A DNA stretch of 64,000 nucleotides from an uncultured Holophagales bacterium (GCA_963842525.1 CAWJGT010000009.1:576001-640000), one strand, 5' to 3'; positions 1 to 64,000 are shown, numbered from the stretch's first letter. The notes: a model not told the origin generated them from the sequence alone. Translations and numbers: made by a program.

Positions 1-6
1 AGGTTA

Positions 7-35
7 TTGACAAGTGACGATGGGAGGGCTAGGCT
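7..35 (+). promoter_or_regulatory. sigma70-type promoter (TTGACA-17 bp-TAGGCT)
   Basis: Perfect -35 TTGACA at 7-12, exact 17-bp spacer, TAGGCT at 30-35. Confidence 0.6.
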
Positions 36-41
36 CCCGAA

Positions 42-107
42 TTGCGGGGAGGTGTAGACCTCCTCTCATCCCTCCAAAAAGGAGCGCACGAGCGCTCCTC
101 TTTTTTT
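42..107 (+). ncRNA. candidate ~65-nt small RNA with anti-SD linker
   Basis: Lies between the promoter and an intrinsic terminator; hairpin 46-65, single-stranded TCATCCCTCC 66-75; no ORF inside. Confidence 0.4.
76..107 (+). terminator. intrinsic terminator (possibly bidirectional)
   Basis: Stem AGGAGCGC-ACGA-GCGCTCCT, T7 tract after, A5 tract before. Confidence 0.8.
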
Positions 108-160
108 GGGGTGAGACCGCCGCGGTGGCGGGGGCCGGGGCTCCTGCATGTCCGCGCGTC

Positions 161-485
161 CCCGCGGTGGCGCTTACCGGTCCCGCGGGATCGCCTCGAG
201 CCGCCGCGAGCAGCGTCGCTGGTGCCGCGATGGCGCTTGTCGGTCCCGCGGGAACGCTTCGCGTCGCCGCGAGCAGCGTCGCTGGTCCCGCGGTGGAGCC
301 TGCCGGTGCCGCGGGACCGCTTCGAGTCGCCGCGAGCAGCGTCACTGGTGCCGCGGTGGCGCTTGCCGGTGCCGCGGGACCGGTTCGAGTCGCCGCGAGC
401 AGCGTCGTTGGTCCCGCGGTGGAGCCTGCCGGTGCCGCGGGACCGGTTCGCGTCGCCGCGAGCAGCGTCACTGGTCCCGCGGGAC
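161..485. repeat. GC-rich tandem repeat, 63-bp unit made of three 21-bp subunits (~5 copies)
   Basis: GAGCAGCGTC recurs at 208, 271, 334, 397, 460; subunits start with CCGCG. Confidence 0.9.
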
Positions 486-488
486 GGC

Positions 489-725
489 TCAGACTTCCGT
501 GTACACGAGATACTCCGGCATGCGGTCCAGGTCGAGGCGCAGCAACTCGCGCCGCTGGGTCTCCGGGGCGTCCTCCGGCTCCTCCAACTTGAGCCAGGTC
601 GCGAACCAGCGCCCGTGCTGATAGAAGATCTCCAGCCCCGCCTCTTCCGGCGTGTAGGGCGGCACCCAGACCTCCGGCTGAACGGCCCGCGGATCGTGCG
701 GCCGGGCGGTGAAGTTGTCCCGCAC
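489..725 (-). CDS. small hypothetical protein
   Basis: 78-aa ORF with natural composition, last gene of a minus-strand run. Confidence 0.6.
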   Translation of the reverse strand: MRDNFTARPHDPRAVQPEVWVPPYTPEEAGLEIFYQHGRWFATWLKLEEPEDAPETQRRELLRLDLDRMPEYLVYTEV

Positions 726-734
726 GACAAGATT

Positions 735-1033
735 TTAGAGGACTTCCCGGGTCGCCTCGTCAGGGCCCCTCGGCAGCCGCTCTGCCCTGTTGCCGGGCTC
801 ATAGCTCGCCAGATCTCGCAGGCTCCGGATGGCGGGCTCCAGACAGTCGATGAACAGGCACCCCAGGACGGCGCGGACCTCGGTCGGGAAGTCCGGATCC
901 GTGTCGAGGTCGCGGTACCGGCCTTCCTGCGGTGTCACCGGCTGGCAGCGTTGGAGTTTCGCAGACTCTCGAGGCACGCCCCCAGGTCCCGGCACACGCA
1001 CTGCAGCCCTCTGCGGGTCTCGCCTTCGGTCAT
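735..1033 (-). CDS. small hypothetical protein, frameshifted near 950
   Basis: ATGA overlap with upstream gene; MTEGETRRGLQCVCRDL... continues in another frame as ...DFPTEVRAVLGCLFIDCLEPAIRSLRDL. Confidence 0.55.
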
Positions 1034-2416
1034 GATGGAACCTCGCTGCCCTCGGCGCGATGGCGCCGGCCTGCGGATTCGGGCGGATCGTTGCAGCAGC
1101 GTATGGACAGGTCCCAGGCTGCCAGGCGGTCGCCGCTGAACCGGAACATCCGCCATAGAAACGAGGCGAGTTCTCTCTCGAGCCGTCTGAGGTCCTCTGG
1201 GGGGTCGGCCTTGCCGAGCCGGTGAAACACGCGGCGGGCGAGGGGCAGATCCTGCCGGCCTTCGAGAGCCGTCTCGAGCTTCTGCCTCCAGAAGCCTGAT
1301 CCCTTTTGTCTCCCCGGCCTTGATCAGCTCCAGTCCCAGATCGAGAGAGACCAGGATCGCCTCCGGCAGGAGCCCGTCGGCGAGCACTTGCCGGCGGACC
1401 GCGTCCAGCAGGGCGAGAGCCTCCGGATCGCCGAGGAGGGCGGCGGCTTTGGCTTCCATCCAGGCAATCCAGGACAGCTCGCGGGCATCCTGGGCCTGGG
1501 TCCGGCCCCGGAGGCAGCGGCTCTCCTCCAGCGTGCGCCGGGCCCGTCGCTCCTGTCCCAGATCGGCCTGGCACAGTGCCAGGGCGGCCTCTGCGCGCGC
1601 CGCGAGAGCCAGGCGGCGCTCTGTCGAGATCAGAACCCGGCCGCGCAGGAGCGGACCGGCGGCCCGCTCCGAGTCTCCCTGTTCCGTCAAGAGGAGGCCA
1701 AGCAGGAGGAGGGAGACCCCTTCCTCGTCGGAGAGCCCCTGGCTCGCGAACGATTCCGCGCTGCGGCGCAAGAGGGCGGCCGCCTCCTCCAGCCGTCCCC
1801 GTTGCCAGCGGAGCACTCCTTGAGCCTGGCAGAAGCGGGGCCGGTCGGAAGACTCGAAGGGCACCGTGAGATAAAAGGCCTCCTCGTTGAAACACATCTC
1901 CGCCGTGTCAGCGTCTCGCCGCAAGATCTGACGAGCCATGCCGGCGAGGTACCAGGCACGGCTCAACAGCATCGCGAGCACCCGTTGGTCCTGCCCGTCC
2001 GGGAGCCAGGCCCCGAGGTCGATCGCCAGGAGCGCGGCCTCTTCGGCCTGCTCGGGCGCTCTGGGCAACAGCTCCCGGCTCGCCTCCACCAGCAGGCCCA
2101 AGAGGTCCAGGCGGTGAAAGCGGGCCTCGCGAACCACCTCGGTGCGGCGCTTCGGCTTCAGGCGCAACAGCTCGCCGCGCAGCTCTTCGGCGTCCGGGCT
2201 GCCATGGTGCAGCCATTCGAGGACCTCGATCTCGAAGCTCTGCCCCTGGCACGGTGCCGGGACGACTCGTCGTCCCTCTGTCCGCTCCAGCAGCCGCACC
2301 AGCGCCTCATCGCGGCACTCCGCGCAGGAGAGCAGATGCAGGAACGCCGGCTGCCCTTCCGCAGGCAAGCCGGCGAGGAGCTGCTGTACTTCTTTCTCAT
2401 ACGAGGGGTTTCTCAT
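1030..2416 (-). CDS. TPR-like helical repeat protein with N-terminal HxxxCxxC (anti-sigma-type zinc finger); frameshift near 1230-1280
   Basis: HLLSCAEC motif, TPR-like helices, GGGAGG SD before ATG 2416; C-terminus continues in the 1030..1230 frame. Confidence 0.75.
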
Positions 2417-2625
2417 CTCACGGCCTCCCGTCCTCTCATCCGCCGCCAGCATAGGGGCGTCCCGGCCGGCCGGTGCCGGAGAAAGGCCGAAAGCCGCGAA
2501 TTGCGGCCCGAGTGGTCCTTTTTCCGCTCCCGGGTGACCGCGCGCCGCGAGGGTTATCCCCAGGTGTCACGCTTTTGCCCGGCTGGACACCTCTTTCTAC
2601 CGGAAGCATTTCGAGGAGGACCGAA

Positions 2626-4089
2626 ATGGCGCGCAAGGAGACTCCGCCTCCGTTGGGTGCAGTGCTGCGGTTCCTGCGGTTCGGCTATGGCTGGAGCGAG
2701 GAGGAGCTGGCGGAAGCGCTCGGCGTCAGCCCGAGCCTGATCTCCCGCTACGAACGGAAGGGGCTCCGCCGCGAGCGCCTGGAGGAGCTGCTCGCCGTCA
2801 TGGACGTGCCGGTCGAGTCGATCGACGCGGCCCTCTTCGCCCTGGAGCTTGGCCGCCTGCCGGAAGGCTCGGGCTCGCCCGTGGACCCCACTCCGGCGCA
2901 GCGGCGGAGCATCCATCGGGCCGCTGCGGTGGCCGGCTGGAACGCCGCCAAGGCCACCCTTGCCCGGCTCACGGCGAACCTCCGGCGCATCCGCGCGGAC
3001 CGTGCCTGCCGCCGGGCCAGGGAGCTGGTCGAGGCTCTGAAGAAGATGGCGCCGCAGGAACGGCGGAAGGCGGTCGAGACCGAGCGGAAATACTGGAGCC
3101 CGATGGTGGCGGTGGAGCTGTGTGAAGAAAGTATCCGGGCCGCCGCCCACCAGGCGAAGCGGGCGTTGGAGCTGGCCGGCTTGGCGCTGCGTGTAGCCGA
3201 GTTCCTCCCCGTCGCCAAGGCGTTGCGCGAGCTCGTCCAGGGGTTCTGCTGGGCGTTCGTTGGCAACGCGCGGAGAGTCCAGGGCGACCTGCGTGGCGCG
3301 GAAGAGGCTTTCCTCCATTCCGACCGCCTGTGGGAAGCCGGCGGGCCTGCTGATCCGGAGCTGTTCGACGGCGCGCGCCTGCTTGATCTGAAGGCGTCGC
3401 TGCGCAGCTATCAAGGCCGTCTCCAAGAGGCCGTCGTCCTTCTCGATCAGGCTTTCACAGGAAGCCAGTCAGAGGGAAGCAGGGCGCGGATCCTGGTCAA
3501 GAAAGCGATCGCCCTGAGGTTCCTGGGAGCCTACGAGCGGGCCCTCGCAGTGACTCGGCAGGCGGAGTCCCTGATCGACCGGAGCGAGGACCCTCGATTC
3601 CCCTGGCTCGTCCAGTTCAATCGGACGATCAATCTTTGGCATCTGGAACGGCACCCGGAAGCTGCAGAGCTGATGCCAGGAGTATGGGAGTCGGTGGCCG
3701 ATCTGGGCAACGAGCTCGACCTTCAGCGATCTCTCTGGCTGGACGCGAGGGTCAAGAGCGGACTGGGGAAGGACCAGGAGGCTCTGCCCGCTCTTGAGCA
3801 GGTGCAGCGTTACTTCACCGTCAAGCAGATCGCCTACGACGCGGCCCTGGCCAGCCTGGAAGTTTCGGAGCTATTGCTGGAGCAGGGGCGCACGGCCGAG
3901 GTCAGGGTGCTCGCCGAACAGATGTACTGGATCTTCAAGAACCAGCAGGTCCAGGAGGAAGCCCTCAGGGCACTGGGGGTTTTCTGCGAGGCGGCCCGGC
4001 AGGAAACCGCGACGGTCGGCCTGACGCGACAGGTCCGCGATTTCCTCCTCCGGGCGCAACATGACCCCAGGCTCCGGTTCGAGCCGTGA
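2626..4089 (+). CDS. XRE helix-turn-helix plus TPR-like repeat regulator
   Basis: N-terminal WSEEELAEALGVSPSLISRYE HTH; TPR-like C-terminal region; GAGGAGG SD. Confidence 0.85.
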   Translation: MARKETPPPLGAVLRFLRFGYGWSEEELAEALGVSPSLISRYERKGLRRERLEELLAVMDVPVESIDAALFALELGRLPEGSGSPVDPTPAQRRSIHRAAAVAGWNAAKATLARLTANLRRIRADRACRRARELVEALKKMAPQERRKAVETERKYWSPMVAVELCEESIRAAAHQAKRALELAGLALRVAEFLPVAKALRELVQGFCWAFVGNARRVQGDLRGAEEAFLHSDRLWEAGGPADPELFDGARLLDLKASLRSYQGRLQEAVVLLDQAFTGSQSEGSRARILVKKAIALRFLGAYERALAVTRQAESLIDRSEDPRFPWLVQFNRTINLWHLERHPEAAELMPGVWESVADLGNELDLQRSLWLDARVKSGLGKDQEALPALEQVQRYFTVKQIAYDAALASLEVSELLLEQGRTAEVRVLAEQMYWIFKNQQVQEEALRALGVFCEAARQETATVGLTRQVRDFLLRAQHDPRLRFEP

Positions 4090-4093
4090 AAGG

Positions 4094-4125
4094 GCGTAGG
4101 GACGCGGTCCCCTGCATCCCTACGC
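4094..4125. repeat. GTAG-type REP-like hairpin between convergent genes
   Basis: GCGTAGGGA...TCCCTACGC inverted repeat. Confidence 0.5.
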
Positions 4126-4136
4126 TACAGCGGACA

Positions 4137-4460
4137 CTATCCAATGCAACGGCCGTTCGGGTCGGCCTCGCAGCCGTTGTCGCTCGTTGTGGCTGTACCC
4201 TGGCCTGCCAGGCAGTGGCCGTCCGGGTCAGCGCTGCAGCCGTTGTCGCCCGTTGCGGCTGCGCCCTGGCTCACCAGGCAACGGCCGCTGGGGTCGACCT
4301 CGCAGCCGTTGTCGCTCCAGAGACCGGTCAGCAGACTCCAGAGGCTGACAAGGAGGCCCGGGCGAGGCTCGGCTCCGGCCGCGGGTGCAGCCGAAAGGAC
4401 AGGTACCGCGAGGGTGGCGGCAAGGACGAAGACGAGGGCAAGTCGGACCAGACGAGGCAT
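4137..4460 (-). CDS. secreted peptide precursor with three DNGCxxDPxGxC repeats
   Basis: Signal-peptide-like N-terminus, amphipathic helix, repeats DNGCEVDPSGRC / DNGCSADPDGHC / DNGCEADPNGRC; AAGGAG SD. Confidence 0.85.
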   Translation of the reverse strand: MPRLVRLALVFVLAATLAVPVLSAAPAAGAEPRPGLLVSLWSLLTGLWSDNGCEVDPSGRCLVSQGAAATGDNGCSADPDGHCLAGQGTATTSDNGCEADPNGRCIG

Positions 4461-4513
4461 GAGCGGCTCCTTTTGGCGGAAAGCGCACCGGGCGGCCCCC
4501 GTGGCCGCGCGGG

Positions 4514-4533
4514 CGTCCCCGGCAATAGAGTGC
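4514..4533 (-). promoter_or_regulatory. upstream motif shared by DPxG-peptide genes (copy 1)
   Basis: GCACTCTATTGCCGGGGACG, 17/20 identical to 25116-25135, similar distance to start codon. Confidence 0.55.
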
Positions 4534-4600
4534 CAGGAATCGGGTATGGAAATTCACCCCACGAGCCGCAAGGCGCGGCTCGAACCCTGAGGAGGGATGC

Positions 4601-5422
4601 ATGGCGAGACCAGGAGACCCGGCCGACCTGAGGCTGATCGTGATCTTCCTCCGCTCGCTGCGGAAGTGGACCCAGGAGAAGCTCCATGAGGAGTCCGGCG
4701 TCGACCGGGGGCTGATCTCCGACTATGAGCTGGGGGAGAAGGCGCCGACGCGCAGGACCCTCGAACGGCTGACCGTGGCGGTCGGACTGCCGTATTCCTT
4801 TGTCGAGCGGTTGCTGCCGGTCTTCCGGGAGGCCCGCCGCGCCATGGAAACCCGGCCGGCCGGCCGGGGCACGGCGGCGCCTGAAGCGCCCGCGAGCCTG
4901 GAGGAAGACCTGGGCAAGGCGATCCTCGACGCCGTGCTCCCAAGTCTGACGCACCATCTAATGGAGCTCGAGATCCTGGTGAACGGGGCGGATGACGACG
5001 AGGCGGCGCAGAGGCCCGAGGACCGCCTCGTGGCGGTGGAGCTGTGGGCGGGCCTGAAGGACCGCACGCCGCGCGACCGGCGACGGGCCCTCGAAGCCGA
5101 CCGGAAATACTGGACCTGGGCGGTCGCAGAGCGGCTGGCCCTGGAAAGTGAGCTGGCTGCGGCCCACGAGGCCAGGCGGGCCCTGGAGCTGGCCCGCCGG
5201 GCCCTGCGCGTGGCCGAGCTCGCGCCCGGCACCCAGGCCTCCCGGAGCCGCACCCAGGGATTCTGCTGGGGGTTCCTGGCGAAAGCCCGGCGTGCCCTGG
5301 GAGACCTGCCCGGCGCCGAACAGGCCATCCTCGAATCCGACCGTCTATGGGAAGCCGGAGCCGCCGATCCGGGATTGCTCGACGGCGCGCGCTTGGCCGA
5401 CCTGAATTCGGCGTTGTCGTAA
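4601..5422 (+). CDS. XRE HTH protein, short paralogue of 2626..4089
   Basis: WTQEKLHEESGVDRGLISDYE HTH; shares GFCW, SDRLWEAG and DGARL motifs with the long paralogue, then stops. Confidence 0.85.
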   Translation: MARPGDPADLRLIVIFLRSLRKWTQEKLHEESGVDRGLISDYELGEKAPTRRTLERLTVAVGLPYSFVERLLPVFREARRAMETRPAGRGTAAPEAPASLEEDLGKAILDAVLPSLTHHLMELEILVNGADDDEAAQRPEDRLVAVELWAGLKDRTPRDRRRALEADRKYWTWAVAERLALESELAAAHEARRALELARRALRVAELAPGTQASRSRTQGFCWGFLAKARRALGDLPGAEQAILESDRLWEAGAADPGLLDGARLADLNSALS

Positions 5423-5491
5423 GAAGGCCGGCAAGGATGCCGGCGCTCCCAGCGGAGTCCTGGGAGCCCGTTCAGGTTGGGCAGCCGTAGC

Positions 5492-6046
5492 CTACCCGCC
5501 CAGCACCGCCTTTTTGAAGTCCTTCCCGGGGGCGGGATCGGGGCCGATCCAGGTGGCGAGGATGGCGTCGGCCGTGGGCTTGCCGGGGAGCGTGCCCTTG
5601 ACCTTGCCGCCGACCTCGACCTGGGTGCCCTCGCCCGGCAGGTAGGTCAGCACCAGCTTCTGGCCCTTGCCGACCCCGTCCATCCAACCGCAGAGGGTGG
5701 CGAAATTCTTCTTGACCTCGGCCGAGGCTTTCGGGGTGTTGTCTTCCAGCCCGTCGTTCCAGGCCTCGCACATCTGGTCCTTGCTCACGTCGTAGATGAA
5801 GTGCAGCACCATACGGCGGGGGGTATCGGCGGCGAGGACCTTCTCGGCCGACTTCTCCTTCTGGGGGAGGTAGAGCCCGCCGACATAGACCTTGATGATG
5901 AGCTTCGTCCGCAGGCCCATCCCGTTGAGGACGAGCTTCTGGCCGTTCACCTCCACCTGATCGGGGAGGGTGACGCCGGCCAGGGTGCCGGCGATGGCGG
6001 ACGTGGCCAGGAGCAGGACGAACAGGGCGATCGGCAGCCTTCGCAT
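5492..6046 (-). CDS. secreted chalcone isomerase-like protein
   Basis: Signal peptide; LVLNGMGLR-KVYVGGLY and WIGPDP motifs. Confidence 0.85.
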   Translation of the reverse strand: MRRLPIALFVLLLATSAIAGTLAGVTLPDQVEVNGQKLVLNGMGLRTKLIIKVYVGGLYLPQKEKSAEKVLAADTPRRMVLHFIYDVSKDQMCEAWNDGLEDNTPKASAEVKKNFATLCGWMDGVGKGQKLVLTYLPGEGTQVEVGGKVKGTLPGKPTADAILATWIGPDPAPGKDFKKAVLGG

Positions 6047-6126
6047 TGTAGAGTTCCTCCAGGATCGTTCGTAGACGGAACGTCGCTGGAGGGAAGTTTA
6101 ATTCCGCTTGCCGTATCCATGGAATC

Positions 6127-6729
6127 ATGAAGACCGATGCCGAGCTGGTGGCGAGCGCGCTCAAGGGCTCGCAGGAGGCGTTCCGCGAGCTCGTGGTGCG
6201 CTTCGAGCGCCCGGTCTACAGCCTGGTGGTGCGCATGGTCCAGGACCCGGGCTTGGCCGAGGACCTGGCCCAGGAGGTCTTTTTCAAGGCCTACCGCCGG
6301 CTCGACACCTACGATCCAGTGCGCAAGTTCTCGAGCTGGCTGTTCAAGATCGCGCACAACACCACCATCGACCACCTGCGGCGGCATGCGCCGGAGACGG
6401 TCCCGCTGGAGCCGGACGGGAAGGGCGACGACCGCGGAAGCCTTGCCGCGGTGCTGGCGGACACCTCCACGGAGGACCCGTCGGCTGCGGCAGAGCGCCG
6501 GGACATGGCAAGATCCCTGGAGCGCGCGATCGCCCGCCTGCGGCCCGAATACCGGGAGCTGGTGGTGCTCTTCTATGTGGAAGGGGCTTCGTACCAGGAC
6601 CTGTGCGACGCCACCGGGCTGCCTCTCGGGACCGTGAAGACGAACCTCCACCGGGCGCGCAAGGAGCTCGCCCACGAGATGGCGGCCCAGGGATGGGGGC
6701 CAGAAACCCGGAGCGCGCCGGCCTCGTAA
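6127..6729 (+). CDS. ECF RNA polymerase sigma factor (SigW-like)
   Basis: AEDLAQEVF, FSSWLFKIAHN region 2; GTVKTNLHRAR region 4. Confidence 0.92.
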   Translation: MKTDAELVASALKGSQEAFRELVVRFERPVYSLVVRMVQDPGLAEDLAQEVFFKAYRRLDTYDPVRKFSSWLFKIAHNTTIDHLRRHAPETVPLEPDGKGDDRGSLAAVLADTSTEDPSAAAERRDMARSLERAIARLRPEYRELVVLFYVEGASYQDLCDATGLPLGTVKTNLHRARKELAHEMAAQGWGPETRSAPAS

Positions 6730-6754
6730 GGCGAGGCGAAGGAGAAAGAACCGA

Positions 6755-7297
6755 ATGCGTCCCTCTCAGCAAGACCTCCTGGCCCGCTGGCTCGCCGCCG
6801 AGCGGGACGACCGCGCGGACGAAGCCGAGGCCGCGCTGCTCGCCCTGTTCGAGGAGCTGCCGCGTCCGGCGCCGCTGCCCGGGTTTGCCGACCGGGTCCT
6901 GGCGCGGACGGGTCTGGGGTTCATCGCAGCGCCGGTCCAGAGGAGCCTGTTCGCATCCCGCTGGCGACGTGTCGTGCTCGCGCTCGCCCTGGTGGCGACC
7001 GGCCTGTCGCTGTTCTGGCTGCCGGCGACCCTGACCGCACTGGCGGGCCTGTGGAGCTTCGGCGATCTCATCCAGCTCTCGACGGCCCTCTTCGCGAGCG
7101 CTGCCGAGGGCTTTGCCGAGCTCGCCGCCTTCGGGGACTGGCTGCTGACGCTGGGAATCTCTCTGGCGAGCCTGCTCGCGACGCCCACTGTGGCCGGGAT
7201 CATGATCGTCTGCCTCGTGGTGTCGACAGTTGCGTTCCGCTTTCTCCGCGACCTCATCACACGAGAGAGGAGTTGGATCCATGTGGAACCTATCTGA
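6755..7297 (+). CDS. putative membrane anti-sigma factor
   Basis: Directly after ECF sigma; PGFADRVL motif followed by hydrophobic helices. Confidence 0.65.
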   Translation: MRPSQQDLLARWLAAERDDRADEAEAALLALFEELPRPAPLPGFADRVLARTGLGFIAAPVQRSLFASRWRRVVLALALVATGLSLFWLPATLTALAGLWSFGDLIQLSTALFASAAEGFAELAAFGDWLLTLGISLASLLATPTVAGIMIVCLVVSTVAFRFLRDLITRERSWIHVEPI

Positions 7298-8894
7298 TCG
7301 ATGGAACCGGTGGGGGCTCGGAGCCCGGTGGCTCCGGGTCCTGGCGGTCCTCCTCGCCCTGGCCCTGCCCGGGGCGGAGCGGGCTGCCCTGGCACAACCC
7401 GAAGCGACAGCGTCGCGGCAGGAGCTGCGCGACGCTCTCGAGGAAAGATATGAGGTGCTCCCCCTCCAGGACGGCCTCGTGCTGCGCCCGCGCGAGTCGG
7501 AGCGTGGGGTGCGCACGATCGAGCTGAGCGACGGCACGGTCGCCATCAACGGCCAGCCGGTGAACGAGACGGTCGTCCGCGACTGGCTGGGCGAGGACGC
7601 GGGCCCGGTCCTCCAGCTCTGGCGCCTGCAGCCCGGCGAGCGGCGGGCCCTGTTCGACCTGCAGGCAGGCCGGGGGGGCGCGACGAGCGCGCCTCCTGCT
7701 TCCGAAGACACCCTCTCTGCCGAGGAGACGCCCGCGACGGAGGAGCCATCGACGACCGGCGAGAGCGAGATCCCGGACGTGCCCGAGGCACCCGAGACGC
7801 CGGAGGAGCCCGACTACGTCCGGTCCGACAGGACCTCTTCCGGCGGCCGCGTGAGGGTCTTCGGCAGCATCTCCGTGGAGAAGGGCGAGGTGGTCCGGGA
7901 GGCCGTCGCCGTGCTGGGCTCGGCCCGCATCGACGGCGAGGTGCTCGGCGACGTCGTGGCGGTCGGCGGCTCGGTCGAGGTCAACGGCAAGGTCGGCGGC
8001 ACGGTGACGGCGGTGGGGGGCGGCGTCCGCCTGGGCCCCAACGCGGAGGTGATGCAGGACGTCACCAGCGTCGGCGGCTCCATCGAGCGCGAGGAGGGGG
8101 CCCGGGTCCACGGCCAGTCCGCCGAGGTCCCCCTGGCGCCGGGCCGCCGGGGCTGGGACCACGACGTCGAATTCTTCCCCTGGTCCGTCCTGGATGGGCC
8201 GACGAGCGTGTTCTGGGAGCTCATCAGCCTCCTGGTGCTCGGCCTGCTGGTCTGCCTCTGCCTGCTGATCGCACGGAGGAGCGTGGAGCGGGCGGACCAC
8301 ATCGTCGCCACCGAGCCCTGGATTGCGGGCCTCGTCGGATTCCTGGCGCAGCTTCTCTTCATCCCGCTGCTGGTCGTGGTGACGATCCTGCTGGCGATCA
8401 CGATCATCGGCTGCGCGCTCTTCCTCCTCTATCCGTTCCTGTTCATCGCCCTCCTCCTGGCGGCCCTGGTCGGCTACACCGCCGTGGCCTACCGCCTGGG
8501 CCGGGTCCTCGAGGCCCGTTTCGGGCGGAGCTTCGGCAGCGCCTACGGGGTCGCCATGATCGGTGTGGTGGCCATCCAGATCTGGGCGATCTTCTCCCAC
8601 CTGCTCGGCATCGGCGGCGGGCCGCTCGACTTCATCGCCTTCATCCTGCTGGCCTTCGGCGCGGCGGTGGAGTACGTGGCCTGGACCGTGGGCTTCGGCG
8701 CCGTCCTGCTCGCCTGGTTCCGGGGTCCCAACCGGTGGCGGCGGACCGCCGCGGCCCCTCCCATGCCGGTCGCTCCGGTCCCGCCGCTCCCCGGGCCTCC
8801 GGCCTATGCGGACCCCGGCCCGACTTATCCCTCCAGCCCTGAATCCCTCCCGCTCTCCGAGCGGTGGGAGGAGCCGCCCCCTCCCGAGCGGTAG
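7281..8894 (+). CDS. membrane protein with bactofilin-like (polymer-forming) beta repeats
   Basis: Repeated GDVVAVGGSV-type beta units, multi-TM C-terminus, Pro-rich tail. Confidence 0.75.
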   Translation: MWNLSDRWNRWGLGARWLRVLAVLLALALPGAERAALAQPEATASRQELRDALEERYEVLPLQDGLVLRPRESERGVRTIELSDGTVAINGQPVNETVVRDWLGEDAGPVLQLWRLQPGERRALFDLQAGRGGATSAPPASEDTLSAEETPATEEPSTTGESEIPDVPEAPETPEEPDYVRSDRTSSGGRVRVFGSISVEKGEVVREAVAVLGSARIDGEVLGDVVAVGGSVEVNGKVGGTVTAVGGGVRLGPNAEVMQDVTSVGGSIEREEGARVHGQSAEVPLAPGRRGWDHDVEFFPWSVLDGPTSVFWELISLLVLGLLVCLCLLIARRSVERADHIVATEPWIAGLVGFLAQLLFIPLLVVVTILLAITIIGCALFLLYPFLFIALLLAALVGYTAVAYRLGRVLEARFGRSFGSAYGVAMIGVVAIQIWAIFSHLLGIGGGPLDFIAFILLAFGAAVEYVAWTVGFGAVLLAWFRGPNRWRRTAAAPPMPVAPVPPLPGPPAYADPGPTYPSSPESLPLSERWEEPPPPER

Positions 8895-8950
8895 GATTGA
8901 AAACCACGCCCGCTCTCCGTATCGAACAGGAGAGCGGGCGTGGCGCTCTC

Positions 8951-10063
8951 ATGATCCTCCCCGTCGAAGAGATCCTCGCCGCCCCGGCCGGCGCTCCGCC
9001 CCCGGGCCCCCCGGGTCGTACCCTCGGCCGGTCGCGCGAAGGCCGGGACATCGTTGGCTGGCGCTTCGGGCACGGGGACCTGCACGTCAGCCTGATCGGC
9101 GGCTGCCACGCCGACGAGCCGGTGGGGCCGGCCATGCTGCGGCGGCTCGTGGACTGGCTGGCGGACCGCCCGGCCGGCGATCCCCTTCTGGAGGCGGCCA
9201 CCTGGTCCATCGTCCCGCACGTCAATCCGGACGGCGAGGCGCGCAATGCCATCTGGAGCGAGACGACCCGGCCGGCGGCCGACCATCTCGGGGCTCCGGA
9301 CCGCGTCTACGACCTCGCCCCCTACCTGCGCCACGTCGTGCGGGAGAGGCCGGGCGACGACATGGAGTTCGGGTTTCCCCGCGGCGGGGACGACGCGGGA
9401 GCCCGGCCCGAGAACCGTGCCGTGGCGGCGTTCCTGGCCGAGGCGGCGCCGTTCCACCTCCACGCCAGCTTCCACAGCATCGGCTTCGCGACCGGCCCCT
9501 GGTTCCTGATCGAGCCGGCCTGGGTGGAGCGCACCGGGGGGCTGCGCGAGGCACTCCGCGCGCGTGTCCGGCAGATGGGCTACCAGCTCTTCGACGTCGA
9601 CCGCGGAGGAGAGAAGGGCTTCCGCCGCGTCGACGAAGGGTTCTCGACCCGCCCGGACGCGCTCTCGATGCGGGCGTGGTTCGAGGCGCGGGGAGATCCG
9701 GAGACGGCGGCCCTCTTCCGGCCGAGCTCGATGGACTACGTCCGCTCGCTGGGCGGCGACCCCTTCACGATGGTTTCCGAGATGCCGCTCTTCCTGCGCC
9801 CGTTGGAGGAAGGAGAGACGGGGCGCCCCGACGACCCGCGCTTCCGCGCCTGGCACCAGCGGATGGCCGCCTGCCGCACCCCCGAGGAGCTGCGGGCCGC
9901 CGCCGCGCGGGGCGGCGTGCGGGGCATGCCGCTGCGCGATCAGATGCGGCTGCAGCTCGCCTTCCTGGACGAGGGCTTGAAGATGGTGGGAGTTATGCCG
10001 TGGCGGCCCGCGGCTGCTCTTCCTCGCCGGGGGTGTCGAGGATCGAGCGGACGGTCTGGGTGA
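8951..10063 (+). CDS. M14 family zinc carboxypeptidase
   Basis: GCHADEP (HxxE), VNPDG, PENRA, SFH and SEMP motifs. Confidence 0.85.
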   Translation: MILPVEEILAAPAGAPPPGPPGRTLGRSREGRDIVGWRFGHGDLHVSLIGGCHADEPVGPAMLRRLVDWLADRPAGDPLLEAATWSIVPHVNPDGEARNAIWSETTRPAADHLGAPDRVYDLAPYLRHVVRERPGDDMEFGFPRGGDDAGARPENRAVAAFLAEAAPFHLHASFHSIGFATGPWFLIEPAWVERTGGLREALRARVRQMGYQLFDVDRGGEKGFRRVDEGFSTRPDALSMRAWFEARGDPETAALFRPSSMDYVRSLGGDPFTMVSEMPLFLRPLEEGETGRPDDPRFRAWHQRMAACRTPEELRAAAARGGVRGMPLRDQMRLQLAFLDEGLKMVGVMPWRPAAALPRRGCRGSSGRSG

Positions 10064-13000
10064 GCGTCTGCGGGGAGAACGGCTTCTGGAGGCAGGTCCA
10101 GGCGGCCTGGCCGGCCTGGAGCACCTCGTCGTTGTAGCCTGACATGTAGATCACCCGCGTCTGCGGCCGTTCGAGGAGGAGGCGGGTGGCGAGCTCCGAG
10201 CCCTTCATCCGCGGCATGGTGACGTCGGTCAGCAGAAGCTGGATGCCGCCGCGGTGCAGCCGGGAGATGGCCAGCGCCTCGTCGCCGGAGGCCGCCTGGA
10301 TCACCCGGTACCCCTTGCCGATCAGGATCTGGTGCAGCACCTTGCGGACGTCGTCCTCGTCCTCGACCAGCAGGATGGTCTCCGTGCCGGTGTCCGCGGT
10401 GGGGCCGGCGACCGCGATGCGCGGGGTCTCGGCGTCCCGCGACACCGGCAGGTAGAGTGAGAAGCAGGTCCCGTGGCCCGGCGTGCTGTCCACGAAAATG
10501 TGGCCGCTGCTCTGCTTGACGATGCCGTAGGCGGTGGCGAGCCCGAGGCCGGTCCCCTCGCCCTTGGTGCTGAAGAACGGCTCGAAGATGCGCGCCTGCG
10601 TCTCGGCGTCCATGCCGACGCCGGTGTCTTCGACCGTCAGCAGGACGTAGACACCGGGCGGGACGTTGGCGTGGCGCGCCGGGCTCTCGTCCGTCACCTC
10701 CACCGGTGCGGTCCGGATCGAGAGCCGGCCGCCGGACGGCATGGCGTGGCGGGCGTTCACCGCCAGGTTGACGATGACCTGCTCCATCTGCCCGGCGTCC
10801 ACCCGGACCTTGCCGGCCTCCGGGTGCAGGGCGGTCGCCAGGGAGATGTCCTCGCCGAGGAGCCGTTGCAGCATCTTCTCCAGGTTCGCGACGATCGGGT
10901 TGGGATCGAGCACCCGGGTCTCCATCGGCTGCCGGCGGGCGAAGGCGAGGAGCTGCTTGGTCAGGGCTGCCGCCCGCTGGCCCGCCTCCTTGATGCCGGT
11001 CACGTTGCGGCACAGGAAGGCGTCCTCGGCATAGCGGTCGAGCAGCAGGTCGCTGTAGCCGAAGATGGCCAGCAGGCAGTTGTTGAAGTCGTGGGCCACG
11101 CCCGCGGACAGGCGGCCGATCGCCTCCATCTTCTGGGAGAGGAGGAGCTGCCGCTGCAGCATCTTGTTTTCGGCTTCGTCCCGCTTGCGCTGGACGATGT
11201 CGCGGATCGCGATCACGGTGACGTCCTCGCCCTGGAAGACGTACTTCTTGCCCGCCATCTCGATGTCCACCGGCGTGCCGTCGCACATGTAGCCGATCCC
11301 CTCGCGCGGCACGTCGTCCAGGTCGGCCTCGCTGCCGGAGACGAGATCGGAGAGCCGGCGGCCGATCAGGCCGTCCGGCGTATGGCCGAAGATGCCGAGC
11401 AGAGCGTGGTTGACCTCCAGGATGACGCCGTTGCGCACGATGGCAATGCCTTCGAGGGTCGCCTCGAAGAGCGTCCGGAAGCGCTCCTCGCTGCGCCGGA
11501 TCTCCTCCTCGGCGGCCTTGCGCTGGGCGATCTCCTGCTGCGCGCGCTCGTAGAGGCGGATGTTCTCGACCATCGGCGCGATCTGATTGGCCACCGTCGA
11601 CAGGAGGTGGATGTCGCTGCGCGGAAAAAAGTCGTCCGGATCGCGGCGGCCGATGAGCCAGACGCCGACCGTCTTGGCCTGCACGGTGAGCGGGACGATC
11701 AGCCGTACCCAGCCGTAGCGGGACCCTGCCTCCTCGAGCGGGGGGATGTAGCGCCCGCCTTTCTCCAGGAGATGATGCAGCTCCCCGGCATCGGGCGGCG
11801 GCTCGCCCGCGGGCACGGCCTGCTCATAGAGGCTCTCGAGGCCTGCCTCGTCGATCAGGTACAACGCAGACTGGCGGATCATCAGGGCCGGCAGGATCTC
11901 GCCGGCGATCACGCGGGCCAGCACGGCGCGGTCGAACGCCGTCGGGATACGCTCCGAGACGAGGTCGATCACCTCCTCGGGACTGTGGCGGATGCCGAAG
12001 ACATGGCGGTCGACGAACGTCTGGAACCGGATGCGCAGGAAAGGCGCGGTCGAGACGAAGAGCAGGGAGGCCACGAGCATGGCGGCGAGGAGCTCGCCGT
12101 TGACGGGAGGCCACTGGCTGTTGATGACGAAGAGCGCCACCACATAGACGATGCTCGACAACGCCATGAAGCTGTACACCCCGAGCAGCCGGTTGGCGCG
12201 AAACTCCAGGGCGCCGAGGTGGTGCTTGTAGATGGCGTAGATATAGCTCATCGGCAGGGTGAGCAGGCAGACGACTCCGATGAAAGTGAACCAGGGATAG
12301 AGGAGGCGGATGTCGGAGATCAGGGTGCTGATCTGGTGGTAATACTGGGACACCAGGCCATAGAAGAGGCTGAAGGGCCCCAGGCCCAGGATCAGCCCGT
12401 ACAGCATGATCCGGTTGGCCACCTTGACGGCGGGTGCGAGGGGCATGAACAGCCGCGCCGCGAAGAGGGCGAGCGGCACGGCGATGCCGAGGAGGACGTT
12501 CCAGACGTACAGATGGCGGAGGAAGTCGAGCTCATAGAAGAAGAACGTGTCGAGCAGGCTCTGGACGAAAGCGATCGCATAGAGCGAGCCCAGCACGACC
12601 CAGCGCCGCCTGACGCTGAGCAGCGAGCTCGGGAGGATCAGGTGGAGATGGATGGACAGCGGCAGGAACCACCAGACCACCGCATGGAAGACGATGCTTG
12701 ATCCGCCGGCATGATAGGCGGCGATCTGGCCGGCCCCGAACCAGATGGCGGACACATAGCTGAAGACCACCAGGATGAGCCAGCGCTGGTCGCGTGGCCG
12801 CAGGAACAGGACGGCGATCGTGCCCATCAGCCAGAGGACCAGCGGCAGGAAGACGACGGGGGTGATGTCGGTGCCGAACTTGGCGAGGTTGTTGGCCCGG
12901 GGCAGGCGCACGCGAGCGCGAAAGCTCATGAGCTTGCCGTCGCGGATGAGCTCGACCGGGATCTTCCCGTCCTTGTCGATGCCCGAAAACGGTGTGAGCA

Positions 13001-13256
13001 GGCGGTCGCGCAGGTAGTCCTCGTACCGGATGCCGCCGATGGAGAGCAGGCGGTCTCCCACGAAGAGGCATCCTTCGCTCCCTGGCGGGCAGGGGACGGC
13101 CGCGAACACCTCCCAGCGGCCGGGAGACAAAGTGATGTCGATCGCGTTGGCCGCGCCGATGTAGGGGTAGTAGAGGCAGGGGAGGAGGACCACCAGCGAC
13201 ACGGCGACCCAGAAGAAATCGGTCTTGCTCCAGGAGAAGATCTGGCGGGTCTTCAT
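9993..13256 (-). CDS. hybrid sensor histidine kinase, PDZ-like/multi-TM/GAF/PAS/HisKA/HATPase/REC (ComP-like input region)
   Basis: VGDRLLSIGG PDZ-like segment, about 8 TM helices, HDFNN H-box, NLAVNA N-box, DTGVG and GTGLGL G-boxes, C-terminal receiver. Confidence 0.92.
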   Translation of the reverse strand: MKTRQIFSWSKTDFFWVAVSLVVLLPCLYYPYIGAANAIDITLSPGRWEVFAAVPCPPGSEGCLFVGDRLLSIGGIRYEDYLRDRLLTPFSGIDKDGKIPVELIRDGKLMSFRARVRLPRANNLAKFGTDITPVVFLPLVLWLMGTIAVLFLRPRDQRWLILVVFSYVSAIWFGAGQIAAYHAGGSSIVFHAVVWWFLPLSIHLHLILPSSLLSVRRRWVVLGSLYAIAFVQSLLDTFFFYELDFLRHLYVWNVLLGIAVPLALFAARLFMPLAPAVKVANRIMLYGLILGLGPFSLFYGLVSQYYHQISTLISDIRLLYPWFTFIGVVCLLTLPMSYIYAIYKHHLGALEFRANRLLGVYSFMALSSIVYVVALFVINSQWPPVNGELLAAMLVASLLFVSTAPFLRIRFQTFVDRHVFGIRHSPEEVIDLVSERIPTAFDRAVLARVIAGEILPALMIRQSALYLIDEAGLESLYEQAVPAGEPPPDAGELHHLLEKGGRYIPPLEEAGSRYGWVRLIVPLTVQAKTVGVWLIGRRDPDDFFPRSDIHLLSTVANQIAPMVENIRLYERAQQEIAQRKAAEEEIRRSEERFRTLFEATLEGIAIVRNGVILEVNHALLGIFGHTPDGLIGRRLSDLVSGSEADLDDVPREGIGYMCDGTPVDIEMAGKKYVFQGEDVTVIAIRDIVQRKRDEAENKMLQRQLLLSQKMEAIGRLSAGVAHDFNNCLLAIFGYSDLLLDRYAEDAFLCRNVTGIKEAGQRAAALTKQLLAFARRQPMETRVLDPNPIVANLEKMLQRLLGEDISLATALHPEAGKVRVDAGQMEQVIVNLAVNARHAMPSGGRLSIRTAPVEVTDESPARHANVPPGVYVLLTVEDTGVGMDAETQARIFEPFFSTKGEGTGLGLATAYGIVKQSSGHIFVDSTPGHGTCFSLYLPVSRDAETPRIAVAGPTADTGTETILLVEDEDDVRKVLHQILIGKGYRVIQAASGDEALAISRLHRGGIQLLLTDVTMPRMKGSELATRLLLERPQTRVIYMSGYNDEVLQAGQAAWTCLQKPFSPQTLTQTVRSILDTPGEEEQPRAATA

Positions 13257-13413
13257 GGCTCGCTCGGCACAGCCGTGCCCCCGAGGGGCTTCGTCCCGGC
13301 CGTTCGTGGTCTTGGATCAGCGGTGGGATTGTACACCGGCGGAGGGAGGAACGGACCGCCCGCGAGGCTCGCGGGCTGGAACCGGCGGGCGCGTCCGTCC
13401 TCGATCGCCGTTC

Positions 13414-13617
13414 TTACGCCGGGCTGGGCTGGCGCTGCGCGTCGACTGGGCACCCCTCCCAAGGGATCCAGGCGCCGAAGGCTGGTTCCTCCTCTTCCTC
13501 TTCCGGGTTGGCCAGGCATTTCGGATCCGGGAGCAGGCTCAGCCTGCGCAGCGCGCTGAACAGGGCGTTGCTTTCATTCTGCGACACGAGCTTCGAATAG
13601 AAATCATGGATGGACAT
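13414..13617 (-). CDS. ComX-like Trp-containing precursor peptide B
   Basis: 67 aa, paralogue of 14973..15158, core GAWIPWEG, GGGAGA SD. Confidence 0.8.
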   Translation of the reverse strand: MSIHDFYSKLVSQNESNALFSALRRLSLLPDPKCLANPEEEEEEPAFGAWIPWEGCPVDAQRQPSPA

Positions 13618-13896
13618 GGTTGCGTCTCCCGCGGGGAGTAGAGCATTGTTTCATCAACGGTTCCGACGGCTTCTGACGCTGCGCGAGAGGTGGGGCTTGG
13701 AGGGCTGCGCACCCGGTCGGTGCCTACAGCCTCCACGAAGATGTTCCTTGCTCGCAACCGGGCGGCGGGCGGAGGGTCCACGCGGAGTGCGATGGCCGCC
13801 GACATGATTTGGACCTCTCTTACGAGGCCGCCTCCAGGCGTGCCGCCGAAGCCGGCCGCTCTGCTCTGAAGCCAGTATAGCGCCCTTCGTTGCGGC

Positions 13897-14859
13897 TCAT
13901 GCGCGGACCTCCGAGAGGGTCGCCGGATCCTCGACGCCCACCAGCTCGAAGAGCCGGTGGAGCGGCCGCAGGTGGGAGCCGAGGAGCTCGTCGAGAGGCG
14001 CCGGATCGCGCAGCGCCAGCCGGGCCAGCCGGTCGCGGGACTCCTGCGAGATCTCGATCATCTTGAAGGCGCAGTAGCTCACGGCGCCGCTGCGCAGCAG
14101 GATCTTCTGCGCCTCTTCCAGGGCCTCGGGGTCCTGGTGGCGCGCGGCCAGATCGACGAACGCCTCGCGGTCCGGATGCTGGGCCGTCATGGCGAAGAGG
14201 ATCGGCAGGTTGTTCGAGCGGCGGTGCCAGTCGGTCCGCGGTGGCACCTGCAAAGCGTCCGAAAGGTCGTCGCTGACCTGGATGAACCGGCCCAGGACGT
14301 TGCCCCACTGGCCGATTTCGTCCGCCAGCTCGTCGGTGGCGCCGCCGAGCAGGGCTCCAAGGCGGAACGCCGCGCCGAACAGCGGCGGGGTCTTGGCCTC
14401 GACCACCCGCCAGTAGTCCTCCTCGCCGCGCAGATCGTGCAGGTCGAGGCTCTGGCCGAAGGCGGTCGCCAGGCCCATCTGGGCGAAGGTCGCCTGCAAG
14501 AGGCAACGGGTGCGGGCGTCCACGCCGGCGGCGTCCAGCAGGCGGTGCCCGGCAGCCTGGAAGGCGAGCGCCAGGTTCGCCGCCGGGCCGACGCCGAGGC
14601 GGATGTGGTCGCCCCGGGGATCCTCGTCCAGGATGTCGTCGACGAGATGGATGCTGAGCAGAGAGCAGAAGACTGCGGCGGCTCCCGGCAACGCGGCCTC
14701 GGGTGTCCCGCCGACGGCCCGGCAGGCGGCCACAGGGTAGTCCCAGACGGACACGCCACCCTCGCGGTGGCCCACGCGCTCGATCAGCTCCAGCATCTCC
14801 GGCCAGGCGGCGACCTCGGGGATCGTCCGGACCTGCGCCTTCATCTCCTCGAAGCTCAT
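13897..14859 (-). CDS. ComQ-like isoprenyl transferase (trans-IPPS fold)
   Basis: DDILDED first motif lacking the downstream RR, GQSLD, KT, QVSDDLSD, RRSNNLPIL and C-terminal SGAVSY. Confidence 0.85.
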   Translation of the reverse strand: MSFEEMKAQVRTIPEVAAWPEMLELIERVGHREGGVSVWDYPVAACRAVGGTPEAALPGAAAVFCSLLSIHLVDDILDEDPRGDHIRLGVGPAANLALAFQAAGHRLLDAAGVDARTRCLLQATFAQMGLATAFGQSLDLHDLRGEEDYWRVVEAKTPPLFGAAFRLGALLGGATDELADEIGQWGNVLGRFIQVSDDLSDALQVPPRTDWHRRSNNLPILFAMTAQHPDREAFVDLAARHQDPEALEEAQKILLRSGAVSYCAFKMIEISQESRDRLARLALRDPAPLDELLGSHLRPLHRLFELVGVEDPATLSEVRA

Positions 14860-14972
14860 TCCTTGACTCCTTTGTCGTGCTCGTCTTGGAGAAGCGCCCG
14901 CGGGCTCGTTGCGCTGGACCCGCGGACGCTGCTTCCGGCCTGATTACGTTCCCGTGTGCCGGGATGGACGGA

Positions 14973-15158
14973 TCAGGCCGTCACCTCAGACACTCCGGGC
15001 GGGTTCGACGGGTCGCCCCAGGGGATCCACTCCCCGAGAGGCTCCTCGCTGAACATGCTCTTCGGGTCGTCCAGCAGGCTCAGCTTGCGCAGCGTTCCCA
15101 GCAGCGCGTTCTCCTCGTTCATGGAAACAAGCCTCGAATAGAAGTCATGAATGGACAT
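14973..15158 (-). CDS. ComX-like Trp-containing precursor peptide A
   Basis: 61 aa, leader MSIHDFYSxLVSxNExNAL shared with peptide B, core GEWIPWGD, GGGAGA SD. Confidence 0.8.
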   Translation of the reverse strand: MSIHDFYSRLVSMNEENALLGTLRKLSLLDDPKSMFSEEPLGEWIPWGDPSNPPGVSEVTA

Positions 15159-15452
15159 GGGCGTAGCTCTCCCGATGTGCAGAGGGGATTTCCCCTGCGG
15201 TTCAACGTTAAAAAAGAAAACAGGTGACGACTTCGTACGTCCGGAACTGCAGCGGGTTACTTCTAGGGTATGGGTGGGAGCACGATTTGAAACCCTCCAA
15301 AAGAAAGAAAAAGATTGACGAAGACTGCAACGTGCGCGCTCGTCGATCTCTACAGTGCTCAGTCCGTGGTCAACCGTGACACGGTCGAGGCCAAGATCTT
15401 TTTTCCCCGCGACTGGAGGGCTGGTGGGACGCGGGAAGGGCGCGAACGCCTG

Positions 15453-16683
15453 TCAGGTCGGGGACGGGAGGACGCCGAGCCGCTCGGAGGTCTCGAGCCG
15501 GATCGGGTGGGCGAGGCCGCCGCGCAGCGCCTGGACGAGCTCGCGGCCGGGCAGCGGCTTGAGGAAGTAATAGCCCTGCGCGTAGTCGATGCCGAGGAGC
15601 CGCAGCACCTCGGCGTCCTCGGCAGTTTCCACTGCCTCCATGATCGTCGCGGTGCCCGCGCGCGCCGCCATCTCGGCGGTGCTCTGCACGATGATCTGTT
15701 TGAACGGGTCGCGGGCGAGGTTGCGGCAGAAGGTCCCGGAGATCTTGAGGAAATCCGGGCGGAGGTCCTGGAACAGGTTGAGGTTCGAGGAGCCCTCGCC
15801 GAAGTCGTCGAGCGCGATCCGGAAGCCGATCTCGCGCAGCCTGCCGAGGGTGGCCGCGAAAGCGCGCGGATTGACGATCGTCTGCTGCTCGGTCAGCTCG
15901 AGGACGATGCTTCGCTCGGCCATCCCCGAAGCCCGGACCGCCTCGCACAGCCGCGTCGTGAGCTCCGGATTGGTCAGCGAGCGCGGCTGGACGTTCAGGA
16001 ACGTGGTCACCGGGATGTCGAGCTGGCGCACCTCGGCCAGGGCCGCCCGGATGCAGATCATGTCCGCTTCGAACAGCAGCTCCTTGCGGGCCGCGTAGGC
16101 GAGCAGGAACGACGGGTTCCCCAGCACCGAGGTGTTGGGGCCGCGCGCCAGCCCCTCGACGCCGAAGACCTCGAACGACTCGCGGCGGTCGCGCAGCTTG
16201 ACGACCGGCTGCAGCACCGAGCGGATCGTGTTGGCCGCCAGGAAGTCTTCGAGGAGCTCGACCTGCTCGACCTCGGAGCCTCTCCTCGCGCTCGCTGTTC
16301 GTGCTCGCGATGGCGGCGCGGCGCTCCAGCAGCAGGCTGCGGAGCTGGCCGAGACCGTCCGGCTTCTCCAGGACCGCGCTCACGCCCAGCACGGAGCAGA
16401 GCGAGCGCACGCTCTCGTCGATATAGCCGGAGAGGACGTAGACCGTCGTATCCGGGAAGTGGGTGGTGACGAAGCGGATCAGCCGCATCCCCTCCAGCCC
16501 GCCCAGGCGGGACACGGAGAGGTCGGTGACGACCACGTCGAAGCGGAACGAGCTGAGCAGCGCCTCGGCCGCCTCGATCTCCAGACAGGTCGTCAGGTGC
16601 ACGCCGGGCATGCGCAGCCATACCGCGAGCGTGTCGACCACCATCGACTCATCGTCGAGCACTAAGACACGGAGCACGCGCAC
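15453..16683 (-). CDS. response regulator receiver plus EAL domain protein; frameshift near 16285
   Basis: REC (LDDE, VVTDL, EKP) then QPVV-EGLAR, LELTE, DDFGEG, EAVE, QGYY EAL motifs in the next frame. Confidence 0.85.
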
Positions 16684-16759
16684 GAGTATAGACCTATCGG
16701 GAGATTTCTGCGACCCATGAAATTTGCATGGGAAGCCCCCATCCTCTGTTCCCCTCTTT

Positions 16760-18976
16760 CTATGATTCCCGCGGCGGGGCCGCCAGCCGTTCGGCGAGGC
16801 GGGTGTGGCGGGCGCGGACGCGGCGGTTGCCCACGGCGATGCGCAGCGCCCGCTCCTCGCCCACCAGCACGACGAGGCGCTTCGCCCGGGTGAGGGCGGT
16901 ATAGAGGAGATTCTTCTGCAGCATCAGGTAGTGGGTGGTGTGGAGGGGCACCACCACGCACGGGTACTCGCTCCCCTGCGACTTGTGGATCGTGCAGGCA
17001 TAGGCCAGCACCAGCTCGTCGAGCGAGCTGAAGTCGTAGACGACCTCGCGGCCGTCGATCACGATGCGCACGGTCTGGTCGACCTCGTCGATGCCCGCCA
17101 CGCGGCCGATGTCGCCGTTGAACACCTCCAGGTCGTAGTTGTTGCGAACCTGCATCACCTTGTCCCCCACCCGCAGGCTCTGGCCGCCGCGGGTCACGGT
17201 GACCCCCTCTGGGTTGAGCAGGTCGCGCAGCTTCGCGTTCAGCGTGTCGGTCCCCAGCGGGCCGCGGTTGCGTGGCGTCAACACCTGGATCTGCTCGACC
17301 GGATCGAGCCCGAAGCGCGCCGGGATGCGCTGGGTCACGACCTGGGCGACCGTCTCCAGGACCTCCGCGGGATCGCGCCGCTCGATGAAGAAGAAGTCGC
17401 CGTCGCTGTCCACCGATTCGAGCACGGGCATCTGGCCCTGGTTCACCCGGTGGGCGTTGACCACGATCAGGCTCCGCTCGGCTTGCCGGAAGATCTCGGT
17501 CAGGCGCACCACCTCCACGGCGTCCGAGCGGATCAGGTCGGCGAGCACCCGGCCGGGCCCCACGGAGGGGAGCTGGTCGACGTCCCCCACGAGGATCACC
17601 CGCGCCGCGTCAGGCACCGCGCGCAGGAGGTGCCAGGCGAGCAGGGTATCGAGCATCGAGGCCTCGTCGACGATCAGCAGGTCGCCGGCCAGCGGGTGCT
17701 GCCGGTTGCGGTCGAAGGCGCGGGTCTTGGGGTTGAATTCGAGGAGCCGGTGGAGGGTGCTCGCCTCGCCGCCGGTGGCCTCGGCCAGGCGCTTGGCCGC
17801 CCTGCCGGTCGGAGCGGCGAGCAGCACTTTCTGCCGCTTCTTCTCCAGGATGCGCACGATGCCGCGCACCAGCGTCGTCTTGCCCGTGCCGGGGCCGCCG
17901 GTGATGACCAGCAGCTTGCGGGTGAGCCCCGCCCGGATCGCCTGCCGCTGTTGCGGCGCGAGCGCCAGGTGCTCGTTTTTCTCGAACCATTCGAGGGCGC
18001 GGTCGAGGTCGATCTCGAAGGGGAGGAGCGGCTGGACCAGCAGATCGTGGAGGCGGGCCGCGATGCCCGTCTCGGCCAGATGGAGCAGCTTGAGGTAGAC
18101 GGCGTCCTCGGCACGGTCTTCGGCCGCCGCGGCGAGCGGCTCGACCACCACCTGGCCCGTCTCGGCGAGGGCGGCGACGGCCGGCTCGATGCGCCAGGGC
18201 TCGACCCCGAGCAGCCCCTGGGCCTCCTCGACCAGCTCGCGCCGCGGCAGGAAGAGGTGCCCGCGGTCGCCGGCCTGGGAGAGCAGGTGGAGAACGCCGG
18301 CCTCGATCCGCTGCGGTGCATCGCGTGGAATGCCGAGCTCGGCGGCGATCTTGTCGGCGGTCTTGAACCCGATGCCGAAGATATCGGTAGCCAGGCGGTA
18401 CGGGTTCTCCTTCACCACCTGGTTGGCTTGGCCGCCGTAGGTCTTGTAGATCCGGATCGCCCAATGGGTCGAGACGCCATGGGACTGCAGGAAGACCATG
18501 ACGTCCTTGACCTCGCGCTGCTCGACCCAGGCCTCGCGGATGGCGGCGGTCCGGTGGCGCCCGATGCCTTCGACCTCCTTCAGGCGCTCGGGCCGGTTCT
18601 CGATCACGTCGAGCGTCTCCAGGCCGAAGGTCCGGACCAGCCGCGAGGCCATCACCTTGCCGATGCCGCGGATCAGCCCGGAGCCCAGGTACTTCTCGAT
18701 CCCCGCCACGGTCGCCGGCACCACCGTGGTGTAGGAGCTCACGCGGAACTGGCGGCCGTACTTCGGGTCCTGGACCCAGCTCCCGGACAGGCGCAGGTGC
18801 TCCCCGGGCTGGACCGCGAGGAGGTTGCCGACCGCTGTCACCGGGTCGGACCGCCCGGGGACCGCAATGCGCACCACGCTCCAGGCGTTCTCCTCGTTGC
18901 TGAAGACGACCCGCTCCAGCACCCCTTCCAGGGTCGTTTGCTGGTCGCGGGCAGGGGATTCCAGGGGGAGGCTCAT
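16760..18976 (-). CDS. recD2: ATP-dependent RecD2-like DNA helicase
   Basis: HhH N-terminal region, GGPGTGKT, DEASM, HKSQGSE motifs. Confidence 0.93.
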   Translation of the reverse strand: MSLPLESPARDQQTTLEGVLERVVFSNEENAWSVVRIAVPGRSDPVTAVGNLLAVQPGEHLRLSGSWVQDPKYGRQFRVSSYTTVVPATVAGIEKYLGSGLIRGIGKVMASRLVRTFGLETLDVIENRPERLKEVEGIGRHRTAAIREAWVEQREVKDVMVFLQSHGVSTHWAIRIYKTYGGQANQVVKENPYRLATDIFGIGFKTADKIAAELGIPRDAPQRIEAGVLHLLSQAGDRGHLFLPRRELVEEAQGLLGVEPWRIEPAVAALAETGQVVVEPLAAAAEDRAEDAVYLKLLHLAETGIAARLHDLLVQPLLPFEIDLDRALEWFEKNEHLALAPQQRQAIRAGLTRKLLVITGGPGTGKTTLVRGIVRILEKKRQKVLLAAPTGRAAKRLAEATGGEASTLHRLLEFNPKTRAFDRNRQHPLAGDLLIVDEASMLDTLLAWHLLRAVPDAARVILVGDVDQLPSVGPGRVLADLIRSDAVEVVRLTEIFRQAERSLIVVNAHRVNQGQMPVLESVDSDGDFFFIERRDPAEVLETVAQVVTQRIPARFGLDPVEQIQVLTPRNRGPLGTDTLNAKLRDLLNPEGVTVTRGGQSLRVGDKVMQVRNNYDLEVFNGDIGRVAGIDEVDQTVRIVIDGREVVYDFSSLDELVLAYACTIHKSQGSEYPCVVVPLHTTHYLMLQKNLLYTALTRAKRLVVLVGEERALRIAVGNRRVRARHTRLAERLAAPPRES

Positions 18977-19046
18977 GGCGGCTCGAGAGGCAGTGTACGA
19001 CAGGCGACGTTTCGCCTCGCGCTCGACTGTGCCAAAATGACTGCGC

Positions 19047-20445
<1,399 letters not shown>

Positions 20446-20450
20446 GAGGG

Positions 20451-20669
20451 ATGATGGAATTACCTGCGGAAGTCTTGATCCACAACGAGCTGTTGGGCGT
20501 GAAGGGTGGGAAGGGGACCCTGCTCCAGGTGAGCTCCGAAGGGTATTACGAAGTGAACTGCGCGTTCGGGGAGAGGATCCACCGCACCCTCTTCCCGATC
20601 CAGAACACGGTCCTCATCTGCCGCCAGCCGGAAGACATGACGCGGCGCGACATCGAAATCGAGCGCTGA
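20451..20669 (+). CDS. small hypothetical protein
   Basis: 72 aa, operonic spacing, GGAGG SD. Confidence 0.7.
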   Translation: MMELPAEVLIHNELLGVKGGKGTLLQVSSEGYYEVNCAFGERIHRTLFPIQNTVLICRQPEDMTRRDIEIER

Positions 20670-20670
20670 C

Positions 20671-21426
20671 ATGACCGCCAACACCGCTGAAACCAGACTG
20701 TCCGTCAATGTCGATCACGTCGCCACGCTGCGCCAGGCGCGCAAGACGTCCTATCCGGATCCCGTCGAGGCGGCCCGCCTCGCCGAGGATGCGGGGGCCT
20801 CCGGGATCACCGTCCACCTGCGGATGGACCGGCGGCACGTCCAGGACGCGGACGTGCAGAGCCTGAAGGAGAGCGTGCGGGGCAAGCTCAACCTCGAGAT
20901 GTCGATCTCCACGGAGATGCTCAAGGCCGCGCTGCGCGTCCGGCCGCACCAGGTGACGCTGGTGCCCGAGCGGCCCGAGGAGGTCACCACCGAGGGTGGG
21001 CTCAACCTGATCTTTTACGGCCGGCGGGTGACCGAGGCCGCCGAGCAGCTCGCCGCGGCCGGCATCGCCGTCTCCCTGTTCATCGACCCCGATCCACGGC
21101 AGCTCCAGGCCCTGGCGACCCTGCCCGGCGGAGGCGCCCGCTGGATCGAGGGGTTCGAGATCAACACCGACGCCTACACCCGGACCACCGACCCGGCCCA
21201 GGCGGAGGAGGAGCTCGGCAAGATCCGCGACATGGCCGCGCTCGGCCAGCAGAGGGGCCTGCGCGTCTACGCCGGCCACGGCCTGCGCACGGACAACGTG
21301 GGTCCGGTCGCCGCCATCCCGCACATGGAGGAGCTGAACATCGGCCACGCCATCGTCGGCCGCGCGGTGCTGGTGGGCATGGCCGCGGCCGTCCAGGAGA
21401 TGCTCGCCGCGATCCGGGGCGCCTGA
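20671..21426 (+). CDS. pdxJ: pyridoxine 5'-phosphate synthase
   Basis: VNVDHVATLRQAR, TVHLR-DRRH, TTEGG, LNIGH. Confidence 0.96.
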   Translation: MTANTAETRLSVNVDHVATLRQARKTSYPDPVEAARLAEDAGASGITVHLRMDRRHVQDADVQSLKESVRGKLNLEMSISTEMLKAALRVRPHQVTLVPERPEEVTTEGGLNLIFYGRRVTEAAEQLAAAGIAVSLFIDPDPRQLQALATLPGGGARWIEGFEINTDAYTRTTDPAQAEEELGKIRDMAALGQQRGLRVYAGHGLRTDNVGPVAAIPHMEELNIGHAIVGRAVLVGMAAAVQEMLAAIRGA

Positions 21427-21429
21427 CGG

Positions 21430-21756
21430 ATGGATGTCGCACAGCCGGTACCGCCGGTCCCCGAGCGTGGCAGGAGGGCCACGCGGATCCTGCTGATCGT
21501 CGCCACGGTCCTCTACGGCCTGTCGCTGGTGCCCGCCGCCTTCATGGTCATGATGTCGCCGATGATGTTCGACGCGGGCCCTTCGCCCGAGGTGTGGACG
21601 ATGTTCGGCCTCGTCGTCGGCTATCCGGTGCTGGTGCTCGTGACGATCGTGCTGGGGTGGGTGCTCTTCGCCTACAAGAAATACCGCGCGGCGCTGATCG
21701 TGAGCCTGCTGCCGATCCTGGAGGTCGTGGCCGGCGTGATCGTCATGATGCTGTGA
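21430..21756 (+). CDS. small membrane protein
   Basis: Three hydrophobic helices, MMFDAG motif. Confidence 0.75.
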   Translation: MDVAQPVPPVPERGRRATRILLIVATVLYGLSLVPAAFMVMMSPMMFDAGPSPEVWTMFGLVVGYPVLVLVTIVLGWVLFAYKKYRAALIVSLLPILEVVAGVIVMML

Positions 21757-24195
21757 GGCTAGGCGTCGGACTTGCGAGTCCGGCCAGCTCAGCCAGCTCC
21801 CGCAAGACCGCAACCTGGGCGGTGGTGAACGACTTTTCACCACGGTGAATGGCTTCTATCTCTTTCAGGGCCTCCGCTCTTTCGGCAGGATCGTGGCGGG
21901 CAGAAAACAAGCGAGCCCACAGAAACTCTGCCTCGCGGCAGGCTTTCCTGCGATCGTCGACCAGTTGGTCCCGCACGTTGAGCCCGAAGATGTCAAGACA
22001 GGCCTGGCCGCGCGAGGTGCGATGGCCCATCAGACCCGTCTTCGTATCGACCACCAGATGGTGGCTCGGATCGTCGGCCTCCTGGTCGCTTAGCGGATTG
22101 ATCAGCAGAGGCTTTTCCTCTGCCACTTCTTCGGGCCGCTGAGCATGGCGGCCCTCGACCGGAAAGCGGCTGTGCTTCCCGATCCTACGCCCCTGGCGGA
22201 CGTCGTCCTGGTTGCATTTGACGCACGTCGGCAGCAGATTCGTCCACTCATAGGCCAGCCAGTAGTAGCCCGGATGCTTCACGGGCTCGCCGTCGGCGTC
22301 GATCTGGACCTGCCCCTGCTCGTCGAGCAGCTCCGGATCGGCGGAGGTCGTCATCTCACGCAGGGTCTTGCCGACCGCGGCTTCCACTTCCTGCTCGAAC
22401 GGCCGCTCGCCGGAACGCAGGCTCTGGTCGAGCCGTTCCGACAGGCGATCGAGCTCGGCGTCCTCTTCTGGCGTGCGGTCGGCTTTGCCGCGCAGCTCGG
22501 CGAAGCGGTCGAGGTCACTGACCGAGCCCAGGCTGCGGCTGGTGGGAAGGCCGAAGGCCTCGGAGGCGAGCACCTGGTCGGCACGCAGGCCGGCCAGCTC
22601 CTGCCGATCGATGATCACCAGCTCCGGCGGCCCGTCGAGCTGGGCCTTGAGGCGGCACACCAGGGCATCCTCGAAGTCGGCCGACGCCGCAGCCAGGAGC
22701 GGCGTGTGGGTGGTGGCGAAGATCTGCGTCGCGGGGAACTGCCGGCGCAGGCGGTCGACGATGTGGCGCTGCCAGACGGGGTGCAGGTGCTGCTCCAGCT
22801 CGTCGATCAGCAGGATGCCACCCAGCTCGCGGCCGCTGTTGAAGCGCCCCGCATAGACGCCCCAACCGATGAAGTCGAGCACCCATTGCATGGTGCTGCG
22901 ATAGCCGTCCGACAGGACCCGCAGTGCCTGGCGGCCCCAGGGGCCGTCGATGACGGGGCCGGTCTTAGGATACGTGACCTCGTAGCCCGGAGCGTCGAGC
23001 ATAAGGATCTGCAGGACCTTGTGCTCGATCTCCTGCCGCAGGTCCGGGCTCTGACGCAACAGCACCAGCTCGGGATTCTGCAGCGACGCCTCGTCGTCGA
23101 AAAGAGTGCGTACCGCGTCACGGACGGTGTAAGTCTCGAATCCGGCGTGCGCCTGGCGACCACGGTTGGTGCCGTAGCCGCACACGAAGAGCTTGTTCCA
23201 AGGAAAGGGGTCTGGGGCGGTGTCCTTGCGCAGGGTCTCCCCACCGGTCGCCTCGTCGCGGGTGATCCGGGTGATGATCGACAGGTTGCGATCTTCCTCG
23301 GCATCGTGAAGCTCGATCCGGATCGTCCCGGAGCCGGCACCTTCCCGGACCATGCTGCCGGGTAGCTCGCGCATCAACGCGGCGGCGTCGCTCTCCTGGC
23401 ACAACCCCAGCGCAAGGCTGCGCAGCAAGGTCGACTTGCCGGCGGCGTTGTCGCCTAGGACGGTGATCCAGCCGGTCCCGTCGGCCACGGCGAGGTCCAG
23501 GCTCTCGAAGCAGCGGACGTTCTCGAGCACGAGGCGCTGGATGCGGAGCTGCCCACGCACAGGCTCGCTTGTCGGGGAAAAGTCTCGCAGCTCCGTTCCT
23601 GTTTTGCTTTGCTTCAGCCCGCAAAGCCCCCGTTCGGCTCGAATCAGAACTGGAGCCATTGATTCAGAAAAAAGATTTTCAAGACGTAGGACAACGATAC
23701 CATACTGAAAGGCGTATGGAACTTCCTTTGTCTGTCCGATCGCCTCGTAAAACGCGAGCGAAAACACGAAGGCGGCTTTATCGGAAATCTCTTTCTGTGT
23801 CCCGATTACGAACGGAATGTGCCGCGCGATCGCCTCCGCCTGATGCAGAGAGAAGCAACGATCTAAAAACACGCACTGAATGTGTTGTTTGAAGATCTCG
23901 AAGAAGGACTCCAGTGCTTCTGCGGTGACTAAGCGGGCTACACCATTATCGCCCCTTCAAGTACGATGCCGGCCTCCTCGCCATGTCCTGAAAAATGGAC
24001 GAAGTGAGGTTTGTACGACAGCATATGGCGACTGAGGTCCCTCGGGCGGACGGCCTCACGAATCTGCAGCTCGAACGGCATCATTGTCCGGCTCTCAAGG
24101 GCCTCCCTGATCCGGCGAGCTTCTTGGTCCAGGCGGAGTTTCGCCGTGTTCAAAGGATCAGCAGACAGCAGTAGAATGCGAACAAGTTTCCTCAT
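21743..24195 (-). CDS. CHAT domain + ABC/AAA_21-type ATPase + partial HNH nuclease (Septu PtuA/PtuB-like); frameshift near 23953
   Basis: HFSGHG and LDRCFS CHAT motifs joined by removing one G; GDNAAGKST, LSDGY, IDELEQHLHP, TTH; C-terminal GYYWLAYEWTNLLPTCVKCN. Confidence 0.8.
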
Positions 24196-24376
24196 GTCAT
24201 TACTATTTTAAGCGTGCCCCATTTGCAGTCAACATGGAGGTCTCGGATCCTGTTCCCGCTCCCCGAAGCTCCAAAAGGCCGCCGGCCAAGCGGACGTCTC
24301 CGGTCCCTGTCGTCCCCTCCGCCCCCGCTGTCCTCTGGGAACCCGAGACCTATCCCCCCGGCACCTATCCCCGGTG

Positions 24377-24766
24377 TCAGGCCCAGAGGATCTCGATTTC
24401 GTAGGGCTCCAGGAGCCGGTCGTGAGTGACGAGGGCCAAGCCTTCTGCCTGCGCCTGTGCGACCAGCGTCCGATCGAAAGGGTCCCGGTGGTGGGGAGGA
24501 AGGGTGCCCGGCCCGCTCGGCGTGGGAGAACGTAATGAGGAGCTTCTCGAAACCGCTCGCGAGGACACCCGCCTCCATCGTGTCGGGGAAGCGAGACGGC
24601 CCAAGGAGGCCTTGATCGCAGCCTCCCAGGCCGAGGCCGCACTCACGAACACGATCTCTGCCGATGCGATCTTGTTTTGTACGTCGGCGGCCAACCGGGA
24701 GGGCTCGCCTCGCCACCAGAGAAAGACGTGGGTATCGAGGAGGAGCCGGGTTGAAGGTTCACCCAC
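24377..24766 (-). CDS. vapC: VapC/PIN toxin (two compensating frameshifts)
   Basis: LLLDTHVFLWW, SAASAWE, HRDPFDR. Confidence 0.88.
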   Translation of the reverse strand: MGEPSTRLLLDTHVFLWWRGEPSRLAADVQNKIASAEIVFVSAASAWEAAIKASLGRLASPTRWRRVSSRAVSRSSSLRSPTPSGPGTLPPHHRDPFDRTLVAQAQAEGLALVTHDRLLEPYEIEILWA

Positions 24767-24770
24767 GCCC

Positions 24771-25007
24771 TCACTCAAAGGCGGCCTGGATCTCCGGAGG
24801 CAGGGGAGCGTCGAAGTCTTCCGAGATGCGCATCCTGCCTTCCCACCCGCCAGGCCGGCGCGGCTCAGCAGGCCGATGGAACGGCACGAGCTTGGCGAGA
24901 GGCTTGCCCGCCTTGGACAGAATGATCTCCTCACCGCTCGCGGCGCGGTCGACGAGCCGCGAGAGAGAAGTCTTCGCCTCGTATAGGTTGTAGATGACCT
25001 CGGACAT
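24771..25007 (-). CDS. Phd/YefM family antitoxin
   Basis: NLYEAKTSLSRLV-GEEII-GKPLAKLVP, FDAPLP tail. Confidence 0.9.
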   Translation of the reverse strand: MSEVIYNLYEAKTSLSRLVDRAASGEEIILSKAGKPLAKLVPFHRPAEPRRPGGWEGRMRISEDFDAPLPPEIQAAFE

Positions 25008-25115
25008 CGGCGGGTTCTCCAGGTTGACCAACCCTGACCAAGTCTAGGCGTCCGGTGGTCAGGGTCAAGAGGCGGTGCTCGGCCTTTCTCACCAACTCCA
25101 CAGCCCGAAATCGGT

Positions 25116-25135
25116 GCACTGTATAGCCAGGGACG
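25116..25135 (+). promoter_or_regulatory. upstream motif shared by DPxG-peptide genes (copy 2)
   Basis: GCACTGTATAGCCAGGGACG, 17/20 identical to 4514-4533 (minus strand). Confidence 0.55.
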
Positions 25136-25194
25136 GTCCCTCCCTCCCGCGGTGGGAGACAGGAGCGGATGCCGTTCCAGACAAGGAGACCTCC

Positions 25195-25476
25195 TTGAGC
25201 CGCAGCGCTCGCCGTATCTCTGTCCTGCTTCTCCTTCTTCTCGCCGCAGCCGTGGCCGCTCCTCCTGCCTTTGCCGGCGGCGACGACAGCGCCCGGGCCG
25301 TGCGAGGGGTCCACAGCCTCTTCTCCTCCCTCCGGCAGACCCTGGGCGAGATCGTCGCCCGCTTCGCCCTGGAGTCCGCCAGTGACTCGGACGGCCGCTC
25401 GACCATCGACCCGAACGGCGCCACCGCGCCCGCTGGCGATCCTGACGGCCGCTCGACCCTCGACCCGGACGGCTAG
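25195..25476 (+). CDS. secreted peptide precursor with two DGRSTxDPxG repeats
   Basis: AAGGAG SD + TTG start; signal peptide ending AFA; DGRSTIDPNG and DGRSTLDPDG at the C-terminus. Confidence 0.8.
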   Translation: MSRSARRISVLLLLLLAAAVAAPPAFAGGDDSARAVRGVHSLFSSLRQTLGEIVARFALESASDSDGRSTIDPNGATAPAGDPDGRSTLDPDG

Positions 25477-25599
25477 GCGGCCCCCGTTTCCTTTGTTGAC
25501 ATGTCCGCCGGTGCCGTACCGGCGGTCTTTTTGTTCTCCCGAGACGCGCTTCTGAAGTACGATAGAGCGCACGGAAACAGGAATTGTGGGAGGACCACG

Positions 25600-26966
25600 A
25601 TGGCAGAGCGGCACATTCCGGAAGGTCTGTTCAGGCGGTTCTTGCGGCAGGAGACCTCTCGCGACGAGTCGCGCGAGATCGTGCGTCATCTCCTGACCGG
25701 ATGCCCGCAGTGCTCGGAGACGGGGTACCGGGTGGTCTCCGAGATCGGCCTGGTCGTACCCCCCGAGTCTCCGCAACCCGCGTGGGAAGAGGCGTACGAA
25801 GGCTCTTCTCCCGGGCGCTCGCCTTCTCCAGCGAGGAGGAGCGGCGGATCGCGTGGGAGAAGCTTCAGGGGTGGGCCCGCTGGATGGAGCTCGAGCCATT
25901 GAGCCCGCAGGAACGGCTCGTCCGGATGGAGTCCGACGTGCGTTTCCAGACTTACGGGCTCTACTCCCGGCTCCTCGAGGCGAGCCGCTGGTACAGCCGC
26001 ACTGATCCGGGCGAGGCGGTCGATATCGTCCGCCTCGCCGTCGTTGTGGCGGAGCGGCTCGATCCAAGCAGGATCGGACGGCAGCGCACCGCGGATCTCC
26101 AGGCTGCCGCCCGGGCAGAGCTCGGCAACGCCTGCCGGATCGCCGAGGACTTCGAAGGAGCCCGCCAGGCGTTCGATGAGGCCTGGCGCATCCTGGAGAC
26201 TGGAACGGGCGATCCGGCCGAGGAGGCCCATCTCATCAGCCTCGAAGCCTCGTACCTGAAGGACATTGGAGACTACGAGCTGGCCGAGGCTTCCCTGGCC
26301 GAGGCGCTCCGGATGTACCGGGCCATCGGAGACACCCACCACCAAGGCCGGGTGCTTCTCAAGATGGGCGAGGTCATCGGGCACGTCCAACCGGAGCAGG
26401 GCGTTGCTCACATCCAGAAAGCCCTGACCCTCCTGGATGCGGCGAGGGAGCCGAGGCTGGAGCTCTATGCACAGCATGACCTCGCCCAGTTCCTGAGCGA
26501 CAGCGGCCGGCCCGAGGAGGCGCTCGCCGTTCTTGAGCGCGCTCGTCCTCTCTACCAGCAGTTCCAGGAGGAGCCGGTCCAGCTTCGCCTGCACTGGCTC
26601 GAAGCCAAGATCGCCAGCCGCCTCGGTGACCTCGCTGAGGCCGAAAGCATCCTCGCGCAGCTCTGGGAGGAATTCCGCGTCCGCAACCTCTATCAGGAGG
26701 TGGTGCTCGTCACAATCGACCTGGCGCAGATCCTGACCCGCAAGGGGGAGTCGGCGCGCGCCGCGCAGCTCGCGTCCGAGTGCCACACGATCATGGCCGG
26801 CTGGGGCCTGCACCGGGATGCCCTCACCGCGTGGCTCGTCTTCTGCGACGCCCTGGCCCAGGACCGCGTCAAGATAGACCTCTTCGAGCGGCTCGGCGAC
26901 TACTTCCGCCGCCACCGGTTCCGGCCCGCTCCCTTCAGCACGGCGGATACCCCGCGGGAGGAATGA
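25600..26966 (+). CDS. TPR-like protein with N-terminal HxxxxCxxC zinc finger; frameshift near 25800
   Basis: RHLLTGCPQC, TPR-like helices, same layout as 1030..2416. Confidence 0.8.
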
Positions 26967-27010
26967 GCGACCCCAGGGCGACGTCGAGTCTCTCCATAAT
27001 CGAAGGCGCT

Positions 27011-27136
27011 CTACACGCTGGCAATCAGCCGGTTGCGAAGGCTGCGCCCGCGTCGTAGGATCTCCTTGCCTCGCCGCGTCGTCTCACGAAGTTGCCTGCG
27101 ATGGTCATCCTCTGGATGCCCGGCATCTGTTGCCAT
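27011..27136 (-). pseudogene. possible short coiled-coil gene remnant
   Basis: QLRETTRRGKEILRRGRSLRNRL helix with early TAG; weak. Confidence 0.25.
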
Positions 27137-27189
27137 GCCGCTCGGGCAAAGGCGAAGCGTTGAGAGGAAATCTCGACGGGCTTGGAGAG

Positions 27190-27785
27190 AATTGGGCGGG
27201 CTTTCGAGACGATTCTGGAGGCCTTGCGGAACAGTTCTGGAAGGATTCCGGACAGTTCTCCAGGGCTTCGGAAAAATTCTGGAGCCCTCCAGAAAAAATC
27301 CTAAGGGCTCCAAAAGTTTTTCCAGCCCTTCCGAGGAACTCTGAAGCCCTCCAAAACTTTTCTCCAGGACTTCGGAACGGTTCCGAAGGCTTCCGGAAGT
27401 TTTCTGGACGGCTCGAAAAAATTCTGGAAGGCTTCGGGACGGTTCTGGAGTCCTTCAGAACTTTTCTCCAAGGCTTCGGATCGGTTCCGAAGGCTTCCAG
27501 AAAGTTTCCGAACGGCTGGAAAAATTTCTGAAAGGCTTCCGGAAGGTTCCGAAGCTCTCCGGAACTCTTCTCCAAGGCTTCGGATCGGCTCCGAAGCCTT
27601 CCGGAAAACTTCTGGACGGCTGGAAAAACTTCTGGAAGGCTTCCGGGAGATTCTGAAGCCCTTCAGAATTCTTCTCCAGGGCTCCAGATCGGCTTCGAAG
27701 CCTTCCGGGAAACTTCTAGCCGGCTCGAAAAGTTTCCAGAAGGCTTCCGGAAGACTCTGAACCCCTTGAAACTTCTCCTCCAGCC
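27190..27785. repeat. degenerate 21-bp tandem array with ~105-bp higher-order period
   Basis: Units such as TTCTGGAAGGCTTCCGGAAAA; TTCTCCAAGGCTTCGGATCGG recurs about 105 bp apart; GC lower than flanks. Confidence 0.9.
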
Positions 27786-27828
27786 GTAAGGACTCGTCAC
27801 GAAGTAAGTGAACGTGGCGTTGTAGGCC

Positions 27829-29194
27829 CTACCTCACCCCCAGCTCTTCCGAGATAACGCCGGCCAGCTCGCCGGCAAGGGCTTCGATCCAGGCCTGGTC
27901 GGGGCCTTCGATCATGACGCGGGCGAGGGGCTCGGTGCCGCTGTAACGCAGGACGAGGCGGCCGTCCTCGCCCAATCTCTCCTCCACGGTGCGGGCTGTA
28001 GCGGCCACCCGGGGGACCTGGAAGAGGTCGGGCTTGCGGGCCACACGCACGTTCTGCAGCACCTGGGGGTAGCGGCGGAAGCCGGCGAGGAGCTCCGAGA
28101 GGGGTCGCCCGGCCCGGCGGACGAGCCAGGCCATCTGCAGCGCGGTTAGCAGGCCGTCGCCCGTGCTCGCGAGGCCGCTCTGCACGATGTGGCCCGACTG
28201 CTCGCCGCCCAGGAGGATGCCCTCCCTGCTGCATGGCCTCGACCACGTAGCGGTCGCCCACGCCGCAACGCTCGATCCCGATCCCCTCGCGGGCAAGCGC
28301 CCGTTCCAGGCCCAGATTGCTCATCGTGGTCGCCACAATGCGCGGCGGCACGAGCGCGCCGCGGTCGCGCAGGAAGATCGCCCAGAGGTAGAGGATGGCG
28401 TCGCCGTCCCGCACCTCGCCCCGCTCGTCGGCCAGGATGCAGCGGTCGGCGTCGCCGTCGAAGGCGGCGCCGAGGGCCGCCCCCTCGGCCACCACCCGGT
28501 CCGCCATGTCCCCGGGAGCGGTCGAGCCGCAACCGTCGTTGACGTTGCGGCCGTTGGGCGCGGCATGGAGGAGCGTCACGGCGGCGCCGAGCCGCTCGAA
28601 CAGCTCGCCGGCGTAGGACGAGGCGGCGCCGTTGCCGGCGTCGAGGACGATCTTCAGGCCGGCGAGCGGCCGGTCGCCCGGCACGGTGGCGGCCAGATGG
28701 CGCAGATAGAGCTCGCGCAGCCCGGCCTCGACCGGCAGGTCCCCGTTCCAGGGCTCGACGTCCATGGAAGGCTTGGCTTCGAGGCGGCGCTCCAGGGCGG
28801 CTTCGTCCTCCTCGCTCCACTTGGATCCCTGCGGATCGATCAGCTTGATCCCGTTGTCCGGATGGGGGTTGTGGCTCGCCGACACCACGGCGCCGCAAGC
28901 GGCGTCCAGCTCGCGGGCCAGGAAGGCGACCCCCGGCGTGGGGATGACCCCGGCGTGGCGGACGCGCGCGCCGCCCGCGGCCAGGCCTTCGGCGAGCCAA
29001 CGGCAGATCTCGGGCGTGCTCTCCCGGGTGTCGCCGCCCAGGACCACCACCGGTGCGTTCCCGGCCTTCTCCTGCAGCGTGGCCGCGAGGTGGGAGGCGA
29101 GGGCTGTCACGGTGGCGCGGTCGAGGGGCGGCTCGCCGGCCCGTCCGCGGACGCCGTCGGTTCCGAAGAGATGTCGCGTCGGGCTCGAGGTCAC
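27829..29194 (-). CDS. glmM: phosphoglucosamine mutase; frameshift near 28225
   Basis: FGTDGVRG, SASHNP, DGDADR, GGEQSGH, RYSGTEP. Confidence 0.95.
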
Positions 29195-29898
29195 GTCTGG
29201 GGTCTCCGCGCCGCCGGCTGGGCGCCGCCGGCAGTCGCTTCATCGGTCTTGTCTTCAGGCTGGTGCAGCGGCACCCGGACGGTCACCTCGGATGGCTGTA
29301 CGACCTGGATCAGGGGATTGGGGGACACCACCTCCACCTGTTGCTCGAAGGTCACGGCGTGCCCGTTCAGGTTGATCGGACGTGTGGTCAGCGACGTAGT
29401 GCTGGCGAGAAGAGACTCCGGGCCGGTCACCAGCACCTGGCTCGGGAAGACCTCCGGCTCGTCGGCGACCGCTCCGGCCGCAGGCGCTCCGACGAGCTGC
29501 GGCACCACGGGCAGGCTCTGGCTGCCCTCCCGCTCCACGGCGACGTCGATGATGTTCGGCTCGATCGACACCACCTCCAGCCCGTCCGGCATCAGGACGT
29601 TCCTGGAGCTGAGGTTGACGGTGACCCGGCCCGGCTCGGCCGGCGGGAGGTCGACCTGGACGCTCACCATCTGGGGGTTGAGCTGGCGGATCAGCCGGCT
29701 GCTGCCGCGTAGCCGGAGATTGACGGTCCCCACCGGGTCGAGGATCATGAGGCCGCGCGGCCGGTTGTAGGTGACGCTCGCCTCGACGAGCCGCTCGGTC
29801 AGCTCCACCCGGTCCTCGAACGAGACGCTGAACCATACGGCGACGGCGATGCCGAGCGCCAACAGGCGCAGGCCCCATGTCCGGGCGTTGTCGCTCAT
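29191..29898 (-). CDS. cdaR: CdaR/YbbR family regulator of diadenylate cyclase
   Basis: N-terminal TM, YbbR-like beta domains, between cdaA and glmM. Confidence 0.88.
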   Translation of the reverse strand: MSDNARTWGLRLLALGIAVAVWFSVSFEDRVELTERLVEASVTYNRPRGLMILDPVGTVNLRLRGSSRLIRQLNPQMVSVQVDLPPAEPGRVTVNLSSRNVLMPDGLEVVSIEPNIIDVAVEREGSQSLPVVPQLVGAPAAGAVADEPEVFPSQVLVTGPESLLASTTSLTTRPINLNGHAVTFEQQVEVVSPNPLIQVVQPSEVTVRVPLHQPEDKTDEATAGGAQPAARRPQT

Positions 29899-30680
29899 GC
29901 GGTCCCCGCCTGGGGATAGAGGTCGGTGACCAGGTATTTATAGAGGGTGTTGCGCAGGCTCTTGCCGTCGAGGTCGCGGATCATCTCGCCGTCGAACGCC
30001 ACGGAAATGATGCCGGTCTCCTCGGAGACGACCACGGCCACGGCGTCGGTCTCCTCGGTGATGCCGAGGGCGGCCCGGTGGCGGGTGCCGAACTCCTTGG
30101 ACAGCTCGGGGTTGCCGGTGAGCGGCAGGAAACAGGCGGCCGCTGCGATGCGGTCGTCCTGCACGATGACCGCGCCGTCGTGGAGCGGCGTGTCCGGGGA
30201 GAAGATGTTGATCAGCAGGTCGTAGGAGAGCGCGGCGTCGAGCGGGATGCCGTTCTCGATGTAGGTGCGCAGCCCCTGCAGGCGCTCGATCACGATCAGC
30301 GCGCCGACCTTGCGCGACGACAGGGTGGTCGCCGCGAGCACGATGTCGCCGAAGGACGAGACCACCTTCTGCTGCTTGGTCAGCCCCCACAGCGGGTTGC
30401 GCCCGAAGCTCGCGAGGGCCCGCCGGATCTCCTGCTGGAAGAGGATGATGATGGCGAAAGGGACGACGATGAGCAGGCTCTCCAGCATCTTCTGGAGGGT
30501 CGGCAGCTCGAGCGCCCGGGCCACGTAGTAGACGAGGCCCACGAAGACGATGCCGAGCAGCATCTGGACGGCGCGCGTGCCCCGGATGAGGAGCAGCAGG
30601 TTGTAGACCACCACCGCGACGACCAGGATGTCGATGGCGTCGCGCCAGGTCAGCAGCTCCAGGAAGCGCTGGACGGTCAC
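29895..30680 (-). CDS. cdaA: diadenylate cyclase
   Basis: Three TM helices, PLHDGA, GTRHRAA, VSEETG. Confidence 0.95.
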   Translation of the reverse strand: MTVQRFLELLTWRDAIDILVVAVVVYNLLLLIRGTRAVQMLLGIVFVGLVYYVARALELPTLQKMLESLLIVVPFAIIILFQQEIRRALASFGRNPLWGLTKQQKVVSSFGDIVLAATTLSSRKVGALIVIERLQGLRTYIENGIPLDAALSYDLLINIFSPDTPLHDGAVIVQDDRIAAAACFLPLTGNPELSKEFGTRHRAALGITEETDAVAVVVSEETGIISVAFDGEMIRDLDGKSLRNTLYKYLVTDLYPQAGTA

Positions 30681-31606
30681 CGCTCGGCCTCCTCTCCGGC
30701 GATCGCCCGCCAGACGGCGAGGAACTGGACCGTCTCGGCCACGTCGTGGACGCGGACGAGTGCCGCGCCATGGTGCGCCGCCCAGGCCAGGGCCGCGAGG
30801 CTGCCGGCCAGCCGGTCGGCGGGGGCGATCGCCGGGGTCGCCGGCCCGCCGACCTTCTCGAAGGCCTTGCCGAGGAAGCTCTTGCGGCTCGCTCCCACCA
30901 GCAGGGGCCGGCCGATCTCCGTCAGCTCATCGAGCCGCCGCAGGAGCGCGAGGTTCTGCTCCGCTGTCTTGCCGAAGCCGAGCCCGGGATCGAGGACCAC
31001 CTGCCCGGGGTCGATCCCCAGCGCGGACGCCCGCTCGAGGGCCTGCGCCAGCTCGCTCCGCACCTCGGCGAGGAGGTTGCCGAAGCGGATGTCCCGCTGC
31101 ATGGTCGCGAGCTCGCCGCGGCTGTGCATCAGCACGACGGGGCAGCCCGCCTCCGCAACGGCCCGGCCGAGCTCCGGGTCGGCGAGGGCGCTCACGTCGT
31201 TGATCAGGTCTGCTCCAGCCGCGAGGGCCTGTCGCGCCACCGCTCCCTTGCGGGTGTCGACGGAGAGCGGTGCATCCGTCGCCCGCCGCACCGCTGCGAG
31301 GACCGGGAGGAGGCGCCGGATCTCCTCCTCGACCGGCACGGTGGCGGCCCCCGCGCCGTAGACCCCGCCGCCCGGGCGGGTCGACTCGGCTCCGAAGTCG
31401 ATCAGCTCGGCGCCCTCCGCGAGCATCCGGAGGGCCCGGTCGACGGCGCGCGGTGGATCGGTCCACAGGCCGCCGTCGCTGAAGGAGTCCGGGGTGAGAT
31501 TGAGGATGCCCATCACCCGCGGTCCGCGTTCGAGCACGAGCGAGCGGCCCCGGGGGAGGCGAAGGGTCCATGTCGAGCGGTTTCCGAGGATGCGCGCGGT
31601 CTCCAT
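30677..31606 (-). CDS. folP: dihydropteroate synthase
   Basis: MGILNLTPDSFSDGG, ESTRPG, DPGLGFGK, SRK, RVHDV. Confidence 0.96.
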   Translation of the reverse strand: METARILGNRSTWTLRLPRGRSLVLERGPRVMGILNLTPDSFSDGGLWTDPPRAVDRALRMLAEGAELIDFGAESTRPGGGVYGAGAATVPVEEEIRRLLPVLAAVRRATDAPLSVDTRKGAVARQALAAGADLINDVSALADPELGRAVAEAGCPVVLMHSRGELATMQRDIRFGNLLAEVRSELAQALERASALGIDPGQVVLDPGLGFGKTAEQNLALLRRLDELTEIGRPLLVGASRKSFLGKAFEKVGGPATPAIAPADRLAGSLAALAWAAHHGAALVRVHDVAETVQFLAVWRAIAGEEAER

Positions 31607-31693
31607 GGCCCGCGGTCTAGTCTATCGCAGGCATCCAAACGAAAACGCCCGGCGTATTGCCGGGCGTCGATGAAACCGGTAGGGGAAGAAGGT

Positions 31694-33721
<2,028 letters not shown>

Positions 33722-33847
33722 AGCTGGGCTACCTCATTCCATCGCTCATTCCGTAGCGCGCCAAAGGCGGCGCCATTCAGGGCACAAAGACCCTTCACAA
33801 TGACAACCTCGCAGGTCCTGCAGGGATTCCCGGCCTCGGCCGGGCCC

Positions 33848-34402
33848 TCAGGACCCCTGAATCCTGCCGACGAAGGGCAAATTCCCATACCTCCCCTCGT
33901 GCTTCAGGCCATAGCCGACGAGCACTCCCTGCTGCGGCACCGTGAACGCGCTGTAGTCGAGCTCGAAGTCGGTCTTCCGCGCGTCCGGGATGTCGATCAG
34001 GGCGGCGAACCGGACCTCGCGGGCGCCATGGTCCCGGAGCTGCTGTTCGAGATACGGCTCGGTGACCCCCGATGTTACGACGTCCTTGAGGACGAGCACG
34101 CTCTGGCCCGCCACGTCGACGGCGAGCGGGTACTCGATCTCCACGACGCCCGACTCCTGGTCCTCCCCGGAGCTGACGTGGATGAACTCGAAGCGGACCG
34201 GCCGCTCGATGGCGCGCACCAGGTCGGCGAGGAAGATCACCGAGCCGCCCAGCAGCGCCACCAGGACCGGGTCCTCGTCCGTCAGCTCCTGGCCGATGCG
34301 GCGGCCGAGCTCGCCGATGTGGGCGCGCACGGTCTCGGCGTCGAACACGGGCTCGATGTTGGAGATGTTGGAGAGCTGCACCTGCGATGTGGGCGGCGTC
34401 AT
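33848..34402 (-). CDS. hpt: hypoxanthine phosphoribosyltransferase-like protein (divergent PRPP loop)
   Basis: GSVIFLADL, VGYGL-NLP motifs, tilS-hpt-ftsH synteny. Confidence 0.85.
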   Translation of the reverse strand: MTPPTSQVQLSNISNIEPVFDAETVRAHIGELGRRIGQELTDEDPVLVALLGGSVIFLADLVRAIERPVRFEFIHVSSGEDQESGVVEIEYPLAVDVAGQSVLVLKDVVTSGVTEPYLEQQLRDHGAREVRFAALIDIPDARKTDFELDYSAFTVPQQGVLVGYGLKHEGRYGNLPFVGRIQGS

Positions 34403-34440
34403 CGGGTCTCGCACCTCCCGGTCGGTGTTGCTTCCATGTC

Positions 34441-35883
34441 TTAGAGGTCTTCCATGTCTTCGAGGGTGGCGACCCAGGCGGTCGCCTGCCCGGCGATGCG
34501 GAAGCGCTGATCGATCGTGACGCCCGGCACCCAGGCGATCCGCTCCCCGATGCAGAGCAGGGGGAGCCGGTCTCTCTGGTGCCGCGGCATGCGCCGGTCG
34601 ATGAGCACCTCCTTGAGCCTCCGGCTGCCGCCCGCGCCGAGAGGGTGCAGGCGGTCGCCGGGACGACGGTTGCGCACCGTCACGCGGTCTCCGGGTGCCA
34701 GGGGCAGCGCGAGGCCGGCACGGTGGGAAGCTCCCTGGAACATCCAGGGCTCGACAGGGCGGCGGTGCAGCCCGACCCGGACGCCCAGCTCCGGGATCGG
34801 CAGCTCGCCCGGAGCTTCCAAAGTATATGAGAAAACGGGTGCGTCCTCCGGAGCGGCCCGCCGCAGCGTCAGCCGGTCCCCCGCGGACTCCCACCGCCAG
34901 CCGCCGCCGCAGTCGCACCCGAGGCCATCTGCGGACCCCGCAAGCTGGCGCAGCAGCTCGGCGCGCGCCGTGCTCGCGGCCGGGTACGGGACCCCGGCGC
35001 GGCGGTGGAGGACGGCCAGGGCGTGGGGGAGGAGCGCGGCCGGGAGCCGCTCCAGGGCTTCGCGGCCGGCGGCAACCCCGTCGGTGAGGACCTCGATCCG
35101 GAGAAGCCCGGAGAGCCGGCGGTCGAGCGCGGCCATGGCGTTGTGTGCCCTGCCGGCCAGTTTGGCGAGCTCGAAGGACAGCAAGGACTCCAAGGACACC
35201 AAGGACGCTCCTCTTTCTGGTCGTTGTTGTCCTTGGAGTCCTTGCTGTCCTTGTTGTCCTCCAATGAGCGCCGGCAGCAGCCGATGGCGGACACGGTTCC
35301 GCGGCACGGCCAGGTCGGAATTGGTCGGGTCCTCGACCGCTGCGAGCCCCGCGGCCTCGACCGCCGCGCGCAGCATGGACCGCGGCAGGTCGAGGAAGGG
35401 GCGGACCACTGCGTCCTGGACGGGACGGATCCCGGCGAGCCCTTCGAGGCCGCTGCCGAAGAGCAGGCGCAGCAGGACGGTCTCGGCCTGGTCGTCGCGG
35501 TGGTGAGCGGTCGCCACCCAGCGGGCGTTGCGCGCGCGGCGCACCTCGTCGAGGAATGCATAACGGACCCGGCGGGCCGCCGCCTCGGGACTCTCGCCGG
35601 GACGGCGGAGAGCCCGGACTTCGCGCCTCTCGCGGACGAGAGGTGCTCCGAGACGATCGGCGATCCGGGCTGCTTCCTCGGCCCGGCCGGCCGACCCTGT
35701 ATCCAGGCCGTGGTCGAGGTGGGCCGCCGCGACCGGGACGCCCCGGAGCCGGGCGAGCCGCGAGGCCGCGAGGAGCAGCGCGGTCGAGTCCGGGCCTCCC
35801 GAGAAGGCGACGACGAGCCCCTCGCCAGGAGCGAGCGGGGCCTGCTCCCGGAAAAAAAGCTCCAGATGATGGAGAAGGTCCAT
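34441..35883 (-). CDS. tilS: tRNA(Ile)-lysidine synthetase
   Basis: SGGPDS, ARRVRY, AHHRDDQAET, RNRVR, C-terminal RRPGDR. Confidence 0.95.
   Translation of the reverse strand: MDLLHHLELFFREQAPLAPGEGLVVAFSGGPDSTALLLAASRLARLRGVPVAAAHLDHGLDTGSAGRAEEAARIADRLGAPLVRERREVRALRRPGESPEAAARRVRYAFLDEVRRARNARWVATAHHRDDQAETVLLRLLFGSGLEGLAGIRPVQDAVVRPFLDLPRSMLRAAVEAAGLAAVEDPTNSDLAVPRNRVRHRLLPALIGGQQGQQGLQGQQRPERGASLVSLESLLSFELAKLAGRAHNAMAALDRRLSGLLRIEVLTDGVAAGREALERLPAALLPHALAVLHRRAGVPYPAASTARAELLRQLAGSADGLGCDCGGGWRWESAGDRLTLRRAAPEDAPVFSYTLEAPGELPIPELGVRVGLHRRPVEPWMFQGASHRAGLALPLAPGDRVTVRNRRPGDRLHPLGAGGSRRLKEVLIDRRMPRHQRDRLPLLCIGERIAWVPGVTIDQRFRIAGQATAWVATLEDMEDL
35174..35252. repeat. 25-bp perfect inverted repeat built of 9-bp units, inside tilS
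   Basis: AAGGACAGCAAGGACTCCAAGGACA (35174-35198) and its reverse complement (35228-35252). Confidence 0.9.
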
Positions 35884-35897
35884 GGAATCTGCGAGAA

Positions 35898-35974
35898 TGG
35901 TGGCGGTGACGGGACTCGAACCCATGACCTAGCGGTTATGAGCCGCTCGCTCTAACCAACTGAGCTACACCGCC
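35898..35974 (-). tRNA. tRNA-Met (CAT), elongator type
   Basis: Cloverleaf GGCGGTGTAGCTCAG...CTCATAA...TTCGAG...CCA. Confidence 0.92.
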
Positions 35975-36130
35975 AGGATGTACGAGAGAAGAGATCGCCG
36001 GGAGAAGAAAAGGAGGTCGGCGGCCTTCCGTCGCGGGCGGATTATACCCGATCGCGCCGGAATGAGAAGCCTCGCCGCCGGAGCAACCCCCCTCGCCCGA
36101 GGGCGCTCCGGCCGACGCAGAAGGTCAGAT

Positions 36131-36460
36131 CTACCGCAGAACTTCCTGGCAGCTCCGGAACTGGCCGAAGAACTCCTGCATGGACGTCGAGAGTGCGGGT
36201 TCGTTCAGCCGGTAGATGACGTTCTGCCCCTGCCGCTGGTCGAGCACCAGGTCCGCTTCCTTGAGGACCGACAGATGCCGCGAAATCGTGGGTTGAGAGA
36301 GGTTGAAGTTGCCGACGATCTCGCCGACCGTGCGCTGGTGGCCCTCCAGCAGACGGAGGATCTCCTGGCGGGTGCCATCCGACAGCGCCTTGAAAACCTT
36401 CGTCATGTGCCGCTCGTCCCGGCGGAACGAATGCATGATACCGCGGTCGATGTTGGCCAT
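36131..36460 (-). CDS. ArsR/SmtB family transcriptional regulator
   Basis: FKALSDGTRQEIL, SQPTISRHLSVL. Confidence 0.92.
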   Translation of the reverse strand: MANIDRGIMHSFRRDERHMTKVFKALSDGTRQEILRLLEGHQRTVGEIVGNFNLSQPTISRHLSVLKEADLVLDQRQGQNVIYRLNEPALSTSMQEFFGQFRSCQEVLR

Positions 36461-36662
36461 ATTGCGTTGCCCTCCTTCAGGCGGAATGGCCGAGACCTCT
36501 CTAGCCTCAGCTTCATTTGAACCTATTCTAGAGGAGGCATACTTGAAAAATACTTGTTCTGCGTCGGTGCGGATGCAGATCTGTGCTCATTGGCTGAGCA
36601 GACACGTGTAAACTTCTCTATAGACGAAAGTTACGGTTCAGTGGCGAGGGCGTAAAAAGCGC

Positions 36663-36687
36663 GGGGCGGCCTGGAAAAGGCCGCCCC
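36663..36687. terminator. hairpin downstream of sod
   Basis: GGGGCGGCCT-GGAAA-AGGCCGCCCC, T tract on the minus strand. Confidence 0.6.
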
Positions 36688-36735
36688 GGAACGACGAAGT
36701 GCCCACTTCAGGTGCACTTCAGAGTCGGAGATCGG

Positions 36736-37344
36736 TCAACCGCGGGCGCTCTGGTACCGTTGCTCGACCGCCTGCCAGTTGATGGTGTTCCACCAGGCGG
36801 TGAGGTAGTCGGGGCGGCGGTTCTGGTACTTCAGATAGTAGGCGTGCTCCCAGACGTCGACGCCGAGGATCGGGGTCTTGCCCTCCATCAGCGGGCTGTC
36901 CTGGTTGGGCTTGGCGACGACCTCCAGATGGCCGCCGCTGACCACCAGCCAGCCCCAGCCGGAGCCGAACTGGTTCGTCGCCGCGTTGGTGAGCTTCTCC
37001 TTGAACGCATCGAAGCCGCCGAGGTCGCTGTCGAGCGCCTGGGCCAACGCGCCGGACGGGGTGCCGCCTCCGTTCGCGCCCATGACCTCCCAGAAGAGGG
37101 TGTGGTTGGCATGGCCGCCGCCGTGGTTCTTGACGGCGGTCCGGATCGCCTCGGGCACCCGGTCGATGCCGCGCAGCAACTCTTCCACGCCGAGACTCTG
37201 CAGCTCGGGCGCCTTGCCGAGCGCCTCGTTGAGCTTGTTGACGTAGGTGGCGTGGTGCTTGTCGTGGTGGATCTCCATCGTCTTGGCGTCGATATGGGGC
37301 TCCAGCGCGTCAAAGGAATAAGGCAGAGGGGGCAACTCGTGCAT
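36736..37344 (-). CDS. sodA: superoxide dismutase (Mn-type signature)
   Basis: [21 protein letters not shown]. Confidence 0.95.
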
Positions 37345-37529
37345 CGGACTCTCCTCCTTGCAGCACCTGGTTGAAGGGGTGTTTGGACGGCGGGCCGCGG
37401 GCTGACTCTCTCGCTCTCCCGCCCGCTCCGCATTCTGGCACGAACCGCCCGGAAACACGAAAGCCCCCGGGGTCGGGGGCGGAGAGCACGGGGCGCTATC
37501 TTGAAGGGGCGTGAAGGGGAGAGGCAGGA

Positions 37530-37685
37530 TCAGCGCAGCTTCTCTTCGACGAACTCGACGTGCTTGCGGACCTTGGGGTCGTACTTCTTCATCCGCAGCT
37601 TCTCGGTGGAGAGCTTCTTGTTCTTGGTCGTCGTGTAGAAGTATCCGGTCCCCGCGGAGGAGACCAACTTGATCTTGTCGCGCAT
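37530..37685 (-). CDS. rpmG: 50S ribosomal protein L33 (zinc-free type; absent from the ORF track)
   Basis: [24 protein letters not shown]...[13 protein letters not shown]. Confidence 0.97.
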
Positions 37686-37718
37686 TCTGCGTCTCCGAAT
37701 CTATCCGATCTTACGGAT

Positions 37719-37795
<77 letters not shown>

Positions 37796-37832
37796 GCGTT
37801 GTGCTTCGTCTTCGCTGGCGGCTCCCACGCTT

Positions 37833-37908
37833 TGGTGGGAGGTGAGGGATTTGAACCCGCGACCCCCTGCGTGTAAGGCAGGTGCTCTGACCGCTGAGCT
37901 AACCTCCC
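37833..37908 (-). tRNA. tRNA-Val (TAC)
   Basis: Cloverleaf with CTTACAC anticodon loop, CCA end. Confidence 0.96.
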
Positions 37909-37981
37909 CGCACCCTGCGAAGGAGCGTTATGGTAGAGAAGGCAGCCGCGCAAGTCAACCCTGGGCGCTGATCTGATCGAG

Positions 37982-39409
37982 CTACCGCGCCACGTATCCC
38001 AGGTTCTTCAGCTCCTTCCGCAGCTCCTCGGGCACCTGCTGCGGCCCTCCCCGGCGCCGGAGGGTGGCGAAGCGCTGGTTGAGGAGCCGGGCGAGCTCGG
38101 CCACCTTGGCCGGCTGGCTTGCCGCCAGATTCCGCGTCTCTCCCGAGTCGCGCGACAGGTCGTAGAGCTCGGCGCGGCCGATCGGATAGTGGTGGGGCGG
38201 CGCGTCGGGGATGCAGACCGGATCGACTCCGTCCGGGTTGTAGACCAGCTTCCAGCCTCCCTGGACGACGGTGCGGAGGCGGGTGTTCCCGTATTCGGAG
38301 AAGGCCGGCTTGCCGGGGCCGCCGCCGCCCGGCCTTTCCAGATAGGGCACCAGCGACCGGCCGTGCTGCTCCGCGGGCGGCGGCACCGCGAGCAGCGCCA
38401 GCAGGGTCGGCATCACGTCGATCAGCTCGACCGTCTGCGGCACCCGTGCCCCGGCGGGCAGGAGGCCGGGGGCGGAGATCCCCAGCGGGACGTGCAGGGT
38501 CGTCTGGTAGACCGAGCACGAGTGGTAGAGATAGCCGTTGTGGGCGTAGAGCTCCTCGCCGTGGTCGGCGGTGAAGACGACGATCGTCCGCTCCAGCTTC
38601 CCGGCCTTGCGCAGCCCGTCCAGCAGCGCGCCGGACAGGTCGTCGGTGCCGAGGACGGCCGCGTCGTAGATGGCCTTCAGGTGCTGGAGGTCGCGCGGGC
38701 CGAGCAGCACCTTCTCGGTCATGATCCGTTCGAGCTGCCACCTCTTGGGCCCCACGGGCCCCTCATAGCCAGGGTCCAGCTCGCGCGCCCGGTCGCCGCC
38801 GTTGTAGTAGGGCGGATGGGCGCCGAACAGATGGACCCATAGAAAATAAGGCCGCTCGCCGTCGAGCCCGGAGGCCCAGCCCAGGGCCTCTTTGACGGCC
38901 TTGGCGTCGCGCCCGCCGCTGCAGGCGAAGCTGTCCCACCCGCGATGGTTCGCCTTGCACATGTTGCTCAAGAAGGCGCCGGTCCGGTAGCCGGCCTTGC
39001 CGAGGACCTTGGGGAACGTCGGCAGGTCGTCCGGAAACCCGTAGCCGTTCTCCGTCACCCCGTGACCGCTGGGGTAGAGCCCGGTCAGGAGCGAGGCGAG
39101 CGACGGCCAGGTGGAGGCCCGTTGCGCCGCGGCGTCTTCAAAGGTCACGCCGGAGACGAGCTGCGCGTCGATCTGCGGGCTGGTCGGCCGGACGCCGTAG
39201 CCATAGGCGCCGAGATGGTCGGCGCGCAGCGTGTCGACCGTGAGCAGCACCACGTTCCACCCTTGGGCGGACCCGGCGAGCCGGCCGTGCGGTCGCGGGT
39301 CTTTGGGCTTGTCGCGGCAGGCTGCGAGAGCCAGGGCGAGCCCGCCGAGCAGGAGGAGCCGGAGGAGCGTCCGGAGGGGCGGCGGAGGGAGGTGATCGCG
39401 ATCGTCCAC
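37982..39409 (-). CDS. sulfatase-like lipoprotein
   Basis: LALAAC lipobox, VDTLRADH, TWPSLASLLTG, ADHGE. Confidence 0.88.
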   Translation of the reverse strand: MDDRDHLPPPPLRTLLRLLLLGGLALALAACRDKPKDPRPHGRLAGSAQGWNVVLLTVDTLRADHLGAYGYGVRPTSPQIDAQLVSGVTFEDAAAQRASTWPSLASLLTGLYPSGHGVTENGYGFPDDLPTFPKVLGKAGYRTGAFLSNMCKANHRGWDSFACSGGRDAKAVKEALGWASGLDGERPYFLWVHLFGAHPPYYNGGDRARELDPGYEGPVGPKRWQLERIMTEKVLLGPRDLQHLKAIYDAAVLGTDDLSGALLDGLRKAGKLERTIVVFTADHGEELYAHNGYLYHSCSVYQTTLHVPLGISAPGLLPAGARVPQTVELIDVMPTLLALLAVPPPAEQHGRSLVPYLERPGGGGPGKPAFSEYGNTRLRTVVQGGWKLVYNPDGVDPVCIPDAPPHHYPIGRAELYDLSRDSGETRNLAASQPAKVAELARLLNQRFATLRRRGGPQQVPEELRKELKNLGYVAR

Positions 39410-39546
39410 GGGAGGCGGATTGTAATCCGCCGGGGTGCCGGTTGCGCGGCAATCCGGATCTCGGATATAAATACTGCACCCTTGCCTAGCCCGCGGCGGT
39501 CCCGTCGCCTCGGCCTTTCTCTCCTTTTCCAACAAGGAGAGAGGCC

Positions 39547-40173
39547 GTGGAAAACCTTCGTGTCGCCCGTTCCGCTCATTCCGAGGCGTGCTTTGAAGCC
39601 GTCGTCCACCGTCACGACAGTCTGGTGCGGGACCGGGTCCAGGGGATGTTGGACCGCTTCGGGCTCTCCGATCGCCCGGAGCTGGTCGACGAGGTCGTCC
39701 AGGAGGTGTACTGCCGCCTCCTGAGTCGCGGGCCGCTCGGCCCGCGGACGGAAACCCAGCTCATCGCCTATCTGGGCCTGGCGGCCGAGCGTGCCGTGAT
39801 CGACCACATCCGGACTGCCAACGCGGAGAAGCGGAGAGGGGCCCGGCTGATCCGGATCGGCCAGTACATCTGCCACCGGCTGGACGAGGTCCCCGATCCG
39901 AATGGCACGCCCGAGGACGCGCTCCTCTGGGACGAGCAGCAGAGCCTGTTCCTCGACTATTGCGCGGCCCTGCCGGCCCGCCGGCAGCGTCATCCAAAGG
40001 CCTGGGTGATGCGCCTCGCGGTTCTCGAGGGGTGGAGCAGCCGTGAGATCTCGCACGCCGCCGGCGGCCGGATCAGCCCGGCCGGCGTCGATTGCCTGGT
40101 GCACCGCGTCCGCCGGAAACTGGCCCGGGACGGATTCGGGGCGTTGACCGGGAAAGGGGGGAAGAGGCCATGA
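39547..40173 (+). CDS. divergent ECF-type sigma factor
   Basis: DEVVQEVYCRL region 2, EGWSSREI region 4, AAGGAG SD. Confidence 0.75.
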   Translation: MENLRVARSAHSEACFEAVVHRHDSLVRDRVQGMLDRFGLSDRPELVDEVVQEVYCRLLSRGPLGPRTETQLIAYLGLAAERAVIDHIRTANAEKRRGARLIRIGQYICHRLDEVPDPNGTPEDALLWDEQQSLFLDYCAALPARRQRHPKAWVMRLAVLEGWSSREISHAAGGRISPAGVDCLVHRVRRKLARDGFGALTGKGGKRP

Positions 40174-40208
40174 CACGGAAGAGCAGGCCAGCGCCACGCT
40201 TTGACCTC

Positions 40209-40237
40209 TTGCTTCTCTGTATCCCATGCGATACACT
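40209..40237 (+). promoter_or_regulatory. TA promoter with overlapping operator palindrome
   Basis: TTGCTT-17-TACACT; TGTATC-N6-GATACA at 40218-40235. Confidence 0.6.
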
Positions 40238-40241
40238 CGGG

Positions 40242-40535
40242 ATGGTGATCGAGGTTCGCCAGACCTCCACCTATGCTCGATGGTTCGATGGCTTGCGGGA
40301 TCGACAGGCACGAGCGCGCATCAATGTGCGTCTTCGCCGTCTGTCGTTGGGGAACCACGGCGATGCCAGGCCCGTGGGCGAAGGCGTGTCGGAGCTGCGG
40401 ATCGACTACGGTCCCGGCTACAGAGTGTATTTCGTCCAGCGCGGCGAGGCGCTGGTGATCCTGCTCGCTGGCGGCGACAAGCGTACGCAGGACGCGGACA
40501 TCAAAGTGGCGCTCGAGCTGGCGCGCAAACTGTAG
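40242..40535 (+). CDS. RelE/ParE-family addiction module toxin
   Basis: GEGVSELRIDYGPGYRVY, LLAGGDK. Confidence 0.93.
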   Translation: MVIEVRQTSTYARWFDGLRDRQARARINVRLRRLSLGNHGDARPVGEGVSELRIDYGPGYRVYFVQRGEALVILLAGGDKRTQDADIKVALELARKL

Positions 40536-40544
40536 GAGAACGAG

Positions 40545-40844
40545 ATGGCGAAAATCGAAACCCGTCCCTGGGATCCGGCAGAGCATCTGGGAGCTGAAGA
40601 GGACATGGCGGCCTACCTGGAGGCAGCCCTGGAAGAAGGCGATCCGGCCCTCATCGCCGCCGCGCTGGGCGACATTGCGCGCGCAAAAGGCATGACTCAG
40701 GTCGCACGCGAGACCGGGCTGGGCCGCGAGAGTCTCTACAAGGCGCTTTCACCCGAGGGCAACCCGGAGCTCGCCACAGTGCTCAAGGTGGTGCGCGCAC
40801 TGGGGCTCCGGCTCCACGCTGCCACCGCGCACAAGGCAGCCTGA
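40545..40844 (+). CDS. addiction module antidote (XRE HTH)
   Basis: AYLEAALEE, GMTQVARETGLGRESLYKALS. Confidence 0.93.
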   Translation: MAKIETRPWDPAEHLGAEEDMAAYLEAALEEGDPALIAAALGDIARAKGMTQVARETGLGRESLYKALSPEGNPELATVLKVVRALGLRLHAATAHKAA

Positions 40845-41806
40845 TGCGCATCTTCACCGATGACCGGTGCCTCGCCCATGCCGCGCCGCGTGGCTATCCG
40901 GAGAGGCCGGACCGGCTGTCCGGGATCGTGGAGTATCTGCGGGCGCGCGGCTGGCCGCTCGTGGAGGGTGTGGAGGGGCTATCCGGAGGGGAAGCGGAGG
41001 CCCGCGAGGCCGTCCTTGCCGTGCACGACGAGGTCTACGTCGGTCGCTTCGAGCGCGCTGTGCAGCGGGGCGACTCGCTGCTCGATTCGGCCGACAATCC
41101 CCTCTCCCCAGGGACCTGGGAGGCGGCCTGGGCGGCGGTCGAGGTGGCGCTCGCCGCGGCCGACTGGGTCGCCGGAGGGTCGGGGGCGGGGGGCCGGGCG
41201 GCGTTGGCAGCGGTGCGCCCCCCGGGGCACCACGCCGAGCGCGCTCTCGCCATGGGGTTCTGCTTCTTCAACAACGTCGCCGTGGCCGCGGAGCACCTGC
41301 GCCGCCGGCACGGAGCCGAGCGGGTGGCCATCTTCGACTTCGACGTCCACCACGGCAACGGCACGCAGCACCTCTTCGAGGAGCGGGCCGATATCTTCTA
41401 TGTCAGCACGCATCAGCACCCCTTCTATCCGGGGACCGGGGCGGCGCACGAGCGGGGGACGGGCGCGGGGGAGGGGCTCACCCTGAACGTGCCGCTGCCC
41501 GCGGGCACCGGCGACGACGGCTATGCCGAGGCGATCCAGGGCACGGTCCTGCCGGCGCTGCGGCGCTTCGCTCCCGATGTCCTGCTCCTCTCCGCCGGCT
41601 TCGACGCCTGGCGCCGCGATCCCCTGGGAGGGATGCAGGTGACCGAGGAGGGATTCCGCCGTTGGGGGGACTGGCTGCGCGAGCTGGCCGCCGAGATCTG
41701 CGGCGGACGGGTCCTGGCCCTGCTCGAAGGCGGGTACGATCTGGACAGCCTCCCGCGCCTGGTCGAGGCGCACCTGGAGGGGCTCGCCGGCGGGCCGATC
41801 GATTGA
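40844..41806 (+). CDS. histone deacetylase family protein
   Basis: RPPGHH, GFCFFNN, DVHHGNGTQ, LEGGY. Confidence 0.95.
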   Translation: MRIFTDDRCLAHAAPRGYPERPDRLSGIVEYLRARGWPLVEGVEGLSGGEAEAREAVLAVHDEVYVGRFERAVQRGDSLLDSADNPLSPGTWEAAWAAVEVALAAADWVAGGSGAGGRAALAAVRPPGHHAERALAMGFCFFNNVAVAAEHLRRRHGAERVAIFDFDVHHGNGTQHLFEERADIFYVSTHQHPFYPGTGAAHERGTGAGEGLTLNVPLPAGTGDDGYAEAIQGTVLPALRRFAPDVLLLSAGFDAWRRDPLGGMQVTEEGFRRWGDWLRELAAEICGGRVLALLEGGYDLDSLPRLVEAHLEGLAGGPID

Positions 41807-41942
41807 GCCTATCGATTTGCGGCTATGGATTGACTTCCGGCCGGCAACCCTCGTAGAATGCCGAAAGTTCAGGTAATACTTGAGATATGGCCGGATAGAA
41901 CCGCATCTCACGGCTGCTTTCCCGATGTGTGGAGGTAGAGCG

Positions 41943-43148
41943 ATGAAGCGCAGCATCCCTCTGGTCCTGTTCGCGGTGGCCCTCCTGGCCTCCGCTCCGG
42001 CCTGGGCCGCCAGGCCCTTCGGATCGTTCGGTGGCAGGGTGGGCGGGGGCAACGCAGGCGCCGGTGCCCTCCCCCTGTTCGGCTGGGCGCTGGACGACAA
42101 CGGCATCGACGCGGTCGACCTCTTCGTCGACGGCGCGCCTGCCGGCCGCGCCAGCTATGGCCGCAGCCGGCCGGAAGTGACCAAGAAACACCCCGGCTTT
42201 CCCGATTCGACGCGGCCCGGCTGGGCGTTCGAGCTCGACACGACCCGCTACCTCAACGGGATGCACACGGTCTCCGTGAAGGCCAAGAGCCGGACCGGCG
42301 AGGTGGTCTCGATCGGCTCGAAGGTCTTCCAGTTCAACAACGTCACGCACAACCTGATCCCGTTCGGCAAGATCGAGTTCCCCAACGCGCAGGCGGAGCT
42401 GCGCGGCAACTGCGACCTGGAGGACCCGGCGCGCCGGTTCAGCGTGATCAGCGGCTACGCTCTCGACCCCGGCGTGCAGGAGGACGACACCGGCGTCGGC
42501 TACGTCGAGCTGATGATCGACCGGGCGCTGTGGGCCAACAGCAAGACCGACTGCTTCTACCTGGCGGAGGCCGGAGGACTGAGCGACTGCTACGGCCTGC
42601 GCCGGCTCGACCTCGTGTCGCTCTTCCCTGGTTTCAAGGACGCGCCCAACAGCGGCTTCCGCTTCGTCCTCGACGTCGGCTTCCTGCTCAATGGCGTGGG
42701 CTACCGCCCGGGCTCCCATTTGCTGACCATCCGGGTCGGCGATGTCTTCGGGCAGGTGGTCAAGATCGCCGAGATGCCGGTGACCTTCACCTGCGACGAG
42801 TTCGTCGACAACGAGGAGTCGATCGGCGAGATCGGCACGCCGAGCAACGGCCTGATCTACAGCGGCGTCATCCAGGCCTCCGGCTGGGCCCTCGACTGGG
42901 AGGGTGTGCAGAGCGTCGAGGTCTTCGTGGACGGCAAGTCGGTCGGCTTCGCGACCCACGGCCTGATCCGCCCCAACGTGACCTCCCTCTATCCGGGCTA
43001 CCCGGAGAGCGCGGCCCCCGGCTGGGCGCTTTCCGTCGACACGCGGAATTTCTCCGACGGCCAGCACACCTTCGAGGTGGTCGTCCACGACGACCTGGGC
43101 AACGACACCCTGATCGGCAAGCTCAAGTTCGTGATCTCCAATCCGTAG
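41943..43148 (+). CDS. secreted protein with repeated Ig-like domains
   Basis: Signal peptide; three G[WY]ALD-containing beta domains. Confidence 0.8.
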   Translation: MKRSIPLVLFAVALLASAPAWAARPFGSFGGRVGGGNAGAGALPLFGWALDDNGIDAVDLFVDGAPAGRASYGRSRPEVTKKHPGFPDSTRPGWAFELDTTRYLNGMHTVSVKAKSRTGEVVSIGSKVFQFNNVTHNLIPFGKIEFPNAQAELRGNCDLEDPARRFSVISGYALDPGVQEDDTGVGYVELMIDRALWANSKTDCFYLAEAGGLSDCYGLRRLDLVSLFPGFKDAPNSGFRFVLDVGFLLNGVGYRPGSHLLTIRVGDVFGQVVKIAEMPVTFTCDEFVDNEESIGEIGTPSNGLIYSGVIQASGWALDWEGVQSVEVFVDGKSVGFATHGLIRPNVTSLYPGYPESAAPGWALSVDTRNFSDGQHTFEVVVHDDLGNDTLIGKLKFVISNP

Positions 43149-43238
43149 CGTCCGCCGATCCGGCGCGGCCGACCCCCCTGACGCCCCACCCTCCGCGGTG
43201 GGGCGTTCGCTTTGGAGCCGGGTGCTATCCTTCGCGGC

Positions 43239-44204
43239 ATGCCGGTGGTGGACCCCGTCGTCTTCTTCGGAACGCCAGACTTCGCCGTACCGACCCTCGC
43301 CGCACTGGTGTCTGCGGGGCGTGCGCCCGCGCTGGTCGTGACCCAGCCCGCCAGACCGGCCGGACGCGGCCGGCATCTTCTGGATCCGCCGGTGGCGTGC
43401 TGGGCCCGCGAGCACGGCCTGCCGGTGGCCCAGCCGGAGCGCGTCAAGGAGCCGGCTTTCCTCGAATCGCTGCGTGCCCTGGCCCCTGGCGTGGCCGTGG
43501 TCGTGGCCTTCGGCCAGATCTTCACGCGCGATCTCCTGGAGCTGCCGCGGCATGGCTGCATCAATCTGCACGCCTCGCTGCTGCCGCGCTGGCGCGGCGC
43601 CGCGCCCATCCAGGCGGCGATCGCGGCCGGCGACGTGCGCACCGGCGTGACCACGATGCGCATGGAGCAGGGGCTGGACACCGGGCCCATCCTCCTGCAG
43701 GAGGAGATGGAGATCGGTCCGCGCGAGACGGCCGGCGAGCTGTCGCGCCGGCTCGCCGAGGCGGGAGGCCCCCTGATGGTGGAGACGCTCGCGCGCCTGG
43801 AGGAGGGGGTCCTGGAGGCGCAGCCCCAGGAGAGCGGGGAGGCGACGTACGCTCCGCGGTTGACGCGTGACAGCGGCCGGGTGGACTGGTCGCGGAGCGC
43901 CCGCGAGATCGCCGACCGCCTGCGCGCCTATACACCCTGGCCGGGGTTGACCGCGGAGCTGCGCGGCGCGCCGGTGAAGCTGGTCGCGGCGGACGTCCTC
44001 GGTGCGGAGGAAGCGGACGAGTCCACTGAGCCAAGCGGCTCCTTCCTCGGGCTTCGCGGCGGGGCGCTCGCGGTGGCCTGCGGTGTTGGCTCGGTGGGCT
44101 CGGTGCTGGGCCTCCGCGAGCTCCAGCGGCCCGGCCGGAAGTCCCTGAAGGCGGCGGACTTCGCGAATGGAGAGCGGCTGCGGGTGGGGGAGACCTTCTC
44201 CTGA
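43239..44204 (+). CDS. fmt: methionyl-tRNA formyltransferase
   Basis: GTPDFA, NLHASLLPRWRGAAP, GLDTG. Confidence 0.96.
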   Translation: MPVVDPVVFFGTPDFAVPTLAALVSAGRAPALVVTQPARPAGRGRHLLDPPVACWAREHGLPVAQPERVKEPAFLESLRALAPGVAVVVAFGQIFTRDLLELPRHGCINLHASLLPRWRGAAPIQAAIAAGDVRTGVTTMRMEQGLDTGPILLQEEMEIGPRETAGELSRRLAEAGGPLMVETLARLEEGVLEAQPQESGEATYAPRLTRDSGRVDWSRSAREIADRLRAYTPWPGLTAELRGAPVKLVAADVLGAEEADESTEPSGSFLGLRGGALAVACGVGSVGSVLGLRELQRPGRKSLKAADFANGERLRVGETFS

Positions 44205-45606
44205 TGCCCCGGCACCGGGCCCCCGAATCGCAGACCGGCACCGGGCGCAACCGGCGGACGACGACGCGGCGCACGTCTCAGGACAACGTGCGCTCCGCGG
44301 CGGCCTGGGTGCTCGACCGGACCCTGCGCTCGCTGGCGCCGGCCGACTCCTTCCTGGAGACCGCCCTGACGCGGTTCGACGAGCGCGATCAGGGCCTGCT
44401 GCGCGAGCTCGTGATGGGGAGCCTGCGCTGGCTACGCCGGCTGGACCACGTCATCGCCGCGGCGAGCAGCCGGCGCTTCGAGCAGATCGAGGCGGCGCTC
44501 CATGCGCCGCTGCGCATCGCCACCTACCAGCTCCTCTTCCTCGACCGCATCCCGGCGCACGCCGCCGTGCACGAGGCGGTCGAGCAGGCGCACCAGCTCA
44601 CCCACCGCGGCGGCGCGAGCTTCGTCAACGGCGTCCTGCGCAGCATCGCGCGCGCGCCGCGGCTGGACGACTGGCCGGTCGCCGACCCCAACCCGGTGCG
44701 ACGGCTCGCCATCGAGATGAGCCATCCCGACTTCCTCGTCTCCCGCTGGCTCGACCGCTTCGGAAGCGAGCGGACGCGCGACCTCCTCGCCGCCAACAAC
44801 CGGTCGAAGCCGCTGCAGCTCCTCGCCTTCCGCGACCGCGGCGGGCGCGAGCTGCTCGCCGAGACGCTGATCGACGAAGGGCTCGAGATCGAGCCCACTT
44901 CGCTCTCGACCCTGGGGCTGACGGTGCGGCGAGGCAATCCGCTGACCTCGTCCGCCTTCGCGCGCGGCGATTTCTACATCCAGGACGAGGCGAGCCAGGC
45001 CGCCGCGCTGCTGCCGCCGCCGCAGCCTGGAGAGACCGTCCTCGACGCGGCGGCGGCTCCCGGCGGCAAGAGCTTCGCGCTGCTCGCCCACGAGCCCACG
45101 CTGCGGGTCACCGCGGCCGACGTGTCTCTCGCCCGCCTCGGCGTGCTGCGGGCCAATCTCCGCCGGCTGCGCCGCGAGCTGCCGCTGCTGCTGGCCGACG
45201 CCGGAGCGCCGCCGTTCTCGGGCACCTTCGACCGCGTGGTCCTCGACCTCCCCTGCACGGGCACGGGCACGCTTGCGGCGGCACCCCGAGCTCAAGTGGC
45301 GCATCAGCGAGAGCGAGATCGGCCGGTTGACGCGCCAGGGACAGCAGCTCCTCGCGGGCATGGCGCCCCCGCGTGGCGCCCGGCGGGCTGCTGGTCGCCA
45401 TCACCTGCTCGCTCGAGCGGGAGGAGAATGAGGAGGTGGTGGCGCTCTTTCTGGCGGGCCATCCGGGGCTCTCGCCCGTGCCTCTCGACGGGGTGCTCGC
45501 GGCGCCGCTCGCGAGCGGCATTGCAGGGCCCGGGCTGTGGCGTATCCTGAGCGGCGGGGACCATGATGGCTTTACCGTCAACGTGCTCGCGAAAGCCCGG
45601 ATTTGA
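44204..45606 (+). CDS. rsmB: 16S rRNA m5C methyltransferase RsmB/Sun; frameshifts near 45270-45370
   Basis: NusB-like N-domain, IQDEASQ, AAPGGK, DLPCTG, TCS-ENE, DGF. Confidence 0.9.
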
Positions 45607-45710
45607 AGGCTTCCGCGCGCTTCAACCCATTGACAGCCCCATCGGGTTGCCATATCGTTTCCGGCGGTCACTTTGGCCCATAAAAATAAAAACAAGGAGG
45701 AGGAGAGGAG

Positions 45711-46010
45711 ATGGCTGGCAAGTCTGACTTGGTGAATAGCATTGCGGATTCCGTGGAAGGGCTGACCCGGCGGCAGGCGACCGCGGCTCTCGACGCGGTC
45801 ATCAACCTGGTCCGGGACTCCCTCAAGTCCGGCGAAAACGTGAAGATCCCGGGCCTCGGCAGCTTTTCCGTGTCCGAGCGCGCGGCGCGCAAGGGCCGCA
45901 ATCCCGCGACAGGGCAGTCGATCACGATCAAGGCGAGCAAGAACGTCCGCTTCAAGGCCGGCAAGGACTTGAAGGAAGCGGTCAACACGAAGCGACGCGG
46001 TCGCAAGTAA
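45711..46010 (+). CDS. hup: HU family DNA-binding protein
   Basis: GSFSV-RAARKGRNPATG-FKAGK. Confidence 0.96.
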   Translation: MAGKSDLVNSIADSVEGLTRRQATAALDAVINLVRDSLKSGENVKIPGLGSFSVSERAARKGRNPATGQSITIKASKNVRFKAGKDLKEAVNTKRRGRK

Positions 46011-46074
46011 GCCCAGCTCCCCTCCTTTTGTCGTTCTCGCGAGCCCTGTGGCGCTTCCTCCGCCACGGGGCTTT

Positions 46075-46754
46075 TCAGCGGATGTGCCGGTAGAGGCGGG
46101 CGAGCCGCTGCGGTGGAACGCCGAGGAGGAAGAGACCCCAGATCAGCCAGTTGGTCGACACGGTCCGCACGATTCCCTGTTCGAGGAAGCGGCGCGCCGC
46201 CGTGGTCACCCGCTCGTCGATCAGCACGGTGCGGCCCAGGCGTTTGAGGCGCAGCGCGAAGTCGAGGTCCTCGAGGATCGGCCAGTCGCGGAAGCCCTGG
46301 AGCCGGTCGAAGGCCTCACGGGTGACGAACTGTGCCTGGTCGCCGAGCGGCAGCCCGGTGAGGCGGGTGCGCAGGTTGATCAGCCGCGCTCCCAGGCGCA
46401 GCACCAGCGATCGACGTCGAAACGGACGTGGAACGCACCGCCTACGGCTCCGGCGGCGACCGCGTCGCGGATCGCTCCCGGGCCTGCCGCGGGAAGCGAG
46501 GTGTCCGCGTGCAGGAAGACGAGCACCTCCGCCGTGGTCGCCGTGGCGCCCCGCGTGAGCTGGCCGCCGCGGCCCGGTGGTCCCGAGACGGTGCGGGCGC
46601 CGAGCTCGCGAGCGACCTCGAGCGTGCGGTCGGTGCTGCCGCCGTCCGAGACCACCACCTCGTCGGCCGCGGTCCGCGCGGCCGGCAGGTGACGGCGCAG
46701 CGCGTCCTCCTCGTTCAGAGTGGGGACCACGAAGGCAAGCTGCAGGGGGTGCAA
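46075..46754 (-). CDS. GT2 glycosyltransferase (TIGR04283-like); frameshift near 46400
   Basis: PTLNEE, DGGSTD, FLHADT, GDQAQF, ILED. Confidence 0.88.
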
Positions 46755-46801
46755 GGCGATCGGGATGCTACCATACGGCACCTCGGAGACCCCCGACAGA
46801 C

Positions 46802-47275
46802 ATGAGCTCGCACAGGCACCTTCAGCCATCTCGATCCGCAGGGCAGCGCCCACATGGTGGACGTTTCGGAGAAGCCGGTCACGCGCCGGATCGCCGAGGC
46901 CTCGTGCCGCGTCCTGCTTTCCGCCCAGACCCTCATCCGGTTGGCCAACCTGCCCAAGGGGGACGCCTTCGCCGTGGCTCGCCTCGCCGGCATCCAGGGT
47001 GCGAAGCGGACCTCCGAGCTGATCCCCCTGGCCCACCCCCTGCCGCTCGACCAGGTGGAGATCGATCTGCGCCCGATCCCCGAAGGAGTCGAGATCCGCA
47101 GCCGCGTGATCGTCGACGGCGCGCACCGGCGCCGAGATGGAGGCCCTGGTCGCCTGCTCGACCGCGGCCCTCGCCCTCTACGACATGGTCAAGGCGGTCG
47201 AGCGCGGCGCCGTCATCACCGACCTCCGCCTCGAAGCCAAGAGCGGCGGCAAGAGCGGGAATTACCAGGCGGGAC

Positions 47276-47279
<4 letters not shown>
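46802..47279 (+). CDS. moaC: cyclic pyranopterin monophosphate synthase; several frameshifts
   Basis: [37 protein letters not shown]. Confidence 0.9.
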
Positions 47280-48460
<1,181 letters not shown>

Positions 48461-48464
<4 letters not shown>

Positions 48465-49015
48465 GCCCCCTCCATCTCCTCCGCGTCGAGGAGGGCCCGG
48501 AGCGCTTCGCAGCCCTGATCGAGGCGGCGCGGGCGGAGGATCTGCGGATCGGCTGGCTCGACCTCGCGGCCTCCGAAGCGTCCGCGGGCCTCGGAGACCT
48601 GGAAGAGGCCGCTTCCCGCGGCGTCCTGCGGGCCGTGGCCGTGGGCGGAGGCCGCAGCGTCGCCGTCAAACCCCTCAAGGGTGCGCCTGTCCTCGAGGAT
48701 CTGCTCCGCGAGCACTTCCGCGGCTGCGCCCTCGTCCTGGTGCGCGGCGAGGTCGAAGCCCCCGTCCTGCGACCCGATGGAGCGGCCTGGCGCATCGAGG
48801 TCCCCGGAGAGGCCGCCCGCGCCGTCGCCACGCCACAGCTCGCCGCGTCCCTGCGCCAGGCCCGGCCTTGGGGATCTCCGTCTCCTCCCGCTCCCGAGCC
48901 CCTCCCACCTCCGAAGACGCGGCGCCAGCGGCGCGCGCTGGAAAGGAAAGCGAGAAAGGGGAAAAAGAAGAAGGACCGGAAGGAGAAACGGCGGGAGTCG
49001 CGGCGCAAGCCCTGA
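48461..49015 (+). CDS. hypothetical protein with Lys/Arg-rich tail
   Basis: ATGA overlap with namZ, GGAG SD. Confidence 0.65.
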
Positions 49016-49175
49016 TCCCGGACCGTCTCTGGAGCCGGCGGCTCACTCCGCCCGCAGCACCACCGCTGGGCCCACCGCCCCCGCCGGTCTCCCGGAACCT
49101 CCATCAAGACGAAAGAAGGCGGGCCAGGGTTTCCAGGCCAGATATACTCCTGGGCTCCCTCAGGAGGACAAGATC

Positions 49176-50522
49176 ATGAGGCTCCACATGGGTGTCGTCG
49201 CCGTTCTCCTCGCCGCTCTGCTCCCCGGCGCTCTCGCGGCGCAGCCGCCGGCTGGCACGTCCGGGCAGGCAGCCGGCCGGATCGCGCTTCGAGCAGCCCG
49301 GCTCGTCGACGGGAAGAGCGACGCGGTCCGCCGCGATGCGGTTGTGGTGATCGAAGGAGAGCGCATTGTCGCGGTCGGTGGACCCGAGCTTCTGGCTTCC
49401 GGTCCCGAGGTGATCGACCTGGGCGATGCGACGTTTCTGCCCGGCCTCGTCGATGCCCACTCGCATCCCCTCATCGTCGGCGACGACTACCAGGTCAACC
49501 ACCTCCGCGACTCCTCGGCATTCAAGGCCCTGCGCGGCCTCAAGGCCGTCCAGGACAACCTGCGCGCCGGCTGGACGACGCTGCGCATCGCCGGTGACGC
49601 CGACGTCTTTTATGCCCATTTGGACATCCGCCGCGCGATCGATCAGGGGCTCTTCGTGGGCCCGCGCCTGACCGGAGCCGGGCATTACCTCTCGATCACC
49701 GGTGGCGGCGGCGACATCAACTTCATCGCCCCTGAGCACCATGTTGTCCCCGATGGCAAGATCGTCGACGGTGTCGAGGAGATGCGGAAGGCGGTCCGCG
49801 AAGAGATCAAGCACGGCAGCGACTGGATCAAGCTCCTCGTCACCGGAGCCTTCATGTCCGCGGGAGACCGCCCGGAGGACGTCCACTATTCCGAGGACGA
49901 GGTGCGGATGGCCGTCGAGGAGGCGGCGCGCCACGGCGTGCCGGTGATGGCCCACGCCCATGCCACAGCCGGCATCAAGCTGGCGATCCGTGCCGGCGTG
50001 CGCTCGATCGAGCACGGAACGTTCCTGGACGACGAGACGATCCGGATGCTGGTCGAGCATGGCACCTATCTCGTGCCGACGGTCTACATCGGCGACTACT
50101 ACATGGAGCACGGCTCGCCGACCGGCTACCAGGACAAGATGATCGAGCTGTCGAAGAAGTACAAGGACCAGCACTATGCCTGGGTCGGCAAGGCGATCCG
50201 CGCCGGGGTCAAGATCGCGGTTGGGAGCGACTTCGGCGCCTTCCCGCCGCCCGAGGAGAACGCCGGCGAGATCGAGGCGCTCCACCGGGCCGGCATGACG
50301 CCGATGCAGGCGCTCCAGGCGGCGACCCGCGTCGGCGCGGAGCTCCTGGGTTGGCAGGACCGCATCGGCACCGTCGAGCCAGGCAAGCTCGCCGATCTGA
50401 TCGCCGTCCCCGGCGACCCACTCGCCGACCTCTCGGCGCTGCGCCGCGTCTCCTTCGTCATGCTCGGCGGCAAGGTCGTGCGGCGAGACGGAGCGCCGCT
50501 ATCTCACAAGATCGCGGAATGA
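49176..50522 (+). CDS. secreted amidohydrolase (Xaa-Pro dipeptidase-like)
   Basis: Signal peptide, PGLVDAHSH, AHAH, SIEHG, GKLADL. Confidence 0.92.
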   Translation: MRLHMGVVAVLLAALLPGALAAQPPAGTSGQAAGRIALRAARLVDGKSDAVRRDAVVVIEGERIVAVGGPELLASGPEVIDLGDATFLPGLVDAHSHPLIVGDDYQVNHLRDSSAFKALRGLKAVQDNLRAGWTTLRIAGDADVFYAHLDIRRAIDQGLFVGPRLTGAGHYLSITGGGGDINFIAPEHHVVPDGKIVDGVEEMRKAVREEIKHGSDWIKLLVTGAFMSAGDRPEDVHYSEDEVRMAVEEAARHGVPVMAHAHATAGIKLAIRAGVRSIEHGTFLDDETIRMLVEHGTYLVPTVYIGDYYMEHGSPTGYQDKMIELSKKYKDQHYAWVGKAIRAGVKIAVGSDFGAFPPPEENAGEIEALHRAGMTPMQALQAATRVGAELLGWQDRIGTVEPGKLADLIAVPGDPLADLSALRRVSFVMLGGKVVRRDGAPLSHKIAE

Positions 50523-50662
50523 CGCGAAGGCCATCTTGAAGCGGCGGGCTTCGAGGATCTCTTTGTCGCCGTCGGCCTCCTCGACGGTGAGCGCCGCGCC
50601 ACATGCAGCAAGTTGATCAGGACATTGGCATCGGCGACGACGATGCGCGTGGGTGTCGTCAC
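50499..50662 (-). pseudogene. PIN-domain toxin remnant with large internal deletion
   Basis: N-terminus VTTPTRIVVADANVLINLLHV joined out of frame to C-terminus LTVEEADGDKEILEARRFKMAFASFRDL. Confidence 0.6.
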
Positions 50663-51922
50663 GGCATGTCGACCGAGGGAGCACCTTCATCGTCGTCGTC
50701 GAGCCCCGCATCCTCGACGAGCTTGTCGAGCTCTTCGGCGGGCAGCGCCACCATGGCGGCGAGCTCCTTGAGCTTGCCGCGCGAGATCTCCTCTCGGCGG
50801 TAGGCTTCGAGGGCCAGACCGAGGAAGCGATGCCGGAATTCGTTGCGGATCTCGCTGTGATCCGGCTCGGCCAGGCCGAGCAGCTCAGCGATCTGCCTGC
50901 CTTTGCCGCCATCATCGAATGCTCTCAGATGCTGGAGCTCGGCTTCGCTCAGGAGGCGGAGGTTGCGCAGCCGGTAGAGTGCCGACGGCCGGCTGACGCC
51001 GAAGTGATGCGCGAGCTGTACGACATCGTAGAGCTGGACGGTTTGGCTGCCCGGTTCGGTCCGGCCTTCCACATTGAGGCTTCCCGCCTCGTCGAACACC
51101 TCGGCGTAGACGCGGCTGGGCCTACCCTTGCCGAGGCTCGCGACGAACTGGCGGACACCGTCCTCCGGCATCAGGAAGCTCGCGGCGAACGCATTGGCTC
51201 GCACCTCGATGAGGTCGTCACGTTCCGAGGCCCGGCTCGACGAGCCCGAAGCGTTCCCGGTCGGCGGTCACATGAGCGTACTCATGGGCGAACGAGAAAC
51301 GGCGGCGCAGGTGATGGTGGGTGCGATTGGCAACCACGAAGAGTCCCACCTTGCGGTCGCTCAGGGTCAGGCCCGACACGTCGTCAGGAAGATCGACGAG
51401 ACCGGTGCGGACACCCTGGGTTTCGAGCAGCTCCGAGAGGCCCGGGAGCGGGCCGCTCCCCAGACCGAGCCGGCGGCGCTCTTCCTCGGCGAGCCGCTCC
51501 CCCTGCTGGATCGCCTCCCAGCGGGTCCGCGGGGCGGGGAGAGAGTAGGCCGCGGCGGCGGCGAGATCCCGGTCGATGCCGACGAGGCGCTCGAGGTTGG
51601 TGAGCTCGCGGCCGAGCGCCAAGCACTCCCGCAGCTTGTCGAGCACGTGAGGCTCTCCGAGGATATCGGGCTGCGCGCGGAACAGGGCTGCGAAGGCGTC
51701 CTCAGCCTCGAACGACTCCGCGATCATCTCGCGGATATCACGACCAAAGAGATACGCAAGCTTGTCGAGCTCGAGGCTGGACACGGAGCGGTTGCCCGCC
51801 TCAATCTGCACCACGGTCGGGCGCGAGAGGCCCAGGCGCTGGGCCACCTCCTCCTGGGTCATGCGGCATGCTTCGCGCGCCGCTCGAATCCGTCTGCCGA
51901 GATCCTGCTGGGTAATCGCCAT
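50659..51922 (-). CDS. XRE HTH plus ImmA/IrrE (M78) metallopeptidase; frameshift near 51240
   Basis: MTQEEVAQRLGLSR HTH, RFSFAHEYAH, EVRANAFAASFLMP. Confidence 0.9.
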
Positions 51923-52109
51923 GGATAGATCCCTCCGCCTTCCGGAGGAAGTTATCATTCAGAACATTGAGTGTCAAGATAGGGATTGCATGTGAGCGAC
52001 TCTGCGCCCCAGAGATGCGCTTGCCACCCTCCGCCCGTTTTGCCACAATGCGGCATCGCCATGGTGTCTTGTCCCGCCTGGCTCCCGTCCCCGCACTTCG
52101 AGGTTCATC

Positions 52110-53207
52110 ATGACTGAGCAGATCAAGTTCTTCCTACCCGGCCCCTCCTATGTCCTGGAGGAGGTCCGCCAGGCGATGACCGGTCCCATGGCGGGCCACC
52201 GGTCGGCGCCTTTCAAAGCCTTCTATCTAAAGATTGCCGAGCGTCTGCCCAAGGTGCTGCGCACCGCGGGCGACGTGATGGTGGCGACTGGCAGCTCGAC
52301 CCTGGTGATGGAGAGCGCCGTGGTCTCCTGTGTGACGTCCGACGTCCTCAACCTGACCAACGGGGCGTTCTCCGAGCGCTGGCACTCGATCGCGAAGTCG
52401 GTCGGCAAGAACGCCGACCGGGTCGCATTCCCCTGGGGCGAGGCCGTGGACCCGGACACGGTCCGGGCCGCCCTGCGCCGCAAGCGCTACGAGGCGGTCG
52501 CCGTGGTCCACAACGAGACCTCGACCGGTGTCATGAGCCCGCTCGCCGAGATCGCCCGCGCGGTGCGCGAGGAGAGCGACGCGCTGCTGCTGGTCGATAC
52601 GGTCTCGTCGCTCGCCGGTGCGCCCGTGGAGTCCGACGCCTGGGGGCTCGACGTGGTGCTCGCCGGTACACAGAAGGCCCTCGCCCTGCCGCCGGGCCTG
52701 ACGGTCTTCACCTTTTCGGACCGGGCGGCCGAGCGCGCGGCGCAGGTGCCGCACCGCGGCTTCTACACCGACCTGCTGCGCTATCGCGAGAAGCACCGCG
52801 AGGGGGGCTTCATCACCACCCCCGGCATCCCGCTGCTCTATGCCCTTGACCGGCAGCTCGACCGGATGGTGACGGAAGGGATGGAAGAGCGCTGGGCCCG
52901 GCACGAGCGGCTCTATCGCCGCACCGCGGAATGGGCGGCGTCCCGCGGCCATGAGTACGCTTCGGCGCCAGACGCCCGGTCGATGACCGTGAGCTGCCTC
53001 CGGCCGCCCGCGGGAGTCGATCCGCAGGCGATCGTCAAGGGCCTCGCCGAGCGAGGCTTCACCATCGGCGGCGGCTATGGCGATTGGAAGCCCACGACGT
53101 TCCGGATCGGCCACATGGGCGAAGTCCAGGAGCGCGACCTGGATGTCTTGTTGAGCGAGATCGACCAGGTGGTCGAAGGGGTCGCGGCCGGCACGGCCGT
53201 GCGTTGA
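52110..53207 (+). CDS. class V aminotransferase (serine/alanine-glyoxylate type, probable SerC function)
   Basis: PGP, HNETSTG, DTVSS, TQKALALPPG, FRIGHMG; upstream of serA. Confidence 0.9.
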   Translation: MTEQIKFFLPGPSYVLEEVRQAMTGPMAGHRSAPFKAFYLKIAERLPKVLRTAGDVMVATGSSTLVMESAVVSCVTSDVLNLTNGAFSERWHSIAKSVGKNADRVAFPWGEAVDPDTVRAALRRKRYEAVAVVHNETSTGVMSPLAEIARAVREESDALLLVDTVSSLAGAPVESDAWGLDVVLAGTQKALALPPGLTVFTFSDRAAERAAQVPHRGFYTDLLRYREKHREGGFITTPGIPLLYALDRQLDRMVTEGMEERWARHERLYRRTAEWAASRGHEYASAPDARSMTVSCLRPPAGVDPQAIVKGLAERGFTIGGGYGDWKPTTFRIGHMGEVQERDLDVLLSEIDQVVEGVAAGTAVR

Positions 53208-53209
53208 TC

Positions 53210-54805
53210 ATGCACCGCATCCTCATCGCCGACTCCCTCGATCCGTCGGGCCTCCTTCTGCTGGAGCAGTCCGGGGCGGAGGTCCACAAGCTCACCGACG
53301 AGGAACGGCCCCGGCTGGCCGAGATCCTCGCCGACTATGACGCGCTGGTAGTCCGCAGCTCGACCCAGGTGACGGCCGACCTGCTGCGCGCCGGCAAGAA
53401 GCTCAAGGTCGTGGGGCGCGCCGGCATCGGCGTGGACAACGTGGACGTCGAGGCCGCTACCGACCTCGGCATCCTGGTGGTCAACGCCCCGACCGCCAAC
53501 CTGCTCTCGGCGACCGAGCACACCTTCGCGCTGCTCCTGGCGCTCGCCCGCCGGGTGCCCGAGGCCGACGCCTCCATGAAGGCTGGACAGTGGAACCGCA
53601 AGCTGGTGGGGGTCGAGCTCCAGGGCAAGACCCTCGGCATCGTCGGCTTCGGCCGCATCGGCCAGCGGGTGGCCGCCCGGGCGCGCGGCTTCGAGATGCA
53701 GGTCGCGGCCTACGACCCGTTCCTGGACGCCACGGCGGCCCGCCGTCTGGAAATCGAGCTTCTGCCACTCGCGGAGCTCCTGCGCGTTTCCGACGTGGTC
53801 ACCCTCCATACACCTCTCACCGAGCAGACGCGCAACCTGCTGGACCGCGAGAGGATCGCTCTGCTCAAGCCCGGAGCGCTCCTCGTCAACTGCGGACGTG
53901 GCGGAGTCGTCGACGAGGAGGCGTTGCTCGCGGCCCTGGAATCCGGTCACCTGGGCGGGGCGGCCCTCGACGTCTTCGCCGAGGAGCCGCCAAAGGACCT
54001 GCGGCTGGTGCGGCATCCCCGGGTGGTGGCCACGCCGCACCTTGGCGCCCAGACGCGCGAGGCCCAGGAGCGGATTTCAACCGAAACTGCCGAGATGGTC
54101 CTCGCCGCGCTCTCCGGCTCCCTCGCCGTGGCCGCGGTCAACCTCCCGTTCCGTGCCGCCGGCGGCCGGGTCGAGCCGTATCTGAGCCTCGGCGAGACCC
54201 TGGGCCGCATGGCCGGGCTCCTCCTCGGCGGTCCACCGCAGCGGCTGGACGTCCATCTCTGGGGGATGGACGAGGCGTTGCGCGTGCCCGTCAGCGTGGC
54301 CGTCCTCAAGGGAGTGCTCACCCCGTTCCTGGGCGAGGGGGTCAACTACGTCAACGCCGAGCGGATCGCCGAGAACCGGGGGATCGAGGTGATCCGCTCG
54401 ACGCACAGCGCGCCCGCGGACTATCCACACCTCGTGGGAGTCACGCTGAGCGGGGGTGGTGGTACGGTCGAGCTCGACGGCACGCTCCTGGGCGAGCGTG
54501 ACCCGCGGGTGGTCCGCCTGGGCGGCTTCCGCCTGGAGTTCCGGCCGCAAGGCAAGCTCCTGTTCCTGGAGAACAGGGACGTGCCCGGCGTGGTCGGCAA
54601 GGTGGGCACCCTGCTGGCCGAAGCCGGGATCAACATCGCGGACATCCACCTCGCGCGGACCGACCGGCAGGTGGACGGCAACCGCGAGGCCATGGCCGTC
54701 CTGCGTCTCGACCAGGACCCGCCACCCGAGCTCCTGGCGCAGCTCACGAGAACCGGCTTCGTGCGCACCGTCCGGCGGGTCGACCTCGACAGCCGTGCCC
54801 TCTGA
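53210..54805 (+). CDS. serA: D-3-phosphoglycerate dehydrogenase
   Basis: GRAGIGVDNVD, GFGRIG, TPHLGA, C-terminal ASB and ACT domains. Confidence 0.96.
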   Translation: MHRILIADSLDPSGLLLLEQSGAEVHKLTDEERPRLAEILADYDALVVRSSTQVTADLLRAGKKLKVVGRAGIGVDNVDVEAATDLGILVVNAPTANLLSATEHTFALLLALARRVPEADASMKAGQWNRKLVGVELQGKTLGIVGFGRIGQRVAARARGFEMQVAAYDPFLDATAARRLEIELLPLAELLRVSDVVTLHTPLTEQTRNLLDRERIALLKPGALLVNCGRGGVVDEEALLAALESGHLGGAALDVFAEEPPKDLRLVRHPRVVATPHLGAQTREAQERISTETAEMVLAALSGSLAVAAVNLPFRAAGGRVEPYLSLGETLGRMAGLLLGGPPQRLDVHLWGMDEALRVPVSVAVLKGVLTPFLGEGVNYVNAERIAENRGIEVIRSTHSAPADYPHLVGVTLSGGGGTVELDGTLLGERDPRVVRLGGFRLEFRPQGKLLFLENRDVPGVVGKVGTLLAEAGINIADIHLARTDRQVDGNREAMAVLRLDQDPPPELLAQLTRTGFVRTVRRVDLDSRAL

Positions 54806-54864
54806 GCCATTCTGAGCCACGGCCCGGGGATTGCAGGCAGGGCAGCGGGAAGGAGATACGCACC

Positions 54865-55947
54865 ATGGCGCACGTCGGTGTCATTTTCGGAGGCCGCAGC
54901 GTCGAGCATCAGATCTCGATCCGCTCGGCCCGCACGGTGGTGGACGGGTTGCGGCAGGCCGGCCACCGGGTCACGCCGCTGGGCATTGCCCAGGACGGCT
55001 GCTGGATCGAGTCGGCGCGGTCGGAGGCGGCCCTCGCGGACGGGCGCCCGATCGCGGCTCTCGGTCAGCCGGTCCCTCCGACCTTGCGGCACCTGATCGA
55101 GTCGGAGGTCGAGGTCCTGTTCCCCATCGTCCACGGCACCTGGGGAGAGGACGGCACCCTCCAGGGCCTGTGCGAGATGCTTGACCTCCCCTACGTGGGT
55201 CCGGGCGTGACCGCCAGCGCTCTTGCCATGGACAAGGTCCTCTTCAAGCGGCAGATGGCCGCGGCCGGCGTGCCGGTCGTCGACTACGAAGCCGTGAGCC
55301 GCACCGAGTTCGAGGCCGATCCGCAGGCCATCCTGCGACGGCTGGAGCGGCTGCCGCTGCCGCTCTTCGTCAAGCCCTCCGTCGGCGGCTCGAGTGTCGG
55401 CATCAAGAAGGTTGAGCACCGCACCTGCCAGGAGACCTCCATCCGTTTCGCGCTGCAGTTCGACGACAACGTGCTGATCGAGCGCGGAGTCAAGGGAAGG
55501 GAGCTCGAAACCGCCGTGCTCGGCTACGGGAAGATCGAAGCTTCGGCCATTGGCGAGGTCGTCCCCGGCAACGATTTCTACGACTACGCTGACAAATATC
55601 TCCAGGACACCGCCCAGCTCATCGCCCCGGCCGACCTGCCCCAGGAGGTCGCCGACCGCCTGCGGGAGATCGCGGTCCGTGCCTTCGCCGCGGTCGGTGG
55701 CGCAGGGCTGGCACGGGTGGACTTCCTCTATGAAGAGGAAGAGGACCGGCTCTACGTCAATGAGATGAACACCCTCCCCGGCTTCACCAGCATCTCCATG
55801 TACCCGCGCCTTTGGGAGCTTTCGGGCGTCCCGCTGCCCGAGCTGGTCGACCGCTTGGTGCAGATCGCCCTCCAGCGGCACCGTGACCGGCACCGGCTGG
55901 ATGAGGGGATCAAAGAGTTCCTGGCGGGGCTGGAAGAGAACGCTTGA
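54865..55947 (+). CDS. ddl: D-alanine--D-alanine ligase
   Basis: FGGRSVEH, HGTWGEDG, GSSVG, NEMNTLPGFT. Confidence 0.96.
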   Translation: MAHVGVIFGGRSVEHQISIRSARTVVDGLRQAGHRVTPLGIAQDGCWIESARSEAALADGRPIAALGQPVPPTLRHLIESEVEVLFPIVHGTWGEDGTLQGLCEMLDLPYVGPGVTASALAMDKVLFKRQMAAAGVPVVDYEAVSRTEFEADPQAILRRLERLPLPLFVKPSVGGSSVGIKKVEHRTCQETSIRFALQFDDNVLIERGVKGRELETAVLGYGKIEASAIGEVVPGNDFYDYADKYLQDTAQLIAPADLPQEVADRLREIAVRAFAAVGGAGLARVDFLYEEEEDRLYVNEMNTLPGFTSISMYPRLWELSGVPLPELVDRLVQIALQRHRDRHRLDEGIKEFLAGLEENA

Positions 55948-56087
55948 GCGCCCCTGCGGCGCCTCGTCTTTTGTGTATACTTACTGAGAATCTGATGGCT
56001 TTGCGGTAGGTGCGCTACGGCGAGCACCCTGGGGACGTGGGTGCGCCAAGTGCTCTACATAGGTCTGCTTCTTTCGAAAGGAGAAGT

Positions 56088-58715
56088 ATGAGAGAGCGCA
56101 TGTTTTGGGCAGCAGTCCTGGTGTGCGTGGCGACGGCGTCCGCCAGCCCCAGCGCGGGCTGGGGTGCGCAGGACTTCGTGAAGCTCCAGGCGGAGCACGC
56201 CGAGCGCGTGCGCAGCGCGCTCGAAGCGTTCGAGGTCGAGGATCCAGCCTCCAGGCGGCAGGTGGATCCCGAATCGACTCTCCTTGCAGTGGCGGATATG
56301 GCGATCGCACGCGTCGAGGTCCGGGCCCGGCCTGGCGAGGCCATCCGGGCGCCCCTGGCGCTGGAAGGCGCTTTGATGACCCTGGACCTGGAGCCGCAGT
56401 CCTATCGCGCTCCCGACTTCCAGGTGGAGCTCCGGGGGCCGGGAGGTGTGAGGAGGTTGCTCGATCCGGGCCCGGTGCGCACGCTGCTGGGAACGATCCG
56501 CGAGATCCCAGGCTCTGTAGTGGCTGGCTCTCTCCTGGAAAGCGGCCTGGAGGTGATGGTCCGGTTGCCCGACGAGACGACGCTATGGCTTGAGCCGGTG
56601 AGAAAACATCTCACGGGTGCCAGGCGCGACTTGTACGTCGTTTCTCCTTGTGGACTGGAGAAGGGAGCCGAGCAGGTATGCGGCGTGGAGCGCGCGCTCG
56701 ATGGGCTGAGAGGCCGGCTGCGCTCCATCTCGTCCGCGGCCACGAATGGTGAAGGCTGTGCAGCCCTCGGAGGCTGCGTAGCCGATCTCATCTGCGATAC
56801 AACCTCCACCTTTTACCAGGCGAACAACAGCAATCCGGCTCAAGTGCAGTCGACGGTTGAGTCCTTCATCGCCTTGGTCAACCCGCGCTATGCGGAGCTT
56901 CAGATCCGACATCAGATCTTAAAGATCGTGATCAGCGACGACCCGGCAATCGATCCATATGCCGACCCAACGACCGGAACGCTGCAGCGGATGTCCGAGA
57001 TCTGGGGATATGGAACGCACACCAGTGACCTGGTGCACCTCTTTGGCGGCCGCTCTTCCGGCGTGGAGGCCGGCGAGGCATACCTCGGGGGAGTGTGCAG
57101 TTTCGGTGCGTTTGGAATGTATAGCTATACCATCTTTAATACAGCTAGCTGCGAGAGTGCTGGAATCGTCATCCACGAGTTGGGGCATTCTTGGGGAGCC
57201 AGTGACATTACGACGGGGATCATGGACAAGTTCGGGAACACCTGCACGGATTCCTGGAGCACCTTCTCGAAGAACGAGATCTCGAGCAAGCTCAACGCAG
57301 TTGACGGAATCTGCCTGGATCTGGACAACCAGCCGCCCAAGCCCAGGTTCAGTTTCTCCTGCTCGTTGGGGTCGTGCAGCTTCGACGCCAGCGGCTCGAC
57401 GGACGACCGAGGAATTGACTCATATTCCTGGAGCTTCGGCGGCGGTTCGCAAGCCACCACCTCTCACACCTACACCGCGACCGGCGCTTACACCGTTACC
57501 CTTACAGTGACTGACATCTACGGATCGAAGGCCTCGACGAGCCGGAAAGTGTCGGTGAACGTGGAAGCGCCTCTGCCGGCGGAAAACTATTTCGCCGTAA
57601 CCCCCTGCAGGATCGCCGACACGCGCAGCGGAGCTCCACTCGCGGTCGGACAACTCCGGGCCTTCAACGTCGTCGGATACCCTTGTGGCATCCCGTCGAC
57701 GGCGAAGGCGGTTTCCTTCAACGTCACCGCGGACTCGCCGACCGGACCAGGACACCTGGTCTTTCTCCCCGGCAACCAGGCCTCCGGCCCCTTCGCACAC
57801 TCGACGATCAGTTTCGATCCGGCCAATTCCCCGCGAGTCAACAATGCCATCCTGCGACTGGCCACCAACGGCGCCGGTACGGTGGCCGTCGCCACGTCGA
57901 CACAGGTCCATCTGATCCTCGACGTCTACGGCTACTTCAGTGACGCCACACCGGCACCGGGAGCCCAGGGGCCTTTCGGCTTCCAGACCCTGACCCCTTG
58001 CCGGATCGGCGACACGCGGACGGGTACGCCGATTGCGGCCCATACCCAAACCCCCCGCAACTTCACCGCCCAGGGGGGAGTCTGCCCGGTGCCCGCGGGT
58101 GCTGCGGCTGCGGCCCTCAACCTCACCGTCATTTCGCCGACAGCGGGCGGACACGCCCGGCTGTTCCAGGCCGGCGCCTGGGGGCTGCCGGTGATCAACT
58201 TCAACGCGGGAGCCGTGCTGACCAACGGAGCGAGGATCCGCCTGGCACCGACCACGCCGGACGTCTCTGCCGACTACTTCACGATGATTGTGGGAGCCCA
58301 ATCGACGCACGCGGTGATCGACGTCTTCGGGTACTTCAAGCCGGACGCGCCGTTGAAGTACCGGCCGATCACTGCCTGCCGCGCCGTGGACACCCGCTTC
58401 ACCGACCAGGGAGGGCCTGTGCTGGGATCTCCAGATACCCGCAGTTTCCAGATTCGGGGCAACTGCGGCGTGCCGTTGAGCGCCAAGGCCGTGGCGGTCA
58501 ACATCACGTCCGTCGGATCGGCAGGGCCAGGGTACTTGATTGCCTATCCTTCGGGTGGAACCTTGCCGCCAGCTTCGTATCTCACCTTCGACCCCGGCCA
58601 AGGAGCCCTGGGGAACGGCGGAATCGTAGCTCTTTCCACACAGCCGAACGATCTCGCCATTACAACTTCAACCAGCACGCACGTCATCATCGACGTTTTT
58701 GGCTACTTTCAGTAG
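56088..58715 (+). CDS. secreted reprolysin-like (M12B) metalloprotease with PKD and three C-terminal repeat domains
   Basis: HELGHSWGASD and GIM Met-turn; PKD FDASGS-YSWSFG; three TPCR-DTR...DVxGYF repeats. Confidence 0.85.
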   Translation: MRERMFWAAVLVCVATASASPSAGWGAQDFVKLQAEHAERVRSALEAFEVEDPASRRQVDPESTLLAVADMAIARVEVRARPGEAIRAPLALEGALMTLDLEPQSYRAPDFQVELRGPGGVRRLLDPGPVRTLLGTIREIPGSVVAGSLLESGLEVMVRLPDETTLWLEPVRKHLTGARRDLYVVSPCGLEKGAEQVCGVERALDGLRGRLRSISSAATNGEGCAALGGCVADLICDTTSTFYQANNSNPAQVQSTVESFIALVNPRYAELQIRHQILKIVISDDPAIDPYADPTTGTLQRMSEIWGYGTHTSDLVHLFGGRSSGVEAGEAYLGGVCSFGAFGMYSYTIFNTASCESAGIVIHELGHSWGASDITTGIMDKFGNTCTDSWSTFSKNEISSKLNAVDGICLDLDNQPPKPRFSFSCSLGSCSFDASGSTDDRGIDSYSWSFGGGSQATTSHTYTATGAYTVTLTVTDIYGSKASTSRKVSVNVEAPLPAENYFAVTPCRIADTRSGAPLAVGQLRAFNVVGYPCGIPSTAKAVSFNVTADSPTGPGHLVFLPGNQASGPFAHSTISFDPANSPRVNNAILRLATNGAGTVAVATSTQVHLILDVYGYFSDATPAPGAQGPFGFQTLTPCRIGDTRTGTPIAAHTQTPRNFTAQGGVCPVPAGAAAAALNLTVISPTAGGHARLFQAGAWGLPVINFNAGAVLTNGARIRLAPTTPDVSADYFTMIVGAQSTHAVIDVFGYFKPDAPLKYRPITACRAVDTRFTDQGGPVLGSPDTRSFQIRGNCGVPLSAKAVAVNITSVGSAGPGYLIAYPSGGTLPPASYLTFDPGQGALGNGGIVALSTQPNDLAITTSTSTHVIIDVFGYFQ

Positions 58716-58853
58716 TGGCTCTTTGAAGGCGAGCGGCCGGTTCGCCCGGCCCGGAGAGTGTCAGTACGAGTTCAGCAGAGTCAGGCCAGGGACGGCGAGC
58801 TTCGCTCCGTGGCGTTCCCCGGTGAGCCCTGGACCGGCGCGGGCAGCGTCGTA

Positions 58854-59315
58854 CTAGGGCGGAAGCGGCGCCACCTCGACCTGGGCCAGGCCGTTCCTGG
58901 CCATACCGAGATCCCGGGCGGCGCGCCAGGAGAGGTCGATCACGACGTTCTTGCCGTCCCTCCGGTAGGGGCCGCGGTCGTTGATCCGCACCACCACGGA
59001 GCGGCCGTTCTCCAGGTTCCGCACGCGGACCCGGGTGCCCAGGGGGAGGGTCGGATGAGCGGCTGTCAGGGAAAACATGTCGAACGGCTCACCCTGGGCG
59101 GTTGCCAAGCCATGAAAGTTGGGGCCGTACCAGGAGGCGTACCCCGTCTGGACGCCTGTGTCCCGTCCTGGGAACGGTACGCGCCAGGAGCCGGAGACCC
59201 CAATGAACATCGCTGTCAGCAGAGCCAGCGCCGGGAAGATCCAGATCCCCGCTGGCCGCCTGGCCGGCGGCACATTGACCATCACGGAAGGTCTCGGCGT
59301 TCTCGTCCTCATCAT
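58854..59315 (-). CDS. RlpA-like lytic transglycosylase (DPBB only)
   Basis: ASWYG, TAAHPTLP, RINDRGP, IDLS. Confidence 0.9.
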   Translation of the reverse strand: MMRTRTPRPSVMVNVPPARRPAGIWIFPALALLTAMFIGVSGSWRVPFPGRDTGVQTGYASWYGPNFHGLATAQGEPFDMFSLTAAHPTLPLGTRVRVRNLENGRSVVVRINDRGPYRRDGKNVVIDLSWRAARDLGMARNGLAQVEVAPLPP

Positions 59316-59381
59316 GGCTCCCGCCGGCAGATCCTTGCCAGGATCCTGCCAGCTCGGGGACGAGAGCTTTGTTGAAGGCTG

Positions 59382-60014
59382 CTACTGGGCGGTGACGACG
59401 ATCGACGGCAGGCCCAGCACCGCCAGCTCGCGGCGCAGCGACTCGGCCTGGTCGCGGTCGTTGAACATGCCGACCCGGACACGGTTCCAATTGCCGTCCG
59501 AATAGATGGACGTCTCGGGGTAGAGCTGGACGAGCTCGCCCTTCAAGACGACCGCCCGCTCCTCGTCGCTGAACGCGCCCACCTGCACCGTGAAGCGCGG
59601 CGGGGCGCCCCCGCGCGAGGCCAGGTACATCTCGACCGGCCCCGTCCCGGCCCGCACCAGCCCGATCTCCCGGGCGGCGCCATAGGAGAGGTCGAGGACC
59701 CGGGACTTGCTGAACGGTCCGCGGTCGTTGACCCGCACCACCACCGAGCGTCCGGTGCGGACGTTGCGGACCTCGAGGAGAGTGCCGAAGGGGAGGGTTC
59801 GATGGGCCGCGGTCAGGTCGTTCATGTCATACCGCTCACCGTTCGCCGTCCGCCTGCCATGGAAGTCCTTGCCGTACCAGGAGGCGACTCCCCGGTCGAC
59901 CGGCTTGCGCTCCGGCACCGTGACGGCACGGCGATTGCTGGTACAGGCGGTGGAGAAGAGGAGGGCGAGAGCGGGAAGGAGACAGAGTAACTGGAAGGTA
60001 GCTCGTTTGCGCAT
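59382..60014 (-). CDS. rlpA: RlpA lipoprotein with SPOR domain
   Basis: STAC lipobox, ASWYG, NDRGP, VQVGAF SPOR. Confidence 0.92.
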   Translation of the reverse strand: MRKRATFQLLCLLPALALLFSTACTSNRRAVTVPERKPVDRGVASWYGKDFHGRRTANGERYDMNDLTAAHRTLPFGTLLEVRNVRTGRSVVVRVNDRGPFSKSRVLDLSYGAAREIGLVRAGTGPVEMYLASRGGAPPRFTVQVGAFSDEERAVVLKGELVQLYPETSIYSDGNWNRVRVGMFNDRDQAESLRRELAVLGLPSIVVTAQ

Positions 60015-60132
60015 GCACGGGCCTCCGTAAGGTGGTTTGAGCCATCTTCGTGAGAGCTCTTGATCCAGCGCGGGAAAAGCTTGCGCTGCGAGCATGTTAA
60101 CACATGTGTAACTTTCACCGTGTTTGCGCCAC

Positions 60133-61569
60133 TCAGACACGGGGGGCCGCCACCTCGGCGGCCTCGGTGCCGGCGAGCGCGGGCGCGGCCACCTCGGCCA
60201 GGAAGTCGTCCACCTGCTGAGCGGAGCGGCCGGTGAAGGCGGCCGGGTCGAGCCAGGGGTCGACCTCGGAGCGGGTGAGCCGGAAATCGGCATCGGCCAC
60301 GATGCGGTCGATCAGCGGGTTCTCGCCGCCGTGCTCGACCTCTCCCTGGGCTTCCAGGCTGTAGACGCGGATCCGCTCGTGGAGCTCCTGGCGGTCGCCG
60401 CCGCGCAGCGCCGACTCCATCAGGATGGTCTCCGTGGCCATGAAGGGAAGCTCGCGGGCCACCCGTGCGGCCACCACGCTCTCGCGGACCACCAGGCCGG
60501 AGGCGATATGGGCGGCGAGGCCGAGGATGGCATCGGCGCAGAGGAAGGAGTCCGGGATCACCAGCCGCCGGTTTGCCGAGTCGTCCAGGCTCCGCTCCAG
60601 CCACTGGGTCGAGGCGTTCAGGGGGCCGTTCAGGCTGTCGGTGAGGAGCCGCCGCGCCAAGCCGCACATCCGTTCGGACCGCACCGGGTTGCGCTTGTAG
60701 GCCATGGCCGAGGAGCCCACCTGCTCCTTGTCGAACGGCTCGGACAGCTCGCCCACCCCCTGGAGCAGTCGGAGGTCGGTGCCGAATTTGTGGCAGCTCT
60801 CGGCGATGCCGGCGAGGGTCTGGAGCACTTGGCTGTCCTGCTTGCGGGGATAGGTCTGGCCGGTGACCGGGAAGCTCTCCGCGAAGCCGATCCGCCGGGC
60901 GAGCCTCCGGTCGAGCTCCCGGACCTTCTCGTGATCCCCTTGAAATAAGGTCAGGAAGCTCGCCTGCGTGCCGGTCGTCCCCTTGACCCCCCGGCAGCGG
61001 AGGGTCGACAGCCGGTGGCGCACCTCGGCGAGGTCCGTCAGGAAGTCCTGGAGCCAGAGGCAGGCCCGCTTGCCCACCGTGGTGAGCTGGGCCGGCTGGA
61101 AGTGGGTGTAGGCCAGGCACGGAATCGCCCGGGTGCTGCGGGCAAAGGCGGCGAGGGCCGAGCCGGTGGCGGACAGCCGGGCCGCGAGCAGCTCGAGGGC
61201 TTCGCGGGCGATCAGGACATCCGTGTTGTCCGTGAGGAAGGCGCTGGTCGCGCCCAGGTGGAGGATGCCGCCGGCCCCCTCATGGACGCGGTCGGCCTGC
61301 TCGGCGAAGTGGCGCAGGTGGGCGACCACGTCGTGGCGGGTCCGCCGTTCGAGCTCTGCGACCCTGTTGAGGTCGATGGAGTCCGCCACGGCCCGCAGGG
61401 CCGCGATCTGTTCCTCGGTGATGGGCAGCCCGAGCTCCCGCTCGCACTCGGCAAGAGCGATCCACAGCCGGCGCCAGAGCCCGAACCGGTGGTGGGCCGA
61501 GAAGATCCGGGCCATCTCCGGCGAGGCATACCGTTCGTACAGGGGGTTCTGGGGCGTTTCAGCGAGCAT
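60133..61569 (-). CDS. purB: adenylosuccinate lyase
   Basis: RHDV, HLGATS, THFQPAQ, GSSAMAYKRNP. Confidence 0.96.
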   Translation of the reverse strand: MLAETPQNPLYERYASPEMARIFSAHHRFGLWRRLWIALAECERELGLPITEEQIAALRAVADSIDLNRVAELERRTRHDVVAHLRHFAEQADRVHEGAGGILHLGATSAFLTDNTDVLIAREALELLAARLSATGSALAAFARSTRAIPCLAYTHFQPAQLTTVGKRACLWLQDFLTDLAEVRHRLSTLRCRGVKGTTGTQASFLTLFQGDHEKVRELDRRLARRIGFAESFPVTGQTYPRKQDSQVLQTLAGIAESCHKFGTDLRLLQGVGELSEPFDKEQVGSSAMAYKRNPVRSERMCGLARRLLTDSLNGPLNASTQWLERSLDDSANRRLVIPDSFLCADAILGLAAHIASGLVVRESVVAARVARELPFMATETILMESALRGGDRQELHERIRVYSLEAQGEVEHGGENPLIDRIVADADFRLTRSEVDPWLDPAAFTGRSAQQVDDFLAEVAAPALAGTEAAEVAAPRV

Positions 61570-61611
61570 GGCGGAGCGGATTCTATCCCGCCACTTGGCC
61601 CCGCATGCGTT

Positions 61612-61663
61612 CCCCCTCTCCCGGTGGTAGGGGGGCGATGGGAGAGGGGGCCAGGGGGTGAGG
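61612..61663. repeat. REP-like palindromic element
   Basis: CCCCCTCTCCC...GGGAGAGGGGG followed by GGGGGTGAGG in the divergent intergenic region. Confidence 0.6.
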
Positions 61664-61733
61664 TCTGTTACAATGCGCCCGCCTCCGGGGGTGGGGATGG
61701 TTTCCCTCCGCCTTGCTCGTCGGGCTCCACACC

Positions 61734-63008
61734 ATGTCGATCCGTGTCGATTCTGAAATCGGATGCCTGCGGCGCGTCCTTGTGCACCGTCCGGGGCGCG
61801 AGATCGACTGGATGGTGCCCTCGATGATGGAGCAGCTCCTCTTCGACGACATCCTCTATGGCGACGAGGCGCGGGAGGAGCACGACCTGTTCTGCAGCGT
61901 GCTCCGCCATGCCGGCGTCGAAGTGCTCGAAGCCCAGAGCCTGCTCGCGGAGGTGCTCCACGATGCGGAGACCCGCGACCGCCTGCTCGGCGAGCTCCAG
62001 CGGGAGTACGGGGTCGCCCCCCGCCAGATCGAATGGCTGGCGGGCCTGACGACCGGCGCTCTCGCTGCCACCCTGATCGAGGGGATCCGCACGCCACCCG
62101 AGGAGGCGGCCTCGGGGCACGTGCCCTACTTCCAGGTCAACCCGCTGTCGAACTACTTCTTCCAGCGCGATCCGCAGGCGGTGCTCGGCAACCGCGTGGT
62201 GATCTCCTCCATGAGCACCGATGCCCGGGAGCGCGAGCCTCTCCTGGCGCGCACCTTCATCGGGCGCCATCCGGCCTTCGCCGGCGTTGCCGCGGTCTTC
62301 GACATCGACGTGCCCCCGTCGGGAGCGCCGGAGCACAACCCCTATTTCCAGTATCCGAGCCTGGAGGGTGGAGACGTGCTGGTGGTGAGCCCGGAGATCG
62401 TCCTGGTGGGGCTCTCCGATCGCACCAACCGCCGCGGCGCCGAGGTGCTGGCCGAATACCTGCGGCTGGAGGAGACTTCGTTCCGCCACCTCGTCCTGGT
62501 CGAGCTGCCACGCAAGCGCTCCTACATGCACCTGGACACGGTCTTCACCCTCATCGACCGTAGCACCTGCCTCGCTCACCTGCCGGTGATTCAGCCCGGT
62601 GGTCCGGAGTCGGCCCATGTCTCCCTCGTGGATCTCTATGCACCGGAGCTGACCTTCACCCTGCGCCCTTCGCTGCTGCGGGCGCTGGCCGATCTCGGGC
62701 TGGAGTTGGAGGTGGTGCCCTGCGGCGGACCCCGGGATGTGATCGCCCAGGAGCGCGAGCAGTGGACGGACGGCGCCAACTCCTTTGCCCTGGCGCCGGG
62801 CGTGCTCCTGCTCTACCGCCGCAACCGCAACACCGTGGAAGAGCTGCGCGGGCGCGGCTGGCGCGTCCTCACCGCCGAGGAGGCACTGGCCACGTCCAAT
62901 CTGATGGACGGCGGCCCGACCGTGATCTCGATCTTCGACAACGAGCTGTCGCGGGCCCGGGGCGGACCGCACTGCATGACCATGCCGCTTGAAAGGGACC
63001 CGCTATGA
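61734..63008 (+). CDS. arcA: arginine deiminase family protein
   Basis: SEIG-L, LFDD, FQRD, EGGD, HLDT, GGPHCM. Confidence 0.92.
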   Translation: MSIRVDSEIGCLRRVLVHRPGREIDWMVPSMMEQLLFDDILYGDEAREEHDLFCSVLRHAGVEVLEAQSLLAEVLHDAETRDRLLGELQREYGVAPRQIEWLAGLTTGALAATLIEGIRTPPEEAASGHVPYFQVNPLSNYFFQRDPQAVLGNRVVISSMSTDAREREPLLARTFIGRHPAFAGVAAVFDIDVPPSGAPEHNPYFQYPSLEGGDVLVVSPEIVLVGLSDRTNRRGAEVLAEYLRLEETSFRHLVLVELPRKRSYMHLDTVFTLIDRSTCLAHLPVIQPGGPESAHVSLVDLYAPELTFTLRPSLLRALADLGLELEVVPCGGPRDVIAQEREQWTDGANSFALAPGVLLLYRRNRNTVEELRGRGWRVLTAEEALATSNLMDGGPTVISIFDNELSRARGGPHCMTMPLERDPL

Positions 63009-63949
63009 CCCGTCACCTGATCTCGATTCATGACCTGACCGCGGCGGAGGTGGCCGGCCTCTACCGGCTCGCCGCCGACGTCAAGGCCAACCCCGGCAAA
63101 TATGCCGACCATCTGCACCGCAAGACCCTCGGCATGATCTTCGAGAAGTCCTCGACCCGCACGCGGGTGAGCTTCGAGGTGGGCATGGCGCAGATGGGCG
63201 GCCATGCCCTGTTCCTGTCCAGCCGCGACATCCAGCTCGGCCGCGGCGAGCCGATCTCGGACACCGCGCAGGTGCTCTCCCGCTACGTCGACGGCATCAT
63301 GGCCCGCACCTTCGCGCACCAGACCGTGCTCGATCTCGCCCGTTACGGCTCGATTCCGGTGATCAACGGCCTGACCGACGACCTCCATCCCTGCCAGGGG
63401 CTGACCGACTACTTCACCCTGGTGGAGGTCTTCGGCAGCCTCGACGCCTTGCGCGGGCGCAAGCTCGCCTATGTGGGCGACGGCAACAACATGGCCCATT
63501 CGCTGATGTTCGGCGCCGCCAAGCTGGGGATGGACGTCGCGGTCGCCTCGCCCAAGGGTTATGAGGTCAAGGGAAAATATGCCGCGCTTGCCCGCGAGGA
63601 CGCCGTAGCCGCGGGCACGAAGGTCCTCCTGACGAACGATCCGAAAGAAGCCGTGGAGGGTGCCTCCGCCGTCTACACCGACGTCTGGGCCTCCATGGGC
63701 CAGGAAGCCGAAGCGCAGGAGCGCCTGCGCGCCTTCGCCGGCTTCACAGTGGACGCCGCCCTGATGCGCCACGCCCGCGAGGACGCCGTCTTCCTCCACT
63801 GCCTGCCCGCCCACCGCGGCGAAGAGGTCGCCGCCGAGGTGGCCGATGGCACCCAGAGCCGCATCTTCGACGAGGCCGAGAACCGCCTGCACGTCCAGAA
63901 GGCGGTCATGCTGTGGTTGATGGCTGGAGTGGAGATCCTGGAGGAGTGA
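63005..63949 (+). CDS. argF: ornithine carbamoyltransferase
   Basis: STRT, HPCQ, SMG, HCLP, AENR. Confidence 0.95.
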   Translation: MTRHLISIHDLTAAEVAGLYRLAADVKANPGKYADHLHRKTLGMIFEKSSTRTRVSFEVGMAQMGGHALFLSSRDIQLGRGEPISDTAQVLSRYVDGIMARTFAHQTVLDLARYGSIPVINGLTDDLHPCQGLTDYFTLVEVFGSLDALRGRKLAYVGDGNNMAHSLMFGAAKLGMDVAVASPKGYEVKGKYAALAREDAVAAGTKVLLTNDPKEAVEGASAVYTDVWASMGQEAEAQERLRAFAGFTVDAALMRHAREDAVFLHCLPAHRGEEVAAEVADGTQSRIFDEAENRLHVQKAVMLWLMAGVEILEE

Positions 63950-64000
63950 GCTCCCCTTAGGGCCTGTCCCGAAATAACCTAGGCGTACTGAATTCCCCTC

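Follow-up and report, generated by a model that had tools for sequence, protein, structure and literature searches.

Genes near the start of the window, the whole 64,000-nt stretch of DNA from an uncultured Holophagales bacterium that was analysed, probably form an RRNPP-like peptide signalling module in a diderm. Pairing, architecture, selection and shared grooves are what the sequence data establish for the module, and dozens of peptide-regulator modules with similar predicted peptide pockets suggest Gram-positive-style signalling in a Gram-negative lineage. The whole set (HxxxCxxC-TPR gene, R1, propeptide gene and R2) was present where expected, with the following features.

1030..2416, minus strand: HxxxCxxC (zinc-finger-like) TPR gene, about 461 aa with the frame break bridged, oriented head-to-head with R1
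2626..4089, plus strand: R1, XRE-TPR gene, 487 aa, proposed cytoplasmic peptide receptor
4137..4460, minus strand: propeptide gene, 107 aa, convergent with R1 and divergent from R2
4146..4181, minus strand: core 3, DNGCEADPNGRC, from translation and the alignment of relatives
4212..4247, minus strand: core 2, DNGCSADPDGHC, from translation and the alignment of relatives
4278..4313, minus strand: core 1, DNGCEVDPSGRC, from translation and the alignment of relatives
4311..4355, minus strand: Trp-containing helix, residues 36-50, ending at core 1
4371..4460, minus strand: predicted Sec signal peptide with basic n-region, hydrophobic core and Ala-rich c-region
4478..4520, minus strand: conserved leader hairpin of the peptide gene, with its inner stem at 4492-4508 and a loop of 5 nt whose first base is A
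4525..4533, minus strand: promoter-like element, conserved as GCAC[CT][ACT]T.., immediately 5' of the hairpin
4601..5422, plus strand: R2, short XRE-TPR paralogue, 273 aa

As the earlier note had claimed, the propeptide gene lies between a full XRE-TPR gene (487 aa) and a short XRE paralogue (273 aa). The HxxxCxxC-TPR gene, said to be next to the peptide gene, is instead the head-to-head neighbour of R1, on its other side. Distances from the propeptide gene are 47 bp to R1 and 140 bp to R2, inside the −60 to 400 bp range of the RRNPP/RRNPPA adjacency criterion. Gene calls and a domain search found no modifying enzyme in window positions 1-9000, in agreement with the claim that none is adjacent. 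An ECF sigma gene with its own downstream genes is located at 6127-6729.

Translation confirmed three DNGC-xx-DPxG-x-C cores with 9-residue C..C spacing in the 107-aa protein, encoded in a region with a tandem unit of 66 bp (4146-4315). When the protein was shuffled 200,000 times, two G-xxx-DP-x-G motifs arose in three cases. Cores are not identical within one propeptide, and 35 of the 76 peptide genes of the genome carry two or three core motifs. The disulfide loop proposed from the C..C spacing present here is not general: over the whole genome a Cys loop was found in 16/16 convergent but 4/46 co-directional peptides and, judged from these sequences, is a subfamily trait, optional for the family. 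The claimed signal peptide is predicted from the sequence itself, by a tripartite signal-like N-terminus; a lipobox was present in 0/71 and a Tat-like motif in 1/71 relatives. Cleavage would fall between residues 24 and 30; A24 is nearly invariant among relatives. The Trp helix was likewise found, with W41 nearly invariant and a Trp two residues ahead of the first core in 46/71 relatives, but its amphipathicity is only moderate (moment 0.24-0.34). For 8 of 14 pairs of relatives dN/dS was computed, and it lay between 0.24 and 0.52 in seven. The 107-aa protein matched no Pfam or PHROG family and contains no YD-repeat Rhs core ending in PxxxxDPxG; its AF2 model (pLDDT 56, pTM 0.23) gave weak hairpin hints only. 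Lengths range from 49 to 128 aa across the family in the genome, beyond the RRNPP/RRNPPA limit of 10-100 aa, a detector setting that was widened for duplications (PMC10075063).

The leader hairpin stops just short of the Shine-Dalgarno sequence at 4467-4474. The promoter-like element, which may act as a -10 region, served as anchor for 48/67 leaders; element and hairpin are common to the peptide gene and the R2 upstream region. Across relatives the named structure was above shuffles, as was single-strand folding. RNAalifold on the MAFFT leader alignment returned no consensus structure, folding of the window's own leader taken alone was not significant (z 0.55), and Rfam gave three chance-level matches, none inside the leader. 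The A(N)GGA hairpin loop was rejected as a CsrA site, the genome being without CsrA. An operator palindrome GGTG-N8-10-CACC close to -35 found no support (5/48 leaders had perfect arms of 5 bp; null mean 2.1, maximum 5).

R1 consists of an XRE-HTH (residues 1-76), a long helix (90-139) and eight TPR helix pairs (159-477), and its AF2 fold (pLDDT 91) likewise comprises XRE plus eight TPR pairs. In Pfam, HTH_3 was above cut-off, with weak TPR matches below it. The length of R1 (487 aa) lies within the 250-500 aa used for RRNPP/RRNPPA receptors (PMC10075063). R2 also contains HTH_3 and shares 42% identity with R1 over R1 residues 1-259; it comprises the XRE domain, the long helix and TPR1-2 and ends at the equivalent of R1 residue 259, the remainder of its TPR gene not being in the DNA. 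A pseudogene or assembly break was rejected; going by the other loci at which it is seen, the short R2 is a recurrent form under selection. Between R1 and full-length R2, XRE identity is 0.23 both within and between loci, and TPR identity 0.76-0.78 within and 0.41-0.52 between loci. In 10 distinct old R1/R2 pairs, groove sites were identical in 56/80 cases against 121/311 for equally variable non-groove sites, with an excess in 8/10 pairs. On these alignments, the XRE domains of R1 and a full R2 from one locus are unrelated, whereas the TPR halves are shared and the groove residues stay the same despite diverged silent sites.

The predicted genome-wide association of DPxG ORFs with TPR genes was strong. 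Among 58 candidates picked by motif, with neighbours disregarded, 48 lay within 500 bp of a receptor, against a mean of 2.2 and a maximum of 10 in 1000 randomisations. Pairing within 1 kb was found for 68/76 peptide genes and 75/94 receptor-like genes of this genome; in other genomes 68/73 GTDB loci were paired, and in metagenomes 54/61 receptors with room downstream. Both receptor types to which the association had been ascribed, HTH-TPR and zinc-finger-TPR, are tightly paired with peptides, zinc-finger-type receptors without HTH as tightly as XRE-TPR ones. The diderm host was also borne out, by six Omp85 matches in the genome and by relatives named Thermoanaerobaculia, Acidobacteriota or Holophagales. 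The assignment of the genome to UBA5704, a group ubiquitous in soil (PMC11245096), rests on the names of these relatives.

The zinc-finger-TPR gene of the window encodes HLLSCAEC, which fits the ZAS motif HxxxCxxC. Its start at 2416 was picked by GGAGG spacing; the longest ORF begins at 2452. The reading frame is broken near 1280-1286 in this assembly, and paralogue C7 runs on across the break. Because an independent contig (depth 3.2) has one base fewer at 1280 and agrees at all other positions along 309 nt, the frameshift is probably an assembly error. The protein is without the N/R/S groove signature of peptide-paired receptors and is therefore probably not the receptor of this propeptide. 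HxxxCxxC is found in many co-directional receptors and also N-terminally in divergent TPR proteins, and a small relative gave a weak zf-HC2 match (E 0.0035).

Grooves were defined by the ligand-facing TPR positions 2, 5, 6, 9, 12 and 13 (PMC1261162). Groove positions are invariant in TPR2, 3 and 6 and hypervariable in TPR4-5. The invariant N214, at TPR2 position 9, is kept in 36/37 co-directional rows, 16/18 convergent rows and 16/17 R2, and in only 7/15 receptors lacking a scored peptide; S258 was found in 0/14 divergent zinc-finger TPRs. In out-of-sample core prediction, eight groove sites beat all 500 linkage-matched random sets under 4/4 definitions. The in-sample or pooled groove-core partial correlation was 0.15-0.24, which is 1-2 SD over random variable sites (P 0.05-0.12), and independent-pair groove-core tests gave nothing significant. 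A pre-stated rule, E-Q groove with CG core, yielded 1.4 (same) versus 1.1-1.2 (opposite), and F331 versus Cys-core counts were 83/90 against 2/15, with four independent contrasts. With the N-half held fixed, cores showed no correlation with the whole TPR half (partial r −0.03, p 0.63; L010, with a misassigned peptide, was included here and excluded from the later groove-core tests), and core similarity followed the N-half (partial r 0.29, p 0.002). A predicted complex between R1 88-487 and peptide residues 71-107 scored 0.01 versus a mark of 0.32, with the controls unfolded, and speaks neither for nor against binding. Groove conservation beside peptides, the grooves shared by R1 and R2 and the out-of-sample prediction suggest that the TPR groove takes a ligand specific to each locus.

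For the RRNPP-like module, the following course of events is proposed. The propeptide would be exported by Sec and cut into one or more [DEK]-x-G-x-x-x-D-P-x-G cores, the Cys pairs of which would be oxidised in the periplasm. A core would return to the cytoplasm via a general peptide importer and bind the TPR groove of R1; by position and covariation, the invariant residues N214, R217, R251, S258, R368 and W371 may hold the conserved DPxG part, and the hypervariable TPR4-5 positions may read the variable core residues. R1 and R2, with their different HTHs, would work together at the two divergent promoter regions, the peptide's own among them. The sequence pattern suggests that gene conversion and selection hold full-length R2 to the ligand of R1; a short R2, as here, has lost most of its groove and would be a peptide-blind partner. 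In the co-directional layout, the architecture points to the zinc-finger-type N-terminus as output domain in place of the HTH. The neighbour clusters listed for 62 loci give the module no fixed importer, no protease and no target gene. Importer-type genes (Opp/Dpp, OPT, POT) are present elsewhere in the genome, which gave no match to SbmA/BacA. Two family-5 binding proteins near loci of the family were dropped as linked importers; one sits in a histidine-kinase gene region and the other has no signal peptide.

Alternatively, the peptide could be an output and not the ligand: an effector or alarm peptide, exported once R1 and R2 sense another diversifying molecule and switch its gene on; this we regard as improbable, though it ranks first among the alternatives. 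Candidates for the other molecule are a phage or competitor protein or the product of another module. Such a scheme fits a TPR half that outpaces the cores in divergence and exchange: silent divergence was 0.04 in the N-half and 0.42 in the C-half for L046/L054, and 0.17 and 0.61 for L003/L005, with similar cores in both pairs. The C-half value was higher in 10/11 closest pairs and also in 10/12 pairs chosen for C-half closeness. Exchange of TPR3-8 with the cores as a fixed specificity block held only in part, as cores do not follow the C-half. That cores track the N-half, the conserved element and hairpin shared with R2 and the null independent-pair tests also agree with an output role. However, the groove signature is kept beside peptides in both layouts and decays in receptors without one, cores are predicted out of sample by groove sites, and HTH-less zinc-finger-type receptors are paired equally tightly; moreover, no module relatives were found in viral contigs and no defence-like neighbours were seen among the neighbour clusters listed for the loci.

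Next in rank, and held to be unlikely, is a private loop of the same receptor and peptide: the peptide would be processed and recaptured in the cell's own periplasm, serving as a timer or to sense secretion, proteolysis or redox state and carrying no message from cell to cell. A diderm envelope would trap a cyclic peptide of 10-13 residues, and in the neighbour clusters listed the module is without a dedicated outer-membrane transporter. Against this, allelic diversity, sensor-half exchange and dozens of modules per genome match the social selection described for Rap-Phr (PMC5199041), and a private timer needs no such diversity. Cell-to-cell use, for its part, would require crossing the outer membrane twice, which counts against signalling.

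Very improbable is a toxin-immunity or kin-discrimination cassette, in which a peptide of helix plus hairpin would be exported to the detriment of non-carriers and the TPR protein would be both its antidote and the regulator of the cassette to which it belongs. Tight linkage, polymorphism and block exchange would be in keeping with it, and DPxG in the literature listing searched belongs to Rhs toxins, but the cores are tiny, neutral or acidic and without Rhs or toxin domain, the TPRs paired with peptides have output domains of HTH or zinc-finger type, and immunity calls for neither two receptors per peptide nor a sensor-less R2. Least probable of all is a RiPP reading, with a multi-core precursor, a maturation enzyme encoded at another site and TPR genes that regulate the biosynthetic regulon: a leader helix followed by repeated cores with conserved Asp, Gly and Cys resembles such precursors and, by simple count, 5/62 loci have NRPS-type genes no more than 4 kb away, but the signal is of Sec type, no tailoring enzyme family recurs as module part among the neighbour clusters listed for 62 loci, and the partner of each peptide is one TPR gene, not one enzyme.

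Cytoplasmic TPR-receptor peptide signalling is known from Bacillota and from mobile elements of these bacteria (PMC10075063, PMC12700828). If the RRNPP-like reading is true, the principle would extend across the monoderm/diderm divide to a widespread uncultured Gram-negative soil family, at a copy number several times that of Rap-Phr. The twin receptors would be a natural experiment in two proteins staying tuned to one ligand, and the >100 natural groove-core pairs a possible library of orthogonal peptide switches that could be tried in E. coli. A bolder version, doubtful as a whole, is that this Thermoanaerobaculia soil family has its own cytoplasmic peptide communication, arisen independently of Bacillota, with ~70 channels in each genome, DPxG hairpins (linear or closed by a disulfide) crossing the diderm envelope, XRE-TPR heterodimers that read them with different DNA-binding heads and sensor halves matched by gene conversion, and zinc-finger (anti-sigma-like) outputs in the second layout.

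By structure, R1 matched RapI (Z 19.4, rmsd 4.2, 295 aligned), NprR (Z 18.9, rmsd 4.8, 295 aligned), PlcR (Z 15.7) and AimR (Z 15.7 and 14.2), the best matches being LGN/Pins (Z 20.9 and 20.7) and APPBP2 (20.1). Identity to RRNPP receptors is 10-14%, with no sequence match outside the HTH. As LGN/Pins and APPBP2 score at least as high as the RRNPP proteins, the fold match is generic and no proof of RRNPP descent. These eukaryotic TPR proteins share the eight-repeat groove for extended peptides but have neither HTH nor secreted partner. The RRNPP-like reading of the earlier note kept the association, the diderm host and the receptor fold and gained genetic signs of a groove ligand, and is weakened by the equally high LGN/Pins scores, a disulfide loop that is not general and a zinc-finger-TPR protein that is probably not the receptor of this peptide.

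ZAS anti-sigma domains (zf-HC2) resemble the N-terminal HxxxCxxC of the co-directional and divergent TPR proteins, whereas here the motif is fused to a cytoplasmic TPR sensor with no membrane span, and no paired ECF sigma recurs among the neighbour clusters listed. AimR-AimP arbitrium and Paenibacillaceae subfamily 08 share the TPR fold, and their mature peptides are said to have a common DPG motif (PMC12700828); the motif here is DPxG, viral contigs hold no relatives, and the five text supplement files of that paper list neither AimR-type DPG peptides nor Acidobacteria.

NprR-NprX and PlcR-PapR have in common with the present module an XRE-HTH plus TPR superhelix of similar size, an adjacent small gene with a predicted Sec-type signal, and conserved groove Asn and Arg together with a conserved peptide Asp. 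Groove Asn and Arg for a peptide Asp is the binding mode of NprR (PMC3763537). N214 is a candidate counterpart of NprR Asn275, the conserved RRNPP groove Asn that binds the peptide backbone. Unlike these Bacillota systems, the module belongs to a diderm Acidobacteriota host, flanks one peptide gene with two receptors whose HTHs differ, has a recurrent sensor-less short form and, in one layout, Cys-closed cores; its propeptide is 107 aa long, compared with 21-50 aa for validated RRNPP propeptides (PMC10075063). Rap-Phr of Bacillus resembles it in the TPR fold, in many paralogous modules per genome, in peptide cores duplicated intragenically and then diverging, and in orphan receptors (PMC5199041); multi-core propeptides have a precedent in Phr and NprX (PMC5199041). 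Rap proteins are without HTH, whereas R1 and R2 carry one, and the ~11 modules per B. subtilis-group genome compare with ~76 peptide genes here, where the multi-core state, transient in Rap-Phr, is common (35/76).

The module of putative TPR receptor and predicted secreted peptide is real, selected and family-wide. The following features were assigned in the window:

489-725 and 735-977, minus strand: pair of small orphan ORFs, 3' of the zinc-finger-TPR gene
about 2416 to 1030, minus strand: HxxxCxxC-TPR (zinc-finger-TPR) gene, frame broken near 1280-1286
2562-2592: inverted repeat AGGTGTC-N17-GACACCT between the divergent zinc-finger-TPR gene and R1, a candidate operator by sequence
2626-4089, plus strand: R1, putative XRE-TPR receptor, 487 aa; HTH_3 above the Pfam cut-off, TPR weak
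4460-4137, minus strand: peptide gene, 107 aa; no Pfam match
4601-5422, plus strand: R2, XRE paralogue of R1, 273 aa; HTH_3 above the Pfam cut-off
5492-6046, minus strand: Chalcone_3 exported protein (Pfam)
6127-8894, plus strand: ECF sigma factor gene, then membrane-protein genes (Pfam)

The Chalcone_3 gene and the ECF sigma factor block apparently lie outside the module. Weak Pfam TPR matches were obtained for R1 and the zinc-finger-TPR protein, and PHROGs matches for the locus proteins were to HTH only. Neither orphan ORF matched Pfam or PHROGs; ORF 735-977 resembles a 'CxLxDxLxPAIxxL' family found, among the neighbours listed, beside three other loci. Across the frame break at 1280-1286, a paralogue on contig C7 aligned in two frames, and an independent contig, a single shallow one and hence thin evidence, lacked one base at 1280 and was otherwise identical over 309 nt. 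Since 17/94 receptor-like genes in the assembly are fragmented, the break is consistent with sequencing error. A 63-bp tandem array (5.1 copies) occupies positions 161-482. Arrays with a period near multiples of 21 bp numbered 24 within 5 kb of peptide genes versus 15.5 by chance (maximum 23 of 300), several directly behind a receptor 3' end.

Candidate ORFs were collected genome-wide by motif only (C-terminal G-xxx-DP-x-G and a hydrophobic N-terminus; n = 58, four evidently false). The association with receptor genes expected in the earlier note was borne out, 48/58 having an R1 homologue within 500 bp (expected 2.2; maximum 10 in 1000 randomisations). By profile, 68/76 peptide genes and 75/94 receptor-like genes were paired within 1 kb; pairing counts are slightly high because a few loci occur twice, on different contigs. 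Outside this genome, a peptide was found in 68/73 GTDB loci and for 54/61 metagenome receptors with downstream room. Peptide genes were under purifying selection in 7/8 pairs computed (dN/dS 0.24-0.52), the other giving 1.4 at dS 0.06.

In the convergent layout, an XRE-TPR R1 is followed by an opposite-strand peptide gene, often with R2 behind and in some loci with a divergent zinc-finger-TPR gene before R1. In the co-directional layout, the peptide gene precedes a TPR protein in which HxxxCxxC, a ZAS-like motif, mostly replaces the HTH. The three cores of the 107-aa peptide were present as described and derive from a 66-bp tandem unit. The C-xx-DPxG-x-C motif, a proposed disulfide loop, is present in 16/16 convergent peptides and 4/46 co-directional ones; the common core is [DE]-x-G-x-x-[ILM]-D-P-x-G. 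One tandem array (L078, G000:C9:424154-441068) holds at least six zinc-finger-TPR and seven peptide genes, whose cores form a separate type, G[PS]CIDP.G....C. At the C7 locus, two tiny stand-alone HxxxCxxC proteins (L077:6034-6427, minus strand) lie upstream of a zinc-finger-TPR gene, and a similar family recurs at at least four loci.

Leaders of peptide genes in both layouts share a GCAC-containing element and a long hairpin (inner stem CGGCC-A....-GGCCG) with an AAGGAG site directly behind it. Leaders (n = 60) had a mean folding z of -2.15, control sites (n = 80) one of -0.48. Changes in the inner stem comprised 15 G-U, 7 compensatory and 5 A-C cells; pairing and covariation exceeded 500 shuffles, a result to be read with the relatedness of the sequences in mind. 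RNAalifold gave no consensus structure for the leaders and Rfam no family. We infer that the hairpin may serve as a 5'-terminal stabilising stem.

Neighbours were surveyed within 4 kb of 62 loci; counts are raw tallies among the neighbours listed. Possible targets are small XRE proteins (at least 15 and at least 9 loci; e.g. L079:3132-3584), a 130-aa helical orphan (at least 10; L079:6948-7355) and a Pterin_4a-like protein with LKAERVQ repeats (at least 5; L079:6486-6917). Mixed ABC ATPases and two-component proteins each occurred at at least eight loci, NRPS-type genes at at least five.

The host genome measures 9.95 Mb, is 96% complete and gave 6 Omp85 matches. Named relatives of R1 and the peptide belong to Thermoanaerobaculia or Acidobacteriota. 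The receptor profile at 1e-30 matched 3/250 other genomes of the phylum, all of the same order (six candidates scored per genome). In an order sample of 60 genomes, peptide matches occurred in 6/6 of the same family (7-25 each) and 11/54 others (1-4). No relative was found in the viral contigs searched.

In the AF2 model of R1 (pLDDT 91), the XRE domain (9-76) is joined by a long helix (90-139) to eight helix pairs. TPR register was set from Gly at position 15, and positions 2, 5, 6, 9, 12 and 13 were taken as ligand-facing, following PMC1261162. Such sites are nearly invariant in TPR2, 3 and 6 (N214, R217, R251, D254, S258, R368, W371) and most variable in TPR4-5, as would be expected if one part of the ligand were fixed and another variable. 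Conservation of N214 is seen in 36/37 co-directional receptors, 16/18 convergent rows (one repeats the window gene) and 16/17 R2; the residue occurs in 7/15 receptors with no peptide scored (some do have one nearby) and in 9/14 divergent zinc-finger TPRs, which have S258 in 0/14. The zinc-finger-TPR protein of the window has neither residue.

Twin receptors were compared at 14 loci with two long receptors (at one of them, L012, the two do not form a genuine R1/R2 pair). The first 80 residues had an identity of 0.23 within as between loci, and residues 201-420 one of 0.76-0.78 within versus 0.41-0.52 between loci. Silent sites were near 100% identical between twins in L007, L022 and C31, which looks like the mark of gene conversion; perfect cases may be assembly collapse. 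Restricting the comparison to old pairs (fourfold-site identity <0.65; 10 distinct pairs, with L098, a duplicate of L019, and the too short L144 dropped), the eight variable groove sites were identical in 56/80 cases versus 121/311 at equally variable non-groove sites; between loci the values were 0.27 and 0.24. Groove identity was the higher in 8/10 pairs, and as the sites of any one pair are not mutually independent, this sign count (one-sided p about 0.055) is the fair measure. These alignments say that both twins are probably selected to recognise one locus-specific ligand, for which the peptide between them would be the simplest candidate.

Whether the groove follows the core received mixed evidence from sequence comparison. 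Core similarity tracked the N-half of R1, not the whole C-half, and groove-core partial correlations were positive (0.11-0.24), yet exceeded those of random variable sites by only 1-2 SD. With the eight sites chosen in advance, 54 training pairs and 51 new pairs (61 less 10 dropped as 90% identical to others), nearest-neighbour core prediction from groove sites exceeded all 500 linkage-matched random site sets under four definitions. It was on par with 200-site halves, being better for three core positions and slightly worse for four. Independent-pair tests (4-8 contrasts) gave nothing significant. Close loci often diverge over a stretch running from R1 residue 200-240 into the cores, its flanks being conserved; this points to exchange of the sensor half, but part of the excess is systematic. 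Across L002-L158, F331 went with Cys-closed cores (83/90 versus 2/15; only four independent contrasts), and a groove Cys at R1 residue 338 was common.

In the window R2, a stop codon takes the place of R1 Tyr262, and the remaining TPR sequence is absent. Of 38 GTDB downstream rows, three were dropped, one for being an R1 and two because they were truncated where the locus ends; of the other 35, 24 terminate at a position equivalent to R1 residue 241-267 and 11 run to full length. Metagenome loci held 11 distinct short R2, nine of which terminate at 253-269, and 12 R2 scored as full, two of these aligning only in part. No C-terminal remnant followed short R2, the sole match among 26 rows being a frameshifted R1. 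dN/dS was 0.28-0.64 for short pairs versus 0.19-0.29 for full genes. On a quick IQ-TREE tree of the N-terminal part (97 rows; rooted at the midpoint for display only), the short label changed at least six times on well-supported branches, and the window R2 grouped among mostly full R2. Label changes, dN/dS and absent remnants therefore indicate that short R2 is a recurrent, maintained form, with selection somewhat relaxed.

Import of the peptide would need general transporters. The genome encodes Opp/Dpp-type components, namely a family-5 binding protein next to an OppC_N permease gene on contig C28 and an oligo_HPY ATPase, as well as OPT and POT genes; none of these was linked to a module. 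At L076:7093-8934 (minus strand), a family-5 solute-binding protein without evident signal peptide lies 2 kb from a receptor gene without a scored peptide.

In the full-text literature, most subscription papers excepted, no description of the system was found, and RRNPP combined with Acidobacteria gave no match. Matches to DPxG were papers on Rhs proteins, in which the motif has a role. The supplement tables of RRNPP detectors cover Bacillota by design. Background was taken from PMC10075063, PMC3763537, PMC1261162, PMC12700828, PMC5199041 and PMC11245096.

The closest structural matches of the R1 model were Pins/LGN (Z 20.9, 20.7) and APPBP2 (20.1), followed among RRNPP structures by RapI (19.4), phage Rap (19.1), NprR (18.9) and PlcR and AimR (both 15.7), all at 10-14% identity; Foldseek agreed. 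Sequence matches to solved structures were confined to the HTH and consensus TPRs. Judged by its modelled fold, R1 is thus built like an RRNPP receptor, a likeness that may or may not reflect common descent. As host and propeptide length differ from those of RRNPP systems and homology is no more than possible, the module was not filed as a member, but the RRNPP-like working proposed in the earlier note is most likely how it operates.
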